The notes under the pieces: generated by a model | What the model was told of the DNA's origin: nothing | The model's input: the letters and a program-made list of their open reading frames with translations, nothing else | Databases searched by the model: none | Shown: positions 1 to 64,000 of the stretch, one piece after another | Layout: the number at the start of each line of letters is the position of its first letter | Numbering within the stretch: position 1 is the first letter of the stretch | Program-made: the position numbers and the translations under genes | Source of the DNA: an uncultured Bacteroidales bacterium | GTDB taxonomy: Bacteria; Bacteroidota; Bacteroidia; Bacteroidales; VadinHA17 | Length of the DNA stretch: 64,000 bases | Assembly: GCA_963843635.1 (NCBI GenBank) | Contig: CAWJLF010000012.1 | Coordinates: 143,259 to 207,258, forward strand | Direction: 5' to 3'

Positions 1-1
1 C

Positions 2-512
2 GCAAATACCGGCGGATTGAACGGAAGAGCAGTCAGGGCTGGAGATGAACTGTTACTCGGGGAATGCAGGATGGGTAAAAGGCGAATTAGCGTCGAAGGA
101 GAAACTGCTTCCCTGGAATAATTTTAACAGGGTAATAAGATATGTCCACAGGGGACCTGAGGCGGACCATTTTGAGGATACTGTATTAGATGTCTTATTC
201 AGGTTTCATATCGTGTATCTGAATACAGCGACAGAATGGGTTACGGCTCTCGGCAAGCCCTTGAGCATAAAGAACAGGGCAGGTATAATCTCTGCCGGGG
301 TAACAGCGGTACTGTCCAGGTTCCCGGTGACGGGCTGCCGCTTATTCTAATGGCTGACCGTCAGACAAGTGGCGGTTATTCCCGGATAGCAAATGTAATC
401 AGTGCTGATCTTCCGCATGGTGGCACAGCTGATGCCTGGTGACACTGTACATTTTAATGAGGTAGCACTGGGGAATCGCAAAGTTTATATTCAGAGACGG
501 AGAATTTATTAA
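2..512 (+). pseudogene. 5-oxoprolinase subunit C / allophanate hydrolase subunit 2 (PxpC/KipA-like) C-terminal remnant, multiply frameshifted, 5' end outside window
   Basis: Family-typical strings are spread over all three + frames. ANTGGLNGRAVRAGDELLL is in the frame of nt 2. IRYVHRGPEADHF and GKPLSIKNRAGIISAGV are in ORF 45..350. GTVQVPGDGLPLILMADRQTSGGYSRIANVISADLP is in ORF 236..442. MPGDTVHFNEVAL is in the third frame, with a stop at 510-512. At least 4-5 frame switches. Confidence 0.6.
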
Positions 513-552
513 GGAGCTAATAAGCGGGCAAATGGAAAGATAATCTTCCTCT

Positions 553-1008
553 TTATGATCCCAGCAGCTGTTTCACGAGAGTTGATATTTCTCTTCCATC
601 TGCTTTTCCGGCCAGCTCCTTTGTTGCCACACCCATAACCTTTCCCAATATCAGAAGGGGATGCTGGCGCCTACCCGGTTAATTATCGACTGAGAGCTCC
701 TTTAGCTCAGCCTCACTCATCCTTGCAGGGAGGTACTTCTCAAGTACATCAGCTTCAACAGACTTCCTTTTCATATAGGTCGGTACGGTTTTGTTCCTTG
801 TAGATGACAGCTGATTCCCTCCTCTGTTTTACGAGCTTCTGAATGATTTTCAGCTCTTCATCGCGCCGACAGTACAGAATCAGCACCTTTTTCTGACCGT
901 GCAAGGACAAAAGCGGTTTTGGCTGCCCTGATTGCGTCAAGGGCCACCTTGTCTTTGGCCTTCATAGCCGTGATAAGATCGCCTGCTATTTTTTCACTAA
1001 GTGACATT
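553..1008 (-). pseudogene. GatB/YqeY domain protein, multiply frameshifted
   Basis: Reverse-strand hand translation starts MSLSEKIAGDLITAMKAKDKVALDAIRAAK. It continues in other frames with DEELKIIQKLVKQRRESAVIYKEQNRTDLYEKE (ORF 755..940), EADVLEKYLPARMSEAELKEL and GKVMGVATKELAGKADGREISTLVKQLLGS. Total length of about 150 codons fits YqeY. Confidence 0.65.
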
Positions 1009-1327
1009 TCGGTAGATATTAGGATTTATTAAATGATTTGAAAAATGTGTTATAAAGATACTATTTAGATATCAAACATATAAATCTCCTGTATTATAAG
1101 TAACTGCACTTAACTCACCCTTCTCAACAAAATACAGGAGATCGGAGAGGTATCACAGCTGATCCACATTCATCTTAATAGTTCCGGTCAATGGATATTA
1201 CTGTGTGATTTGGTATGACATGGGATGTTAATTGTTGTTAAAAGCTTTTAAGTAACAGCGTAAAGTCCTACTTTTGAGCTTTTATGACATATTAATTTTG
1301 AATAAAAGACAGAGGACAAGGAAAAAA

Positions 1328-2659
1328 ATGAAGAGGACGATCATATTTACAGGAATTGGAATTGGATTAGCCTTTATTCTATTATTTGTTTTCAACAGGA
1401 TAGCTATCCAGGAGAAATTCCCCGGATACTTTTGCTACAGTTAAGAAGGGAGAGTTTGAGATATCATTGTCTGCCACAGGTGAGTTATGGCAGAAAATTC
1501 AATTGATATAAAGGGTCCGGATTTTTCCAACCGGAGGTTTGTAAGGTTAAGAAGCATTAAGATACAGGACCTCATTCCGGAAGGGACCAATGTGCAGAAG
1601 GGAGATTATATTGCCACACTTGACAGGACGGACCTTGATAACAGTATTAAAGATCAGGTTGACCAGTTGCAGACTCTCCAGACAAAATTGGAAATGAAGA
1701 AACTCGATACGGCCGTTGTCCAGAACACAATGCGGGATGATATTAGGAACCAGGAATATATTGTTTCAGAGGCTGCCATGACACTTCATAATTCGAAATA
1801 TGAGTCCGCACCTATTATCAGGCAGGCTGAGATATCACTTGATAAGGCAAAACGTACCCTTGAGCAAAAGAAAGAAGCTTCGAACTGAATCTTGCCCAGA
1901 ACAAGACTGATATCTCGAATCAGAAATTGTTGATTTCAAGATATGAAAGAAGGGTGGAGGATATCAGGGAAATACTGGCAGGGTTTATCATAACCGCCCC
2001 GGCTCAGGGTATGGTAATTTATAAACGCGAATGGAACGGTACCAAGAGAAAGATGGGTTCTTCCATAAATCCCTTTGACAGAAGAGTGGCAACACTTCCG
2101 GATCTTTCCTCTATGATCTCAAAGACCTTTGTAAATGAAATAGATGAAAGTAAAGTAATAGCCTGGCCAGAGAGTTTTAATAACCGTTGATGCATTTCCG
2201 AAAAAATCATTTACAGGAACGGTGTCCAGTGTGGCAAACGTGGGGGAAATACTTCCAAACACAAACGATAAAGTATTTGAGGTACAGATCAGGCTCAATG
2301 GTGATGATCCTTCGCTAAGACCTTCAATGACCACAGGTAATAAGATTATCATGAGTATTCTACCGGATGCATTGTATATCCCATCAGAATGTGTCCATGC
2401 CGGAGTTGACAGCATCCCATTTGTTTATACAAAGAAGCATAAGAAACAGATAGTAGTTCTTGGAAAGGCAAACGATAAGAATGTTGTTGTTGAGAAAGGA
2501 CTTTCTGCAGGTAGCAAAATATATCTTAATAATCCTTCGTCTGACCTGCAAAGATTCAAGCTTGCAGGTGAAGAATTTATTCCGGAGATCAGGCAGAAAG
2601 CAGAAGCCAGGCTGGCAAAGGCGGAAAAGAATATAACAAAAGCCAATCGCGGAAATTAA
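1328..2659 (+). pseudogene. HlyD-family efflux transporter periplasmic adaptor subunit, broken into at least 4 frame segments
   Basis: N-terminal TM segment MKRTIIFTGIGIGLAFILLFVF begins at 1328. ATVKKGEFEISLSATGEL is in another frame, followed by ORFs 1487..1888, 1927..2190 and 2222..2659. The adaptor hallmarks are ITAPAQGMVIY and VNEIDESKV, then in a shifted frame PGQRVLITVDAFPKKSFTGTVSSVAN. Combined length is about 443 codons. Confidence 0.7.
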
Positions 2660-3504
2660 CCCGGCTCAACGTGTATTGTGACAGTCAGGTTTTCATAGTT
2701 CCGGGTGAGTTCATTTTCTATTGTATCACAATACCTGTGTGCATTACCTACTGATTCGTTTTCCGGTATCTCAACATGTATATCAATAAACCTGTAATTA
2801 CCGGCTAAACGGGTTCTCAGGTCATGATAATTCACTCCCATATCTTTCAGTGTTTTCTCGAGTTCCGTAACATCTTCTTCAGCCCATGCTGTGTCGAGAA
2901 GAGGGAAAAAGGCTTTGCGCAGCAGCTGATATGACTCAAAAATTATGAAGATGGCAACCAGGATAGCTATTACAGGGTCAAGCCATTCTATTCCTGTAAT
3001 CAATATAAGGCCAAGACCCAGGGAAACACCCAGTGATGTATATACATCGGTTTTAAGGTGAAGGGCATCTGCTTCAAGAGCCAGGGACTTGGTCGCACGG
3101 GCTACTTTGTATAATCTGGATGATACTATGGCATTAATCACAGCAGACACTAACATGACCAATGAACCAAGTAATATTGATTCGAGACCCGTACTCTCTC
3201 CAAGGAGTTTTTTCACGGCTTCGACAACAATCCATATTGCCGCTATAAATATCAGAAGTGCCTCTACCACTCCTGAAATATTTTCAAATTTACCATGTCC
3301 GTAAGGATGTCTTGAGTCGGGTGGGACATCTGAGATCTTAACCGCCAGAAATGCTATTACAGCGGCAATAAGGTCCATTGAAGAATGAATAGCCTCGGAT
3401 ATTATACTGACTGAACCGCTGATAATACCGACAACCAACTTCATAACGATGAGAAATGAATTGGAGATTATTGAAAGACGGGCTATGCTGACTTTAGCAT
3501 TCAT
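2656..3504 (-). CDS. cation diffusion facilitator (CDF) family divalent-metal efflux transporter
   Basis: 282 aa. N-terminal six-TM region with SEAIHSSMDLIAA and HPYGHGKFE motifs, plus a C-terminal cytoplasmic domain typical of CzcD/FieF-like CDF proteins. Confidence 0.85.
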   Translation of the reverse strand: MNAKVSIARLSIISNSFLIVMKLVVGIISGSVSIISEAIHSSMDLIAAVIAFLAVKISDVPPDSRHPYGHGKFENISGVVEALLIFIAAIWIVVEAVKKLLGESTGLESILLGSLVMLVSAVINAIVSSRLYKVARATKSLALEADALHLKTDVYTSLGVSLGLGLILITGIEWLDPVIAILVAIFIIFESYQLLRKAFFPLLDTAWAEEDVTELEKTLKDMGVNYHDLRTRLAGNYRFIDIHVEIPENESVGNAHRYCDTIENELTRNYENLTVTIHVEPG

Positions 3505-3593
3505 AGGTCCGGGTGTGTGATCCAGTGATATTCAAATTTAATCAGAAAATAATTAGAAGGTGCTACAATAATAGAAGAAATATCCACTGAATA

Positions 3594-4712
3594 CTAAATA
3601 GTTATCAATTCATATTCCATGGATCCCAACCCGATCTTCACAGCATGTTCCAATCCCGATTGCCAGAATGTATCCGGATGTGCTTTCCTGAATTTATCCT
3701 CTCCGTTCATGTCTCCGTGTGTATGATCTTCGCATATCCTGCTTCCAGGCAGAGCCGGTGCAGCTTTAACAAGGTCAGCACAGGCCATATCAAGAGCAAC
3801 GGGATCAAAAGATGCTGCAATACCGATGTCAGGAACAAGTGGATAATCATTGAATCCCCAGCAGTCGCAATCGGGTGATACATTCATAATGAAGTTAATA
3901 TGGAATGACGGTTTATCTTTTACCACAGCCAAAGTATACTCAGCGATCCTCCTGTTCACTGTTTCTGAGGAGTTCTGCCACACAACCCTTGCAGAATCAT
4001 ATTGACATACTGCAATACATTGGCCACAACCCACACATTTATCATAATCGATATGAGCAATTTTGTCGTCTCCGACACTGACAGCTTCATATGCGCAATA
4101 TCTCTCACAGATCTTGCATCCGGTGCAGTTTTCTTCAAATATTTCAGGAGATGCTCCGGAATGAAGGAACAGTTTTCCGCCAACTGAGGCACAACCCATG
4201 CCAATGTTCTTCAAAGCTCCACCAAATCCTGTAATCTCATGACCCTTGAAATGGTTGAGAGATATTAACACATCTGCATCTGCAACTGCACTCCCTATCT
4301 TTGCTGATTCGCAGTACTCCATATTCAGGTCTATCTCCCGGTATTCAGTACCCTTTATTCCATCAGCTATTATAACTGGGCAATCGACCGCCATCGGGTT
4401 AAAGCCATTTTCAAAAGCGGCTTCGATATGTGAAGGTGCATTTGAACGCCTTCCGTAATAAAGGGTGTTACAGTCGGTAAGAAAAGGGATTGCCTCCCTT
4501 GCTTTCAATAATTTAACTATACGGGCGGCATAGTTGGGTCTCAGGTAAGCAATGTTTCCCGGCTCACCGAAATGTATTTTAACAGCAGTTAACTTCTTAC
4601 GAAAATCTATCTCTTCAATACCTGCTTTTAATACCAGTGTATCAAGCTTTTTGTAAAGATTTTGTGATGGTTTTGACCTCAAGTTAGTAAAATATACTTT
4701 TGATACTGTCAT
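3594..4712 (-). CDS. DUF362 domain protein with 2x[4Fe-4S] ferredoxin insert
   Basis: The ORF runs 3594..4748. The preferred start is the internal Met (MTVSKVYFTNL). Motifs: KIHFGEPGN, CTGCKICERYC and CVGCGQCIAVC. Confidence 0.7.
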   Translation of the reverse strand: MTVSKVYFTNLRSKPSQNLYKKLDTLVLKAGIEEIDFRKKLTAVKIHFGEPGNIAYLRPNYAARIVKLLKAREAIPFLTDCNTLYYGRRSNAPSHIEAAFENGFNPMAVDCPVIIADGIKGTEYREIDLNMEYCESAKIGSAVADADVLISLNHFKGHEITGFGGALKNIGMGCASVGGKLFLHSGASPEIFEENCTGCKICERYCAYEAVSVGDDKIAHIDYDKCVGCGQCIAVCQYDSARVVWQNSSETVNRRIAEYTLAVVKDKPSFHINFIMNVSPDCDCWGFNDYPLVPDIGIAASFDPVALDMACADLVKAAPALPGSRICEDHTHGDMNGEDKFRKAHPDTFWQSGLEHAVKIGLGSMEYELITI

Positions 4713-4725
4713 TTTTGAAAGATTT

Positions 4726-5767
<1,042 letters not shown>

Positions 5768-5782
5768 TCAACTTTCCAATTG

Positions 5783-6658
5783 TCAGATATTTGAAACGAT
5801 ATCCCTGATATTTTCAATCAGCCATTTAGGGGTAGAAGTTGCTCCACAAATACCAACAGATTTTTTATTGATAAACCACTGCCTGTCGATTTCCTCGGGT
5901 GATGATACAAAGTGTGTATCGGGATTAACATGTTTACAGACTGAATAAAGCATTTTGCCATTGGAACTCTCTTTCCCGCTTACAAATATTATTGTATCAT
6001 GTTTTCTGGCAAAAACCTTCAGGTGGGGCTCCCTGTTAGATACCTGACCGCAAATAGTATTGTTGACAATAAGCTTCATGGCGGGATCAGCAATACCCTT
6101 TTCTGTCATTCTTGATCTGAGATTGTCGATCAGGGTACTATATTCCTTAATACTCATTGTTGTTTGTGAAAACAGATGGACAGGTCGGGTGACATCAATC
6201 CGGGAAAAATCGTCCGGACCGGAAACTACTATTCCCTCATTGTCTATCTGTCCCTGGAGTCCTGTAACCTCGGCATGTCCTGCTTTGCCGAAGATCACAA
6301 GCTGCCCGTTCCCTTCCTTGGTCTCCAGCCAGGCATTTTTTATCTTCGACTGTAACCTTCTTACAATAGGGCAGGTAGCTTCAATGATTGTAATATTATT
6401 TCTCTCAGCAATAGAATATGTCTCGGGGGGCTCTCCGTGCGCCCTTATTAGGACCTTGCAATTGCTCAGATCGGTGAATTTCTTATAGTCAATCGAAACA
6501 AGCCCCAGTGCTGATAATCGCTCCACCTCCTTATCGTTATGGACTATCGGTCCTAAAGAGAATACTTTTTCTCCATTAAGGAGGGCCTTTTCAGCTATCT
6601 CAACAGCATTCTGGACCCCAAAGCAAAAACCCGACTGCTCATCGATCTCAACTATCAT
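5783..6658 (-). CDS. ispH: 4-hydroxy-3-methylbut-2-enyl diphosphate reductase
   Basis: MIVEIDEQSGFCFGVQNAV start, plus IVHN, ATCP and SSNG-type motifs. About 291 aa counted from the internal Met. Confidence 0.9.
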   Translation of the reverse strand: MIVEIDEQSGFCFGVQNAVEIAEKALLNGEKVFSLGPIVHNDKEVERLSALGLVSIDYKKFTDLSNCKVLIRAHGEPPETYSIAERNNITIIEATCPIVRRLQSKIKNAWLETKEGNGQLVIFGKAGHAEVTGLQGQIDNEGIVVSGPDDFSRIDVTRPVHLFSQTTMSIKEYSTLIDNLRSRMTEKGIADPAMKLIVNNTICGQVSNREPHLKVFARKHDTIIFVSGKESSNGKMLYSVCKHVNPDTHFVSSPEEIDRQWFINKKSVGICGATSTPKWLIENIRDIVSNI

Positions 6659-7343
6659 TTTTCTTCTTCTCAATTATTTTGCTAATCCAAAGCATCTGCT
6701 CCTCAACTGTCATCCTGCTGTTATCGAGGATTAAGGCATCTTCAGCTCTCCTGAGAGGACTGATATCCCTGTTTTCATCAGCTATATCGCGTGCAATAAT
6801 GTTATTTTTTATTTCCTCGAAATCGACCTCAGTCCCTCTATGTCTGAGCTCGTCAAATCTTCTCCTTGCCCTGATATCAACAGAAGCAGTCATGAAAATT
6901 TTAAGGTCCGCGTGAGGGAACACTACTGTTCCAATATCCCTGCCATCCATTACAATTCCCCTGGATGCACCTATCTGTCTCTGTAACTCAACCATCCTCT
7001 CCCTGACCTCAGGTACCTGGCTCACCCTGCTTACATGCTTCGAAACCTCAATGCTCCTGATCTCATCTTCTACATTTTCTGAGTTAAGGAAAGTCTCATA
7101 TTCGGTCTTATCAGGATTATACACAAAGTCGATATGTATGTTCTCAAGCTCAGACAAAACAGCCGGAACATTAAGTAAATCCCCTTTAAAAAAAAGTCTT
7201 CTCATGCAATAGAGCGTTACTGCCCTGTACATTGCCCCACTGTCAATATAGAGATAATTAAGTTCTCTGGCAATGGATCGGGCGAAGGTACTTTTCCCAC
7301 ATGATGAATAACCGTCTATTGCTATTATTAGTTTCCTGTTCAT
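6648..7343 (-). CDS. cmk: (d)CMP kinase
   Basis: IIAIDGYSSCGKSTFARSIA P-loop, YIDSGAMYRA and MDGRDIGTVVFP motifs. Confidence 0.9.
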   Translation of the reverse strand: MNRKLIIAIDGYSSCGKSTFARSIARELNYLYIDSGAMYRAVTLYCMRRLFFKGDLLNVPAVLSELENIHIDFVYNPDKTEYETFLNSENVEDEIRSIEVSKHVSRVSQVPEVRERMVELQRQIGASRGIVMDGRDIGTVVFPHADLKIFMTASVDIRARRRFDELRHRGTEVDFEEIKNNIIARDIADENRDISPLRRAEDALILDNSRMTVEEQMLWISKIIEKKKNDS

Positions 7344-7363
7344 ACAAATTTTGCTGCTTATTT

Positions 7364-8397
7364 TCAGATGTGATTCTTTTTATAAATATTATTAAGCCGG
7401 AGTATAAGAGATACATTGGTAGAAGACCCGGCAAGATGATACGTGGCTCTTCCAAATTCAATATCCATTAATGATGTGTTGATCCCGAAGCCCCACGATA
7501 ATCCTACTGTTGAAGTCTTTGAATCTATGGAGAGCTCCCTTCTGCGCTGATAATTGTATCCGGCACTTAAATAGAAATTTTTTGAAGGGATCAGTTCAAC
7601 ACCGATTACTGCATGTCTCATCAGGTTCTCTGCAAATCCGGAAGATTCAGCTTTAGTAGTTCCTGATGAAGAGGGATCGGTATACTGGTAGGTAAGGTCA
7701 AACTTTTCCAGGTGTCTGAGAGTAAGAGAAAAACGGAAAGGAGCATGAGCCAGGGACTGTGACACACCTGCCTGTATTTCAAAGGGAAGATTCTCTCGTG
7801 GTTCACCGGCATAAGTTGTCACCTGGTAACCCAGGTTCCTGATCACCAGTCCTGCTGAAAAGAGCTGGCTGGTATTATGCCATGTCGCGCCAAGATCAAA
7901 GGCAAAACCGAATGAGGTGTATTTTTCAAGATGCGATAACACGGGTTTGAAATTGATCCCCACAGTGAACAGGGAATCAATAGTACGTGAGCATATCATC
8001 GAAAATGCATATTCAGCAGCTTTAAACTCACCTGTAATTATACCCGATTCATTCGCTTCAGTGAATGACCCATAGTTAAGATATGTAAGCCCAACTGCAA
8101 AACTGGCAATCCCGGGATATGACCTGGAGTACATGGCCAGACCGTAATTGATACCGGCAAAGTAATTGACATAATTAAGAGCAAGACTGTTATCCATTTT
8201 TGAATTAAGCAGGGCCGGGTTATGATAAGCGAGGTTCAGATCATTACCCTGAAGCGATACATTGTTCCCTCCAAGAGATGTTACAGTCCCGAATGTGTCA
8301 GATTAAGGAATTCGTAGACATTGTCTCCACCTGTCTGGGAAAAAACAGGAGATAATAGCATGCTCAATAACAGATAAGAAATGACCTTTTTCCTCAT
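7364..8397 (-). pseudogene. porQ: type IX secretion system PorQ-like outer-membrane protein with one frame disruption near 8294-8298
   Basis: Signal peptide MRKKVISYLLLSMLLSPVFSQTGGDNVYEFLNL starts at 8397. The body frame (ORF 7364..8197) extends upstream as TFGTVTSLGGNNVSLQGNDLNLAYHNPALLNSKMDNSLALNYVNYF. The shift sits at a tgtgt/acaca dinucleotide run. Confidence 0.65.
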
Positions 8398-8494
8398 AGC
8401 TAATAATCCCTGGCAAAGATAGTATGATTTATTTAATCCGTTGTCCGTTGAGTATCATAATAAGGGTAAAGGAGACACCTTCTGATGAAGAGCA

Positions 8495-9418
8495 TCAGGC
8501 GGTTTTACCTGTTAGGACAGTAGCCTCTTCTGAGAACTTCCTGGTTCCATTGATCTGCGACATGAAGAGACCGGCAATCACAACAGCCATGCCAACCATA
8601 TTCTGAATAGTAAGTTTGTCGCCAAGCAGAATAAAGGAAAAGAGTGCAGTGAAAACAGGTATGATATTGGAAAAGACATTTGCCCTTGTAATACCCATAT
8701 GCCTTACTGAATAGGCAAATAAAATGAAAGCGCCACAGGAAGCAAATACGGAAAGCTGAATTATGGGTTTGAACATGCTGAAAGTGAGGTGCATGGTTGA
8801 GAAATTCCGCAGATCGAGGATCAGGAACAGCGGAAGGAAGAGTACTGCACCGATTACATTCTGCACATTCACAATATAAACAGGACTATAGGTGCCAACA
8901 AGGCGACTCAGTGTCAGGTTATACCCGACTGCGGATATAACGGCAAGCATAAGAAATCCCAGTCCTCTGATATCAAATGAAATCGTGCCGTTCCGGTTCA
9001 GGATAAAGATGAGAACCCCGATAAAAGATAATATAACCCCTGCATAGTTTATCAACTTTAGTTTTTCCCGGAAAAACAGCCAGGCCCCAATTGTTGCAAA
9101 CACAGGAATTGTAGAAATGAAGACCGAACAGAGTGTGGCGGATACATATGTCAGACCGAAACTCTCTCCAATGAAATAAAAGAAAGGTTCAAACAGTGCC
9201 AGCATAACAAACAGTTTTCTGTCGTGTTTCTGGATCTTCATAAAATTCTTCGTAATTAAAAGATAGGCGGTCAGTAGCAGGGCGGAGAATGCAAGCCGTA
9301 TGAAGACTATTGTCAGTGGATATAGGTTCTCATTGGCAACCTTGAACCAGATGAATGAGAAGGACCAGAAGACCATGGCCATCAGTACAGCGACATATGA
9401 CTTGATTGTAATTCTCAA
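8495..9418 (-). CDS. DMT superfamily (EamA-like) transporter
   Basis: 307 aa, about 10 TM helices, two-fold EamA-like repeat organisation. Confidence 0.75.
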   Translation of the reverse strand: MRITIKSYVAVLMAMVFWSFSFIWFKVANENLYPLTIVFIRLAFSALLLTAYLLITKNFMKIQKHDRKLFVMLALFEPFFYFIGESFGLTYVSATLCSVFISTIPVFATIGAWLFFREKLKLINYAGVILSFIGVLIFILNRNGTISFDIRGLGFLMLAVISAVGYNLTLSRLVGTYSPVYIVNVQNVIGAVLFLPLFLILDLRNFSTMHLTFSMFKPIIQLSVFASCGAFILFAYSVRHMGITRANVFSNIIPVFTALFSFILLGDKLTIQNMVGMAVVIAGLFMSQINGTRKFSEEATVLTGKTA

Positions 9419-9642
9419 TTGTATTTATCCTGAAATTTATATTAAAGGCGTGCGAATTTAATTTTAATATTTCTAATTTTAATATTGTTAATTGAAAAAC
9501 CTTTAAAAACAAACACGGACCGGATGATTGTTTCGACCATATTTGCTGATTTGAACCAGATTGATCGCCATGGTCTTGATATATAATGAGATAATAGGAA
9601 TTTTGATTTCGAATATATGATAATATTGATGGTTTTTAGATT

Positions 9643-9655
9643 TGATTGTGAATCA
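9643..9655. promoter_or_regulatory. perfect palindrome TGATT-GTG-AATCA abutting the putative etf promoter
   Basis: tgattgtgaatca read directly. It lies 8 nt upstream of the TATATTTG box and within a 120-bp stretch holding five TTGAT words. Confidence 0.25.
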
Positions 9656-9662
9656 TAAATTA

Positions 9663-9670
9663 TTATATTT
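9663..9670 (+). promoter_or_regulatory. Bacteroidota-type -7 promoter box (TAnnTTTG) for etfB
   Basis: TATATTTG, 82 nt upstream of the etfB ATG in an AT-rich 330-bp intergenic region. Confidence 0.35.
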
Positions 9671-9751
9671 GCCGCCTCGAAGGTTTAAAATTTTGTTATT
9701 TATTCTATTAACCTGGTTAGTATAAGTTAATTAACTAATATCATAGATTAG

Positions 9752-10501
9752 ATGAAAATTCTGGTTTGTTTAAGTAATGTTCCCGATACCACTACTAAAA
9801 TCAAATTTGCCGAGGATAATACTTCAGTAGATACGAATGGAGTTCAGTGGGTCATAAACCCGTGGGACGAACTATCGCTGACCCGTGCTCTGGAATTAAA
9901 GGATGATGCAGGCAGTGGTATTAATTCAGTTACAGTTGTGCACGTTGGACCGGCTGCCTCTGAACCTACAATTCGGAAGGCTCTCGCTATTGGAGCCGAT
10001 GATGCTGTCAGGGTCAATTCTGAGTCATCGGATGCAATGTATGTTGCGGCTCAAATTGCGGAAGTTGTCAGAAAGGAGCAGTTTGATATTGTCATGTGTG
10101 GAATAGAATCTAGCGATTATAATGGTTCTGCCGTGGGCGGTATGGTGGCGGAATTCCTGGACATTCCATCTGTCTCAGCTGTTTCGGGTATTCAAATTGA
10201 AGGTGGCAAACCTGTTCTGACCCGTGAGATTGATGGGGGTAAAGAAGTTGTATCGGTTCCGGTGCCTTTCGTGGCGATTGTACAGAAAGGTATTGCAAAG
10301 GAGCCCAGGATAGCGGCTATGCGGGGGATAATGATGGCCAGGTCAAAGCCGGTGAAGCTTATTGAACCGGTTGCTGCAGAAATACTTACTGAAATAGTGG
10401 CCTACGAAAAACCTGCCCCACGTGCAGCTTGCAGGTTTATTGATGCTGAAAATGCAGAACAGCTGATCGATATTTTGCAGAACGAAGCGAAAGTAATCTG
10501 A
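9752..10501 (+). CDS. etfB: electron transfer flavoprotein beta subunit
   Basis: MKILVCLSNVPDTTTKIKF...NPWDELSLTRALELK is typical EtfB. It is followed directly by etfA. Confidence 0.9.
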   Translation: MKILVCLSNVPDTTTKIKFAEDNTSVDTNGVQWVINPWDELSLTRALELKDDAGSGINSVTVVHVGPAASEPTIRKALAIGADDAVRVNSESSDAMYVAAQIAEVVRKEQFDIVMCGIESSDYNGSAVGGMVAEFLDIPSVSAVSGIQIEGGKPVLTREIDGGKEVVSVPVPFVAIVQKGIAKEPRIAAMRGIMMARSKPVKLIEPVAAEILTEIVAYEKPAPRAACRFIDAENAEQLIDILQNEAKVI

Positions 10502-10533
10502 TAATTAGTACAAAAACAGTAAATTTAGAAGTT

Positions 10534-11499
10534 ATGTCAGTATTAGTATATACCGAGAACTGGGACGGAAAATTTAAAAAACTCTCATATGAACTTGTAT
10601 CATATGCTGCAGGTGTTGCCAAAATGGCCGGGACTACGGTAACTGTTGTCTCGATAGGAAAGACAGATAGTGAAGAGTTAAAGAAACTTGGTAACTATGG
10701 TGCTGCCAAAATCATAAGTATTGAAGGTGATCAGTTGGATGCTCTTGATAATCAGGCCTATACAAGCGTATTGTCTGAGGTGGCAAAAAAGGAAGATTCA
10801 TCTGTTATAATTATCTCCAACAATAACACTGGTAAGGCAGTTGCACCCCGGCTGGCAGTGAGGCTCAAAGCAGGAATCGGTTCAGGTGTGAGCAAACTTC
10901 CTCTTAGCCTGGAACCATTCACGGTTTATAAGAGAACTTTTTCGGGGAATGCTTTTGCTCATCTCGTAATAAAATCAGACATAAAAATATTAACCCTTTC
11001 CCAGAACTCATTTGAACTTGTTGAAACAGACAATAATGCTTCCATTGAGAATCAGAATTTTACAGTAGATGGATCATTACTGAATACCACTGTAAAGGAT
11101 GTGAAGAAACAGACAGGTAAGATATTGCTTACCGATGCAGATATTGTGGTATCCGGAGGAAGGGGTATGAAGTCACCTGACAACTGGGCTCCTATTGAAG
11201 AACTGGCTTCACTATTGGGTGGGGCCACAGCATGTTCGCGCCCTGTTTCCGATGAAGGATGGAGACCTCATGAAGAACATACAGGTCAGACTGGAAAGAT
11301 AATTGCTCCCAACCTTTATATTGCTGTAGGAATATCCGGTGCAACACAGCATCTTGCCGGGATAAGTTCGTCCAAGTATATTGTTGCTGTCAATACAGAC
11401 AAGGATGCGCCTATTTTTGAATCAGCACAATATGGGATTGTCGGTGATGCCATGAAGGTTCTTCCAAAACTTGTTGAAGCTGTTAAATCACGAAAATAA
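10534..11499 (+). CDS. etfA: electron transfer flavoprotein alpha subunit
   Basis: C-terminal FAD-binding signature VSGGRGMK...RPVSDEGW...QTGKIIAPNLYIAVGISGATQHLAG. Confidence 0.9.
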   Translation: MSVLVYTENWDGKFKKLSYELVSYAAGVAKMAGTTVTVVSIGKTDSEELKKLGNYGAAKIISIEGDQLDALDNQAYTSVLSEVAKKEDSSVIIISNNNTGKAVAPRLAVRLKAGIGSGVSKLPLSLEPFTVYKRTFSGNAFAHLVIKSDIKILTLSQNSFELVETDNNASIENQNFTVDGSLLNTTVKDVKKQTGKILLTDADIVVSGGRGMKSPDNWAPIEELASLLGGATACSRPVSDEGWRPHEEHTGQTGKIIAPNLYIAVGISGATQHLAGISSSKYIVAVNTDKDAPIFESAQYGIVGDAMKVLPKLVEAVKSRK

Positions 11500-11506
11500 C
11501 ACTGTA

Positions 11507-11534
11507 GCAGGGACGTTGCAGGCAACGTCCCTGC
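11507..11534. terminator. perfect 13-bp inverted repeat (GCAGGGACGTTGC-AG-GCAACGTCCCTGC) between etfA and the downstream Fe-S gene
   Basis: Read directly. GC-rich stem with no clear T tract after it (ataaaaac), so it may be an attenuator or processing hairpin rather than a strong terminator. Confidence 0.45.
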
Positions 11535-11561
11535 ATAAAAACAGAATTTAATCAGTCAATC

Positions 11562-12896
11562 ATGACGAAACAGATAGTATTTGCGATCACACTCCTGGTT
11601 ACACTGGGAATATTTACTTATACCATAAGCAGGCTCATCAGATTTTTCAGGTTCACCCGTTCAGCATTCCCGGTCAGGGATTTCGGCAAGAGAATCAGAG
11701 TCATGCTCGCTGTTGCTTTTGGTCAGACAAAGATCTTTCGCAGGCCTGTAATAGGGTTATTTCATGCATTGGTATTCTGGGGATTTTGTGTTATTCTCAT
11801 CGGGAGTATCGAGATGGTTATCGACGGCCTGTCCGGTTCAGACAGGATTCTTCAGTTCCTCGGTCCGGTTTATAATGTTATAATGGCCTCAGGCGATATT
11901 TTTGCGCTACTTGTTGCCGTGTCCATTGTAATATTCCTTAGCCGGAGAATTTTCTTCCATATTAAGAGATTTGAGGGTATAGAGATGAAAAAAATCTCTC
12001 ATATTGATGCCAATATAGCTCTTACAATCATATTGTTATTAATGTTGTCCCTACTCTCAATGAATGCTGCCTATGTTAATTACAAGTCAGTAACGGGGGA
12101 AGCTATGGCCGGAATCTTCCCTGTGGGGAGATACCTGGCAGGCCTGTCTGGCGGTGGGGAGGCACACAGTTACTCCCTGGTGTATGAAGCTTCATGGTGG
12201 ACACATATAGTATTGATATTCATCTTTGCAAATATTTTGCCCTATTCCAAACATTTCCATGTGTTCATGTCGGTGCCAAATGTTTTCCTTTCGAGACTTG
12301 ATCCGCTGGGCAAGCTCCCCAACATGGACAGCATCACACGGGAAGTTAAACTGATGCTTAATCCTGATACTGCCTTTACCGCCGATACAGGAGAAGTTCC
12401 ATATGAGAGATTCGGGGTCAAAGATGCTGAGGATGCTTCATGGAAAAATTATTTTGATTCCCTTGCATGCACCGAATGCGGAAGATGTACATCTGTGTGT
12501 CCCGCCAATATAACAGGTAAGAAACTATCTCCAAGGAAGATCATGATGGATCTTAGAGCAAGGATGAAGGAAAAGGGTCCCTTGATGGTAAAGAACGGGA
12601 GAGACTTCAATGATAACAGGTCGCTTCTCAGGGACTTTATTTCCGAGGAGGAACTGTGGGCCTGCACAACATGTAATGCATGTGCAAAAGAATGCCCTAT
12701 TAACATAAATCATCCGACTCTAATTTTAGATATGAGACGTTACCTGGTAATGGAAGAAGCTTCGGCACCCGGTGAACTGAAAACGGTATTTAATAACATT
12801 GAGAACAACGGGGCTCCATGGCAATACTCGGCAGAGGACAGACTTGAGTGGGCAAAAGACCTCGAGATGGGCGTTCGGTCGGAGGTAACTGTCTGA
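11562..12896 (+). CDS. EtfD-like membrane Fe-S oxidoreductase, N-terminal module (polytopic membrane domain plus 2x[4Fe-4S])
   Basis: 444 aa. Multiple TM helices, then CTECGRCTSVCP and CTTCNACAKECP ferredoxin motifs. Located directly after etfBA. Confidence 0.7.
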   Translation: MTKQIVFAITLLVTLGIFTYTISRLIRFFRFTRSAFPVRDFGKRIRVMLAVAFGQTKIFRRPVIGLFHALVFWGFCVILIGSIEMVIDGLSGSDRILQFLGPVYNVIMASGDIFALLVAVSIVIFLSRRIFFHIKRFEGIEMKKISHIDANIALTIILLLMLSLLSMNAAYVNYKSVTGEAMAGIFPVGRYLAGLSGGGEAHSYSLVYEASWWTHIVLIFIFANILPYSKHFHVFMSVPNVFLSRLDPLGKLPNMDSITREVKLMLNPDTAFTADTGEVPYERFGVKDAEDASWKNYFDSLACTECGRCTSVCPANITGKKLSPRKIMMDLRARMKEKGPLMVKNGRDFNDNRSLLRDFISEEELWACTTCNACAKECPININHPTLILDMRRYLVMEEASAPGELKTVFNNIENNGAPWQYSAEDRLEWAKDLEMGVRSEVTV

Positions 12897-12925
12897 TAAA
12901 CAGAAGAAAACATATTAAACCGAAT

Positions 12926-13720
12926 ATGGAAACCAGGAAAATTGAAGTACCCGTGATGGCTGATCTCTTTGCGAAGGGAGAGAAGCCTGAATACCTGTTT
13001 TGGGTGGGATGTGCCGGAGCTTTTGATGACAGATACAGGAAAGTTGTAAGAGCATTTACCAAGATACTCACCTACCTGGACATAAATTTTGCAGTTCTCG
13101 GAAAAGAGGAGACCTGCACGGGTGATCCTGCCAGGCGTGCTGGAAACGAGATGCTTTACCAGATGCAGGCTTTGCAGGTAATAGAGATACTGAAGATGTA
13201 TGATGTAAAAAAGATCATTACCATATGTCCCCATTGTTTTAATATTTTCAGGAATGAATATCCCGATCTGGGTGGTCATTACGAGGTGTTTAATTATCTT
13301 CAGTTGCTGGACCGCTATATGGCAGAGGGTAAACTGAAGATCAATCAGGCTTCGTTGCAAGACGTTAAAGTCACCTATCACGATCCATGTTACCTTGGAA
13401 GGGCAAATGACATATATGACGAACCGCGTCATATCATTAAGAGACTTACCGGCAATATGGTTGAGATGCACAGGCATAAGAGCTTCGCGCTCTGTTGTGG
13501 TGCGGGGGGTGGTCAGATGTTTAAGGAGGCTGAGAAGGGTGATAAAGAGGTATTTATTGAAAGAACAGAAGATGCTCTTGAAACTGGTGCCAGTGTTATT
13601 GCAACAGCCTGTCCATTCTGTATGACTATGCTTACTGACGGTTTAAAGTATAAAAACAGGGAGAATGAAATAAAAAATCTTGATATTGCTGAATTAATAG
13701 TCCAATCACTTGATATATAA
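12926..13720 (+). CDS. CCG-domain (HdrD/GlcF-like) Fe-S protein, partner of the preceding membrane module
   Basis: The ORF runs 12848..13720. The preferred start is METRKIEVPVMADLF at 12926. Cys-rich CCG-type motifs: WVGCAGAFD, CTGDPARRAGNE, ICPHC, HDPCYLGR, ALCCGAGGG, ACPFC. Confidence 0.7.
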   Translation: METRKIEVPVMADLFAKGEKPEYLFWVGCAGAFDDRYRKVVRAFTKILTYLDINFAVLGKEETCTGDPARRAGNEMLYQMQALQVIEILKMYDVKKIITICPHCFNIFRNEYPDLGGHYEVFNYLQLLDRYMAEGKLKINQASLQDVKVTYHDPCYLGRANDIYDEPRHIIKRLTGNMVEMHRHKSFALCCGAGGGQMFKEAEKGDKEVFIERTEDALETGASVIATACPFCMTMLTDGLKYKNRENEIKNLDIAELIVQSLDI

Positions 13721-13743
13721 ATCCAATTATTAAACTGACAAAA

Positions 13744-15522
13744 ATGGAAAACAGCAAACTTTTGAAAAGCGGTGAATTTCTTGTAAGCGAAGTTGAATCA
13801 AAAGATGTCTTCATTCCGGAAGAATTTAATGAGGAACAGAAGATGATAGCGCAGACATGCAGTGACTTTCTTGAAGCAGAAGTTTATCCTAATATTGAAC
13901 AGCTGGAAAAAAGTGACAGGGATCTCATGAAGAGTATTCTGAAGAAGTCAGGTGATCTTGGATTAATGGGTGTTTCAATACCTGAGGAATTTGGGGGATT
14001 CGGCCAGTCCTTTGTAACTCAGATGCTTGTGGCTGAGACAACAGGTGCAGGTTATTCTTTTTCAGTGGCATATATGGCGCATTGTGGTATTGGCACTCTC
14101 CCGATAATGTATTATGGGAACAAGGATCAGAGGGACCGGTATGTATCAAAACTGGCAACAGGTGAGATTATTGGTGCTTATTGTCTTACGGAACCTGGTG
14201 CCGGAAGTGATGCCAATTCGGGTAAAACAAATGCCAAATTGAGTGAGGATGGAAAAGATTACATCCTTAACGGGCAGAAAATGTGGATCACCAATGCCGG
14301 ATTTGCCGATTCTCTTGTCGTCTTTGCCAAAATTGACAACGACAGGGTCCTCAGTGCTTTTATAGTTGAAAGCAAATATCCAGGCGTGGTAATTGGCCAG
14401 GATGAACACAAGATGGGTATAAAGGGCTCCTCGACAGCACAGATCTACTTCAATGATGTAAAAGTACCTGTTGAAAACCTTCTTGGTAAGAGAGGCGAGG
14501 GGTTCAGGATAGCACTTAGCATCCTTCATATGGGAAGACTGAAGCTTGGGGCCAACGTGCTGGGTGCTGCAAAAAAAACAATAACAGATACGGTAAGATA
14601 TGCTAATGAAAGGAAGCAGTTTGGAGTACTAATATCAACTTTCGGAGCGCTGAAGTATAAAATGGCTCAGCAGGTTATTCGTCTTTTTGCATCAGAATCA
14701 GCTGTTTACCGGGTAAGCAACGATATTGATAACCTGATGAAAAAGCTCACTGTTGATTGTGGTGACTATGGGAGAGCCTCAATCGAGGCTATAAGTCACT
14801 ATGCTGTTGAAGCAGCTATCCTGAAGGTTGTTGGTTCCGAGATGCTTGATTATGTTGCTGATGAAGCAGTTCAGATACACGGAGGAATGGGTTACTCTGC
14901 TGAAATGTCTGTTGAAAGAGGATACCGTGATTCAAGAATAAACAGGATCTTCGAGGGAACAAATGAGATAAACAGGCTCCTGGTGGTTGATACAGCCATG
15001 AAGCGGGCCATGAAGGGTGAGTTTGACCTCTTTGGAGAGGCTGAGGCCTTATACGACAGCCTGGAGAAGATAAATGACGGGAAGAAAGATGGTGAAAGCT
15101 ATTACGAGGAGAAGAAAAGATATATCAAAAACTTTAAAAAGGTCATTCTGCTTTGTATTCATGGAGCTTCCAAACGCTTTGAGAAAAGCCTTATTTACGA
15201 GCAGGAAGTATTGAATAATATAGCGGAAATGATGATGGAAACCTATGTTTCCGAGTCACTGGCGCTGAGGGTTGAGAAGCTGGAATCCTTAAAAGGGAAT
15301 GCATCACTTTACAGGGATATGCTTGATGTCAACCTTTTTGATACTGCCGATATTGTCAGAAAATCTGCTTTTGAGGCGGTCGGTTCATTCTCAGAACCTG
15401 AGATATGCGGTTCGCTGACCGGAGCAGTTGAAGATCTGACAAGGGTTAATTGTATAAATGTGAAAGATGCCAGGCGCAGGATAGCTGACAGGCTTATTGA
15501 AGATAACATGTACAAATTCTGA
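13744..15522 (+). CDS. acyl-CoA dehydrogenase, long form with C-terminal extension
   Basis: 592 aa. Motifs: GAYCLTEPGAGSDA, WITNAG, QIHGGMGY, EGTNEINR. Confidence 0.9.
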   Translation: MENSKLLKSGEFLVSEVESKDVFIPEEFNEEQKMIAQTCSDFLEAEVYPNIEQLEKSDRDLMKSILKKSGDLGLMGVSIPEEFGGFGQSFVTQMLVAETTGAGYSFSVAYMAHCGIGTLPIMYYGNKDQRDRYVSKLATGEIIGAYCLTEPGAGSDANSGKTNAKLSEDGKDYILNGQKMWITNAGFADSLVVFAKIDNDRVLSAFIVESKYPGVVIGQDEHKMGIKGSSTAQIYFNDVKVPVENLLGKRGEGFRIALSILHMGRLKLGANVLGAAKKTITDTVRYANERKQFGVLISTFGALKYKMAQQVIRLFASESAVYRVSNDIDNLMKKLTVDCGDYGRASIEAISHYAVEAAILKVVGSEMLDYVADEAVQIHGGMGYSAEMSVERGYRDSRINRIFEGTNEINRLLVVDTAMKRAMKGEFDLFGEAEALYDSLEKINDGKKDGESYYEEKKRYIKNFKKVILLCIHGASKRFEKSLIYEQEVLNNIAEMMMETYVSESLALRVEKLESLKGNASLYRDMLDVNLFDTADIVRKSAFEAVGSFSEPEICGSLTGAVEDLTRVNCINVKDARRRIADRLIEDNMYKF

Positions 15523-15551
15523 TCCGGGTCTGTTCCCGGCAATGGTAAGAA

Positions 15552-16225
15552 TCAGTGTGAGGAATGTGTGGCTATCATGGCAGCTGTAACGGATGCTGCT
15601 ATTGCTGCCTGCACTTCCCTTATTGCCTGGTTTATACCTGATGTCATAGGATAAGCCTTTTGTAAAGCGATGTTCTTTCTCCGCATTTTCCTTACCTCTC
15701 CTCTTTCGCGTGATATAAGTTTGTATGCCCTTGAGGTCTCTATTATTCCAAGTATCATTATATCATGTTGGCTCAGGCTGTTTCCCATGGATAAGAAATC
15801 CCCTGAGGCTCCTCTATAAGGTTCTCCCTTGTACACTTTATCATAGAAGTGGTATCTCTTGTAAGGGATTATATTAAGGAACATTTTATGGTCAATTCTA
15901 ATGATCATCTTTTTTTCCAGTTTCTCAAAAACTTCCCCGGAATGAAGCGGCTTCTTCTGGTCAGGCGATTTATCCAGAAGGAGATCCTTCTGTGGTTTGT
16001 TGAATTCATTATCCTGTCTGCCACCATATCATGAAGCGGATCTCCGTTTCTCCTGTAGGCAGGAATGATGCGTTTGTTCTCAATGGTTATTTCTTCATTA
16101 AAGAGATGATCTAAAAGTATTGCCCCGGTAAGAGAATATCTGAAATGAATGTTGTCAACAGCAATCCTGCCATTGACAGGATTTATTGCAAGGATCGTAA
16201 ATAGTTCTGCAACTGAGTGATTCAT
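15552..16225 (-). pseudogene. GPP34/GOLPH3-like family protein split by a frameshift at a G4/C4 run (about 15937-15945)
   Basis: ORFs 15905..16225 and 15552..15908 are adjacent. The downstream frame stays open upstream as ...PLHSGEVFEKLEKKMIIRIDHK, overlapping the tail of the first ORF. Family assignment rests on my recollection of the pattern (AELFTILAINPVNGRI...LTGAILLDHL). Confidence 0.5.
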
Positions 16226-16292
16226 TAAAGCAATATATATTTTGTTTTAATAACTATTCGTAAATTTAGGAAAATATATGTCAACTTGGTGA

Positions 16293-16306
16293 ATGATATA
16301 GATCAA
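16293..16306. promoter_or_regulatory. FNR/CRP-type box candidate (aTGAT-ATAG-ATCAA) upstream of the cytochrome operon
   Basis: 9/10 match to TTGAT-N4-ATCAA read directly. It lies about 90 nt upstream of the TATATTTG box. Confidence 0.3.
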
Positions 16307-16382
16307 TTATGAACATGATAAAGAGCATGGAATATTGACTATTTTTATACATATTAGGATGCTTTTAAAGAGGATAATCAGG

Positions 16383-16390
16383 TATATTTG
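16383..16390 (+). promoter_or_regulatory. Bacteroidota-type -7 promoter box for the cytochrome operon
   Basis: TATATTTG. It overlaps the GTG that the ORF track uses as a start, which argues for a downstream ATG start. Confidence 0.35.
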
Positions 16391-16434
16391 TGAATAAATT
16401 AACAATAATTTTTAATATGAATCAGAAATTTAAT

Positions 16435-16794
16435 ATGAAAAGACAGATTTTGGTTGCACTGGCCATGGTTGCCATTATGATCGGAATATCTTCATGTGAA
16501 AAGTACTCTTTTTTGCCACCGGTCATTAACCCGGTTGACACTATCCATTTTGCAACAGATATCCAGCCAATCTTTAATGCAAATTGTATAACATGTCATG
16601 GCAGTCTCAGGGCACCTGATCTCAGAGAAGGGAAATCGTATGAAGCACTTACCAAAGGTGGTTTTGTTGATCAGCCAGGTGAGACAAGCTTACTCTATAC
16701 ACAGATGAACAAATCGGATCATGTTCCAAGGTCAACAGATGCCGATAAACAAAAAGTACTCATCTGGATAAACCAGGGAGCCCTTGATAATTAA
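16435..16794 (+). CDS. monohaem c-type cytochrome lipoprotein with a Planctomycete-cytochrome-C (PSCyt1)-like domain
   Basis: Lipobox MKRQILVALAMVAIMIGISSC. Also IQPIFNANCITCHG ... LIWINQGA, the PSCyt1-like pattern with a single CxxCH. Confidence 0.65.
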   Translation: MKRQILVALAMVAIMIGISSCEKYSFLPPVINPVDTIHFATDIQPIFNANCITCHGSLRAPDLREGKSYEALTKGGFVDQPGETSLLYTQMNKSDHVPRSTDADKQKVLIWINQGALDN

Positions 16795-16825
16795 CTAATA
16801 ACATAACCCGATAATACATATTGAC

Positions 16826-17686
16826 ATGAAAAAGCTCTTAATACTATTGACATTATCTTTCTTTCTTTCTTCTCTGTCAGCACAGGATACTCAGACAAAG
16901 GAAGAGTCCACTCCTGTACGCTTTACCTTTGGAACGAACATGCTCATCGATAATCAGACAGTTGAATCTCCCTATAAAGGTGGATTACAACTTCAGATTC
17001 AGCACAGGTTCAGCCTTATTGAGAACTACCATAACCTTTATGGTATATATGGTTCAGCTAATACGAGGCTTGCTCTGACTTATGGTATTACAGACAAGCT
17101 GATGGTTGGTGTCGGAACAACAAAAGATTACCAGATGCAGGATATAGAGTGGAAATACAGGATCCTCAGTCAGACTGAAGATGGTAAGATGCCTGTTTCA
17201 CTTTCCTACTTCGGGAATGTAGTAGCGGACCTCAGGACAAGTGAAGCCTTCGGCCCTGAACAAAGTTTTAGGAATATTCACAGGTTCTCATATTTTACAC
17301 AGTTGATTCTTGCCCGTAAATTCTCAGAAAAAATATCAGCTCAGATTGCTCCATCGGTTATATATTTCAACTCTGTGCCAAGATACAGTGATACCCAGGG
17401 ATATAAAAACGTGAACTTCGGTATATCAGCCGGGGCACGCGCCAACCTGTTTGGCAACCATTCACTTATACTTGAGTATGATCAGCTTCTTTCAAAACAG
17501 GATCTTGATGTTCAGCCAAAACCCAACCTGGCTTTTGGATGGGAGATCAATACAGCAACTCATACCTTCCAGATTTTTGCAGCCAATTATAACCAGATCA
17601 TCAGCCAGAGGAATCTTGTATTCAATACGAATGATTTCACAAAAGGAGGTTACCTGTTGGGTTTTAATATAACTGTAAGGTTTTAA
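16826..17686 (+). CDS. outer-membrane beta-barrel protein (DUF5777-like)
   Basis: Signal peptide ending SLSAQ, alternating-hydrophobicity strands, C-terminal ...GFNITVRF with a terminal Phe. The DUF5777 assignment is from memory of the family. Confidence 0.6.
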   Translation: MKKLLILLTLSFFLSSLSAQDTQTKEESTPVRFTFGTNMLIDNQTVESPYKGGLQLQIQHRFSLIENYHNLYGIYGSANTRLALTYGITDKLMVGVGTTKDYQMQDIEWKYRILSQTEDGKMPVSLSYFGNVVADLRTSEAFGPEQSFRNIHRFSYFTQLILARKFSEKISAQIAPSVIYFNSVPRYSDTQGYKNVNFGISAGARANLFGNHSLILEYDQLLSKQDLDVQPKPNLAFGWEINTATHTFQIFAANYNQIISQRNLVFNTNDFTKGGYLLGFNITVRF

Positions 17687-17706
17687 TAAAAAATACTATA
17701 TCAGGG

Positions 17707-18714
17707 ATGAATTTTTATAAGTTCAGGATCATTACCCTGTTCGCATTAGCATCATTGAGTTCGTTTGCATTTGCAAGCCCGTTTGATTTTGGAAACCAGG
17801 AAAACAAGATTCAGGATACGACTTCCTTTGTTTCCCCTTTTGCAGAAGATAACGAGAGGTGCTTCAAATGCCACGGTCAGTCATTATACGAATACACTAA
17901 TGAGACTCTAGGACGGCAGGTGCGGGATATTATGTGTTCTGAAAGGATTGTCAACAGGGAGGAGTTCTACAGGTCAAATCATAAAAGCTTCAGCTGTACT
18001 GACTGTCATTCTGAGGAATATACAACATTTCCTCATCCTGGTGAACTGAGGATGGAACAGATGTATAATTGTATCGATTGTCATGGAGGGGATGAGAGGT
18101 TCGCTAAATACCATTTTGAGGAGATTGAGACTGAGTACCAGCAGAGCGTTCACTATAAACTGGAAAAGGATGGATTTTCATGCTGGAAATGTCATAATCC
18201 GCATACTTACAGGATCAGCGTCAGGACATCAGAGAACCTCAGAGAGACCATTGCATATGATAATGCAATATGCCTTAACTGTCATTCCAACTTCAATAAT
18301 TTTCAGTTGCTGACAGACAGGAAAGAGATCAATATCATTCAGAAGCATGACTGGCTTCCAAACCAGACAGCACATTTTGCCAATGTACGATGTATTGAGT
18401 GTCATACCCAGATTAACAGTGAAGTTCCTGTTGCTCATCTTATTAAACCAAAGGAAGAGGCAGTACGTCTTTGCAATGAGTGTCATTCCCGGAATTCTAT
18501 CCTGATGGCTTCACTCTACAAATTTGAATCGAAGGAGAGTCGTCGAAATGGTTTTTTCAATGGTATTATTCTTAATGAATCATATGTTATCGGCGCAAAC
18601 CGGAATGAATATCTTAACCTTCTGAGCCAGTTTTTATTCATTGCCGTACTGGGCATCATTCTCATTCATATCATATTCAGGATCAGAAAAAGTAAAACTT
18701 ATAAAGGAGATTGA
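17707..18714 (+). CDS. heptahaem c-type cytochrome with signal peptide and C-terminal TM anchor
   Basis: Seven CxxCH sites: CFKCH, CTDCH, CIDCH, CWKCH, CLNCH, CIECH, CNECH. C-terminal helix LSQFLFIAVLGIILIHIIFRI. Confidence 0.85.
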   Translation: MNFYKFRIITLFALASLSSFAFASPFDFGNQENKIQDTTSFVSPFAEDNERCFKCHGQSLYEYTNETLGRQVRDIMCSERIVNREEFYRSNHKSFSCTDCHSEEYTTFPHPGELRMEQMYNCIDCHGGDERFAKYHFEEIETEYQQSVHYKLEKDGFSCWKCHNPHTYRISVRTSENLRETIAYDNAICLNCHSNFNNFQLLTDRKEINIIQKHDWLPNQTAHFANVRCIECHTQINSEVPVAHLIKPKEEAVRLCNECHSRNSILMASLYKFESKESRRNGFFNGIILNESYVIGANRNEYLNLLSQFLFIAVLGIILIHIIFRIRKSKTYKGD

Positions 18715-18715
18715 A

Positions 18716-19327
18716 ATGTATCTTTACCCTAAATGGATAAGGCTCTGGCATCTTATTAACGCTGTATTGTTCATTATTCTGATTATTACCGGATTAAGTA
18801 TGCAATATACCGGGAAAGACAATCCTGCCTATATGGTCGGTTTTGCCAAAGCTGTGAAATGGCATAATTTTGCTGCCGTTCTGTTGATTATCAATTATAT
18901 AATATTTGTCACCGGTAACATATTTACCAGTAATGGAAGACACTATAAAGCGGATAAGAAGAGCTTTACAGCAGATATCATCAGGCAGCTGAAATATTAT
19001 TCTTTCGGTATGTTCAGAGGAGAAAAAAAGCCCTTTGAGATAACTGAAACCAATAAGTTCAATCCGCTGCAAAAGTTCAGCTATCTTCTTGCAATGTATA
19101 TTGCTCTTCCTTTGCTGATTATATCTGGTATAGGCTTGCTGCTTCCTGAGATCACCATAAATCGCTTTCTGGGTGTGAGTGGACTGATTTACACAGATAT
19201 TCTTCATATAACTATGGGTTTCTTTTTATCGATCTTCATGCTGATCCATATTTATACATGCACGCTTGGAGCTAAACCAACTTCATTGTTCTGGGGTATG
19301 ATTACCGGTTATCACCGGTCCGAATAA
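18716..19327 (+). CDS. di-haem b-type cytochrome membrane subunit (FdnI/HydC/PhsC-like)
   Basis: The ATG lies 1 nt after the upstream stop codon. Four TM-embedded His residues (WHLINAV, KWHNFAA, ILHITMG, LIHIYT) and 4-5 TM helices. Confidence 0.7.
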   Translation: MYLYPKWIRLWHLINAVLFIILIITGLSMQYTGKDNPAYMVGFAKAVKWHNFAAVLLIINYIIFVTGNIFTSNGRHYKADKKSFTADIIRQLKYYSFGMFRGEKKPFEITETNKFNPLQKFSYLLAMYIALPLLIISGIGLLLPEITINRFLGVSGLIYTDILHITMGFFLSIFMLIHIYTCTLGAKPTSLFWGMITGYHRSE

Positions 19328-19346
19328 AAGCAGTTAACGAAATAAG

Positions 19347-20309
19347 ATGAAAGAGATGGAAGAAAATGAAGGTAAACGATCATCGAGACGCAATTTCATC
19401 AAGAAAGTCGGAGTAGGTGTTGGAGCTGTCTCTATTGCCGGCGTTGCCGGAACATCAGTAATAGGAAAAAACAATTTAAAGTCAGGCGAAAAGGTCCGCT
19501 TGCTTTCTACTGATGGCAAACTGGTTGAGGTGGACAAGGATGATATCCAGCCTGCCGGAGATGTTGTAGCTGAATTAAAGGAGGAAGCAAGAGTCGGTCT
19601 GCCAAACAGAAAATTTGTTATGGTAATTGACCTGGCGAAGTGCAAGAATGCCAGAAAATGTGTTGAGGCATGCCAGGAAGGCCACCTTCTGCCGAAGGAC
19701 CACGAGTGGATGAAGATATTTCTTCTCCAGGATGATCATGATACTACAAAGTACTGGTTTCCCCGGCCATGTTTCCATTGTGATAAACCAATGTGCGTTA
19801 GTGTTTGTCCCGTGGGCGCCACATATAAGAGAGATGATGGTATTGTGCTGATTGACAACCAGAGATGTATAGGATGTAAATTTTGTATGACCGGCTGCCC
19901 GTACTCCGTAAGAGTTTTTAACTGGGATGATCCTAAGGTTGAAGTACCGGAAGGCTATGAATACGATCCGGAAAAGGCAATCCCGCAGGTTGAGGGTACA
20001 GTGGGAAAATGTATATTCTGTGCTGATAAGCTTCGTATGGGTGAATTGCCGCGATGCGTCTCCGCATGCCCTATGGGAGTACTGTATTTTGGTGATATCC
20101 TTGAAGATACTGTTACTAACGGAGAAGAGACTGTCAGGTTCAGCAAGCTGATGAATGACAGGGCAGGATATCGTTACCGTGAAGACCTGGGAACCCTGCC
20201 AAGCGTATTTTATCTCCCCCCTGTTCAACGTCTGTTTCCTGTTGAAAGAGGAATGGAGGATCTTCCTGACTCACTTAAACTGAGGTATAAAGATGCCGGC
20301 CCCAGGTAA
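19347..20309 (+). CDS. Tat-exported Fe-S cluster subunit (NrfC/PsrB/HybA-like)
   Basis: Twin-arginine motif SRRNFIKKVG. Cluster motifs: CKNARKCVEAC (CxxAxxCxxxC, second Cys replaced), CFHCDKPMCVSVCP, CIGCKFCMTGCP, CIFC...CVSACP. Confidence 0.85.
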   Translation: MKEMEENEGKRSSRRNFIKKVGVGVGAVSIAGVAGTSVIGKNNLKSGEKVRLLSTDGKLVEVDKDDIQPAGDVVAELKEEARVGLPNRKFVMVIDLAKCKNARKCVEACQEGHLLPKDHEWMKIFLLQDDHDTTKYWFPRPCFHCDKPMCVSVCPVGATYKRDDGIVLIDNQRCIGCKFCMTGCPYSVRVFNWDDPKVEVPEGYEYDPEKAIPQVEGTVGKCIFCADKLRMGELPRCVSACPMGVLYFGDILEDTVTNGEETVRFSKLMNDRAGYRYREDLGTLPSVFYLPPVQRLFPVERGMEDLPDSLKLRYKDAGPR

Positions 20310-20331
20310 TTAACTGCATAATCTGATTATT

Positions 20332-21639
20332 ATGATGACTGAGAAGAAATTGCTTGAGGATTTGACTCCCGAGATTGAATCTACCACATTAAGATGGTAC
20401 CTTACATTTGCCGCATTCTTTATAGTCTTCTGCTTAGGCATCTATGGTTTGATCCAGCAGATTGACAAGGGACATATTGTTACAGGGATGCGAGATAATG
20501 TCGTTTGGGGTCTTTATATTGTCAACTTCATATTCTTTATGGGTTTGAGTTATGCCGGAGCCCTTTTATCAGGAGTGCTTCATCTTTTCCATACGGGTTG
20601 GCGAAAGCCTGTAATAAGGCTTGCAGAACTCATAACTGTTATCTCACTTGTGATAGGACCCTTCTTTATCTTTTTCTGTATAGGCCGCCTCGACAGATTG
20701 CCATTTCTCATATTACACCCCCGTATTCAGTCCCCGATTACTTGGGACGTCATTGCAATCAGCACAGACCTAGTCGGATGTTTTATGTATCTGTATCTGT
20801 CATTCATTGAGGATTTTGCAATTCTTCGCGATTACCAGGAACTCAATGTTCCTCAGTGGAAACGCAATGTCTACAGGGTATTGTCCCTTGGTTTTACCGG
20901 AACCGAAACACAGAAAAAGATATTAAAAAGAGCAAAAAATGTAATGGCATCTATGATTATTGCCATCGCTATCATTGTATATTCTGTTTTGGCCTGGATA
21001 TTCGGTGTTACACTTCAACCGGGATGGCATTCAACTATTTTCGGTCCATACTTTGTTATTGCAGCTGTATTCTCGGGAACTGGCTTACTCATTATACTGA
21101 TGTTCATATTCAGAAAGGTATATCACCTGGAAGAATATATTACAAAACGCCATTTTGTTAATGTAGGGGTACTGCTGACAATTATCGCTGCATTCTATGG
21201 ATATTTCACCTTCAGTGACTACCTGACAAAATGGTATGGATCAATAAAGATGGATTCACTCCTTATTGACAAGCTTTTTTCAGATTATTATTCCCTGTTT
21301 ATATTTGCTAACTATGTGGGTATTCTTATACCATGTGTTATAATAGCGTTCCCGAGATTCAGGAACATAAGGAGTATTACCATTGCTGCCGTGATAGCAG
21401 TGACAGCCCTGTGGGTAAACCGCTATATAATTGTGATCCCTACTCTTGAGACTCCATTTCTTCCCATTCAGGATACACGACCTGACTGGATACAGTATTC
21501 CCCGACATGGGTGGAATGGTCACTTACATTTGCAGGACTTGCTGTTTATGGAATGTTGTTCATGCTGGTCTCCAAGATAGCTCCAATTATCTCTATTTCG
21601 GAGATGAAAGAACAGGATAAGGTTGAGATATTGAAGTAA
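20332..21639 (+). CDS. NrfD/PsrC-family polytopic quinol-interacting membrane subunit
   Basis: 435 aa, about 10 TM helices, immediately downstream of the NrfC-like gene. WGLYIVNFIFFMGLSYAGALLS is a typical NrfD-type helix. Confidence 0.8.
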   Translation: MMTEKKLLEDLTPEIESTTLRWYLTFAAFFIVFCLGIYGLIQQIDKGHIVTGMRDNVVWGLYIVNFIFFMGLSYAGALLSGVLHLFHTGWRKPVIRLAELITVISLVIGPFFIFFCIGRLDRLPFLILHPRIQSPITWDVIAISTDLVGCFMYLYLSFIEDFAILRDYQELNVPQWKRNVYRVLSLGFTGTETQKKILKRAKNVMASMIIAIAIIVYSVLAWIFGVTLQPGWHSTIFGPYFVIAAVFSGTGLLIILMFIFRKVYHLEEYITKRHFVNVGVLLTIIAAFYGYFTFSDYLTKWYGSIKMDSLLIDKLFSDYYSLFIFANYVGILIPCVIIAFPRFRNIRSITIAAVIAVTALWVNRYIIVIPTLETPFLPIQDTRPDWIQYSPTWVEWSLTFAGLAVYGMLFMLVSKIAPIISISEMKEQDKVEILK

Positions 21640-21653
21640 AGCAGAAAGTTATT

Positions 21654-22544
21654 ATGAAAAAAATTATCACAGGCACCCTGATCATACTGGCATTACTGAC
21701 TATTGCTTCAACGGACTCATATTCGCAGGAAGCAGAAATGATAAGTCCGTATATACAGCTGCAATATTTCAAGAATACCAATGACAGTTCATCCTTAAAG
21801 ACAGCTCTTACTTACTCTGTGAACCGGATGGAGCTCCCTATAAAGGACATGAAGATCCTGTTTTATGCCGGAGTAGGAGGGGACAGGAAGCAGATCGGAG
21901 AAGCAGTCACCAACGATAAGGGTGTGGCCATTCTTCATCTTAGTGACAGGTCTGATTTTATTGAAGATGAAACAGGTCAGTGGGCTTTCAGCACTGAATA
22001 TGCGGGTAATGATACAATAGAATCAGCCTCAGCTGATCTTTTGATTCAGAATATAGAAATAGCCATGGAGCTGACAGAGCCGGATAGCATTAAAACAGTT
22101 GCCCTTACCGTTATGAAGGTGACAGATGGGAAAAGAGTACCTGCTGCCGGGGAAATGCTGACAGTTTATGTTCCCCGAATGTTCAGCTTCCTTCCGATTG
22201 GTGATGTTATACTTGACGATGCAGGATACGGATCACTTGAGTTTCCTGCGGACCTTCCGGGTGACAAAGATGGTAACCTGACAATAATTGCCAGGTTTGA
22301 CGAGCACCCGGAATTCGGGAATGTTGAGAAGGAGGCCACTTTAAAATGGGGAGTCCCATCATCTTATTCGATTCCTAAGGGACACAGGGCATTATGGACT
22401 AAAGTAGCTCCCCTGTGGATGATATATACCCTGTCCATCCTTCTGACTGGTGTATGGGGTCATTATATGTTTGCTTTGATAAGCCTTATCAGAATAAAGA
22501 GAGATGCCAAAAAGAATGAATCCGGAGATCTACGGACAAGGTGA
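21654..22544 (+). CDS. hypothetical exported protein with C-terminal TM anchor (operon member, function unknown)
   Basis: Signal peptide MKKIITGTLIILALLTIAS and C-terminal helix LWMIYTLSILLTGVWGHYMFALISLI. No motif I recognise. Confidence 0.5.
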   Translation: MKKIITGTLIILALLTIASTDSYSQEAEMISPYIQLQYFKNTNDSSSLKTALTYSVNRMELPIKDMKILFYAGVGGDRKQIGEAVTNDKGVAILHLSDRSDFIEDETGQWAFSTEYAGNDTIESASADLLIQNIEIAMELTEPDSIKTVALTVMKVTDGKRVPAAGEMLTVYVPRMFSFLPIGDVILDDAGYGSLEFPADLPGDKDGNLTIIARFDEHPEFGNVEKEATLKWGVPSSYSIPKGHRALWTKVAPLWMIYTLSILLTGVWGHYMFALISLIRIKRDAKKNESGDLRTR

Positions 22545-22600
22545 ATAAAAAAATTGCACGAAAATTGTTATCTCTATTTTGTAAATTAAAATGAAGTGTT

Positions 22601-22996
22601 ATGAAAAAAATGAAATTACTTTTATTTAGCTCGGCTCTGCTATTAATGAGCGCATCAATGTCTGCACAGACAAAACCCTGGGTGGTACCCGCGAACTTTA
22701 AATCAATGAAGAACCCAATTGCTATGAGTGATGCCAGTAAAAAAGCAGGCATGACTCTCTATACCAGGAACTGTGCATCCTGCCATGGAAAGGCCGGACT
22801 GGGTGATGGTGTAAAAGCCAGGATGCTGAAAGACTTCCCTGGTGATTTTTCAAAGGCTGATTTTCAGAATCAGACTGACGGTGAACATTTTTATAAGACA
22901 AAGACCGGAAGAGGTGAAATGCCTAAGTATGAAGGTAAGTTATCCGATAATGACATCTGGAACATTGTAAATTATATGAGATCCTTCAAAAAATAG
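22601..22996 (+). CDS. class I monohaem cytochrome c
   Basis: Signal peptide, CASCHG haem site, distal GEMPKY Met ligand motif, 131 aa. Confidence 0.85.
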   Translation: MKKMKLLLFSSALLLMSASMSAQTKPWVVPANFKSMKNPIAMSDASKKAGMTLYTRNCASCHGKAGLGDGVKARMLKDFPGDFSKADFQNQTDGEHFYKTKTGRGEMPKYEGKLSDNDIWNIVNYMRSFKK

Positions 22997-23016
22997 GTAA
23001 TAAAAGTTAAATAATA

Positions 23017-23051
23017 AAAAAAGGGACATGCATCAGCATGTCCCTTTTTTG
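23017..23051. terminator. bidirectional rho-independent terminator between convergent cytochrome genes
   Basis: A7-GGGACATGC-atca-GCATGTCCC-T6 hairpin read directly. Confidence 0.7.
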
Positions 23052-23065
23052 TATCTGTTATTCTT

Positions 23066-24127
23066 TTATTTTACTACTGGTGGTGTATAACCCAGTCCAG
23101 TCATTGTAGCGATAGAATTATCAAGAAGAGTGTTTATGTATCCGGGGTTGTGGACACCCAGGCTCTTGTCCTGAGCAACTGCATCATAATCGAGGTAGGC
23201 CAGAACTACATTTGCTTTGAATGTACCTGCTGCTGCGAGGTCCGTAGCCACATCGTATATTCCAGCTGCAATAAGCTGAGCCTTAAGAGTTCCAAGCTTG
23301 GCAGTAACCTCGGTCTGAAGCGCCTCATAGTCAGGAACAGTTGGGTGGCAGGTCATGCAACCTGTGGTATTTATTTCTTCAGCACCGTGTACCATATAAG
23401 TCATACCCATGTTATGTCCACCAGCCTGGTAGCCATAAGGAGTTGCCAGGTGGCAAGTGATACAACCATTATCTCCAAAATGAGAATTGCTTGTCGGATA
23501 GGCTTCCCCGGGAAGTTCAAAAGGAATTTTACCAAGCAGGAAATTGGCCATTGGAGCATGATGTACACCTATACGTGAATCGTCACTGGTAATCACAAAA
23601 TCATCTCCGTCAAGTACAGGTGCCGGCGATACGTCGCGTGCCTGGTGGCATCCCACGCACTGGTTACTGTTACCGTTATCATAAGTAACAGATGCACCTG
23701 CATATTTGAGGATCAGAGTTTCTGCCCCGGGCTTGGTAAGAGCCCAGTCATCAGTGGTGAATGTGGTATGAATCTGATGACATGTGTAGCAGTTGATCTG
23801 CATAGGATCAGAAGGAACGGATATATCAGCATCTGAACCCTCTGCAACATACTCCAGGAAACCCTGGCTGGTATGGCAGCGAACACAACCTTTACGGTTG
23901 GCATAAGCAGCATTTACACCTGTGGCATGAACAGACTCACTCCACTGTGCTTGTTTTGTTTCAATTAAAGCGCTGTTGTCATGACATGTGGTACATGTTG
24001 CATTTGCATCGATACCATTAGCGCCATCTTGCCCATCTTGACCAGCAGGACCAGCAGGACCTTCACAGGACACAAGAATAAATCCAGCTGCAAACAAGGC
24101 AGAAAGTAGTTTAATCAGGTTTTTCAT
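23066..24127 (-). CDS. hexahaem c-type cytochrome lipoprotein with a collagen-like G-X-Y linker
   Basis: Lipobox FILVSC, then EGPAGPAGQDGQDGANG. Six CxxCH sites: CTTCH, CVRCH, CYTCH, CVGCH, CITCH, CMTCH. Confidence 0.85.
   Translation of the reverse strand: MKNLIKLLSALFAAGFILVSCEGPAGPAGQDGQDGANGIDANATCTTCHDNSALIETKQAQWSESVHATGVNAAYANRKGCVRCHTSQGFLEYVAEGSDADISVPSDPMQINCYTCHQIHTTFTTDDWALTKPGAETLILKYAGASVTYDNGNSNQCVGCHQARDVSPAPVLDGDDFVITSDDSRIGVHHAPMANFLLGKIPFELPGEAYPTSNSHFGDNGCITCHLATPYGYQAGGHNMGMTYMVHGAEEINTTGCMTCHPTVPDYEALQTEVTAKLGTLKAQLIAAGIYDVATDLAAAGTFKANVVLAYLDYDAVAQDKSLGVHNPGYINTLLDNSIATMTGLGYTPPVVK
24024..24059. repeat. two pairs of tandem 9-bp repeats encoding the G-X-Y linker
   Basis: ccatcttgc-ccatcttga-ccagcagga-ccagcagga on the + strand, encoding GPAGPAGQDGQDG on the - strand. 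Confidence 0.8.
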
Positions 24128-24240
24128 ATCAGTTTATTAGTTATTTTTTCACTTTGCAAGCTACAAAAACACTTTGTTATCTTAATAACAGCTTGCATGC
24201 TATTTGCGATTTTATTTATTGATACATATATTACAGACGA

Positions 24241-24254
24241 TTGATAAATGTCAA
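24241..24254. promoter_or_regulatory. FNR/CRP-type box candidate TTGAT-AAAT-GTCAA in the divergent cytochrome/regulator intergenic region
   Basis: 9/10 match to TTGAT-N4-ATCAA. Its centre is about 40 nt upstream of the start site predicted from the TATTTTTG box at 24274. Confidence 0.35.
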
Positions 24255-24273
24255 TTAAATAAATGATATTTGT

Positions 24274-24281
24274 TATTTTTG
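24274..24281 (+). promoter_or_regulatory. Bacteroidota-type -7 promoter box for the Crp/Fnr gene
   Basis: TATTTTTG, 51 nt upstream of the ATG at 24332. Confidence 0.35.
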
Positions 24282-24331
24282 TGATTCAAACAGTCAATTG
24301 ATATATTTTTAAACCCCTCTAAAACTATGGT

Positions 24332-25027
24332 ATGTCAGATAAAAATTTAAAAGAAAATTACGAAAACTGCACGAAAACATGGAAGAATTTTAAATACCTG
24401 ACAGGGGATGAGCTTCATATGATTGATGAAAACAGGTATGAAGCAACATTCAAACCCGGTGAAATAATATTGAAGCAGGGATCTCCTACTTCCAATGCTT
24501 TATTTCTTACTGATGGAATGGCAAAGACATATATTGAAGGCAATAATGGCAGGAACTTCATCATGGGAATAGCATTGCCCGGGCAATTGATAATTGGCCC
24601 TGGCGCTTATGTAAATTCGAGGCATACATATTCTGTAGCTGCCATTACTACTGTACAGGCCTGTTTTATCAACTTCGACATATTCAGACGGCTGTTAAAA
24701 ATAAACGGGAACTTTGCCGAAAGCCTGATGGAAGATATTAGTATCAATTCAATGAGATCGCATACCAGGATGGTGAACCTTGCTCAAAAGAAAATGCCGG
24801 GAAGACTGGCTGAAGCTATACTCTATTTTTCTGATGAGATCTTCAAATCTGATGAATTTGAAGTGATACTTTCGAGGCAAGAATTGGGAGAGATGACCAA
24901 TATGGCAAAGGAATGTGTTGTCAGAATTCTCAGGGAACTTGAGGAATTGGGAGTTATTCGTTCCGATTCATCAAAAATAAAAATAGTGGACAAAAAGAAA
25001 CTAGTTCAGATATCAGAAAAAGGCTGA
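24332..25027 (+). CDS. Crp/Fnr family transcriptional regulator (no N-terminal FNR Cys cluster)
   Basis: cNMP-binding-like beta-roll (FKPGEIILKQGSPTSNALFLTDGMAK) and C-terminal HTH SRQELGEMTNMAKECVVRILRELEELGVI. Only one Cys in the N-terminal 30 aa. Confidence 0.85.
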   Translation: MSDKNLKENYENCTKTWKNFKYLTGDELHMIDENRYEATFKPGEIILKQGSPTSNALFLTDGMAKTYIEGNNGRNFIMGIALPGQLIIGPGAYVNSRHTYSVAAITTVQACFINFDIFRRLLKINGNFAESLMEDISINSMRSHTRMVNLAQKKMPGRLAEAILYFSDEIFKSDEFEVILSRQELGEMTNMAKECVVRILRELEELGVIRSDSSKIKIVDKKKLVQISEKG

Positions 25028-25097
25028 CGGAGCAGGAAGGAAAGTGTATGGGTTTCCTGCTTCCTTTTATTATATTAAAACAAAATCTATAATTATT

Positions 25098-28000
25098 ATG
25101 AAACATTTGAAGTTTCTCATCTCTCCTGTTTTCATGGGAGTATTGTTTGTAATATTTGCCGTATCGATGGCAGTTGCAACGTTTATTGAAAATGACTTTG
25201 GCTCATCAGCTGCATATAATATGGTATATAACACCAGGTGGTTCGAATTAATACTCCTGCTCCTGGTTGTCAACCTTATTGGACAGCTGATAGTTTTTAA
25301 GCTGTTTAAGAAAACCAGGCTGACTGGTGCCCTTTTCCATCTGTCATTCGTCGTAATGATATTAGGTGCAGGGATAACACGGTATTTCGGGTGGGAAGGA
25401 ACCATCCACATCAGAGAAGGAGAAGTGCAGGACAAATGTTTTTCGACCGACAAGTACATTGGATATTCAATAAAGGATCAAAATGGGAATCTAGTGGCTC
25501 AGGATATGGAAAAGTATTCAATGACCTCTGTTTCAGCAGAAAACTATGAAAAAAACATAAGCCTTAATAACAATAACTATCAGCTTGTTCTTTCCAAAAT
25601 ACTTCCAAATGCTTCCGAAGTCATTTCAGAAAATCCGGAAGGCACTCCTGTAGTTTCACTGGTCCTCACAAAAGACATGATTACCCAGGATAACCTGATA
25701 ATAAAAAAAGGAGAAAGTAAGTCATTTGACGGAGTGTCATTCAGCTTTGACCCTGCCATATCAGCTGACATAAATATTTCATACGATTCAGCCGGGTTTT
25801 ATCTCAGTTCAGGTACTGAAATAGGAGAGATGGGAATGGGATCCCATGATATCATAAAAGTTGCTCCAGGGGAAAGGGTGGAGATGTCGAAAATGCAGGT
25901 ATTTACCATAAATGACCTTAAGATTATTCCACAGACATTAAATGCATCGGGAATGGTAACTGCTGTTGCGGTCAATCCGGCTCAGCGTAATACAGGTCTG
26001 AATGCCTTTATTTTTCACGTTTATGGCAATGATAAATCGGAGACCCTTTATTTGTGGGATCGCAATTCTGAAAAGGTAGCGACAGACAGTTGTGTGGTTG
26101 ACGGTTATAAAATTGCGCTTAGTTATGGTTCTAAGATCACAACTCTTCCTTTTTCGATTAAGCTGAATGATTTCATTATCGACAGGTACCCCGGCTCAAA
26201 CAGCCCATCGGGCTATAAGAGTGATGTGACACTTATCGACAGTAAGGCAGGCATTGAAAAACCCTTTATGATCTTTATGAATAATATTCTTAAATACAAA
26301 GGTTATCGTTTTTATCAGTCCTCTTTTGATCGCGATGAGCAGGGTACCATTTTGTCTGTCAATCATGACAGGGCAGGTATGTTAGTAACCTATACAGGTT
26401 ATGCATTGCTGTTTTTCTTTATCATTCTTTCCCTGATAAACAGGAATTCTGTTTTCTATAAGGTAAATGCTGGTTACTGGCAGTCAAACCTGAGAAAGGT
26501 AATCCCATCGCTGATCATCATCTTCTTTCTTTCGGGTCTTTCTTCGGTGAATGCTCAAAAGCTGGTTCCCGGGAAAGATGTTTCGACAGAATTCGGGAAG
26601 GTGCTTGTACAGGATCAGAAGGGAAGGACCAAACCTCTGTTTACTCTCAGTAATGATATCCTGCGCAAGGTAACCAGGAAGAATGAGTTTGACGGATTAA
26701 CCTCCATGCAGGTATTCATGGGTATTTTCCTTGATTTCGACCACTGGAAGGATGTACCTCTCATCACTGTTTCAAATAAAGACCTCCGTAAGAAGATAGG
26801 AATAAGTGGAAAATATGCAGCCTTTTCAGACCTGGTTGATCTTGGAGGGAACGGTAACTATAAGATATCCGCGGATGTCAACAGCGCCTATTCAAAGGCA
26901 CCCGGCGAAAGGACAAAGATGGATAAGGAGGTGATGAAGGTCGATGAAAGACTGAACATCATATACATGATATATAAAGGTGATTTCCTGAAACTGTTCC
27001 CTCTCAAGAATGGAACTCATGACTGGGGTTCTCCTGAAGAAGCTCTCAAAGGGGCAGTAAGCAAGGAAGATTCAGTATACCTAAGCAATATTATCCCGGT
27101 ACTGTCTAATGCCATGACCACCAATAATATTGCTGATACAAGAAAGATTACCGAATCAATAAGCGGATACCAGGAAAGATTTGCACAGTATGATCTTCCT
27201 TCAACCTTTAAAACGAAAGCCGAATTATTATATTACAGGCTTGGCATCTTTGAAAAGCTATTCCCCTTTTATGCCACTGTCGGACTCATTATGCTTATTA
27301 GCCTGATAACAATGGTTATCAGAGGTAAAAATAAAAAATCTCTATTTATCAGGTTGTTGGGATGGCTGTTGTTTGGCGGCTTTCTTTTCCATACTTTTGG
27401 TTTGGTCCTCAGGTGGTATATTGCCGGTCACTCACCGATGAGCAACGGGTATGAATCAATGATTTTTATTTCCTGGGTTACTCTTCTTGCCGGGTTTATC
27501 TTCAGCAGAAAATCGCCTTTTGCACTTTCTGCAACTGCAGTGCTCGGGTCCATGACCCTCATGGTTGCACATCTCAGTTTTATGGACCCTGAGATTACCA
27601 ACCTTGTGCCTGTATTAAAATCATACTGGCTTACTTTGCACGTTTCAGTTATAACAGGTAGTTATGGGTTTCTGGGATTAGGAGCCATTCTGGGACTGAT
27701 AACACTCATACTGCTGACCTTGTCAAATAATAGGAACCGTGAAAGGATATCTGTAACCATTGATGAATTAACAGTAATTAATTATAAGACCCTTACACTG
27801 GGACTGTATTTTCTGACGATCGGTACTTTTCTCGGTGCTGTATGGGCAAATGAATCATGGGGCAGGTACTGGGGATGGGATCCAAAAGAGACATGGTCGC
27901 TTATTACAATAATTGTATACAGTATTGTGATACACTCACGACTCATACCAGGTATGAAAGATGTATATTCTTTTAACCTCCTGTCACTCGTTGCTTTCTT

Positions 28001-28184
28001 TTCAGTATTAATGACCTATTTCGGTGTAAATTACTACCTGTCGGGACTGCATTCCTACGCGGCAGGGGATCCTATACCTATTCCTTCATTTGTATATATA
28101 ACGATTATTGTGCTGTCATTACTCTCGCTGGTGGCCTATCTTAAATATACAAAATGGAAAAAACCTGAAGCAGGTATTAAATAA
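25098..28184 (+). CDS. ccsBA: fused system II cytochrome c biogenesis protein (ResB/CcsB plus CcsA haem lyase)
   Basis: N-terminal ResB-like region (preferred start MKHLKFLISPVFMGVLF). C-terminal CcsA with the WWD motif WGRYWGWDPKETWS and conserved His-containing helices. Confidence 0.85.
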   Translation: MKHLKFLISPVFMGVLFVIFAVSMAVATFIENDFGSSAAYNMVYNTRWFELILLLLVVNLIGQLIVFKLFKKTRLTGALFHLSFVVMILGAGITRYFGWEGTIHIREGEVQDKCFSTDKYIGYSIKDQNGNLVAQDMEKYSMTSVSAENYEKNISLNNNNYQLVLSKILPNASEVISENPEGTPVVSLVLTKDMITQDNLIIKKGESKSFDGVSFSFDPAISADINISYDSAGFYLSSGTEIGEMGMGSHDIIKVAPGERVEMSKMQVFTINDLKIIPQTLNASGMVTAVAVNPAQRNTGLNAFIFHVYGNDKSETLYLWDRNSEKVATDSCVVDGYKIALSYGSKITTLPFSIKLNDFIIDRYPGSNSPSGYKSDVTLIDSKAGIEKPFMIFMNNILKYKGYRFYQSSFDRDEQGTILSVNHDRAGMLVTYTGYALLFFFIILSLINRNSVFYKVNAGYWQSNLRKVIPSLIIIFFLSGLSSVNAQKLVPGKDVSTEFGKVLVQDQKGRTKPLFTLSNDILRKVTRKNEFDGLTSMQVFMGIFLDFDHWKDVPLITVSNKDLRKKIGISGKYAAFSDLVDLGGNGNYKISADVNSAYSKAPGERTKMDKEVMKVDERLNIIYMIYKGDFLKLFPLKNGTHDWGSPEEALKGAVSKEDSVYLSNIIPVLSNAMTTNNIADTRKITESISGYQERFAQYDLPSTFKTKAELLYYRLGIFEKLFPFYATVGLIMLISLITMVIRGKNKKSLFIRLLGWLLFGGFLFHTFGLVLRWYIAGHSPMSNGYESMIFISWVTLLAGFIFSRKSPFALSATAVLGSMTLMVAHLSFMDPEITNLVPVLKSYWLTLHVSVITGSYGFLGLGAILGLITLILLTLSNNRNRERISVTIDELTVINYKTLTLGLYFLTIGTFLGAVWANESWGRYWGWDPKETWSLITIIVYSIVIHSRLIPGMKDVYSFNLLSLVAFFSVLMTYFGVNYYLSGLHSYAAGDPIPIPSFVYITIIVLSLLSLVAYLKYTKWKKPEAGIK

Positions 28185-28187
28185 TAA

Positions 28188-28222
28188 AATGGGGCAGGTC
28201 ACAGACCTGCCCCATTATTTTT
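28188..28222. terminator. bidirectional rho-independent terminator (ccsBA / tRNA-His)
   Basis: 13-bp stem AATGGGGCAGGTC-aca-GACCTGCCCCATT followed by ATTTTT, with an A-rich run on the other side. Confidence 0.7.
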
Positions 28223-28248
28223 CCCGCCCTTTTTCATACTGGGAACAG

Positions 28249-28323
28249 GGTGGAAGATGGGGCTCGAACCCACGACCTTCGGAACCACAATCCGACGTTC
28301 TAACCGACTGAACTACATCCACC
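28249..28323 (-). tRNA. tRNA-His (anticodon GTG)
   Basis: Hand-folded cloverleaf. Acceptor GTGGATG/CTTCCAC has one U-U mismatch. D arm GTTC-AGTCGGTTA-GAAC. Anticodon stem TCGGA/TCCGA with loop TTGTGGT. T arm GTGGG-TTCGAGC-CCCAT. An extra 5' G(-1) lies opposite discriminator C, as in bacterial tRNA-His. CCA is not encoded. Confidence 0.9.
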
Positions 28324-28494
28324 GTTTCAGGAGTGCAAAATAAGGTCAAAATTTCTATTTCACAAAATTTTAATTTTATTTTCTCTAACTGATGCCAATT
28401 AGTATCTTTGGACGGTTCATATTAAAGTGAACCGGTTGATAATTAGTTCAGCCGGTCTGTATAAAAGGGAAAGTTATAATATATCTTTCGTGCG

Positions 28495-29843
28495 TTGAGA
28501 AAAATTAAACTAATAGACAACATTTCAGGGCTGCAGCTATTTCATCTGATGAAGCCGGTTGTCTTCCTTATTATAAGCATTATTTTTACAAAGACACATT
28601 ATACCCGTGCAGATATAGGGCAATGGGAAATGTTTATGTTTATCGCAGGACTTGTGACTTTCTTCTGGGTTACAGGTCTGATTCAATCACTTCTCCCCCT
28701 GTACCACAGGAACAGGACTTACAGGAAATTGGGAAGTAATGAGAGTTCAAAGTCACCTGAGATTTTCAATGCATTTCTTCTCCTGTGCGTTTTCAGTGTA
28801 TTTGTATATATCATAGGGCTCTCTCTGAAATATAATTTTTCAGTTTTTCATATGTCGGGTGATGTTCCCTATATAAACCTTTTATTGCTTTATATCCTGC
28901 TGAGCAGTCCTGTATGCCTTATCGAGTATATCTATCTTCTCAACAACAGGTCATACCGAATTTTTCAGTACGGCGCCTATACATATACCACACAGTTGAT
29001 CCTTGTTATAACACCTTTGCTTCTCGGAAAAGACATTATTTGGTCCATTTACGGGCTACTGGCTATTACCGGAATAAGATGGATATGGTTGATTTTTCTT
29101 CTAAGACGCTATACTGAAATGAAAATTTCAGTGAAATTTATGAAAGAACATCTCTACCTGGGCTTGCCGCTGATTATCACTACATTGATAAGCGGGTCGG
29201 CACAGTACACGGACGGAGTTATTGTCTCGGCTGTTTACAGAGATCCACGGTGTTTGCATTATTCCGTTACGGTGCAAAGGAATTTCCTCTGGTCCTTATG
29301 CTAGCCAATGGTCTGAGTGCAGCAATGCTTCCGGAATTTTCCACCCGTGAAAAGATGAAGGAATCACTGGCTAAAATCAGGGCTAAGTCGAAGAGGTTGA
29401 TGCACCTTCTTTTCCCTCTTGCCATGATCATGATGCTGTTTTCCAGGTGGATATACCCGAGGATGTTCAACCCTGACTTCTACAGAAGCGCTGATGTCTT
29501 CCTGATTTATTCCCTGCTCATCATTCCCAGGCTTATCTTTCCCCAGACCATTATTGTAGGCAGGAAAAAAACACATATTACATTAATAGCTGCTATTCTG
29601 GAACTGATTGTTAATATTCCCATGAGTCTTTTAATGATAAAGCTCGGATATGGAGTTGTTGGGGTAGCACTATCCACATTTATCGTCTACTTAATAGGAA
29701 AAGGATTTCTGGTTGCTTACCTGTGGGTAAAGATGAAAATAAGACCTTCCGATTATATTCCACTGGAGGTATATACCCTGTACTCTTTTTTAGTGGGAGT
29801 TATGTTTGTACTTATTGACCACAGGGTAATTGGTAATTATTAA
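28495..29843 (+). pseudogene. polysaccharide biosynthesis / oligosaccharide flippase (Wzx/MOP-like) with one frame disruption near 29236-29250
   Basis: ORFs 28495..29304 and 29250..29843 overlap. The junction reads ...VSAVYRDP / (T)VFALFRYGAKEFPLVLMLANGLS. About 12 or more TM helices in total, about 449 codons. Confidence 0.6.
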
Positions 29844-29920
29844 CTTGCCGGTCGGTGGCCGGAATCCCGTTCAGGGTATGGAAAATCTGGTTATATTTGT
29901 AATACGCTCCACTAAACTGA

Positions 29921-31165
29921 ATGGAAAAGCAATTTTCAAAAACAAATTTAATGCAGGTAATTGAAGTCGTTACAAAACAAGACAAGAAGGAATTTATTAA
30001 TTTCCCGAAGAGACTCTATAAAGGTGATCCATATTGGGTATGCCAGCTGGATGATGATATAGAGTCTGTCTTTGACAGGTCAAAAAACCCGACATTCAGT
30101 CATGGTGATGCAAAACGATGGATTTTGAAGGATGATGATAACAGGACTATTGGCAGGGTAGCAGCTTTTATCGATCAGATCAGGTCCGCTGCAAATAACC
30201 AGCCTACCGGTGGAATAGGATATTTTGAGGTTATTGAGGAAAGGGAGGCCGCCTTTGCGCTCTTTGATGTGGCCAGGGAATGGCTGGGTTCACTGGGCAT
30301 GGAAGCTATGGACGGCCCTATAAATTTTGGTGAAAATGATAATAACTGGGGACTCCTGGTAGAGGGATTTATACAACAGGGTTTCGGTATGCCTTATAAC
30401 AGGCAGTATTACAGGGAATTCTTTGAAGAATATGGATTCAGGAACTATTTTGAACAGTATTCCTATCACAGGGATGTGCGCCGGCCCGATGGAAAAATAG
30501 TAATGTTCCCGGAGAGGATAATGAAGATTGCTGAATGGCTGTCTAAAAGACAGGGATATTCATTCCGTCATTTTGAATTCAGGAATAAGGATAAATATAT
30601 CAACGACATAGTTGATATATATAACTCAACCTGGTCGGTGTTTAAGGATGACTTTACGCCACTCGATCCGGCGTTTCTAAATGAGTCGCTAAGCAAAGCA
30701 AGACCCATTATTGACCAGGAGCTTATTTGGTTTGCCTATTTCAATGATAAACCGATTTCATTCTTTATCCTCTTTCCTGACCTTAACCAGATCCTGAAAT
30801 ACTTCAATGGTACCCTGAATCTCTGGAATATATTACGTTTCGGGTATTTTAAATTAACTCATAAAATGACGAGGATGAGAGCCGTGGTGGGAGGCGTTCA
30901 CCCAACTTACCAGAATAGCGGGGTTGAATCGGCAATATTCTTTCAGTTGTATCAGGTTTTCAAAAGGAAGCCCTGGTTTACAGAACTGGAGTTATCATGG
31001 GTTGGAGATTATAATCCCAAGATGATAGCTATATATGAGGCCCTGGGGGCCAGGAAGGCAAAAATGCATGTCACTTACCGCTACCTCATTAATGACAGGC
31101 TTGCTTTCAGGAGATTTAAAGATGAAATGGCTGATAAACAGGGCTTAAAGCATGAAAATAAATAG
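29921..31165 (+). CDS. conserved hypothetical protein (possibly GNAT-fold acyltransferase-like)
   Basis: Solid 414-aa ORF preceded by a TATATTTG box at 29892. The functional guess rests only on loose resemblance (VGGVHPTYQNSGVESAIF acetyl-CoA-site-like segment). Confidence 0.35.
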   Translation: MEKQFSKTNLMQVIEVVTKQDKKEFINFPKRLYKGDPYWVCQLDDDIESVFDRSKNPTFSHGDAKRWILKDDDNRTIGRVAAFIDQIRSAANNQPTGGIGYFEVIEEREAAFALFDVAREWLGSLGMEAMDGPINFGENDNNWGLLVEGFIQQGFGMPYNRQYYREFFEEYGFRNYFEQYSYHRDVRRPDGKIVMFPERIMKIAEWLSKRQGYSFRHFEFRNKDKYINDIVDIYNSTWSVFKDDFTPLDPAFLNESLSKARPIIDQELIWFAYFNDKPISFFILFPDLNQILKYFNGTLNLWNILRFGYFKLTHKMTRMRAVVGGVHPTYQNSGVESAIFFQLYQVFKRKPWFTELELSWVGDYNPKMIAIYEALGARKAKMHVTYRYLINDRLAFRRFKDEMADKQGLKHENK

Positions 31166-31275
31166 CCGGTTTATAAATCTTACAATTATTTTGTTATTTG
31201 AATAATGTTAATTAATTTTGCAAACCCTAAATGGGCTGAAATTATATAAAATACTAAGGAATAAAATACTGAGCA

Positions 31276-31539
31276 ATGAAAAATGGAATTCATCCGGACA
31301 ATTACAGGTTTGTAATATTTCAGGATATGTCAAACGGACATGCCTTTATGAGTAAATCGACTGCCCCTTCAAAGGAAAAGATCAAATGGGAAGACGGTAA
31401 TGAATATCCTCTTATCAAGCTTGAAATATCAAACACATCGCATCCTTTCTATACAGGTAAGATGAAGCTTGTTGATACTGCCGGAAGGGTTGATAAGTTC
31501 ATGAACCGTTATAAGGACCATGTGGGAAAAAAGAAATAA
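31276..31539 (+). CDS. rpmE2: 50S ribosomal protein L31, type B (zinc-independent)
   Basis: [10 protein letters not shown] ... HPFYTGK ... DTAGRVDKF. No CxxC zinc motif, 87 aa. Confidence 0.9.
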
Positions 31540-31563
31540 GAAGTATAGATAATTATGGAAAAG

Positions 31564-31598
31564 GGGAGGGCTATGAACTTGCATAGCCCTCCCTTTTT
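31564..31598 (+). terminator. rho-independent terminator after rpmE2
   Basis: GGGAGGGCTATG-aacttg-CATAGCCCTCCC followed by TTTTT. Confidence 0.7.
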
Positions 31599-31604
31599 CC
31601 ATTA

Positions 31605-31620
31605 TGGCACAATCATTGCA
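31605..31620 (+). promoter_or_regulatory. sigma-54 (-24/-12) consensus promoter candidate upstream of lon
   Basis: TGGCAC-AATCA-TTGCA with exact GG-N10-GC spacing, 134 nt upstream of the lon ATG. Confidence 0.4.
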
Positions 31621-31655
31621 TAGCCCTCTATCAGGTCTTTTGTTAAAATTATATG

Positions 31656-31663
31656 TAATTTTG
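31656..31663 (+). promoter_or_regulatory. Bacteroidota-type -7 box upstream of lon
   Basis: TAATTTTG, 91 nt upstream of the lon ATG. Confidence 0.3.
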
Positions 31664-31753
31664 ACATGCCTGTTAATCAGAATAAGAAGGGAGTACTCCA
31701 TGATAATGACCAGGGAGGTAACAGACCGAAATAAGTAAGGAGTAAAAGGAGTT

Positions 31754-34216
31754 ATGGAAAAGAAATTCAGGAACCGGGTCAGCGAGATATTGATACCGGA
31801 TATCATTGATGGTGATGGAGATATCATACCAATTATTGCTGACGGAGATGATAGCGAACTTGAGGATATGGATGTGCCGGAGACTATTCCGATTCTTTCA
31901 TTAAGAAATACAGTATTGTTTCCGGGGGTTGTACTGCCTATCTCCATAGGCCGGCCGAAATCTATTCAGCTGATCAAGGATGCCTACAGGAATGATAAAA
32001 TAGTTGGTACCGTTGCACAGCAAGATCCGGACACTGAAAATCCGAAATATAGCGATCTTCATAATATAGGTACCATTGGCTTGATAGTTAAGCTTCTGGA
32101 AATGCCCGATGGTTCAACAACAGCAATTATACAGGGAAGAAAGAGAATGATGCTGCAGGAACTTGTCTCTGATAATCCGTATTTTACTGCGAAGGTAAAG
32201 ACTCTGCCTGAGATAAAGCCTGATTCATTGAGCAAGGATTTCGATGCTATTGTAGGGTCACTGAAAGATCTGTCTCTTAAGATCATAAAGATAAATCCCA
32301 ATATAAGTCCGGAGGCCTCTTTTGCAGTTAAAAACATAGAGAATAACACATACCTGATTAATTTTATCTGTTCAAACACTGACATCAAAGTTCAGGACAA
32401 GCAGAAATTGCTGGAAATAAGCAGTTTGCGCGATAGGGGCTTTATGCTGTTGGAATATATGGTACAGGAAATACAGGTTCTGGAACTTAAGAATGAACTG
32501 CAGTCAAAGGTAAAAAGCGATCTTGATCAGCAACAAAGGGAGTTTCTATTACATCAGCAGATGAAGACCATTCAGAATGAACTTGGTGGCAATCCCGCTG
32601 AAAAAGAGATCGAAGAGTACAAAAAAAGAGCCGGGGATAAAAAATGGACTGAGGATGTTAAGAAGGTATTTGAAAAGGAACTTGAAAAACTAGGTCGTTT
32701 AAATCCTGCTGCAGCTGAATATTCCGTGCAGGTAAACTATATTCAGACACTCCTGGAATTGCCGTGGGGTGAGTATACTGATGATAATCTCGATCTTAAG
32801 AACGCACGCAGTGTTCTCGACTTTGATCATTTCGGGCTGGAGGAGGTTAAGGAGAGAATTCTGGAGCACCTTGCTGTTTTAAAGCTAAAGGGCGATCTTA
32901 AATCACCGATACTTTGTCTTTATGGTCCTCCTGGAGTTGGTAAAACCTCGTTGGGCCGGTCAATATCCAAAGCGATTGACAGAAAATATGTCAGAATGTC
33001 ACTAGGGGGCCTGCACGATGAGGCTGAGATACGGGGACACAGGAAAACTTATATCGGAGCCATGCCTGGAAGAATAATTCAGAACATTAAAAGAGCCGGT
33101 TCATCGAACCCTGTTTTTATTCTTGATGAGATTGACAAGGTAGGACAGGATTTCAGAGGTGATCCTTCATCTGCTTTACTGGAAGTCCTTGATCCTGAAC
33201 AGAACAGCACTTTCTTTGATAATTTCCTTGAAATGGAATATGACCTGTCAAAGGTTATGTTCATTGCCACCGCTAATACATTATCGACAATCAGTCCGGC
33301 ACTGAGGGACAGGATGGAGATGATTGAAATAACCGGTTACCTGGTTGAGGAAAAAATTGAGATAGCCCGGGCACATCTCTTTCCAAAACAACTGGAGAAT
33401 CATGGAGTGAAACCGGAACAGTTAATACTCAATGATTCTGTTATTGAATTGATAATTGAAAAATATACACGGGAATCTGGAGTCAGAGAGCTCAATAAAC
33501 GATTGGCTAAAATAGTAAGGGTGATAGCAAAAAATATTGCTTCGGAAACAAAATACAACATAGAGCTTTCGAGGGAGGATATTTATGCGATACTTGGATC
33601 TACAAGATATAACAGGGATATATACTCGGGCAACGAACAGGCAGGAGTTGTCACCGGTCTTGCCTGGACAGCTGCAGGCGGAGAGATATTGTTTATAGAA
33701 ACAAGCATTAGCCGGGGCACCGGGAAGCTTACATTAACCGGAAATCTTGGTGATGTAATGAAGGAATCGGCTGTCATTGCTCTGGAATATCTTAAATCAA
33801 ATGCAGAGTTGCTTGAACTCCCGGATAATTTTTCAGAGAGGTGGAATATACATATACATGTTCCTGAGGGTGCTATACCTAAAGATGGTCCTTCAGCAGG
33901 TATTACAATGGCAACATCCATTGCTTCAGCCTTTACTCAGAGAAAAGTAAAGAAGTACCTGGCTATGACCGGTGAGATAACTCTGAGAGGGAAGGTGTTA
34001 CCTGTTGGCGGAATCAAGGAAAAGATACTTGCAGCAAAGAGAGCCAGTATTAAGGATATAATTGTGTCAGAAGAAAACAGGAAAGATGTTGAGGATATAA
34101 AGGATATTTATATCCGGGGTTTGAAATTTCATTATGTACAGACCATTATGGAAGTTCTGGAACTGGCACTGCTACGTCAGAAGGTCAAAAATCCTAAAAA
34201 AATATCATTCGAATGA
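31754..34216 (+). CDS. lon: ATP-dependent Lon protease (endopeptidase La)
   Basis: 820 aa. Walker [10 protein letters not shown], and the catalytic region [14 protein letters not shown] with ...[18 protein letters not shown]. Confidence 0.95.
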
Positions 34217-34695
34217 AAAAAATAGCTGTTTTTCCCGGGTCATTTGATCCTTTCACCATCGGTCATGAATCAATTGTCAGAAGAGCACTGGATCTTTTTG
34301 ATGAGATAATTATTGCTGTCGGGGCCAATGCGCTGAAGAAAAATTACTATTCTCTTGAAACCAGGAAAGAGATCATCAACAATGTGTTTAAGGATGAACC
34401 CGCGGTAAGAGTTGATCATTATGAGGGCCTTACCGTTGATTATTGCAAAAGAAATAAAGCAAGTTACCTGCTTCGTGGCTTAAGGACTGCTGCTGATTTT
34501 GAATTTGAAAGGGCAATAGGCCAGGTCAACAGGTCACTCGAACCTTCTATAGAATCTGTGTTTCTTCTTACCGTACCAGAACATTCCCATATTAATTCCA
34601 CCATCGTACGCGATATAATAAGAAGCGGAGGTGATGCTTCTCAATTTTTACCGGGATCGATAAATATTAATGATTATAAGGGAATGGATAATTGA
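34213..34695 (+). CDS. coaD: pantetheine-phosphate adenylyltransferase
   Basis: AVFPGSFDPFTIGHESIV ... YLLRGLR ... INSTIVRDI. Confidence 0.9.
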   Translation: MKKIAVFPGSFDPFTIGHESIVRRALDLFDEIIIAVGANALKKNYYSLETRKEIINNVFKDEPAVRVDHYEGLTVDYCKRNKASYLLRGLRTAADFEFERAIGQVNRSLEPSIESVFLLTVPEHSHINSTIVRDIIRSGGDASQFLPGSININDYKGMDN

Positions 34696-34697
34696 TC

Positions 34698-35312
34698 TTA
34701 GCGCAGTATGGAGCAGTTAATGATTTCCATCAGGGACAGCCATGCATCAGTTTTTATTGAATTCAATTCATCTGGTAACAACCACTGTACTTTAGTTATC
34801 CCTTCTTCCACCTGGGGGTCCGTTAACATTTCTCCTTCATAACTCATAAGGAACCAGTGTGTTTTTTTAAGGTAGGAAATACCCTGCCAGCTGTAGGTGT
34901 GATAACTTGGCAGCATATTGCCAATAATGGTATGCCCGCTTATTCCACATTCCTCTGCAACCTCTCTTAATGCACAGGCTTCCGGCTCTTCTCCTTCTTC
35001 AATATGTCCCTTCGGCAGGTCGAGTTTCCCTTTCTTTTCGATAAAAAGATAATGTCCGGTATTATGTTTTACCAGTCCTCCGGCAGCACCCACCTCTGTA
35101 AAATAAATACGAAATATCTTCCACAGATGTTTTATATTAGTGCCATAGATGTTTATAGAACTGATAGATTTATTTGCCTGGAATTCAGCGATTAGTTTAT
35201 AAAGTTCACTGGTATCATTGAATTTATGGAATAAGCCGTATTTTTGTAACCTGTCAGGTTCAGGGCTTATCATTATGAATCTGTTCTCAAAATGAACCTT
35301 ATAACTATCCAT
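34698..35312 (-). CDS. NUDIX hydrolase
   Basis: Nudix box LPKGHIEEGEEPEACALREVAEECGI. Confidence 0.8.
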   Translation of the reverse strand: MDSYKVHFENRFIMISPEPDRLQKYGLFHKFNDTSELYKLIAEFQANKSISSINIYGTNIKHLWKIFRIYFTEVGAAGGLVKHNTGHYLFIEKKGKLDLPKGHIEEGEEPEACALREVAEECGISGHTIIGNMLPSYHTYSWQGISYLKKTHWFLMSYEGEMLTDPQVEEGITKVQWLLPDELNSIKTDAWLSLMEIINCSILR

Positions 35313-35954
35313 ATGGAAAATATTGCGAAAAAAACAGCTGAATATCTTTTACAAATTAAAGCAATTAAATTGCAACCATCAAATCCTTTTACCTGGGCAT
35401 CAGGCTGGAAATCTCCAATATATTGTGACAATCGGAAAACTCTCTCCTATCCAGTGATCAGAAGTTTCATCTGTGAATCATTTGTAGCGTTACTTAAAGA
35501 GTACTACCCTGAAACTGAAGTAATTGCCGGAGTAGCAACAGGAGCAATTGCTCATGGTACACTAGTAGCGGATAGGCTTGGCTTACCATTTATTTACGTA
35601 CGGGCCGGGGCCAAGGAACATGGTCTGGGAAACCAGATAGAGGGTCATTATGTTGCCGGGCAGAAAGTTGTGGTCATTGAGGACCTGATCTCAACAGGCG
35701 GGAGCAGTCTTAGTGCGGTTAGAGCACTAAAAGACGCAGGCTGTAATGTGTCAGGCATGCTTGCAATTTTTTCCTATGAATTCCGTAAAGCGGTTGATGC
35801 CTTTGAGTCTGAGGATTGTAAACTTATTACCCTCGGCAATTACTCTTCACTGATTGAAACAGCCTTAAAGATCGGATATATAGGACAGGCTGAGGTGGAG
35901 ACACTCAGACAGTGGCGTCTTGATCCTGGTAGATGGGAAGTAAAACAAAATTAA
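35313..35954 (+). CDS. pyrE: orotate phosphoribosyltransferase
   Basis: FTWASGWKSPIYCDNR plus the PRPP-binding VVVIEDLISTGGSS motif. Preferred start is the internal MENIAKK. Confidence 0.9.
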   Translation: MENIAKKTAEYLLQIKAIKLQPSNPFTWASGWKSPIYCDNRKTLSYPVIRSFICESFVALLKEYYPETEVIAGVATGAIAHGTLVADRLGLPFIYVRAGAKEHGLGNQIEGHYVAGQKVVVIEDLISTGGSSLSAVRALKDAGCNVSGMLAIFSYEFRKAVDAFESEDCKLITLGNYSSLIETALKIGYIGQAEVETLRQWRLDPGRWEVKQN

Positions 35955-35957
35955 ATT

Positions 35958-36389
35958 ATGGGTGATATTTCATATTTCGAAAGCAGGTCAGGAGACCTGG
36001 TCTGCTCTCCAAAAGAGATATTTGACTTTGCAGGTGATATGCGGAATTTTAATAAACTTATCCCCCGGGGCACAATAAATGACTGGAGTGCTGAGGAGAG
36101 TTCCTGCAGCTTTAATGTTTCAATGCTAGGAACAGTAAGGGTTGTTATCAGCGAGAAAGATCAATACACCCGTATAGTTTATACAGGTGATGCTCTTAAC
36201 AAAAACGACTTCACCCTTTCGCTTCTTATAGACATGAATAGCGATATGACTGCCAGGGTCAGGCTGGAATTAAATGCGGAACTTAACACTATGATGAAGA
36301 TGATTGCTGCCAAGCCGATCGCGCAATTCCTGGAATTGCTTATCAGTGAGATGGAAAAATTTGACGGGTGGGGGGAGACTATAAAATAA
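35958..36389 (+). CDS. hypothetical protein (SRPBCC-like fold suspected)
   Basis: 143-aa ORF tightly following pyrE. The fold guess is by size and pattern only. Confidence 0.35.
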   Translation: MGDISYFESRSGDLVCSPKEIFDFAGDMRNFNKLIPRGTINDWSAEESSCSFNVSMLGTVRVVISEKDQYTRIVYTGDALNKNDFTLSLLIDMNSDMTARVRLELNAELNTMMKMIAAKPIAQFLELLISEMEKFDGWGETIK

Positions 36390-37119
36390 ATTCAATTTCC
36401 TTGAAGGAATAATGGGTTTTATTCCCTGATTTCCTTTCAACCTCTAACATGCCATTGCCGGAAATTCCGGTTATCCTTCCTGTGAATATACTCTCTGAGT
36501 CCCTGAAACCATGCCATTCATTGTACCGGAATAATCTCCCGGCATACTCCTCCGTGATTTCTGAATCCTTGCCGGAAAGCAATTGCTTATACCTGTTGTC
36601 AAGGTCTGCAGAGATTAGGGTAAGACCTGATGTAAGGTCATATTCCACTCCGGTTATTTGTTTAAGTGATATCGGATTGGGAGCACTGCTTAAAAATAAT
36701 TCCTGGTTAATGTTAAATCCTATTCCGGCTATTGAATATTCAATTCTGTCTTCCATTATAGAATTTTCAATCAGAATACCTGCTATTTTGTCATCATCAA
36801 CATAAATGTCATTAGGCCATTTTACTTTTGCGGACCTTATATACCTCTCTGCAAAGTCGCAGACACCTAATGATATCAACATTGAAATCAAAAACTGCTG
36901 ATCAGGCTTAATGCCGGATGGACGCAGTAATATACTGAATAACAGATTTTTATTCTTTTCGCTTTCCCATCTGCTATTGGAATATCCTCTTCCTGCACTC
37001 TGATAACCAGTACTGACAATGGTCCCTTCCTGCAGATCCTGGATCTTAACAAGGTCAGTCAGGTAACTATTGGTTGATGGCAGACTTTCCTTGAAAATTT
37101 TATTTACACCTATTATCAT
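36379..37119 (-). CDS. birA: biotin--[acetyl-CoA-carboxylase] ligase (group I, no N-terminal HTH)
   Basis: QSAGRGYSNSRWESEKNKNLLFSILL and KWPNDIYVDDDKIAGILIE motifs, 246 aa. Confidence 0.85.
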   Translation of the reverse strand: MIIGVNKIFKESLPSTNSYLTDLVKIQDLQEGTIVSTGYQSAGRGYSNSRWESEKNKNLLFSILLRPSGIKPDQQFLISMLISLGVCDFAERYIRSAKVKWPNDIYVDDDKIAGILIENSIMEDRIEYSIAGIGFNINQELFLSSAPNPISLKQITGVEYDLTSGLTLISADLDNRYKQLLSGKDSEITEEYAGRLFRYNEWHGFRDSESIFTGRITGISGNGMLEVERKSGNKTHYSFKEIEFIL

Positions 37120-37184
37120 AGTAAACAGCTTTTTATACAGGATTCTATGTTTATTTAAGCAAGATTTTTAATTGTCTCCAAAGT

Positions 37185-37200
37185 TGGCATTGAAATTGCA
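37185..37200 (+). promoter_or_regulatory. sigma-54 (-24/-12) consensus promoter candidate upstream of rsfS-ftsH
   Basis: TGGCAT-TGAAA-TTGCA with exact GG-N10-GC spacing, 76 nt upstream of the rsfS ATG. Confidence 0.4.
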
Positions 37201-37239
37201 AAAGTAATTTATAGTGACAAAAAATACAGATAAAAGTGG

Positions 37240-37247
37240 TACTTTTG
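37240..37247 (+). promoter_or_regulatory. Bacteroidota-type -7 box upstream of rsfS
   Basis: TACTTTTG, 29 nt upstream of the ATG at 37276. Confidence 0.35.
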
Positions 37248-37275
37248 CGACTTAATAACAAACTGATAGACATTG

Positions 37276-37647
37276 ATGAAGAAAAGATCTGACGGAACTG
37301 ATGCTCTCCTTGGTAGCATATTGAAGGGAATATTTTTAAAGAAGGGACAGAAAGTTCTGAAAATTGACCTTAGGAAACTCGAAAACAGGATCACGGATTA
37401 TTTTGTTATTTGTCACGCCTCTTCCGGTACCCAGGTAAGCGCAATATGCGATTCCGTGGAGGACACAGCAAGAGAAGAAGCAGGTGAAAAGCCAATACAT
37501 ATTGAAGGGCTCGATAACAGTTTTTGGGTGCTTCTCGATTATGGTAATGTAGTGGTTCATATTTTTCTTGAAGAGTACAGAAATTTTTACAGCCTTGAGT
37601 CTCTCTGGGCTGATGCGGATATTGAAGTCATGGAAGATGTAATATAA
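37276..37647 (+). CDS. rsfS: ribosome silencing factor
   Basis: ITDYFVICHASSGTQV...WVLLDYGNVVVHIF...R.FYSLE.LW pattern. Confidence 0.85.
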   Translation: MKKRSDGTDALLGSILKGIFLKKGQKVLKIDLRKLENRITDYFVICHASSGTQVSAICDSVEDTAREEAGEKPIHIEGLDNSFWVLLDYGNVVVHIFLEEYRNFYSLESLWADADIEVMEDVI

Positions 37648-37662
37648 GAAGGAGTAATATTT

Positions 37663-39804
37663 ATGGCAGAAAATGGGAATAACGGACAGGGTACAGATAA
37701 GAAACCCGATAAGAATATAAAACCCCGGTTTAATACAAACTGGATTTTCGCGATTCTTGCTGTTTCAGCAATACTTTTTCAAGTGTTTGCTGGTGGCAAG
37801 ACCACACAAAAGACAACTACCAGTGAGATCAAGGATATGATCTCTGGACACGATATCGAGAAGATAGTCGTTGTCAATAAGGAAACGGCTGAGATATACC
37901 TTACCAAGAATGCCCTTCAGTCGGGAAAGTATCCAAATGCAACGAAACCCTCAAGTAATTTTGGCTTATCAGAACCAAAACCCAACTTTGTTTACAACAT
38001 AGGCGATATAAGTAATTTTGAACCGTTTCTGCTTGATGCGCAGAAGAGTGCTGGCTATTCTGAAAAGGATCTTATTTATCCCGATTATGTAACGCGTAAG
38101 AACTATCTGGGTGATATTCTTTCATGGCTCCTGTTACCCGTTATGCTTATCATCTTCTGGCTCTTTATGATGAAGAGGATGTCAGGCGGAGGAGCTGGTG
38201 GAGCAGGAGGCATTTTCAGTGTTGGTAAGTCAAGGGCACAGATATTTGACAAGGATACTAACGTCAAACTTAATTTTAATGATGTTGCAGGTCTGGAGGA
38301 GGCAAAGACAGAGGTGATGGAGATAGTTGATTTCCTGAAGAATCCTAAGAAATATACCCAGTTAGGAGGCAAGATACCTAAGGGAGCGCTTCTGATAGGT
38401 CCTCCCGGTACAGGAAAAACAATGCTTGCTAAAGCCGTGGCCGGTGAAGCCAATGTGCCTTTCTTCTCTATCTCAGGTTCTGATTTTGTGGAGATGTTTG
38501 TTGGGGTTGGTGCCTCAAGGGTCAGGGACCTATTTAAACAGGCAAAGGAAAAGGCTCCGTGTATTGTTTTTATAGATGAGATTGATGCAGTAGGAAGGGC
38601 CAGGGGAAGGAATGCCAACTTCGGTTCCAATGATGAGAGGGAGAATACCCTGAACCAGCTGCTTACTGAGATGGATGGTTTTGGGACCAATATGGGAGTA
38701 ATAATACTCGCCGCCACCAACAGAGCTGATATTCTTGACAGGGCATTAATGAGAGCCGGACGTTTTGACCGGCAAATACATGTAGAACTGCCTGACCTGA
38801 ATGAACGGGAAGCAATATTCAAAGTTCATCTCCGTCCCATAAAGCTTGAGAAAGATTTAGATGTCAGCTTCCTTGCAAAGCAGACTCCGGGCTTTTCCGG
38901 TGCCGATATTGCAAATGTCTGTAATGAATCTGCCCTTGTGGCAGCAAGGAAGAATAAACATATGGTTCAGAAGCAGGATTTCCTCGATGCCATTGATAGG
39001 ATAGTTGGCGGTCTGGAGAGGAAGACAAAGATTATTTCAATGGAAGAAAAGAGGACTATTGCTTATCACGAAGCCGGTCACGCAACTGCCAGCTGGCTTC
39101 TCGAGCACGCTAGTCCGCTCCTGAAAGTTACTATCATACCAAGGGGGAGAGCCCTGGGTGCTGCCTGGTATCTTCCTGAAGAAAGACAACTTACCACCAC
39201 TGAACAGATACTGGACGAGTTGGCATATGCCCTTGGTGGAAGGGCTTCTGAAGAGCTTAACTTTGGCAAAATATCAACGGGTGCCCTGAGTGACCTTGAG
39301 AAGGTTACCAAGCAAGCATATGCGATGGTCTCATTCTTCGGGATGAGTCAGAAGGTGGGAAATATAAGTTTTTATGACTCCTCCGGGCAATCTGATTATG
39401 GCTTTACAAAACCTTACAGTGAGAAAACGGCTGAACTCATAGACTCTGAAGTTAACAGGATAATCGCAGAATCTTATGAAAGAGCCAAGAATGTCCTCCG
39501 TAGCAATATGAAGGGTCTGACTGAGTTGGCTGAACTGCTTCTGGAGAAAGAAGTAATTTTTACTGAGGACCTTGAAAGGATATTTGGCAAAAGGAAAGGT
39601 GAACAGATGAAAGAGGAAAGAGATGCATTGGCTAAATCCAAAAGCCCTGAAGAAGTAAAAGTTAAGGGGAAGATAAAACCCGGAAAAGCAGCAGGTATAT
39701 CAGTGCCTGCCAGTAAAGTTAAACATTCCGGAAAGGTGGACGGCGTTGCTGTCTCAACTTCAAAGACAACTGTAAAGAGGTCAAAACCGAAGGATAAAGA
39801 ATAA
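37663..39804 (+). CDS. ftsH: ATP-dependent zinc metalloprotease FtsH
   Basis: Walker A GPPGTGKT, SRH region, zinc site HEAGHA, 713 aa with a Lys-rich C-terminal tail. Confidence 0.95.
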   Translation: MAENGNNGQGTDKKPDKNIKPRFNTNWIFAILAVSAILFQVFAGGKTTQKTTTSEIKDMISGHDIEKIVVVNKETAEIYLTKNALQSGKYPNATKPSSNFGLSEPKPNFVYNIGDISNFEPFLLDAQKSAGYSEKDLIYPDYVTRKNYLGDILSWLLLPVMLIIFWLFMMKRMSGGGAGGAGGIFSVGKSRAQIFDKDTNVKLNFNDVAGLEEAKTEVMEIVDFLKNPKKYTQLGGKIPKGALLIGPPGTGKTMLAKAVAGEANVPFFSISGSDFVEMFVGVGASRVRDLFKQAKEKAPCIVFIDEIDAVGRARGRNANFGSNDERENTLNQLLTEMDGFGTNMGVIILAATNRADILDRALMRAGRFDRQIHVELPDLNEREAIFKVHLRPIKLEKDLDVSFLAKQTPGFSGADIANVCNESALVAARKNKHMVQKQDFLDAIDRIVGGLERKTKIISMEEKRTIAYHEAGHATASWLLEHASPLLKVTIIPRGRALGAAWYLPEERQLTTTEQILDELAYALGGRASEELNFGKISTGALSDLEKVTKQAYAMVSFFGMSQKVGNISFYDSSGQSDYGFTKPYSEKTAELIDSEVNRIIAESYERAKNVLRSNMKGLTELAELLLEKEVIFTEDLERIFGKRKGEQMKEERDALAKSKSPEEVKVKGKIKPGKAAGISVPASKVKHSGKVDGVAVSTSKTTVKRSKPKDKE

Positions 39805-39816
39805 TTTACTTAAGCT

Positions 39817-40659
39817 TTGAATAATTTTGTCAGAAGGACATTGACAGGGGCATGGATAGTTATTTTCGTGCTGGGAGGCTTATGGCTTCATCCTCTTTCG
39901 TTTTTTTTCACAGGTCTTGTGATTGTTGTCGGAACACAGTACGAATATTATATGATAATAAGAAGCCTGGGTATAAAACCCCAGGTGACCGGTGGTCTCA
40001 TTACAGGGATTACAACATATGTAATAGCAACATTAGCTGCTGCAGAAATTATCCCGTCCCGTTATTTCCTTGTCCTTATACCACTGATGATTCTGGTAAT
40101 CATCATTGAATTGTACAGAAAAGAGGAAAGACCTTTTGATTCGCTTTCACACACATTCTTTTCTGTTCTGTATTCAGCGATTCCCTTTGCGATGTTTCCC
40201 TATTCTGCATATTCCCATACCGGACTCTCTTCCTTGCTGCCACAGCAGGGAATCGTTTTTTCTCCGGGTATAGTGATAGGGTTTTTTCTTCTTATTTGGG
40301 CAAATGACACCGGGGCATACCTTACCGGGATGCTTATTGGGCGTCACAGGCTCATGGAAAGAATATCGCCAAAGAAGAGCTGGGAAGGATTTTTGGGAGG
40401 AATCTTAATAGCTGCCCTGGTAGCCTGGCTTTTATCGGGCTGGCTGGGAGTTGTTGACAGAGCGCATTGGATAGTGATATCTGTTATTGTCTCTGTTGCC
40501 GGTACATTTGGAGACCTGGTGGAATCGATGCTTAAAAGATCTGCCGGTGTAAAGGATTCGGGATCAATAATGCCGGGTCACGGAGGATTCCTCGACAGGT
40601 TCGACAGTGCAATTATTTCCTTTCCCCTGGTCTATCTTTTTATTTCACTTTTTGGTTGA
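39817..40659 (+). CDS. cdsA: phosphatidate cytidylyltransferase
   Basis: C-terminal signature SMLKRSAGVKDSGSIMPGHGGFLDRFDS. Polytopic membrane protein. The start codon is uncertain (TTG in the ORF track). Confidence 0.85.
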   Translation: MNNFVRRTLTGAWIVIFVLGGLWLHPLSFFFTGLVIVVGTQYEYYMIIRSLGIKPQVTGGLITGITTYVIATLAAAEIIPSRYFLVLIPLMILVIIIELYRKEERPFDSLSHTFFSVLYSAIPFAMFPYSAYSHTGLSSLLPQQGIVFSPGIVIGFFLLIWANDTGAYLTGMLIGRHRLMERISPKKSWEGFLGGILIAALVAWLLSGWLGVVDRAHWIVISVIVSVAGTFGDLVESMLKRSAGVKDSGSIMPGHGGFLDRFDSAIISFPLVYLFISLFG

Positions 40660-40698
40660 TTGATAGGACTTGATTAGTTTTGTGCAAATTATTAAGAA

Positions 40699-41355
40699 AT
40701 GAGTATTCATAAGGAGGGATATAAGATTCTGGGTTATGGCTTTCTTGCCCTGCTGGTCATTAATATTGCAGTTAATATAATATTGCAGAGTAACGAACTC
40801 CTGAAATGGGCGTTCATTCTCTGCTCACTTATGTTATATATATTCCTGCTCTTCTTTTTCAGGCTGCCATCACGGGCGCTGGAAGCTGACCCCGGACTTA
40901 TTTATGCTCCGGCTGACGGGAAGGTGGTTGTAATAGAAGAAACTCATGAAAAGGAATATTTTAATGATACACGATTGCAGGTTTCAATTTTTATGTCGCC
41001 ATTCAATATGCATAGTAACAGGTATCCTGTTTCAGGAAAGATAAAGTTTGTGGCTCATCATCCAGGCCGTAACATGGTTGCCTGGCATCCCAAATCGTCA
41101 GAGCTTAATGAAAGGAGTACAGTAGTAATTGAAGCAAAAGATGGTGTTGAAATACTTGTGAGGCAGATTGCAGGGGCAGTAGCCCGCAGGATAGTCACCT
41201 ATGCAAAAAATGATCAGGCAATTCAACAGGGAGACGAACTGGGCTTTATTAAGTTCGGATCAAGGGTTGATATTTTTTTGCCAGTGGGCACAGAGGTTGA
41301 GATCCCTATTCTTCAGCAGGTTAAGGCAAACAAGACGATTATTGCCAAAATCTGA
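40699..41355 (+). CDS. psd: phosphatidylserine decarboxylase family proenzyme
   Basis: 218 aa. N-terminal TM pair and the FGSRVD self-cleavage-site region (GS motif). Confidence 0.8.
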   Translation: MSIHKEGYKILGYGFLALLVINIAVNIILQSNELLKWAFILCSLMLYIFLLFFFRLPSRALEADPGLIYAPADGKVVVIEETHEKEYFNDTRLQVSIFMSPFNMHSNRYPVSGKIKFVAHHPGRNMVAWHPKSSELNERSTVVIEAKDGVEILVRQIAGAVARRIVTYAKNDQAIQQGDELGFIKFGSRVDIFLPVGTEVEIPILQQVKANKTIIAKI

Positions 41356-41370
41356 AAAACCATTGACTAC

Positions 41371-42594
41371 ATGAACAAAACAGATGATAAAATAATTAAG
41401 GTAACCGATGATGTTACCTGGTTGGGTGTTCTTGATTATGATATCAAGACTTTTGATATTGTAATGCATACTGATTACGGGACTACCTATAATTCATATT
41501 TTATAAATGCACAGAAAAAGACAATAATAGAAGTAGCCAAGGCTAAATTCAGCGATACCTACCTGTCCAAGCTGCGTGAACTTACCAATCCCGGGGAGAT
41601 AGAATATATAATACTTGATCATACGGAACCGGATCATTCCGGAAGCCTGGGGATCCTTCTTGACCTTGCGCCTTCTGCCACTGTTGTCGGAAGCGGCAAT
41701 GCAATAAGATATCTTGAGGATATTATTAATTTACCATTCAGATCACTGATCGTTAAGGATGGTGACACTCTTGATCTGGGGAATAAGACACTGCGGTTCA
41801 TTGCAGCCCCTAATCTCCACTGGCCTGACTCAATCTATACTCTGCTGGTGGATGACAATGTGTTATTTACCTGCGATTCATTCGGTGCCCATTACTGTAC
41901 TCCTGACATGTTCAGCGATTTTTCAGGGCCATATCTTGATGCTTACAAATATTATTTCGATGTTATTCTCAGACCATTCAGCAGGTTCATGCTTAAAGCT
42001 ATTGAAAACATTAAACCATTCAGGATAGATTTTATATGCCCGGGTCACGGACCAATTCATCATAAGAACCTTCAGGAAGCAGTTGAGTTGTCCCGGTCAT
42101 ATGCCACTGACTATATGAAGATCATAACGGAAAAGGACCGCAACAGGATCCTTATCACATATGTCTCAGCTTACGGATATACTAAAGAAGCTGCTGAGCT
42201 GATAGCCTCCGGTATAGATGAATCAGGAGAGCTCATTACTGAAGTGCTTGATATTGAAACGATAGAGGCAGAAGAGCTTGAGTCAAAATTGATTGAGGCT
42301 GATGGGATACTGGTTGGATCACCTACAATTAACCAGAACACCTTACTCCCGGTTTATAAGCTGTTTTCCCTGATAAATCCCCTGAGGGATAAGGGGAAAC
42401 TGGGAGGAGCATTCGGATCCTATGGATGGAGTGGTGAGTCGCCAAAGATCATACTTGAAAATCTCAGATTGCTAAAACTTAAGACTTTCGAGGAGACAGG
42501 AGCATTCAAATTCTCGCCCGGAAGCTATAAATCAGATCTTCTGATTGATTTCGGAAGAAGATTTGCACAAAAATTCCAGGAAGAATGCGGATAA
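41371..42594 (+). CDS. flavodiiron protein (FprA / rubredoxin:oxygen oxidoreductase type)
   Basis: Metallo-beta-lactamase-like di-iron motif LDHTEPDHSG followed by a C-terminal flavodoxin-like domain (LITYVSAYGYTKEAA...GSPTINQN). Confidence 0.85.
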   Translation: MNKTDDKIIKVTDDVTWLGVLDYDIKTFDIVMHTDYGTTYNSYFINAQKKTIIEVAKAKFSDTYLSKLRELTNPGEIEYIILDHTEPDHSGSLGILLDLAPSATVVGSGNAIRYLEDIINLPFRSLIVKDGDTLDLGNKTLRFIAAPNLHWPDSIYTLLVDDNVLFTCDSFGAHYCTPDMFSDFSGPYLDAYKYYFDVILRPFSRFMLKAIENIKPFRIDFICPGHGPIHHKNLQEAVELSRSYATDYMKIITEKDRNRILITYVSAYGYTKEAAELIASGIDESGELITEVLDIETIEAEELESKLIEADGILVGSPTINQNTLLPVYKLFSLINPLRDKGKLGGAFGSYGWSGESPKIILENLRLLKLKTFEETGAFKFSPGSYKSDLLIDFGRRFAQKFQEECG

Positions 42595-42596
42595 AT

Positions 42597-42845
42597 AAAA
42601 AGAGGTTGTCTTAAAAGATGAAATCCAATAACCGCTGAGGTCGCTAAAAATTTACGCGAAGATCGCAAAGTATTGATTGCTAAAATATTGCCTTTGTGTC
42701 CTTTGCGCTTTTATTACCCACCGTAGAATTACGGAGGTGGGCTTAGCGTCCCCGTCCGACCGGTATCCAGTATAAACAATTCTATTATGGCATTTCAGCC
42801 GGGCGGGCTTTGCGGTTAAAAAATCTTTTGAGACATCCTCTTTTT
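42597..42845. repeat. 249-bp element bounded by 23-bp imperfect inverted repeats (MITE-like or a long structured RNA), filling the convergent fprA/hsp20 gap
   Basis: Left arm is AAAAAGAGGTTGTCTTAAAAGAT. The reverse complement of the right arm is AAAAAGAGGATGTCTCAAAAGAT, a 21/23 match. The interior holds the hairpin CCCACCGTA-gaat-TACGGAGGTGGG and CGCAAAG/CTTTGCG-type word repeats. Confidence 0.5.
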
Positions 42846-42857
42846 ATTACAGGATTA

Positions 42858-43283
42858 TTAATCAATCCTGATCTCCCTTGATATCTTGCTTTTCTCTTCT
42901 TCATCTTTAGGCAGGCTTATACTGAGAACGCCGTCCTTGTAATTGGCTTCAATCTTTTCTTTGTTTACATTCTCAGGAATATAAAAGCTTCTGCAAAACG
43001 ATGAGTAGCTGAACTCTTTTCTTTTATATCCATCCTTTTCCTGTTCATTCTCATTTTTTGTCTCCGATGAGATGGTAAGAACATCTTCATTCATGTCAAT
43101 TTTCAGATCTTTCTTATCCATACCCGGGATAGCTAGATCAAGCATATAATTCTTCTCATCTTCCCTGATGTTTACAGCCGGTAATGAACCTGTCCTGTTT
43201 GATAATGCAGGGAAAAAATCGTCGTCAAAAAGATTAGGCATATAAAAAGGCCTGAAACTTCTTCTGGTAATTGTTGGTAACAT
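42858..43283 (-). CDS. Hsp20/alpha-crystallin family small heat-shock protein
   Basis: Alpha-crystallin domain PAVNIREDEKNYMLDLAIPGMDKKDLKI ... YKDGVLSISLPK. Confidence 0.9.
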   Translation of the reverse strand: MLPTITRRSFRPFYMPNLFDDDFFPALSNRTGSLPAVNIREDEKNYMLDLAIPGMDKKDLKIDMNEDVLTISSETKNENEQEKDGYKRKEFSYSSFCRSFYIPENVNKEKIEANYKDGVLSISLPKDEEEKSKISREIRID

Positions 43284-43645
43284 AGTTTTATCCTCCTATT
43301 AATTTAATTTAAAATTCGTTTATATATCTCTCACCTTTCAAACTCTATTCCATTTTTGAAAAAATGTCATTATGGCACATAATTTCAGATATAGCAGACA
43401 ATATGGCAGTATGATAATTTTAAAATATACGTAAAGGTTACATATACAGCTATTTATATAACTGTCAAAATTAAGCCTCCTGGCTATTAAAATTTATATT
43501 TGCCTGGCTATCTGGTCGTATTATTTTCTTACCGGTATTTTTATGCCATGTTATAAATGAGAATAAATGAACCGGTATTATGAAACATATTGTTAGCGAA
43601 TTAAAAAAATTTGGATTAGGTTTGTAGATAGAAAAGCCTCTGTTG

Positions 43646-44827
43646 ATGAATACAACATTCCGAAATATTCTGATATTTATTGGTGTATTGATTCTTCTGG
43701 CATGTGCCTGGTATTTTCGCAATATTGTAGTTTATATTCTTGTATCAGGTGTTTTTTCAATAATGGGGCGTCCTTTGGTGGACCTTTTCTGCAGGATAAA
43801 AATTTTGAAATGGTCCTTTCCCCGTGCTCTTAGTGCATTACTTACTCTGATAATAATATGGGGATTCATCATACTCTTTTTTATTATTTTCATACCACTG
43901 ATTACCAGGCAGATAAATTATTTCTCAACAATCGACAGTGAGAAGATAGTGCAGCTAGTTGCCGATCCCATTAACAAAGTGGAAAACCTGTTCAGGGCAT
44001 TTAACAAGGATATAACCAGTGATCTTTCTATCCAGGATTATATAGTGAAGAAAGTATCGGGAGTTCTGAGCATAAATATGATACAGAATTTTCTGGGATC
44101 TTTGGTCGGTATCCTTGGTAATGTGCTGGTAGCTGTTTTTTCGATAACATTCATTACATTCTTTTTTCTTAAGGATCAGAGACTTTTTTTTGAATCGATA
44201 TTAATGTGGGTACCTGACAAATATGTTGAAAATGCCACGAGGGCTCTTTATTCGATCAAGAAGCTATTGACAAGGTATTTTATTGGGATACTGATACAAA
44301 GCACCTGCATTATGATCCTGATAACAATTGGTATGACCATTGCCGGTATCGATTTTCAGCAGGCACTGGTAATGGGGCTTATCCTAGGTATCCTGAATGT
44401 AATTCCCTATGTAGGACCGTGGCTGGGCTTATTTATTGCAATTATCATGGGTGTCGCTTCGCATATGAGTCAGGATTTTAATACAGTGGTTGTGCCGCTG
44501 GTCACCTATATGATAATTGTTGAGGCCATTACCCATTTGATTGATAATGTTGTATTTCAGCCGATTATCTTCTCAAACAGTGTTAGGGCACATCCCCTGG
44601 AGATTTTTGTTGTAGTGCTGGCTTCAGGACTGGCGGCAGGAATCCCGGGTATGATACTGGGCATACCTGCTTATACCGTTCTCCGGGTATTCGCGAAGGA
44701 ATTTTTTAACAACTTCAAAGCTGTTCAGAAGATCACATCGAGTCTTTCATCTGATAACCTGGAAGAAAAGAACCGATTGTCCTTCAGACCAGGTGATGAT
44801 ACGGAGAAAACAACAAGTCATGATTGA
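43646..44827 (+). CDS. AI-2E family transporter (PerM-like)
   Basis: About 8 TM helices, with the GILNVIPYVGPWLG signature region. Confidence 0.75.
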   Translation: MNTTFRNILIFIGVLILLACAWYFRNIVVYILVSGVFSIMGRPLVDLFCRIKILKWSFPRALSALLTLIIIWGFIILFFIIFIPLITRQINYFSTIDSEKIVQLVADPINKVENLFRAFNKDITSDLSIQDYIVKKVSGVLSINMIQNFLGSLVGILGNVLVAVFSITFITFFFLKDQRLFFESILMWVPDKYVENATRALYSIKKLLTRYFIGILIQSTCIMILITIGMTIAGIDFQQALVMGLILGILNVIPYVGPWLGLFIAIIMGVASHMSQDFNTVVVPLVTYMIIVEAITHLIDNVVFQPIIFSNSVRAHPLEIFVVVLASGLAAGIPGMILGIPAYTVLRVFAKEFFNNFKAVQKITSSLSSDNLEEKNRLSFRPGDDTEKTTSHD

Positions 44828-44880
44828 CAATTATTATTTTGTCAATAGTTGAAATTATTATCTAGATAATTGCCGGGTGG

Positions 44881-45129
44881 ATGAAATATATATTTTCTTT
44901 AATAAACCGACTTTTTCATTTTTATTATGATGGATTCAGAAATATGTCGGGATGGGGCAGAAAGGTATGGCTAATAATAATTATTAAGCTATTTATTATG
45001 TTTGTTGTATTGAAAATTTTCTTTTTCCATAATTTTCTAAATAAGAAATATGATAATGACCGGCAGAGAAGTGAGTATGTTCTGGATCAATTAATTAATT
45101 CACCTGATACCCATGATAGAAAACATTGA
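44881..45129 (+). CDS. DUF4492-like small membrane protein preceding cydA
   Basis: 82 aa. YYDGFRNMSGWGRKVWLIIIIKLFIMFVVLKIFFF. Overlaps the cydA start by 17 nt. The family name is from memory. Confidence 0.55.
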   Translation: MKYIFSLINRLFHFYYDGFRNMSGWGRKVWLIIIIKLFIMFVVLKIFFFHNFLNKKYDNDRQRSEYVLDQLINSPDTHDRKH

Positions 45130-46669
45130 TTTAAGTCTGGTGGACTGGTCAAGGGCTCAATTTGCTCTTACAGCCATGTACCATTGGTTATTTGTCCCTC
45201 TTACACTGGGATTATCTTTTCTCCTTGCTATAATGGAGACTATTTATGTAAAAACAGGGGATGAGAGATGGAAAAGGCTGACCCGATTCTGGATGACGCT
45301 ATTTGGGATTAATTTTGCCATCGGGGTGGCTACAGGTATAATTTTGGAGTTTGAGTTCGGAACAAACTGGTCAAACTATTCCTGGTTTGTTGGCGATATT
45401 TTCGGAGCTCCCCTGGCTATTGAGGGTATCCTTGCTTTCTTTCTCGAATCCACCTTTGTGGCTGTGATGTTTTTTGGATGGAATAAGGTTAGCAAACGGT
45501 TTCACCTTATTTCTACCTGGCTGGTTGCAATTGGAGCCAACCTCTCTGCACTGTGGATTCTTGTGGCAAATGCCTGGATGCAGAACCCTGTCGGTATGAT
45601 TTTTAATCCGGAGGCTGCACGAAATGAGATGGTTAGTTTCTGGGCAGTGCTATTCAACCAGATGGCAACAGCGAAATTTTTACATACAATTTCATCAGGG
45701 TTCCTAATGGCCTCCATGTTTGTACTTGGAATAAGTTCATGGTATCTCATCAGGAAAAGAGAGGTACATATGGCGAAACGAAGTATACTCGTGTCATCTG
45801 TTTTCGGACTCCTTTCCTCGCTTATGGTTGCTTATACAGGTGACGGATCAGCCAGAACGGTTGCAAAAGTGCAGCCTGTTAAATTTGCCTCAATGGAAGC
45901 ACTCTATAAAGGAAAGAGCAATGCAGGACTGGTGGCAGTAGGTTTTTTGAAAGATACGGGTGAGAAACTGGGGGAAAAGGAAATAAAAGACATCAGATTT
46001 CGCATAGAAATTCCCGGACTGATGTCTATACTGACCGGTGGAACAGCCGATTCATATGTTCCCGGAATTGAAGATCATATTTTTGGAAATGACAGCCTGG
46101 GTATCCTTTCTGTCAGTGATAAACAGTCAAGGGGCCATCTTGCTGTGGATATGCTATCTGCATACCAGAAAGCACGTGCGGCTAACGATAAACACAGGGT
46201 TGATTCATTAAGGACCATTTTGGCAACCCAGGAATACCAGGACAATTATTTCAGGTATTTCGGCTATTCCTCGATAACCAAACCTGAAGATGTTATTCCG
46301 GATGTATCCCTTACATTCTATTCATTTCATCTCATGGTTATCCTGGGCTTTCTTTTCATCATGATCTTTGTGGTGGCAGTCTATCTCCTGTTCAGGGGTA
46401 CATTGGAAAAGAACAGGTGGTTTTTATGGGTGGCTCTTCTTGCCATACCTCTTACATACCTGGCTGGTGAACTTGGATGGGTACTGGCTGAGATGGGCCG
46501 GCAACCCTGGATTATACAGGATCTTATGACTATCCCGATGGGAGTCTCAAAGATTGCATCCGGCTCCGTATTAACAACTTTCATTCTTTTTGCTGTTCTT
46601 TTCACCGGGCTGTTAATATCCGAGCTGTCAATAATGGTTAAACAGATTAAAACAGGTCCAAAACATTAG
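45113..46669 (+). CDS. cydA: cytochrome bd-type quinol oxidase subunit I
   Basis: LSRAQFALTAMYHWLFVPLTLG, Q-loop region, GWVLAEMGRQPW signature. Confidence 0.95.
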   Translation: MIENIDLSLVDWSRAQFALTAMYHWLFVPLTLGLSFLLAIMETIYVKTGDERWKRLTRFWMTLFGINFAIGVATGIILEFEFGTNWSNYSWFVGDIFGAPLAIEGILAFFLESTFVAVMFFGWNKVSKRFHLISTWLVAIGANLSALWILVANAWMQNPVGMIFNPEAARNEMVSFWAVLFNQMATAKFLHTISSGFLMASMFVLGISSWYLIRKREVHMAKRSILVSSVFGLLSSLMVAYTGDGSARTVAKVQPVKFASMEALYKGKSNAGLVAVGFLKDTGEKLGEKEIKDIRFRIEIPGLMSILTGGTADSYVPGIEDHIFGNDSLGILSVSDKQSRGHLAVDMLSAYQKARAANDKHRVDSLRTILATQEYQDNYFRYFGYSSITKPEDVIPDVSLTFYSFHLMVILGFLFIMIFVVAVYLLFRGTLEKNRWFLWVALLAIPLTYLAGELGWVLAEMGRQPWIIQDLMTIPMGVSKIASGSVLTTFILFAVLFTGLLISELSIMVKQIKTGPKH

Positions 46670-46680
46670 GAGGTTAAAAT

Positions 46681-47811
46681 ATGACAATAATGATTTCACA
46701 TCTGTTTCTGCAATATTACTGGTGGATAATTGTATCAATCCTGGCCGGTATACTTGTGTTTCTTATGTTTGTTCAGGGCGGACAATCTTTTATCTTCTCA
46801 CTGCCTGAAAATAATATCCAGAAAACACTGATAATTAATGCCATGGGAAGAAAGTGGGAGTTCACTTTCACAACACTCGTCACATTTGGGGGAGCTTTTT
46901 TTGCATCATTTCCGCTTTTTTATGCAACCAGTTTTGGCGGAGCCTACTGGGTATGGATCGCTATCCTGTTCAGTTTTACCATTCAGGCAGTTGCATACGA
47001 ATTCAGGTCAAAACCGGTCAATGTGCTGGGTCAGAGGACATTTGATATATTCCTTCTTATTAATGGCTCCCTGGGACCTTTTCTGATAGGTACTGCAGTT
47101 GCAACATTTTTTACCGGTTCTATGTTTAGTCTCGACCAGATGAACCATGTACACTGGGAGACAACATGGTATGGGCTGGAGGCTCTTCTTAACATACGTA
47201 ACCTGTCCCTGGGGCTGGCAGTTCTTTTCCTTTCCAGAATTAATGGCCTGCTTTATTTAGTTAATTCGGTTGATGATAGTGGTCTTATTTCATCTGCACA
47301 TAGAAAGTTGCCGGTCAATTCAATACTTTTCCTTGTCTTTTTCCTGTACTTCCTTGTTTCACTTCTTCTTTCCAAGGGTTTTGCGTCTGATCCCTTAACA
47401 GGAACAGTCACTACGGAGAAGTATAAATATTTTATCAATTTTATACATATGCCATTGGTTCTGGTCATCTTTCTGGCAGGAGTAGTGGGAGTGTTGTACG
47501 GAATCGGCATATCTGTTTTCAAAAAAAGCACTACCGGTATCTGGTATACCGGAGCAGGAAGCATATTTGCAGTATTTGCTCTCTTCCTGGTCGCCGGATT
47601 TAATGGAACATCCTTTTATCCATCTGTTTATGATTTGCAGAGTTCGCTCACTTTGACCAATTCATCATCCAGCCATTTCACACTTAAAGCCATGATGTTT
47701 GTATCATTTTTGGTTCCATTTGTCATTGCATATATATGGTATGCATGGCAATCGATTAATAATAAAAAGATTACCGAGGAAGAAATGAAATCTGAAGGAC
47801 ATGTATATTAG
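46681..47811 (+). CDS. cydB: cytochrome bd-type quinol oxidase subunit II
   Basis: 376-aa polytopic membrane protein directly after cydA. N-terminal YYWWIIVSILAG pattern. Confidence 0.9.
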   Translation: MTIMISHLFLQYYWWIIVSILAGILVFLMFVQGGQSFIFSLPENNIQKTLIINAMGRKWEFTFTTLVTFGGAFFASFPLFYATSFGGAYWVWIAILFSFTIQAVAYEFRSKPVNVLGQRTFDIFLLINGSLGPFLIGTAVATFFTGSMFSLDQMNHVHWETTWYGLEALLNIRNLSLGLAVLFLSRINGLLYLVNSVDDSGLISSAHRKLPVNSILFLVFFLYFLVSLLLSKGFASDPLTGTVTTEKYKYFINFIHMPLVLVIFLAGVVGVLYGIGISVFKKSTTGIWYTGAGSIFAVFALFLVAGFNGTSFYPSVYDLQSSLTLTNSSSSHFTLKAMMFVSFLVPFVIAYIWYAWQSINNKKITEEEMKSEGHVY

Positions 47812-47926
47812 TGAAATTCTTGAATACCTGATCTGGCCTGTCTTTATTTTGATAAGCTGGTTTTCAATAAAATATGCTCTTTCTGTTTATGAAAAGAAGT
47901 TCCCCGAAGAGGGGCAGGAGAGCTGA
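47801..47926 (+). CDS. unlisted 41-codon single-TM small ORF overlapping the cydB stop (candidate bd-oxidase small subunit)
   Basis: Hand translation: MYISEILEYLIWPVFILISWFSIKYALSVYEKKFPEEGQES. ATG at 47801 lies inside the last 11 nt of cydB. One hydrophobic helix plus a charged tail. Confidence 0.4.
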   Translation: MYISEILEYLIWPVFILISWFSIKYALSVYEKKFPEEGQES

Positions 47927-47984
47927 TACCCGGTCTTTTTGCGATCGGTACTAACTGATTAATATTGCGGATAGCTCTGATTTG

Positions 47985-48704
47985 TCAGAGAAGCAGTGAT
48001 ATCAGTGAGACTAAAATATATATTGGTATTATTAGCGACAATGCTCCTGTTCCCAATAACAGGAGAGCGATAAGCACAAGTATCGCAAGCAGGTATCTAC
48101 CTTCATTTCCCTTGATTTTCAGATCTTTAATTTTAAGTGAAAGAAAAGGTATCCGGCTTACCATCAGCAGTGAAAGGAGAATAGTTAATCCGGTTATTAT
48201 TACCGGGCTGCCGATGACATATTTTATAACTTCTGATTGAGTATAATGTCCGGCGAGGATAACAGATATTACTGCCAGGGCATTTGCGGGAGTGGGTAAG
48301 CCCCTGAAGGTAGTTGCCTGTGTTGTATCTACATTGAAAACCGCAAGACGCAAAGCAGCACAGGCAGGCATTATTGCCGGAATAAGAAGGATAACTACGG
48401 AAGATATACTGGCTGAGGTACCGATCGCCGAACCAGTATTGACTAAAGACTCATTAAGAAGATGGTGGATAATAATGGCAGGGGCCACGCCAAAGCTTAC
48501 AACATCAGCAAGACTGTCTAGTTCTTTGCCGATGTCGGAATAAGCTTTAAGCAGACGCGCCGAAAAACCATCAAGGAAATCGAAGATCATTGCAGCAAGA
48601 ATCAGCCATGATGCAGTTGTGATGTCACCATTAGTGGCATAAATTATTGCTATAAAACCAGAGGTAAGGTTGAGTGATGTAATAAAATTTGGAATATTTT
48701 TCAT
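47985..48704 (-). CDS. pssA: CDP-diacylglycerol--serine O-phosphatidyltransferase
   Basis: CDP-alcohol phosphatidyltransferase motif DFLDGFSARLLKAYSDIGKELDSLADVVSFGVAP. Confidence 0.85.
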   Translation of the reverse strand: MKNIPNFITSLNLTSGFIAIIYATNGDITTASWLILAAMIFDFLDGFSARLLKAYSDIGKELDSLADVVSFGVAPAIIIHHLLNESLVNTGSAIGTSASISSVVILLIPAIMPACAALRLAVFNVDTTQATTFRGLPTPANALAVISVILAGHYTQSEVIKYVIGSPVIITGLTILLSLLMVSRIPFLSLKIKDLKIKGNEGRYLLAILVLIALLLLGTGALSLIIPIYILVSLISLLL

Positions 48705-48798
48705 TCTGAATTATCAAATCAAGTAAGAGAAGGTGTGTAAAATTAAGAAAATCTTCATTCATTTATTATTAGATTTGCATCAATTAATATAATTATGA

Positions 48799-49251
48799 AT
48801 GGTTGATTTTGCAGGAATAAAAATTGCAGTCGATTTTGACGGTACAATAGTAGAACATGAATATCCTGATATAGGTAAGGAGAAACTGTTTGCCTTCCAG
48901 ACTCTGAAAGAGTTTAATAAACTGGGAGCACGTCTTATACTGTGGACCTTTCGAACAGGAAAAGAGCTTGAAGATGCTGTTGAGTTTTGTAAGGAAAACG
49001 GGATAGAGTTTTATGCTGTAAATAAAAACTACCCGGAAGAGATCTATGATGAATCGGTAAGTCGCAAAATAGATGCAGATATATTTATTGATGATAAAAA
49101 TGTAGGTGGTTTTCCCGGATGGAGCGCAATATGGCAGATATTAAACCCGTATGAGATGCAGCAGATGGAAGCAGAAAAGCACATTACTTCTTTGAGCAGA
49201 AAAATATTAAATAAAATATTTACAAGGAAAAAGCGTAGTGATGAGAGCTAA
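48799..49251 (+). CDS. hypothetical protein, HAD-like phosphatase fold suspected
   Basis: IAVDFDGTIV (DxDGT-type nucleophile motif) and a late FIDDK motif. 150 aa. TAGATTTG box at 48770. Confidence 0.4.
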   Translation: MVDFAGIKIAVDFDGTIVEHEYPDIGKEKLFAFQTLKEFNKLGARLILWTFRTGKELEDAVEFCKENGIEFYAVNKNYPEEIYDESVSRKIDADIFIDDKNVGGFPGWSAIWQILNPYEMQQMEAEKHITSLSRKILNKIFTRKKRSDES

Positions 49252-50362
49252 CTATTTGAGATTAATAATTTCAGTATCTGTACTTCTGATGGTTATTTGG
49301 ACCGGATCCTGCTCAGGGGGATCAGGCAGTGTGGCTACAGCAGATGATAAGTCCTCTGCAGATTCAAAGGGAGAGGCCTCTCTTAAAATGATAAAGATGG
49401 TTCTGCCTGATGAGAATACAGGATTTAAGCTGCATGAACAGATAAAGGTTGAACTGGCAATTGTGAAAGAGAATGTTTTACCTGACTCAGTAAGGATATA
49501 CTTTGATGGAAAGAGTGTTGCTACACTTACCTCAGGGCCATGGCAATACACTATTCCTGAATCTTTTACAGTCAACACTGGCAGGAAGTCATTAAAAGCC
49601 GTGGCTTATGGTAAGGGGAGACAACAGAATACAGTTACGCGCTTTATGATAATCTATTCAGATATTGTACCTGCAAAATACGGTTACAAGGTAATTAATA
49701 CCTATCCGCATGACAGGAAGGCCTTTACTCAGGGACTTGTTTACGATGATGGCGTTTTATACGAGGGTACAGGACAGGAGTCAGGTTCGAGCCTTAGGAA
49801 AGTAGAATTGACTACAGGTAAAATTCTGATGCAACATAACCTGGATGCATCACTTTTCGGTGAAGGCATTACCATTTACAACAACCGTATTTTCCAGGTC
49901 ACATGGGAGAACAAAGTTGGCTTCGTATATAAAAAATCTGACTTTGAACTTATAAACAAAATATATTATCCGACCCAGGGATGGGGGCTTACCACTATCG
50001 GTGACAGAATAGTGATGAGTGATGGTTCAAATGTTCTTTATTTTTATGAACCTGAATTGTTTACTGTTGTATCCAGGCTCGAGGTCTATGATAACAGTGA
50101 ATTGGTGGATTCCCTTAATGAACTTGAGTATATAAATGGGGAGATATGGGCTAACATATGGATGACAGATAAAATAGCACGCATTGATCCTGAGAGTGGG
50201 AGGGTCAACGGATATATTTATCTTAAGGGTTTGCTGCCTGAAGCTGACAGGGACCCCGATACCAATGTTCTGAATGGAATAGCATATGATTCTGAGGGGA
50301 AAAGGATCTTTGTTACAGGTAAATACTGGCCTAAACTGTTTGAGATCAAGGTTACCGAATAA
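49241..50362 (+). CDS. glutaminyl-peptide cyclotransferase (beta-propeller type) lipoprotein with N-terminal extra domain
   Basis: Lipobox VIWTGSC. YPHDRKAFTQGLVYDDGVLYEGTGQ...SLRKVEL.TGK...FGEGIT...QVTWENKVGFVY is typical of plant/bacterial glutamine cyclotransferases. Confidence 0.75.
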   Translation: MRANYLRLIISVSVLLMVIWTGSCSGGSGSVATADDKSSADSKGEASLKMIKMVLPDENTGFKLHEQIKVELAIVKENVLPDSVRIYFDGKSVATLTSGPWQYTIPESFTVNTGRKSLKAVAYGKGRQQNTVTRFMIIYSDIVPAKYGYKVINTYPHDRKAFTQGLVYDDGVLYEGTGQESGSSLRKVELTTGKILMQHNLDASLFGEGITIYNNRIFQVTWENKVGFVYKKSDFELINKIYYPTQGWGLTTIGDRIVMSDGSNVLYFYEPELFTVVSRLEVYDNSELVDSLNELEYINGEIWANIWMTDKIARIDPESGRVNGYIYLKGLLPEADRDPDTNVLNGIAYDSEGKRIFVTGKYWPKLFEIKVTE

Positions 50363-51305
50363 GTGGAGTACCGTAAATAATTTTTACAGCTTCCGGTATT
50401 ATGCCGAACTCAACCGGTGTATGACCGAGTGATTCCCCGTCAGCTTCAACCTTCAGCAATGATTTGGATGTGACTTTTATACTGGTGCATTTATACCCCT
50501 CTATCAACGGGTGGGTAAGAATAGTCCCGTCATACAGGATCTTAAGTTTCCTGATTATCTCAAATTTGCCTATGTCTTTAATTATTGTAACATCCAGCAA
50601 TCCATCATCGGGTAAGGCTCTTGGTGTTTGTCTCATTCCGCCGCCGCAATACTTGCCGTTCCCGACATTTATTGAGAATATCACATCAGAAATTTTTTCA
50701 TTATCAATTATTATATCGACCATTGTATTCTTATAATATAAAAGACTGGTAAAAAGATTATAAAGGTAAATTAGCTTGCCTCCATGGCCTCTGTCTTTTT
50801 GATTGTTGGTCTTTTGTACAACGACAGACTCAAAACCAATCCCTGCAATATTTATAAAATATCTCGTTTTCTTCTCCTGTCCTTCGAGATAGTTTATTAC
50901 ACCAATGTCATGCAGCATATGTTTTTTCCCTGCGATAATACTTACTGTTTTATCGTAGTCCCCTGTTATACCAAACATTTTTCCCCAGTCATTACCCGTA
51001 CCAACAGGTATTGATGCCAGCGAAATATCGGTGGACGGGCATACGCCATTCAGCAATATGCCGTTTACCACTTCGTTAAGGGTTCCATCACCACCAACAG
51101 ATACTATATTCCTGAAACCTCCTGTAATCCCTTCAGTAGTAAGCGTTATCGCATGACCTTTCGATTCGGTAAAACGTGCGGTGAATGGCAGTTTTTCACT
51201 GTTCAGCAGTGACGAGATCCTTTCCCAGTCTTTTTTACCCTTGCCTTGTCCTGCATTAGGATTAATAATGACCAGCCACTCATTATTCAAAATATTTTGT
51301 TCCAT
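50352..51305 (-). CDS. YegS/BmrU-type diacylglycerol/lipid kinase
   Basis: VIINPNAGQGKG ... VSVGGDGTLNEVVNG ... PVGTGNDW. Confidence 0.8.
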   Translation of the reverse strand: MEQNILNNEWLVIINPNAGQGKGKKDWERISSLLNSEKLPFTARFTESKGHAITLTTEGITGGFRNIVSVGGDGTLNEVVNGILLNGVCPSTDISLASIPVGTGNDWGKMFGITGDYDKTVSIIAGKKHMLHDIGVINYLEGQEKKTRYFINIAGIGFESVVVQKTNNQKDRGHGGKLIYLYNLFTSLLYYKNTMVDIIIDNEKISDVIFSINVGNGKYCGGGMRQTPRALPDDGLLDVTIIKDIGKFEIIRKLKILYDGTILTHPLIEGYKCTSIKVTSKSLLKVEADGESLGHTPVEFGIIPEAVKIIYGTPLIR

Positions 51306-51459
51306 CTTCCGTTTTGCTAATTTGTTGAGCAAATATGAGAATAAAATGCATATTTATCATTTCTACGATAAAGAAAAGATGTTAATAAGATGTTGAAAAC
51401 CCCGAAAAAAATGTTTACAATTACATCTTTTACTACCGGCACCTGAAGAGCATAATAAG

Positions 51460-51467
51460 TAAATTTG
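51460..51467 (+). promoter_or_regulatory. Bacteroidota-type -7 box upstream of parA
   Basis: TAAATTTG, 36 nt upstream of the ATG at 51503. Confidence 0.3.
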
Positions 51468-51502
51468 AAGCTCTAAATTAATACATAAAATAAAGCGAGA
51501 AG

Positions 51503-52282
51503 ATGGGAAGGACAATAGCAATTGCGAATCAGAAAGGTGGGGTAGGGAAGACAACAACAGCAATTAACCTTGCTGCCAGTCTGGCCGCTTTAGAGAAAAA
51601 GGTACTTATTGTTGACGCTGATCCACAGGCTAATGCTACATCAGGAATTGGAATAGACACAAGGCAGATAAGGAACACAATTTACGATTGCCTCATTGAT
51701 GAGAAGTTACCTTCAGAGGCTTTGATGAAGTGCAATATCGATAATCTGTCAATCATTCCATCGAACATCGACCTGGTGGGTGCTGAGATTGAGATGCTTG
51801 ATAGACCTGAGAGGGAGAAAATATTAAAGAAAGTATTGGAAAAGCTTGATATTGAATTTGACTATGTTCTGATTGATTGTTCGCCATCGCTCGGTCTCCT
51901 TACGGTAAATGCACTTACAGCTGCAGATTCTGTTATAATACCAGTTCAGTGCGAATATTTTGCTCTTGAGGGACTCGGCAAGCTTCTAAACACGATAAAG
52001 ATCATTCAGAATAATCTTAATCCAAAACTCGAGATAGAAGGATTTCTTCTGACCATGTATGACTCAAGGCTCAGGTTATCAAACCAGGTCGCTGATGAAG
52101 TGAACAAGCATTTTCAACAGATGGTCTTCAAGACCATTATTCAGCGTAATGTAAAACTTTCGGAAGCCCCGAGTTTCGGTCAACCTGCAATTCTCTATGA
52201 TGCTGATTCGAGAGGGACAGTGAATTATCTTAATCTGGCCAATGAATTGATAGAGAAGCTGGCAGAGAAAGTGGTACAGTAA
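51503..52282 (+). CDS. parA: chromosome partitioning ATPase ParA/Soj
   Basis: Deviant Walker A IAIANQKGGVGKTTTAINLA, 259 aa. Confidence 0.9.
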   Translation: MGRTIAIANQKGGVGKTTTAINLAASLAALEKKVLIVDADPQANATSGIGIDTRQIRNTIYDCLIDEKLPSEALMKCNIDNLSIIPSNIDLVGAEIEMLDRPEREKILKKVLEKLDIEFDYVLIDCSPSLGLLTVNALTAADSVIIPVQCEYFALEGLGKLLNTIKIIQNNLNPKLEIEGFLLTMYDSRLRLSNQVADEVNKHFQQMVFKTIIQRNVKLSEAPSFGQPAILYDADSRGTVNYLNLANELIEKLAEKVVQ

Positions 52283-52312
52283 ATTTTTAACATTTCAAGT
52301 GGAGTAACAATA

Positions 52313-53202
52313 ATGAATATGGCTAAGAAAAATGCGTTGGGAAGAGGTCTTGGTGCATTAATTGATGGTGTGGAGAAAGAAGTTCTTGAAAAAAAGGTTG
52401 AGGCAAATCGTGATATTCCGGTGGAATGCAATTGAGGCCAATCCTTTTCAGCCCAGAACTAATTTTGATGAACAATCTCTCGAGGAATTATCACTGTCAA
52501 TAAGAAAATTAGGCATCGTTCAGCCTCTTACTGTCAGGGAAACAAGTACTGGTCGGTACCAGCTCATAGCAGGGGAAAGAAGGTTAAGGGCAGCCCGTAT
52601 GGCGGGACTTACACATGTGCCTGCATTTATCAGGACGGCAGATGATCAGGCTATGCTTGAGCTGGCGCTTGTTGAGAATATCCAGCGCGAAGACCTTGAT
52701 GCCGTGGAGGTTGCGATCAGTTTTCAGCGACTCATTGAGGAGTGTAAACTTACCCAGGAACAACTTAGTGACAGGGTAGGAAAACAACGCTCTACAGTGG
52801 CCAATTACCTGAGGTTGCTGAGACTGCCGGCAGAGATACAGCTCGGTTTAAGAAATAAACAATTGATGATGGGTCACGCACGAACCCTCATAAGCATCGA
52901 TGATCCGAAAAAACAGATCAATGTCTATTATAAGATTATTAGACGGGGAACTGTCTGTACGTCAGGCAGAAGAACTGGTGAGTCATCTTCAGTCGGGACT
53001 TACAAAAGACCCGTCAAGGCTTGATAAAAAGAAGAAACTGAATGAAGACTTCGTTAAACTCTCAGATCATCTCAAAAAAATCTTTTCAGCTAGAGTTAAC
53101 TTCAGAATAAATGAAAACGGAAAAGGAAAGATCGTAATTCCTTTTGAGAATCCGGAAGAGATGGAACGCATTTTAGGAGTATTTGATCGCCTTAACTCCT
53201 GA
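52313..53202 (+). pseudogene. parB: chromosome partitioning protein ParB with two frame disruptions (about 52425 and about 52935)
   Basis: MNMAKKNALGRGLGALI starts at 52313. IEANPFQPR...GERRLRAA is in ORF 52362..53024. DGELSVRQAEELV is in ORF 52900..53202. Confidence 0.8.
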
Positions 53203-53241
53203 AAATAATTATCTTTATCGCGCAAAATTATTAAAACCGGG

Positions 53242-53964
53242 TTGTTTATTACGGTTGGTTTTATTTTGAAGACTTTTCAAAAAATAGCGATCGTTCTGAT
53301 TATGCATCTGTTTTGTTTACTGCAAAACGGGTATGCACAGGATACAATTCCCGGCAAAAGGCAAAAAGCTTCTACCGATTTAAAGATGAACATTGTACAG
53401 GATACCGTGGCTGTCGGCAAGGCTCTTTATCATAAATTCCAGCCTGATCCGATGAGAGCAACCATGCTGTCTGTAGCCTTGCCTGGACTGGGACAGATAT
53501 ATACAAGGAAGTACTGGAAGCTGCCACTGGTTTACGGCGGATTCGGTGCGCTTATATATAGTGTTCGCTTTAACTCAAAGAATTATATTAAATATGTGAA
53601 AGCTTATCAGGATTTTACAGATCAGATTCCTGCAACAGACAGCTATCTTGCCCTGATTCCGGCAGACCCTTCTACATATGATCCTGTACTTTATCCCAAT
53701 AATAAAGATATTGCTGCAAATGCAAAATATTATAAAGATGGAATGCTAAGAACAGTGGATTATTATAAAAGATATCGTGATCTTTCGTATATTGGCATCG
53801 CCGGCTGGTATCTTATTTGGATACTTGATGCAAATGTTGAAGCTAGTCTGTTCAACTATGATGTCAGTACTAATCTCAACCTTAGTCTGTTCCCGGTGCA
53901 GTTACCGCTGCCTGGAGGATATTATGGGGCAGGGATTAATGTGGGATTTGAAATAACCTTTTAA
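53242..53964 (+). CDS. DUF5683-like membrane protein
   Basis: LSVALPGLGQIYTRKYWKLPLVYGGFGALIY. Position after parB is typical in Bacteroidota. The family name is from memory. Confidence 0.6.
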   Translation: MFITVGFILKTFQKIAIVLIMHLFCLLQNGYAQDTIPGKRQKASTDLKMNIVQDTVAVGKALYHKFQPDPMRATMLSVALPGLGQIYTRKYWKLPLVYGGFGALIYSVRFNSKNYIKYVKAYQDFTDQIPATDSYLALIPADPSTYDPVLYPNNKDIAANAKYYKDGMLRTVDYYKRYRDLSYIGIAGWYLIWILDANVEASLFNYDVSTNLNLSLFPVQLPLPGGYYGAGINVGFEITF

Positions 53965-53980
53965 CGAAAAGAACTAAACT

Positions 53981-55530
53981 ATGAGATTTACAGCTATACT
54001 TGCTAACATTTTTTTTATTTAACCTCAACCTGAATGCGACACCTGATTATGATACTTTAATTATAAGGAATGATAATACTATAACAAGGATAACCAGCGA
54101 TCTGGACAGCCTGTGTAATTCCTGGTATGTAAAACTTGCTATCAAAAAGGCTGACGGAGGGACCTCCTTTGACAGTATGGGATATAAGTGTTCCGATAGT
54201 GTTTACGCTGCGAGGATAAATAAAATAAATTCTGTTATCAGTCTGAAGTTCAATAGTATAATACAGGAATCATATTGAGGTATATACAGTGAGACAGCGG
54301 GACCAGTTCAGTGCGGTACTGGGACTGACCGATTACTATTTTCCTATGATTGAAGATATCTTTGATTCATACGGGCTTCCTGCTGAACTCAAATATATGG
54401 CAGTGATTGAGTCTGCTCTTAATCCAAACGCGGTCAACCGCCGTTCCGGGGCAACAGGACTATGGCAATTTATGTATAGTACAGGAAGGATGTACGGACT
54501 TACAATCAACTCAGTAGTGGATGAACGAAGAGACCCGATAAAATCAACCCATGCTGCTGCCCGGTATATTAAGGACCTGTATAGAATCTACAATGACTGG
54601 ATACTCGTGATTGCAGCCTATAATTGTGGTCCGGGTAACGTAAATAAAGCTATAAGGAGATCGGGTAATAAGAAGGACTACTGGGAGATTTTCTACAGGC
54701 TGCCGAGGGAGACCAGAGGTTACATCCCACAGTATGTTGCTGCAGCTTATGCTGTTAATTATTATGCTGACCACCAGATTCAGCCACTGGCACTGAATAT
54801 TCCTGTAGCTACTGATACAATTATGCTGCATAAGGATTTTCATCTGAAACAAATTTCTGAAGTGATGGGAATACCACTTGGGGAATTATATGCCCTCAAT
54901 CCACAGTACCGTACAGGACTTATTCCCGGGTCATCCAAACCTTTTTCCCTGACCCTTCCCATGAACCATTTGGGAGATTTTATTGACCTTAATGATACTA
55001 TCAGAAGCTATAAATCAGATATTTATCTTGATAAGAAGACTGTTATAGCTGATCCGTCACGATCCACTTATCGTCCGGCTGATGTTAAAGGTAAAACCAA
55101 GCTCCTCTATACGGTCAGGGATGGAGATAATCTTGGATATATAGCCGAATGGTATAAAGTTGGACTGTCACAGCTCAGGTACTGGAATAATATCTACCGT
55201 AATACGATAAGGGTTGGCCAGAAGCTTGTAGTTTATGTTGATCCTTCAAGTGCTAATAGTTACTCAAAGATCAATTCAATGACCTTTGCAGAAAAACAGG
55301 CTACGATCGGGAAATCTGTTACCAAAGTCTCATCTGTTCAGAATAATTATGTATCAGATGAATCTGATAGCGAGTTTGTTACTTATACTGTTCGCTATGG
55401 AGATACTATATGGGACATTGTAAAAATGTTTGACGATGTTACCACCACTGATGTCCTCACGTTAAATAAAATTTCCGATCCGGGTAAGATACAGGTTGGG
55501 CAGAAGCTGAAGATCAAGAGGAAAAGCTGA
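53981..55530 (+). pseudogene. MltD-like lytic transglycosylase with two LysM domains and a frame disruption near 54268 (possibly a second in the T8 run at 54010-54018)
   Basis: The junction reads ...FNSIIQ / NHIEVYTVRQRDQF. SLT catalytic region AVIESALNPNAVNRRSGATGLWQFM. LysM-like YTVRDGDNLGYIAEWY and YTVRYGDTIWDIVKMF. Confidence 0.7.
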
Positions 55531-55544
55531 TTCTTTTCTACAAT

Positions 55545-58523
55545 ATGCGTCCTTCAAGGTCATTCTTATTATTACTGATCTTTCTAATTTTTTTTACCGG
55601 TCTTTACTATATTATTCCGGCAATCGGGCTATTTCCACCTTTGACTGAGTTTATTCCCGGTAATATAATTCCGGGTTTATCATCATCAGAGATAAAAACT
55701 GAATATCCCCCCGGTGAGAAAACTGATACCCTTGAGATTTTATCAATACCTCCTTTACGCGTAATTAACTCATTACCTGGTGACTCAGCTAATATCAATC
55801 CTATTCAGAGGCTGGTTGATTCACTCAGATATTCCTCCGGACAGGTACGTGTAATGTATTATGGCGATTCACAACTTGAGGGTGACCGGATCAGTTCTTA
55901 CCTCAGACATATACTTAGAAAATATGACGCGGGAACGGGTCCGGGCCTGCTTCTTCCCTTAATGCCTATAATGTACACGAAGAGTGTTTGGGTTAAGTCA
56001 TCATCGAACTGGGAGAGATATAATTATCTCTCTTATAAGGAAGGTGTATTGTCGCATAATGCACTGGGCCCCTTCATGACAATCTGCCGCTTTATGCCTG
56101 AAGGCAGAAAAACCAGCAATCCTGAGAAAGCCTGGGTGAAAATAATACCCTCCGCTGTTGCCGACAGTGCATCTTCAATATATGACTTTCTGCGAATATT
56201 TTATGGGAATACATATGGATTGGTAAATGTCACTGTTAAATCAGGTGACTCCGTGATGATGTCCGAAAGCCTTAAGCCGGGAAAGGGGTTTAATGAGATC
56301 TCATGTAACCTTAACAAAAAACATAATGTTCATATTGAATTCACCGGGAATGTCAGTCCTGATATATACGGGATCAGCATTGAAAGTAAGAAAGGGCTTG
56401 TCCTGGACAATATTTCACAGAGAGGCAGTGCCGGGCTGGAATTTACAATGGTGGACAAACAAAACCTGAGCCAGGCATACGAAAGACTTTCCCCCGATCT
56501 TATAATTTTGCAGTACGGGCTGAATATCGTAAAAAACATAAAAGATAATTATGCTTATTACAGGAAAGGGCTGGGCAGGCAGCTTAATCTCCTGAAAGAG
56601 ATAGCTCCTTCTGCTGATATTCTTGTTGTAGGACTCACAGATATGGCAGAAAATGAGGGCGACAGCATCAAATCATTCGGTAATATCCCACTTATAATCA
56701 AAGCACAGGAACAGGCTGCCCTCAGTGCAGGCGCCACTTTCTGGAATGCTTTTAAGGCTATGGGCGGGAAATCCTCTATTGTCAAATGGACCGAGAAAAA
56801 CCCTCCTCTGGCACAGGAAGATTATGTGCATCTGACATACCCGGGTGCCGATACTCTTTCAAAGATCATGTTCGCTGCACTCTTCTCGCCGGCAATAAAT
56901 GACACTGTCCATAAGGATACGTTTACAGTTTCGAAGGACACTATTTCCCTTCCTACACATGCGACTATTATTCCCGCCAATGTTGAGACAATGCCCGAAA
57001 CTACCCTGAAAAAGATTATCTCGGCTCTTTTCAGGTATGATCCAGGTGAACCAATGATTTTTTCTGTTCCTGCTTTCTGGCTCTTTTTCCTGTTTGTACT
57101 GGCTGGTTACAGTTTTTTATATAAGAAGAAATTCGTACGAAATCTTTTCCTTTTTCTTGTCAGCCTTTTCTTCTATTACAAGTCTGGCGGATTATTTCTT
57201 TTGCTTCTGATTTTAGTGACGCTCGTTGATTACAGCTGTGGCTTGTTCATTTATCGTTCACGAAGTAAATATTCAAGGAAGTTATTTATCCTGGTTAGTA
57301 TCATCTCAAACCTGGGCATTTTGGCCTATTTTAAATACACCGGTTTCATTGTCCATTCTATTAATGAATTGCTGGGTACGGATTATCGGGTATATGATTT
57401 TCTGGCCGCTTTTTCAAATGTACAACTTGGCACCTCTTTCGATGTCAGCAATATCCTGCTGCCTGTGGGAATATCGTTTTTTACTTTTCAATCGCTAAGC
57501 TATACTCTTGATGTTTACCGGAAAAAAGTTGAACCTGTCAGGAACATAATCGATTTTGGGTTTTATGTTTCCTTCTTTCCCCAGCTGGTAGCCGGACCAA
57601 TTGTCCGTGCATCAGAATTTATTCCCCAGCTCTATAATGATTATCATCTCTCCAAAAGAGAATTCGGACATGCAGTATTTCTGATCTCAAAAGGGCTAAT
57701 AAAGAAAATTATTATCTCTGATTTTATTGCTGTCAACTTCATCGACAGGGTATTTGATGCACCTTCCATATATTCCGGATTTGAAAATCTGATGGCAATA
57801 TATGGCTATGGTCTTCAGATATACTGTGATTTTTCAGGTTATACTGATATAGCAATAGGGCTTGGGCTGATACTGGGCTTCCGTTTGCCAATTAACTTCA
57901 ACTCTCCGTATAAGGCTTCTAGTGTCAGTGATTTCTGGAAGCGATGGCATATATCACTCTCCAGGTGGTTAAAGGATTATCTGTATATACCCCTGGGAGG
58001 TAACAGGAAGGGAAAGTTCAGGACAACTGTTAACCTTATGATCACAATGATCCTGGGAGGACTGTGGCATGGGGCGAATATAAGATTTGTCTTTTGGGGA
58101 ATGCTGCACGGGGCCGGCCTGGTTTTCAATAAGATATGGCGATGGATATTCGGTGAGAGGAAGAGAAAGAATATTTTTCTTCGTGCTGTTTCCGTCTTTC
58201 TTACATTCCAGTTCGTCAATTTCGCCTGGGTCTTTTTCAGGTCAAATGATATGAATAATGCCAGGATCATGTTCAGGCAGATAACCGGTAGTTTCTCACC
58301 CGGATCGTACATGACGGTACTCCCGGCCTACAGCAATGTCTTTCTGCTTATTATTGCAGGATATGCCATCCATTTTCTTCCCGACAGAATAAAGGAATCT
58401 TACAGGGGCCTTTTCATAAGTATGCCTGTTATTATTCAGATGCTTATAGTTCTTCTTATTGCTGTCCTTTTATACCAGATGAGATCGGTAGGTGTGATGC
58501 CATTTATTTATTTCAGGTTCTGA
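55545..58523 (+). CDS. fusion protein: N-terminal TM anchor plus SGNH/GDSL-type esterase-acyltransferase domain plus C-terminal MBOAT O-acyltransferase (PatB/PatA- or AlgX/AlgI-like)
   Basis: SGNH blocks YYGDSQLEGD (I), QRGSAG (II), QYGLN (III) and EDYVHLT (V). MBOAT region FFTFQSLSYTLDVY, AGPIVR, WHISLSRWLKDYLYIPLGGNRKG, GGLWHGA. 992 aa, uninterrupted. Confidence 0.8.
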   Translation: MRPSRSFLLLLIFLIFFTGLYYIIPAIGLFPPLTEFIPGNIIPGLSSSEIKTEYPPGEKTDTLEILSIPPLRVINSLPGDSANINPIQRLVDSLRYSSGQVRVMYYGDSQLEGDRISSYLRHILRKYDAGTGPGLLLPLMPIMYTKSVWVKSSSNWERYNYLSYKEGVLSHNALGPFMTICRFMPEGRKTSNPEKAWVKIIPSAVADSASSIYDFLRIFYGNTYGLVNVTVKSGDSVMMSESLKPGKGFNEISCNLNKKHNVHIEFTGNVSPDIYGISIESKKGLVLDNISQRGSAGLEFTMVDKQNLSQAYERLSPDLIILQYGLNIVKNIKDNYAYYRKGLGRQLNLLKEIAPSADILVVGLTDMAENEGDSIKSFGNIPLIIKAQEQAALSAGATFWNAFKAMGGKSSIVKWTEKNPPLAQEDYVHLTYPGADTLSKIMFAALFSPAINDTVHKDTFTVSKDTISLPTHATIIPANVETMPETTLKKIISALFRYDPGEPMIFSVPAFWLFFLFVLAGYSFLYKKKFVRNLFLFLVSLFFYYKSGGLFLLLLILVTLVDYSCGLFIYRSRSKYSRKLFILVSIISNLGILAYFKYTGFIVHSINELLGTDYRVYDFLAAFSNVQLGTSFDVSNILLPVGISFFTFQSLSYTLDVYRKKVEPVRNIIDFGFYVSFFPQLVAGPIVRASEFIPQLYNDYHLSKREFGHAVFLISKGLIKKIIISDFIAVNFIDRVFDAPSIYSGFENLMAIYGYGLQIYCDFSGYTDIAIGLGLILGFRLPINFNSPYKASSVSDFWKRWHISLSRWLKDYLYIPLGGNRKGKFRTTVNLMITMILGGLWHGANIRFVFWGMLHGAGLVFNKIWRWIFGERKRKNIFLRAVSVFLTFQFVNFAWVFFRSNDMNNARIMFRQITGSFSPGSYMTVLPAYSNVFLLIIAGYAIHFLPDRIKESYRGLFISMPVIIQMLIVLLIAVLLYQMRSVGVMPFIYFRF

Positions 58524-58623
58524 GGCGTCAGGCTCCCGATAGCTATCGGGAAGGCATCAGGCGTCAGGCGGCAGGCAGCAAGGTATCGGAAGATATCAGG
58601 TTCTTGATTCCCCTCCCCGGAGG
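58524..58623. repeat. intergenic repeat copy A: GGCNNCA heptads, the CCCGATAG/CTATCGGG palindrome and a 41-bp core
   Basis: ggcgtca ggctccc ... ggcatca ggcgtca ggcggca ggcagca, then the core ggtatcggaagatatcaggttcttgattcccctccccggag. The core matches the reverse complement of 62938-62981 at 38/41. Confidence 0.65.
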
Positions 58624-58636
58624 TACCATCATAGTA

Positions 58637-59869
58637 TTACAGGTATCCCACTCCAGGGTCTCTCTTCCCTTTCACAAAAGGCGCCACAGCCCTGTCATAA
58701 ATTCCCTGAACATAAGCTATAGCCATACCATAGTTGGTAACAGGTACCCCGGCTTTTATTGCTGGCAGCAAGCGGTTATGAAGCTGTCTCCTGGTTATCA
58801 TGCATCCGCCGCATTGTATCACAAGTGAGTAATCTGTAACCTGACGAGGCAATAAATCAAGCCCTGCCACAGTATCATATTCGAGCTTCTTGCCGGTAAA
58901 ACTACTTATCCATCGGGGTATTTTGGTTCTTCCTATATCATCGCAGGATACATGATGAGTGCATGACTCCAGCAGCAGTATCCTGTCGCCGTCTTTCAAA
59001 GATGATATACTGGGTGTTCCCTTAATGTAATTATCGAAATCCCCTTTAAAGCGTGCGAGCATTATGCTGAAACTTGTCAGCGGTATATCAGCCGGAACAG
59101 AGGCATCAGCTTTCACAAATACCTGGGAGTCAGTCACAGCAAGGGCTGGTTTAATCCCGGTTCTCTTAAGGAAAGTATCCACCTCTCTCTCCTTTAGTAT
59201 TATTGCAACAGCCTCATTGTCGAGAATATCTCTAATTGCCTGAACCTGAGGAAGTATTAATCGTCCTGCAGGAGCTTCCACGTCAATAGGTGTTATCAAT
59301 AAAACTATGTCACCATATTTTATGAGGTCACCCAGGAGGGTTTGTGTTCTCCAGGAGTGTTCCGGTATGGTGTTTTTTATGAGAGTAATAAGTGCTTCAT
59401 AGTTTCGTTTGTCAAAAGCTGAGAATTCAAAAGGGGCAATACCGGCTGACTTTGTCACATCAATGCGGAAGGAATCAGACAGCTCATCCAGGTCCGATTT
59501 ATTATGTATTATTATAAACGGAACATCCAGGTCCCTGAATTTTGAAACAAGATCATCTTCGGCACTCCCCCAGGAATTATTAGTAATTACCAGGATACCA
59601 AGGTCTATTTCACTAAGAGTTTTTAATGTTTTACCAATCCTTTTTTCACCCAGCTCTCCTGAATCATCTATCCCGGCAGTATCGACAAGTATGACCGGAC
59701 CAAAACCTGTGATCTCAAAACTCTTTTTTACGGGATCGGTTGTTGTCCCGGCATGATCGGAAACGATCGCTATATCCTGGCCCGCAAGACAGTTGATAAG
59801 ACTGCTCTTGCCTTTATTACGACGACCATAGATACCGATATGCGGTTTCGATTCCCTGCCTTTTACCAT
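58637..59869 (-). CDS. hydF: [FeFe]-hydrogenase H-cluster maturation GTPase HydF
   Basis: GRRNKGKSSLINCLAG...TTTDPV...DTAGIDD GTPase motifs, plus C-terminal Fe-S ligand motifs CTHH...CGGC. Confidence 0.85.
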   Translation of the reverse strand: MVKGRESKPHIGIYGRRNKGKSSLINCLAGQDIAIVSDHAGTTTDPVKKSFEITGFGPVILVDTAGIDDSGELGEKRIGKTLKTLSEIDLGILVITNNSWGSAEDDLVSKFRDLDVPFIIIHNKSDLDELSDSFRIDVTKSAGIAPFEFSAFDKRNYEALITLIKNTIPEHSWRTQTLLGDLIKYGDIVLLITPIDVEAPAGRLILPQVQAIRDILDNEAVAIILKEREVDTFLKRTGIKPALAVTDSQVFVKADASVPADIPLTSFSIMLARFKGDFDNYIKGTPSISSLKDGDRILLLESCTHHVSCDDIGRTKIPRWISSFTGKKLEYDTVAGLDLLPRQVTDYSLVIQCGGCMITRRQLHNRLLPAIKAGVPVTNYGMAIAYVQGIYDRAVAPFVKGKRDPGVGYL

Positions 59870-59934
59870 TTGTTTGGAATTTGGTGCAAAATTAGTAATT
59901 TTTATGTCAGTATCAGCTATAGATTTCTCTGTTG

Positions 59935-60014
59935 TCCTCCGTACTCCTCAGTGTAACCATGCATTATTAATAACTTTCACATTGATCACAAAGCTGACAA
60001 AGAGTTGCACAGAG
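59935..60014. repeat. degenerate short word repeats (TCCTCCGT/ACTCCTCAGT; CACAAAG/GACAAAG/GCACAGAG) in the aspA-hydF spacer
   Basis: Read directly. Similar word types (CTGAGG, CGCGAAG, CGCAAAG, CTTTGTG, CTTTGCG) occur inside the 42597-42845 element. Confidence 0.4.
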
Positions 60015-60059
60015 TATTTAAGGCAATATCCGTTCGAGATGAGTGAGTAATTAAAGTTT

Positions 60060-61577
60060 TCAGAGGTCATCCAATGAGAAACCAAGTTTGAGGAGGTTTC
60101 CGGAATCAAGGATAGTTCTTAGTCTGGACTCATCGAGTAGGTGAAGGACCGAGTTAGCCTCGAAGATGTCAAAACCCTTCTCTTTCATAAGTAAAGCAAG
60201 TTCAGATGCTTTGTGATATCCTGTATACGGAATAAGAGCAGTAGTTATCGAAGGGCTATGGATAAGGGCATCATAAGCAGATTTTTCATCTATTGTAAGG
60301 CCGGTGATCAGGTTTTCCAGTAAAGTTTTATTGCAAGATATCAGTAGTTTAATGCTTTCGATAACTGCACATCCGATAACAGGAATATATGCATTCAGCT
60401 CCAGCATACCCTGGCTGCAGAGAGAACTTATCAGCATATCATTTGAATATATCCTGTGTGAAGATGAGATTACAAATTCGGGAATAACAGGATTTATCTT
60501 TCCTGGCATAATGGAACTACCAACCTGTCGTTCAGGTATAGTCAAGGTTTTGTCCCTGCTTATATCTGAAGCCAGCATACGTATGTCAGAGACCATTTTT
60601 TCTAGGTTTACTGCGTGAGCTTTTAAGGTGGCATGAATCTCCACCCATTTATCCAGGTTCGAAGTGGCGTCGGCCAGGTTTTCACTATGCGCAAGAGGCA
60701 GGTTGGTGAGTTGACGTAACTCCGGGACGACCTCCATAATAAAATAACGGGGCAGGGACAGGCCTGTACCCGTGGCTCCACCACCGAGATTAATCTGTTT
60801 GATTCTTTCGGCACATTTTGATACTCGCCACCAATCACGGGATAATGCTTCATTATATGTGCTGAACAGCATACCGAAAGATGAAGGAACTGCTTCCTGC
60901 ATCTGTGTATAGCCAATCCGGAGCTTTTCCCTGGATGATCTTTCAATATGTTCAATTTTCCCACGTAGTGTATTAATCTGTTCTTCGAGTGCGTGCAGGA
61001 GCTTCATTACGGCTACAGCGAGAGCAGTGGGTATTACATCGTTAGTCGACTGGTAGATATTAGCATGTTCAAGCGGATCAATAAAATCATAATCACCGCA
61101 TCTCTTTCCAGTATGCAGAAGAGCAAGATTAGTAATTATCTCATTGATATTCATGTTGATACTTGTGCCGGCCCCTCCCTGTACAGCAGGAATAATAAAC
61201 TGATCGAAGTGATCACCATCTGATACTCCCATAGCTGCATTACTTAGAGCATCAAGGATTTTGTCGTCGATCCTCTTATAAGCATTAGATGGTCCATACT
61301 TTTCTTCAGCTGCTTTCCGGAATCGCCTGTAAGTATTATAGCATGCCAGTTTTGTTATTCCAACAGCCTCATACCACTCACGCGGAAATTGAGAGTCACC
61401 GGGAAAATTCTCCTTAGCCCTTACAGCATGTATTCCATACAATGCATCAGTAGGGATTTGTTTTTCTCCAAGTGTATCTTTTTCAATCCGGTACATGTAT
61501 ATTTTGTATTTCTTAATATTCCTGAGTGTTTCCAGCTCTTCCTTGTGAGTCCCGTTGCCGTTTCTTTCTTTTGTCAT
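60060..61577 (-). CDS. aspA: aspartate ammonia-lyase (fumarate-lyase superfamily)
   Basis: GSSIMPGKINPVIPE signature, TNDVIPTA and GTGLS motifs. The true start may be the internal MYRIEKDTLGE at 61496. Confidence 0.85.
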   Translation of the reverse strand: MTKERNGNGTHKEELETLRNIKKYKIYMYRIEKDTLGEKQIPTDALYGIHAVRAKENFPGDSQFPREWYEAVGITKLACYNTYRRFRKAAEEKYGPSNAYKRIDDKILDALSNAAMGVSDGDHFDQFIIPAVQGGAGTSINMNINEIITNLALLHTGKRCGDYDFIDPLEHANIYQSTNDVIPTALAVAVMKLLHALEEQINTLRGKIEHIERSSREKLRIGYTQMQEAVPSSFGMLFSTYNEALSRDWWRVSKCAERIKQINLGGGATGTGLSLPRYFIMEVVPELRQLTNLPLAHSENLADATSNLDKWVEIHATLKAHAVNLEKMVSDIRMLASDISRDKTLTIPERQVGSSIMPGKINPVIPEFVISSSHRIYSNDMLISSLCSQGMLELNAYIPVIGCAVIESIKLLISCNKTLLENLITGLTIDEKSAYDALIHSPSITTALIPYTGYHKASELALLMKEKGFDIFEANSVLHLLDESRLRTILDSGNLLKLGFSLDDL

Positions 61578-61622
61578 CGGTGAAAAGCCAGGAGTCAGGA
61601 GGGAGCATAAAGGCGTTAAAGG

Positions 61623-62798
61623 TTAAACATTACCTTCCGATACAGGTCTTGCATAAGCCTGAACATCCTTCCCTTTTATATCAGAAGGACAAAGGATAAT
61701 AAGTCTTTCCAGAACATTTCTGAATTCCCTGACATTTCCTGTCCAGGTTATATTTTGAAGCTCTTTAATAGCGTCTTCAGTAATAATTTTTTTACTCATT
61801 CCGTATTCATTACATATCATTGTAATAAAATGGTCCGCAAGCAGTGGAATATCTTCAGTCCTTTCGTTAAGAGTAGGCACATGAATCAGGATGACACTAA
61901 GCCTGTGGTAGAGGTCCTCCCTGAATCCATTGTTCTCAATCTCCTTCTTTATATTTTTATTTGTGGCTGTTACAATCCTTACATTCACATGTATATCTTT
62001 ATCGGATCCAACTCGGGTTATCTTGTTTTCCTGAAGTGCCCTTAGCACTTTTGCCTGTGCTGAGAGACTCATATCCCCAATCTCATCAAGAAACAATGTT
62101 CCTCCTGTTGCCTGTTCAAACTTCCCAATTCTCTGTTTGATGGCAGATGTAAAGGAGCCTTTCTCATGTCCGAAGAGCTCACTCTCTATCAGTTCTGATG
62201 GGATAGCAGCACAATTGACCTCAACAAACGGGCCTTTTGCCCTGGGACTCTTTTCGTGGATCTGGTGAGCTACAAGTTCTTTTCCGGTCCCGTTAGCACC
62301 GGTAATGAGTACCCTTGCTTCAGTGGAAGCCACACGGTCAATCATATTTTTCACCTGTTCAATAGCCTCAGACTGTCCAACAATCTCATACATCTTGCTG
62401 ACCTTGTTTTTAAGGACTTGTGTCTGAGTAATCAGTGAAGACTTATCCATCGCATTGCGTATGGTAATAAGCAGTCTGTTCAGATCGAGAGGTTTCTCGA
62501 GAAAATCGAAAGCACCTTTTTTTATAGCTTCTACTGCAGTATCGATATTACCATGCCCCGATATCATTACGACAGGTGTATCAGATGATATCTCAGTGAT
62601 CCTGCCAAGGACCTCAATACCATCCATCTTGGCCATTTTAATATCACAGAGCACTATGTCATAAGTATTTGCAGCGAACATCTCAATGCCGGTCGGTCCA
62701 TCTTCGGCCAGGTCAACTTCGTATTTTTCATACTCAAGGACTTCCTTCAGTGTATTCCTTATCGCTTTTTCATCATCAATTACGAGTATTTTTGACAT
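61623..62798 (-). CDS. sigma-54-dependent response regulator (REC plus AAA+), lacking a C-terminal HTH domain
   Basis: REC: ILVIDDE...DIVLCDIKMAKMDG. AAA+: ITGANGTGKELVA, and GHEKGSFTSA in place of GAFTGA. It ends about 25 aa after NVREFRNVLERLIIL, with only 45 nt to the next gene. Confidence 0.85.
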   Translation of the reverse strand: MSKILVIDDEKAIRNTLKEVLEYEKYEVDLAEDGPTGIEMFAANTYDIVLCDIKMAKMDGIEVLGRITEISSDTPVVMISGHGNIDTAVEAIKKGAFDFLEKPLDLNRLLITIRNAMDKSSLITQTQVLKNKVSKMYEIVGQSEAIEQVKNMIDRVASTEARVLITGANGTGKELVAHQIHEKSPRAKGPFVEVNCAAIPSELIESELFGHEKGSFTSAIKQRIGKFEQATGGTLFLDEIGDMSLSAQAKVLRALQENKITRVGSDKDIHVNVRIVTATNKNIKKEIENNGFREDLYHRLSVILIHVPTLNERTEDIPLLADHFITMICNEYGMSKKIITEDAIKELQNITWTGNVREFRNVLERLIILCPSDIKGKDVQAYARPVSEGNV

Positions 62799-62875
62799 CT
62801 TTCTCTCTTTTTAATCAACGCTAATCCATCCCGGGAGTGGATATTTAATCAATTATCAGTCACCTTTAGTTATCG

Positions 62876-63036
62876 TGTCACCTGTCGCCTGCCGCCTTTT
62901 TCAACCCGCCCCTAACCCCACGCAGAGCGTGGCAGGCTCTCCAGGGAGGGGAATCAAAAACCTGATATCTTTCGATACACTGTCGCCTGCCGCCTGTCGC
63001 CTGCCGCCTGCCGCCTGCCGCCTAATGCCAATCGCC
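62876..63036. repeat. intergenic repeat copy B (inverted relative to A): 3 heptads, spacer with hairpin CCACGC-aga-GCGTGG, the 41-bp core, and 8 TG(C/T)CGCC heptads
   Basis: tgtcacc tgtcgcc tgccgcc ... core ccagggaggggaatcaaaaacctgatatctttcgatacac ... tgtcgcc tgccgcc tgtcgcc tgccgcc tgccgcc tgccgcc taatgcc aatcgcc. Confidence 0.65.
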
Positions 63037-63040
63037 TAAC

Positions 63041-64000
63041 TTATCCCCTGTATGACAGCCATTTCCACATCTCTTTCCATGAGGTTTTTTTGCCGTACAT
63101 CAATATGCCGGTTCTATAAACCTTGGCTGCCATCAGGACAAAGAGCGCGAATGTTATTAACATAATGACCATCGAAACAGCGATCTGCCAGTATGGAACG
63201 CCGAATGGAATCCGGGCCATCATTACGATAGGAGAGGTGAGAGGTATCATTGAGCACCAGAATGAAAGGGAACTCTCCGGATTTTGCATGGTACCCATTG
63301 CGACCATCAGGGCCAGAATAATCGGTATTGTCACCGGCAACATGAATTGCTGCGTTTCGGTCTCGTTGTCAACCGCTGATCCAATAGCCGCAAATACGGA
63401 AGCGTATAGAAGATAACCTGTAGCAAAGTAGAATATAAAACAGATGATTATCAGTCCCCAAGGCTGATTCATTGCACTGTCAAACAGTTTAGAGAACTCG
63501 GCAAGCTGAGGCGAGACTTCAGAAGTCTGAACTGCTGTAGCAACAGTATCGCTTTTTACTGACATCATGCTCTGAGGATTCATCTGCGCAATTTCGGTGA
63601 GGTCGGTTTTTTGAAGAACAGTAGTCTTAAGCACTGTTACAATTCCCAGGGTGAGCATGATCCAGATGAAAAACTGGGTAAGGCCCACGAGTGCTATACC
63701 GATTATTTTCCCCATCATAAGCTGTACCGGTTTAACTGAAGATATGATAACCTCAACAACTCGGCTGGTTTTCTCTTCTATGACTCCGCGCATCACCTGT
63801 GCACCGAAGATAAAAACGAGCATATACATCAGAAACCCCAGTATATATGCCAGGGCCATTGCAATTCCTGTACTTGTTTTCTTAACTTGTCCAGATGAGT
63901 CGATCTTGATAGTCTGTATTGAAACATTTGTTTCAATATTCTTCATTATCTCGTTTAGATCCTGGATGTTGTAGGCTAGCAGTTTCTGTCGTTCAATCTC
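63041..64000 (-). CDS. ABC-2 type transporter permease (NatB-like), 5' end outside window
   Basis: C-terminal 6-TM ABC-2 permease pattern with the EEKTSRVVEVIISSVKP motif. The frame stays open upstream of the listed Met to the window edge (..EIERQKLLAYNIQDLNEIMKN). Confidence 0.65.
   Translation of the reverse strand, partial: EIERQKLLAYNIQDLNEIMKNIETNVSIQTIKIDSSGQVKKTSTGIAMALAYILGFLMYMLVFIFGAQVMRGVIEEKTSRVVEVIISSVKPVQLMMGKIIGIALVGLTQFFIWIMLTLGIVTVLKTTVLQKTDLTEIAQMNPQSMMSVKSDTVATAVQTSEVSPQLAEFSKLFDSAMNQPWGLIIICFIFYFATGYLLYASVFAAIGSAVDNETETQQFMLPVTIPIILALMVAMGTMQNPESSLSFWCSMIPLTSPIVMMARIPFGVPYWQIAVSMVIMLITFALFVLMAAKVYRTGILMYGKKTSWKEMWKWLSYRG

Follow-up and report, generated by a model that had tools for sequence, protein, structure and literature searches.

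Heptanucleotide-repeat spacers in inverted orientation at the two ends of a hydF, lyase and sigma-54 activator block of an uncultured Bacteroidales bacterium: probable simple-sequence arrays with one local partial duplication

The DNA considered here, referred to throughout as the window, is a stretch of 64 kb from a 303-kb contig of an uncultured Bacteroidales bacterium. Towards its end lie three minus-strand genes:

58637-59869, minus strand: HydF gene
60060-61577, minus strand: gene for a Lyase_1 aspartase/fumarase-like protein
61623-62798, minus strand: gene for a REC and sigma-54 AAA+ activator, without an HTH domain

A preliminary description had drawn attention to two copies of a repeat-bearing element, here called A and B, that bracket these three genes, and the positions bear this out. 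Copy A fills the gap between the stop codon of hydF (58637-58639) and that of a convergent MBOAT/GDSL open reading frame (58521-58523), and copy B lies between the ATG of the activator gene at 62798 and the stop of an ABC-2 permease gene at 63041; both heptad loci are outside coding sequence, in a stop/stop and a stop/start spacer, respectively. The GC content of the 4.3-kb bracketed segment is unremarkable. Look-ups of the exact HydF, lyase and MBOAT protein sequences of the window turned up no entry. The two copies are made up as follows:

58524-58633, plus strand: copy A, 110 nt inserted after the MBOAT stop and ahead of a conserved GTA followed by TTA, the hydF stop (junction comparison)
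58524-58530, plus strand: isolated heptad GGCGTCA, immediately 3' of the MBOAT stop codon (from the sequence)
58534-58551, no strand assigned: perfect 18-nt palindrome TCCCGATAGCTATCGGGA, without a counterpart in copy B (from the sequence)
58553-58580, plus strand: four tandem heptads of copy A, GGCATCA GGCGTCA GGCGGCA GGCAGCA (heptad pattern scan, TRF)
58583-58622, plus strand: core of copy A, made up of 23 lineage-specific nt on the left and the 17 nt GATTCCCCTCCCCGGAG on the right
62799-62875, minus strand: unique leader of 77 nt that separates copy B from the activator ATG, absent in the sister species
62876-62896, minus strand: proximal heptad cluster of copy B, three units reading GGCGGCA GGCGACA GGTGACA in the gene sense (pattern scan, strain comparison)
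62896-62955, minus strand: ancestral 60-nt module, consisting of GATTCCCCTCCCTGGAG, the hairpin CCACGC-TCT-GCGTGG and GGGGTTAGGGGCGGGTTGAAAAAG (alignment of relatives)
62939-62978, minus strand: core of copy B, with 23 lineage-specific nt on the left and an overlap of 17 nt with the start of the module (pattern scan, alignment)
62981-63036, minus strand: distal heptad array of copy B, six units plus two degenerate, starting 4 nt past the permease stop codon

When the two cores are compared, 58583-58622 on the plus strand with 62939-62978 on the minus strand, there are 3 mismatches in 40 nt, and 100 shuffles gave no chance match, which upholds the claim of a shared core in opposite orientation. 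The similarity runs further than the core first described, through arms of 74 nt (58549-58622 and 62939-63012) that are 85% complementary; the homology is confined to these 74 nt and ends at GGAG. A short GC hairpin had been placed near each copy, and both hairpins exist but are unrelated to each other, that of copy B reading CCACGC-AGA-GCGTGG on the plus strand at about 62919-62933. The distance of copy B upstream of the activator start, given as 80-240 nt, was measured as 78-238 nt from the ATG.

The heptad pattern (two units, 14 nt) matches nine times in the 64-kb window compared to 0.21 expected, all nine of them at A and B, and TRF reports a period of 7 with 6.3 copies and 91% matches. 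Arrays adjoin the core as had been reported, with four contiguous units in copy A and, in copy B, three units on one side and on the other six (62981-63022) followed by two degenerate ones (63023-63036). A contig from a second strain (L001) is 99.1% identical to the window over 5.86 kb and has only two indels relative to it in this distance, both within the heptad arrays of copy B: one GGCGGCA unit fewer in the distal array, and a 1-nt indel in the proximal cluster. The slipped-strand variation that had been thought plausible is thus real. The sister species vary in their own arrays too, a 16-mer being present 4 or 5 times depending on the sample, and neighbouring spacers in sister species have local hairpins made of arrays and their inverted complements. 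Two further observations concern the relatives more widely: array hairpins are seen in nearly every spacer of the clade, and in one relative a run of N falls precisely on the array spacer.

For the wider gene neighbourhood we compared 17 related contigs from sister lineages (L083-L099), 15 of which span part of the block beyond hydF. Wherever it is spanned, the gene order is that of the window, namely GrpE, DnaJ, ABC ATPase, permease, activator, Lyase_1 and HydF, followed by a convergent MBOAT gene, SLT/LysM, DUF5683, ParB and ParA; permease, sigma-54 activator, lyase and HydF have the same order and orientation in 15 related contigs. Judged by this synteny, the three-gene block is an old and fixed part of the chromosome, neither mobile nor invertible, and the interpretation placed on the bracketing fails, the order and orientation of the block being ancestral across the relatives.

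The copy A insertion is absent in the sister species, where the hydF and MBOAT stops are 3 bp apart. This junction is 3 bp wide in L083, L084-L093 and L095-L099, and the empty site of L083 and L084 reads TAG-TAC-TTA; by this comparison, copy A was inserted later, into what in relatives is a gap of 3 bp. The junction is filled with unrelated arrays in two other contigs, GGTCTTGC repeated 11 times in L082 and CACAGAG 10-mers with CACCAAG heptads in L094. L082 comes from JGI 3300062818 and is among the lineages whose HydF is 90-99% identical. Compared with the heptad part of copy A for possible homology, the L082 junction scores 29, where shuffles gave 18.4 +/- 3.6 and at most 33. No duplicated flank, and so no target-site duplication, is found at copy A relative to the empty site of L083/L084, and the 110-nt insertion, which starts with GGCGTCAGGC and finishes with GGTACCATCATA, has no inverted repeats at its ends.

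At the other site, L084-L089, which represent the sister species, match the 60-nt module with 91.7% identity in the corresponding position, and L083 has it in shortened form; in the sister species the module ends 6 nt ahead of the activator ATG, with no 77-nt leader. The left core and the heptads are absent at site B in all of L083-L089, where the module is present. On this alignment, the 41-nt core of the preliminary description is evidently the junction of a lineage-specific piece with the first 17 nt of an ancestral module.

These features are probably best explained as ordinary intergenic heptanucleotide simple-sequence repeats together with one local inverted partial duplication. Copy B would be the native spacer between the ABC-2 permease and sigma-54 activator genes, composed in gene-sense order of a slippage-prone GGCGGCA/GGCGACA array after the permease stop, a lineage-specific piece of about 23 nt, the module and a second heptad cluster, with the module (about 60 nt, C-rich, hairpin, G-rich) inherited from the common ancestor with the sister species. 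Copy A would be a secondary, reverse-complement partial duplicate of B that took with it array, lineage-specific piece and 17 nt of the module, and since these 17 nt are ancestral only at B, we infer that copying went from B to A. As there are no terminal inverted repeats, target-site duplication or transposase, the likeliest route would be strand-switch (template-switch) copying or repair-associated capture. The arrays grow and shrink by replication slippage, as the strain comparison shows, and most likely are near-neutral spacer DNA with at most a generic effect on spacing, insulation or RNA structure; that A and B lie at both ends of what may be a transcription unit is taken to be coincidental. 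Two points sit less comfortably with this account. The heptads are GC-rich (71-86% GC) in a genome of 41% GC and thus not what simple drift favours, and the colonisation of the same junction three times independently hints at an active seeding process, which the account does not specify.

Similar arrays are known, and according to Mrazek et al. 2007, as summarised in PMC4679880, long simple-sequence repeats with units of 5-11 nt, especially heptanucleotide, occur in bacterial intergenic regions. Assemblages of TAACTGA and other heptamers are found in Gramella, Aequorivita and Elizabethkingia, all Bacteroidetes, and repeat-bearing Bacteroidetes have close relatives with the same gene neighbourhood and no repeats in it (PMC4679880). 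The arrays studied here also consist of tandem units in this size range beyond chance, outside coding sequence and polymorphic in unit number between strains; like the Bacteroidetes heptamers they are head-to-tail, intergenic, near stop or start codons and variable in copy number, with relatives whose spacers are shorter and without repeats in the same gene neighbourhood. They differ in the unit, GGCGGCA/GGCGACA, which is GC-rich in an AT-rich genome, and in that one array appears to have been copied, together with 41 nt of adjoining non-repetitive sequence, to another site in inverted form. Cyanobacterial STRR sequences are heptamer repeats as well. Quadruplex-forming GGGNATC repeats occur in Xanthomonas and Nostoc (PMC4692102). 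Like both of these, the present arrays are heptameric, intergenic, less than about 50 bp from stop codons on the sense strand and variable in number; however, those families run to hundreds of copies per genome and contain G-tracts for G-quadruplexes, whereas two sites were seen here in the 64-kb window and GGCGGCA, unlike GGGNATC, has no G-tracts of at least 3.

It is also conceivable, though we think it unlikely, that A and B are members of a dispersed REP/MITE-like family consisting of heptad array and core, with the bracketing incidental. Short-unit arrays are common in other Bacteroidota loci, and what favours a family is that units of the CTCTGTG/CACAGAG type recur at 3-4 intergenic sites within 10 kb in sister genomes, that GGCRCANN-type units are present at two unrelated sites, and that the hydF/MBOAT junction has been filled independently in three lineages. 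The REP and BIME elements of enterobacteria are extragenic, lie at gene 3' ends or between convergent genes and sometimes form inverted pairs; REPs are imperfect palindromes of 20-40 nt with hundreds of copies, linked to RAYT transposases. The present elements resemble these in being extragenic, at a gene 3' end or convergent junction and in an inverted pair, but the core is not an imperfect palindrome with a stable hairpin, the folds of its two copies having energies of -7.5 kcal/mol (z-score +1.4 relative to shuffles) and -6.8 kcal/mol (z-score +0.1), and no RAYT-type gene was seen in the region scanned, at about 43-64 kb. A MITE with an internal minisatellite and many copies, BrickBuilt, is known in Porphyromonas gingivalis (PMC4596501), and shares with our elements that it is a non-coding Bacteroidales element of unique sequence with an internal tandem array; it differs in that for our elements two copies were seen in the 64-kb window, and copy A has neither the terminal inverted repeats nor the target-site duplication that mark a MITE.

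As far as the searches reach, the number of copies also argues against such a family. The window has two core copies, 4.3 kb apart, and no further copy was found in it or across 1.5 Mb of related loci. Scans with the 23-mer of the core gave no matches in 185,579 GTDB species genomes or in JGI metagenome contigs, a scan of IMG/VR with the left core gave none, and BLASTN of copy B against plasmids and phages found no match. A gapped pattern for the module had no matches in metagenome contigs, a collection evidently without relevant samples, and the translated core (both copies, four stop-free frames, concatenated) had none among 5.8 billion protein clusters, in a search of low sensitivity that needs a called ORF. 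Moreover, the core is partly ancestral at site B. More core copies could lie elsewhere in the genome, beyond the 64 kb read. The idea of a dispersed family is thus right in spirit for the arrays, which recur at the level of the clade, while for the 41-nt core the collections searched gave no positive evidence.

The chances appear slim that the heptads serve as iterons bound by a protein, or as a phase-variable spacer through which changes in copy number tune activator expression. A regulator gene does lie downstream of the array, strains differ in the number of units, and phase variation through intergenic simple-sequence repeats is among the phenomena described for other bacteria in PMC12721329 and PMC4679880. 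However, close relatives carry different units at the same site (GGCGGCA, GGAGAAGAGGTGAAGC and GGGAGAAT), which argues against a conserved sequence-specific binding site and against the suggestion of heptad iterons. The array also lies right after the upstream stop codon, at 180-240 nt from the ATG, a DNA-binding domain is lacking in the activator, and the same heptads stand at the convergent junction, which offers no promoter for them to tune. Beside the array we recognised no promoter elements, and none of Bacteroidota type or sigma-70 type that would account for copy B. Two candidates were set aside, a sigma-54 promoter in the heptads (GG-N10-GC spacing), which is a by-product of the repeat, and a sigma-70-like match at 62881-62852, which is not meaningful for this phylum.

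Little probability attaches to a role in RNA, by which copy A, 3' of hydF, would pair over about 74 nt with copy B, upstream of the activator, in minus-strand RNA to give a duplex or RNase III target coupling activator, lyase and hydF. Both elements closely flank the coding sequences of the block, one ahead of the first and one behind the last, and could ride on such RNA, the duplex is predicted at -146 kcal/mol compared to -60 for shuffles, and the local hairpins in neighbouring spacers of the sister species fit in with the idea. Such an energy is, however, expected from any inverted duplicate, copy A is missing in most relatives that keep the same block, and a conserved -7 box of Bacteroidota type (TAnnTTTG) belongs to hydF itself, so that the three genes need not share one transcript. 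Searches of Rfam 15 gave no match at the gathering score and nothing credible at E-values up to 10, and the folds of A, B, core and module are not better than those of shuffles (z-scores from +2.1 to -0.9). A consensus scan for intrinsic terminators found no site at A or B, the sequence 3' of the hairpins being AGGCAUC or GGUUAGGGG, with no U runs. A C(GNRA)G loop in GTATC-GRAA-GATAT was considered as a structured RNA and rejected on the overall fold statistics. Long-range duplexes do have analogues in the processing stalks that flank rRNA and in the 5'/3' UTR pairing of icaR and hbs, and we give a slight probability to the inverted duplicate having been retained for such a role, with a predicted A-B duplex that brackets the messages and sets their stability or processing. 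If true, the array hairpins of the clade would be an evolvable insulation of transcription units arising from self-expanding short repeats.

Least probable, and largely refuted, is the proposal that the pair delimits a 4.3-kb segment that is invertible or was mobilised horizontally: though Bacteroidales are rich in invertible regions and inverted repeats with 74-nt arms do flank the segment on both sides, as in an inverton, the opposite orientation is seen in none of the assembled contigs of 2 strains and 15 relatives, the activator keeps its ancestral place beside the permease gene, copy B is partly ancestral and copy A a later insertion, the GC content of the segment is unremarkable, and no recombinase or transposase domain is found within about 15 kb (ORFs from 43.6 kb to the end of the window, and 2.8 kb beyond in L001).

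With heptanucleotide arrays and one local inverted duplication as the favoured explanation, the finding is largely ordinary. Its significance for biology at large is little, being one more case of a hypervariable heptamer array in the spacers of Bacteroidota, and it serves as a warning that a flanking inverted repeat alone is not to be read as mobility. The arrays are natural strain markers, and are also a cause of assembly breaks. A candidate cis element, as yet uncharacterised, is the conserved 60-nt module ahead of a sigma-54 activator without a DNA-binding domain. To our knowledge there is no accepted mechanism for the seeding of short tandem arrays in bacterial intergenic DNA, and the 3-bp junction between hydF and the MBOAT gene, found in empty, differently filled and duplicated states, offers a clean natural series for this process.

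The elements are two intergenic spacers, copy A (58524-58633) and copy B (62876-63036), in which 7-nt repeats (heptads) adjoin a shared core lying in opposite orientation:

58583-58622, plus strand: 40-nt core, copy A
62939-62978, minus strand: 40-nt core, copy B

The two cores differ at 3 of 40 positions, where no match is expected by chance, and ungapped extension gives arms of 74 nt (58549-58622 and 62939-63012) that are 85% complementary. TGCCGCC/TGTCGCC-type heptads, complements included, match nine times in the 64 kb, where TRF was also run, compared to 0.21 expected, and solely at A and B; the inverted pair and its heptads are thus genuine. Copy A occupies the 113-nt stop-to-stop gap between an MBOAT/GDSL gene (992 aa, plus strand) and hydF (minus strand). 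Copy B lies between an ABC-2 permease gene's stop codon and the ATG of a gene encoding a REC+sigma-54 AAA+ activator that lacks an HTH domain. As claimed in the preliminary description, the pair therefore brackets the genes for HydF, Lyase_1 (aspartase/fumarase-like) and the activator; the hairpins described near both cores also exist, though they are unrelated to one another. The window is part of a 303-kb NCBI/ENA contig; the source genome is from the Bacteroidales and its GC content is about 41%, and its closest species-level relatives have up to 85% amino-acid identity in the activator.

Suspected slipped-strand variation in the heptads is borne out by a second strain (L001, GCA_964463235.1, 8.7 kb), which is 99.1% identical to the window across 5,858 nt; the differences are 45 substitutions and two indels. 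Both indels fall in copy B arrays, the distal one having one GGCGGCA unit fewer and the proximal cluster one base more, which demonstrates slippage-type variation. Further afield we compared sister lineages (L083 to L099, from ENA, JGI, NCBI and Logan; HydF identity 83-85%), in which the same spacer is filled differently:

Sequence between the permease stop and the activator gene in sister lineages
L084-L089: 16-mer GGAGAAGAGGTGAAGC, 4 or 5 copies by sample; then an unrelated stretch and a 60-nt module, which stops 6 nt short of the ATG
L083: one purine-rich unit, no array; then a shortened module, its inner hairpin lost
L094: GGGAGAAT x15; then an unrelated perfect hairpin followed by GGTTTAAAAAAA
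L097: 16-mers; no hairpin

The L084-L089 module, GATTCCCCTCCCTGGAGAGCCTGCC-CCGCTTTGCGG-GGGGTTAGGGGTGGGTTTAAAAAG, is 91.7% identical to window 62896-62955 at the same site, so that the core's right 17 nt open an ancestral candidate cis element; unique to the window lineage are the left 23 nt (GTATCGRAAGATATCAGGTTYTT) and the GGCGGCA heptads. The module (minus strand in the window; L084 7011-7070) comprises a C-rich part, a hairpin and a G-rich part including GGGGTTAGGGG, immediately ahead of the activator gene, whose product lacks a DNA-binding domain; it is replaced by the unrelated perfect hairpin in L094 and missing in L097. In one NCBI MAG contig (L095), a run of about 100 Ns at ~7266-7363 covers exactly the permease-to-activator spacer, which fits arrays that break or confuse short-read assembly.

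The history of copy A can be read from the hydF/MBOAT junction, where the two stops lie 3 bp apart (TAG-TAC-TTA) in L083, L084-L093 and L095-L099, and exactly where the window carries a 110-nt insertion (58524-58633). Likeness between A and B is limited to the array, the left part of the core and the 17 nt that open the module, ending at GGAG, and since those 17 nt are ancestral at B only, we infer copying from B to A. Strand-switch copying or capture during repair may have produced copy A, either of which fits the reverse-complement orientation and 4.3-kb distance; we looked for terminal inverted repeats and a target-site duplication at the insertion and found neither. Independent fills occupy the junction in L082 (HydF 94% identical; 1379-1468, GGTCTTGC x11) and in L094 (11231-11488, nine CACAGAG-type 10-mers and ten CACCAAG heptads), so arrays seem to be seeded at this junction as at a hot spot. 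A perfect 18-nt palindrome in copy A, TCCCGATAGCTATCGGGA (58534-58551), is found exactly at 9876-9893 of a Cyclobacteriaceae MAG contig (L038), within an RNase P class A RNA gene (Rfam 246 bits, 9525-9931) just upstream of the activator orthologue; this could be chance hairpin convergence or a captured fragment.

It had been suggested that the elements belong to a dispersed REP/MITE-like family. Arrays of short units do clearly recur at clade level: three or four spacers of L084 and L094 hold hairpins in which CTCTGTG/CACAGAG arrays face inverted arrays, a comparable hairpin made of GGCRCANN octads separates the EPSP synthase and GrpE genes of L083 and L095, and heptamer arrays are present at other Bacteroidota loci (e.g. 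L009, L013). However, we found no further copy of the core in the rest of the window, in 1.5 Mb of related loci, or in 185,579 species genomes, JGI metagenomes, IMG/VR, plasmids and phages, and no match to its translations among 5.8 billion protein clusters, which argues against an abundant or widespread core family in the window and these collections. The sister-species hairpins, present in many spacers, are long and imperfect, a short-unit tandem array facing its inverse complement, and the loop frequently contains a run of T. Within 10 kb, one unit family (CTCTGTG-type 10-mers or GGCRCANN octads) turns up in several spacers, whereas just a decayed remnant is left in the window, at 59960-60020.

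Array hairpins in sister-species spacers
L084: 8252-8335, 9844-9944
L094: 4470-4560, 8290-8375, 9855-9960
L083: 2867-2950
L095: 2883-2975

A functional reading by long-range RNA pairing between A and B has a low probability: the predicted duplex (-146 kcal/mol compared to -60 for shuffles) is expected of any inverted duplicate, and a single transcript from B to A is unneeded, as hydF carries its own conserved TAnnTTTG box. In all lineages this Bacteroidota-type -7 box, TAATTTTG/TAAATTTG, precedes the hydF ATG by some 20-30 nt:

Window 59880-59915, minus strand: hydF -7 box
L083/L084/L094, about 9960-9990: hydF -7 box

It suggests a separate promoter for hydF, whose transcription would not be strictly tied to that of the lyase and activator genes. 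Heptad iterons for a DNA-binding protein are disfavoured because units at one site differ among close relatives. Copies A and B match no Rfam family, neither they nor the core and module fold better than shuffled sequence, and no terminator (hairpin plus U-tract) was found at either copy. For all these reasons we treat the arrays as near-neutral spacer DNA driven by slippage.

The proposal that A and B are ends of a mobilised or invertible segment is not supported, since all contigs of L083-L099 that span the block share gene order and orientation (GrpE, DnaJ, ABC ATPase, ABC-2 permease, activator, Lyase_1, HydF, convergent MBOAT, SLT/LysM, DUF5683, ParB, ParA), its neighbours in the window are the same, and there is no recombinase or transposase from 43.6 kb up to where the window ends, nor over the next 2.8 kb; on this gene arrangement the block is not mobile. 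In a more distant Bacteroidales contig (L002, 9958-11258) the activator gene still lies between the permease and MBOAT genes, without lyase and hydF, which implies that the group gained or lost these two genes together. There, a convergent 1003-aa ORF occupies the MBOAT position directly after the activator, itself 85% identical. About 6 kb from copy A lies a chromosomal parA/parB pair (window 51503-53024), which could place the region close to the replication origin; the window ParB ORF is listed at 220 aa compared to 293-295 aa in relatives, probably through start-codon choice.

According to the survey of Mrazek et al. 2007 as summarised in PMC4679880, heptanucleotide arrays are the most frequent long simple-sequence repeat class in prokaryotes; they are known in Bacteroidetes spacers, with close relatives having the same gene neighbourhood without repeats (PMC4679880). 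G-rich heptamers occur close to stop codons in Xanthomonas and Nostoc (PMC4692102), and a Porphyromonas MITE contains an internal minisatellite (PMC4596501). The A and B arrays have the defining features of simple-sequence arrays, and they do not fit the MITE, REP, inverton and terminator features that we tested: terminal inverted repeats with a target-site duplication, a palindromic hairpin in the core, a second orientation in the contigs compared or a recombinase nearby, and a hairpin with a U-tract. The finding is thus one of intergenic heptamer simple-sequence repeats, a known kind, together with one local inverted partial duplication. Two points are still of interest: arrays were seeded repeatedly and independently at a single 3-bp junction, and a conserved module precedes the activator gene.
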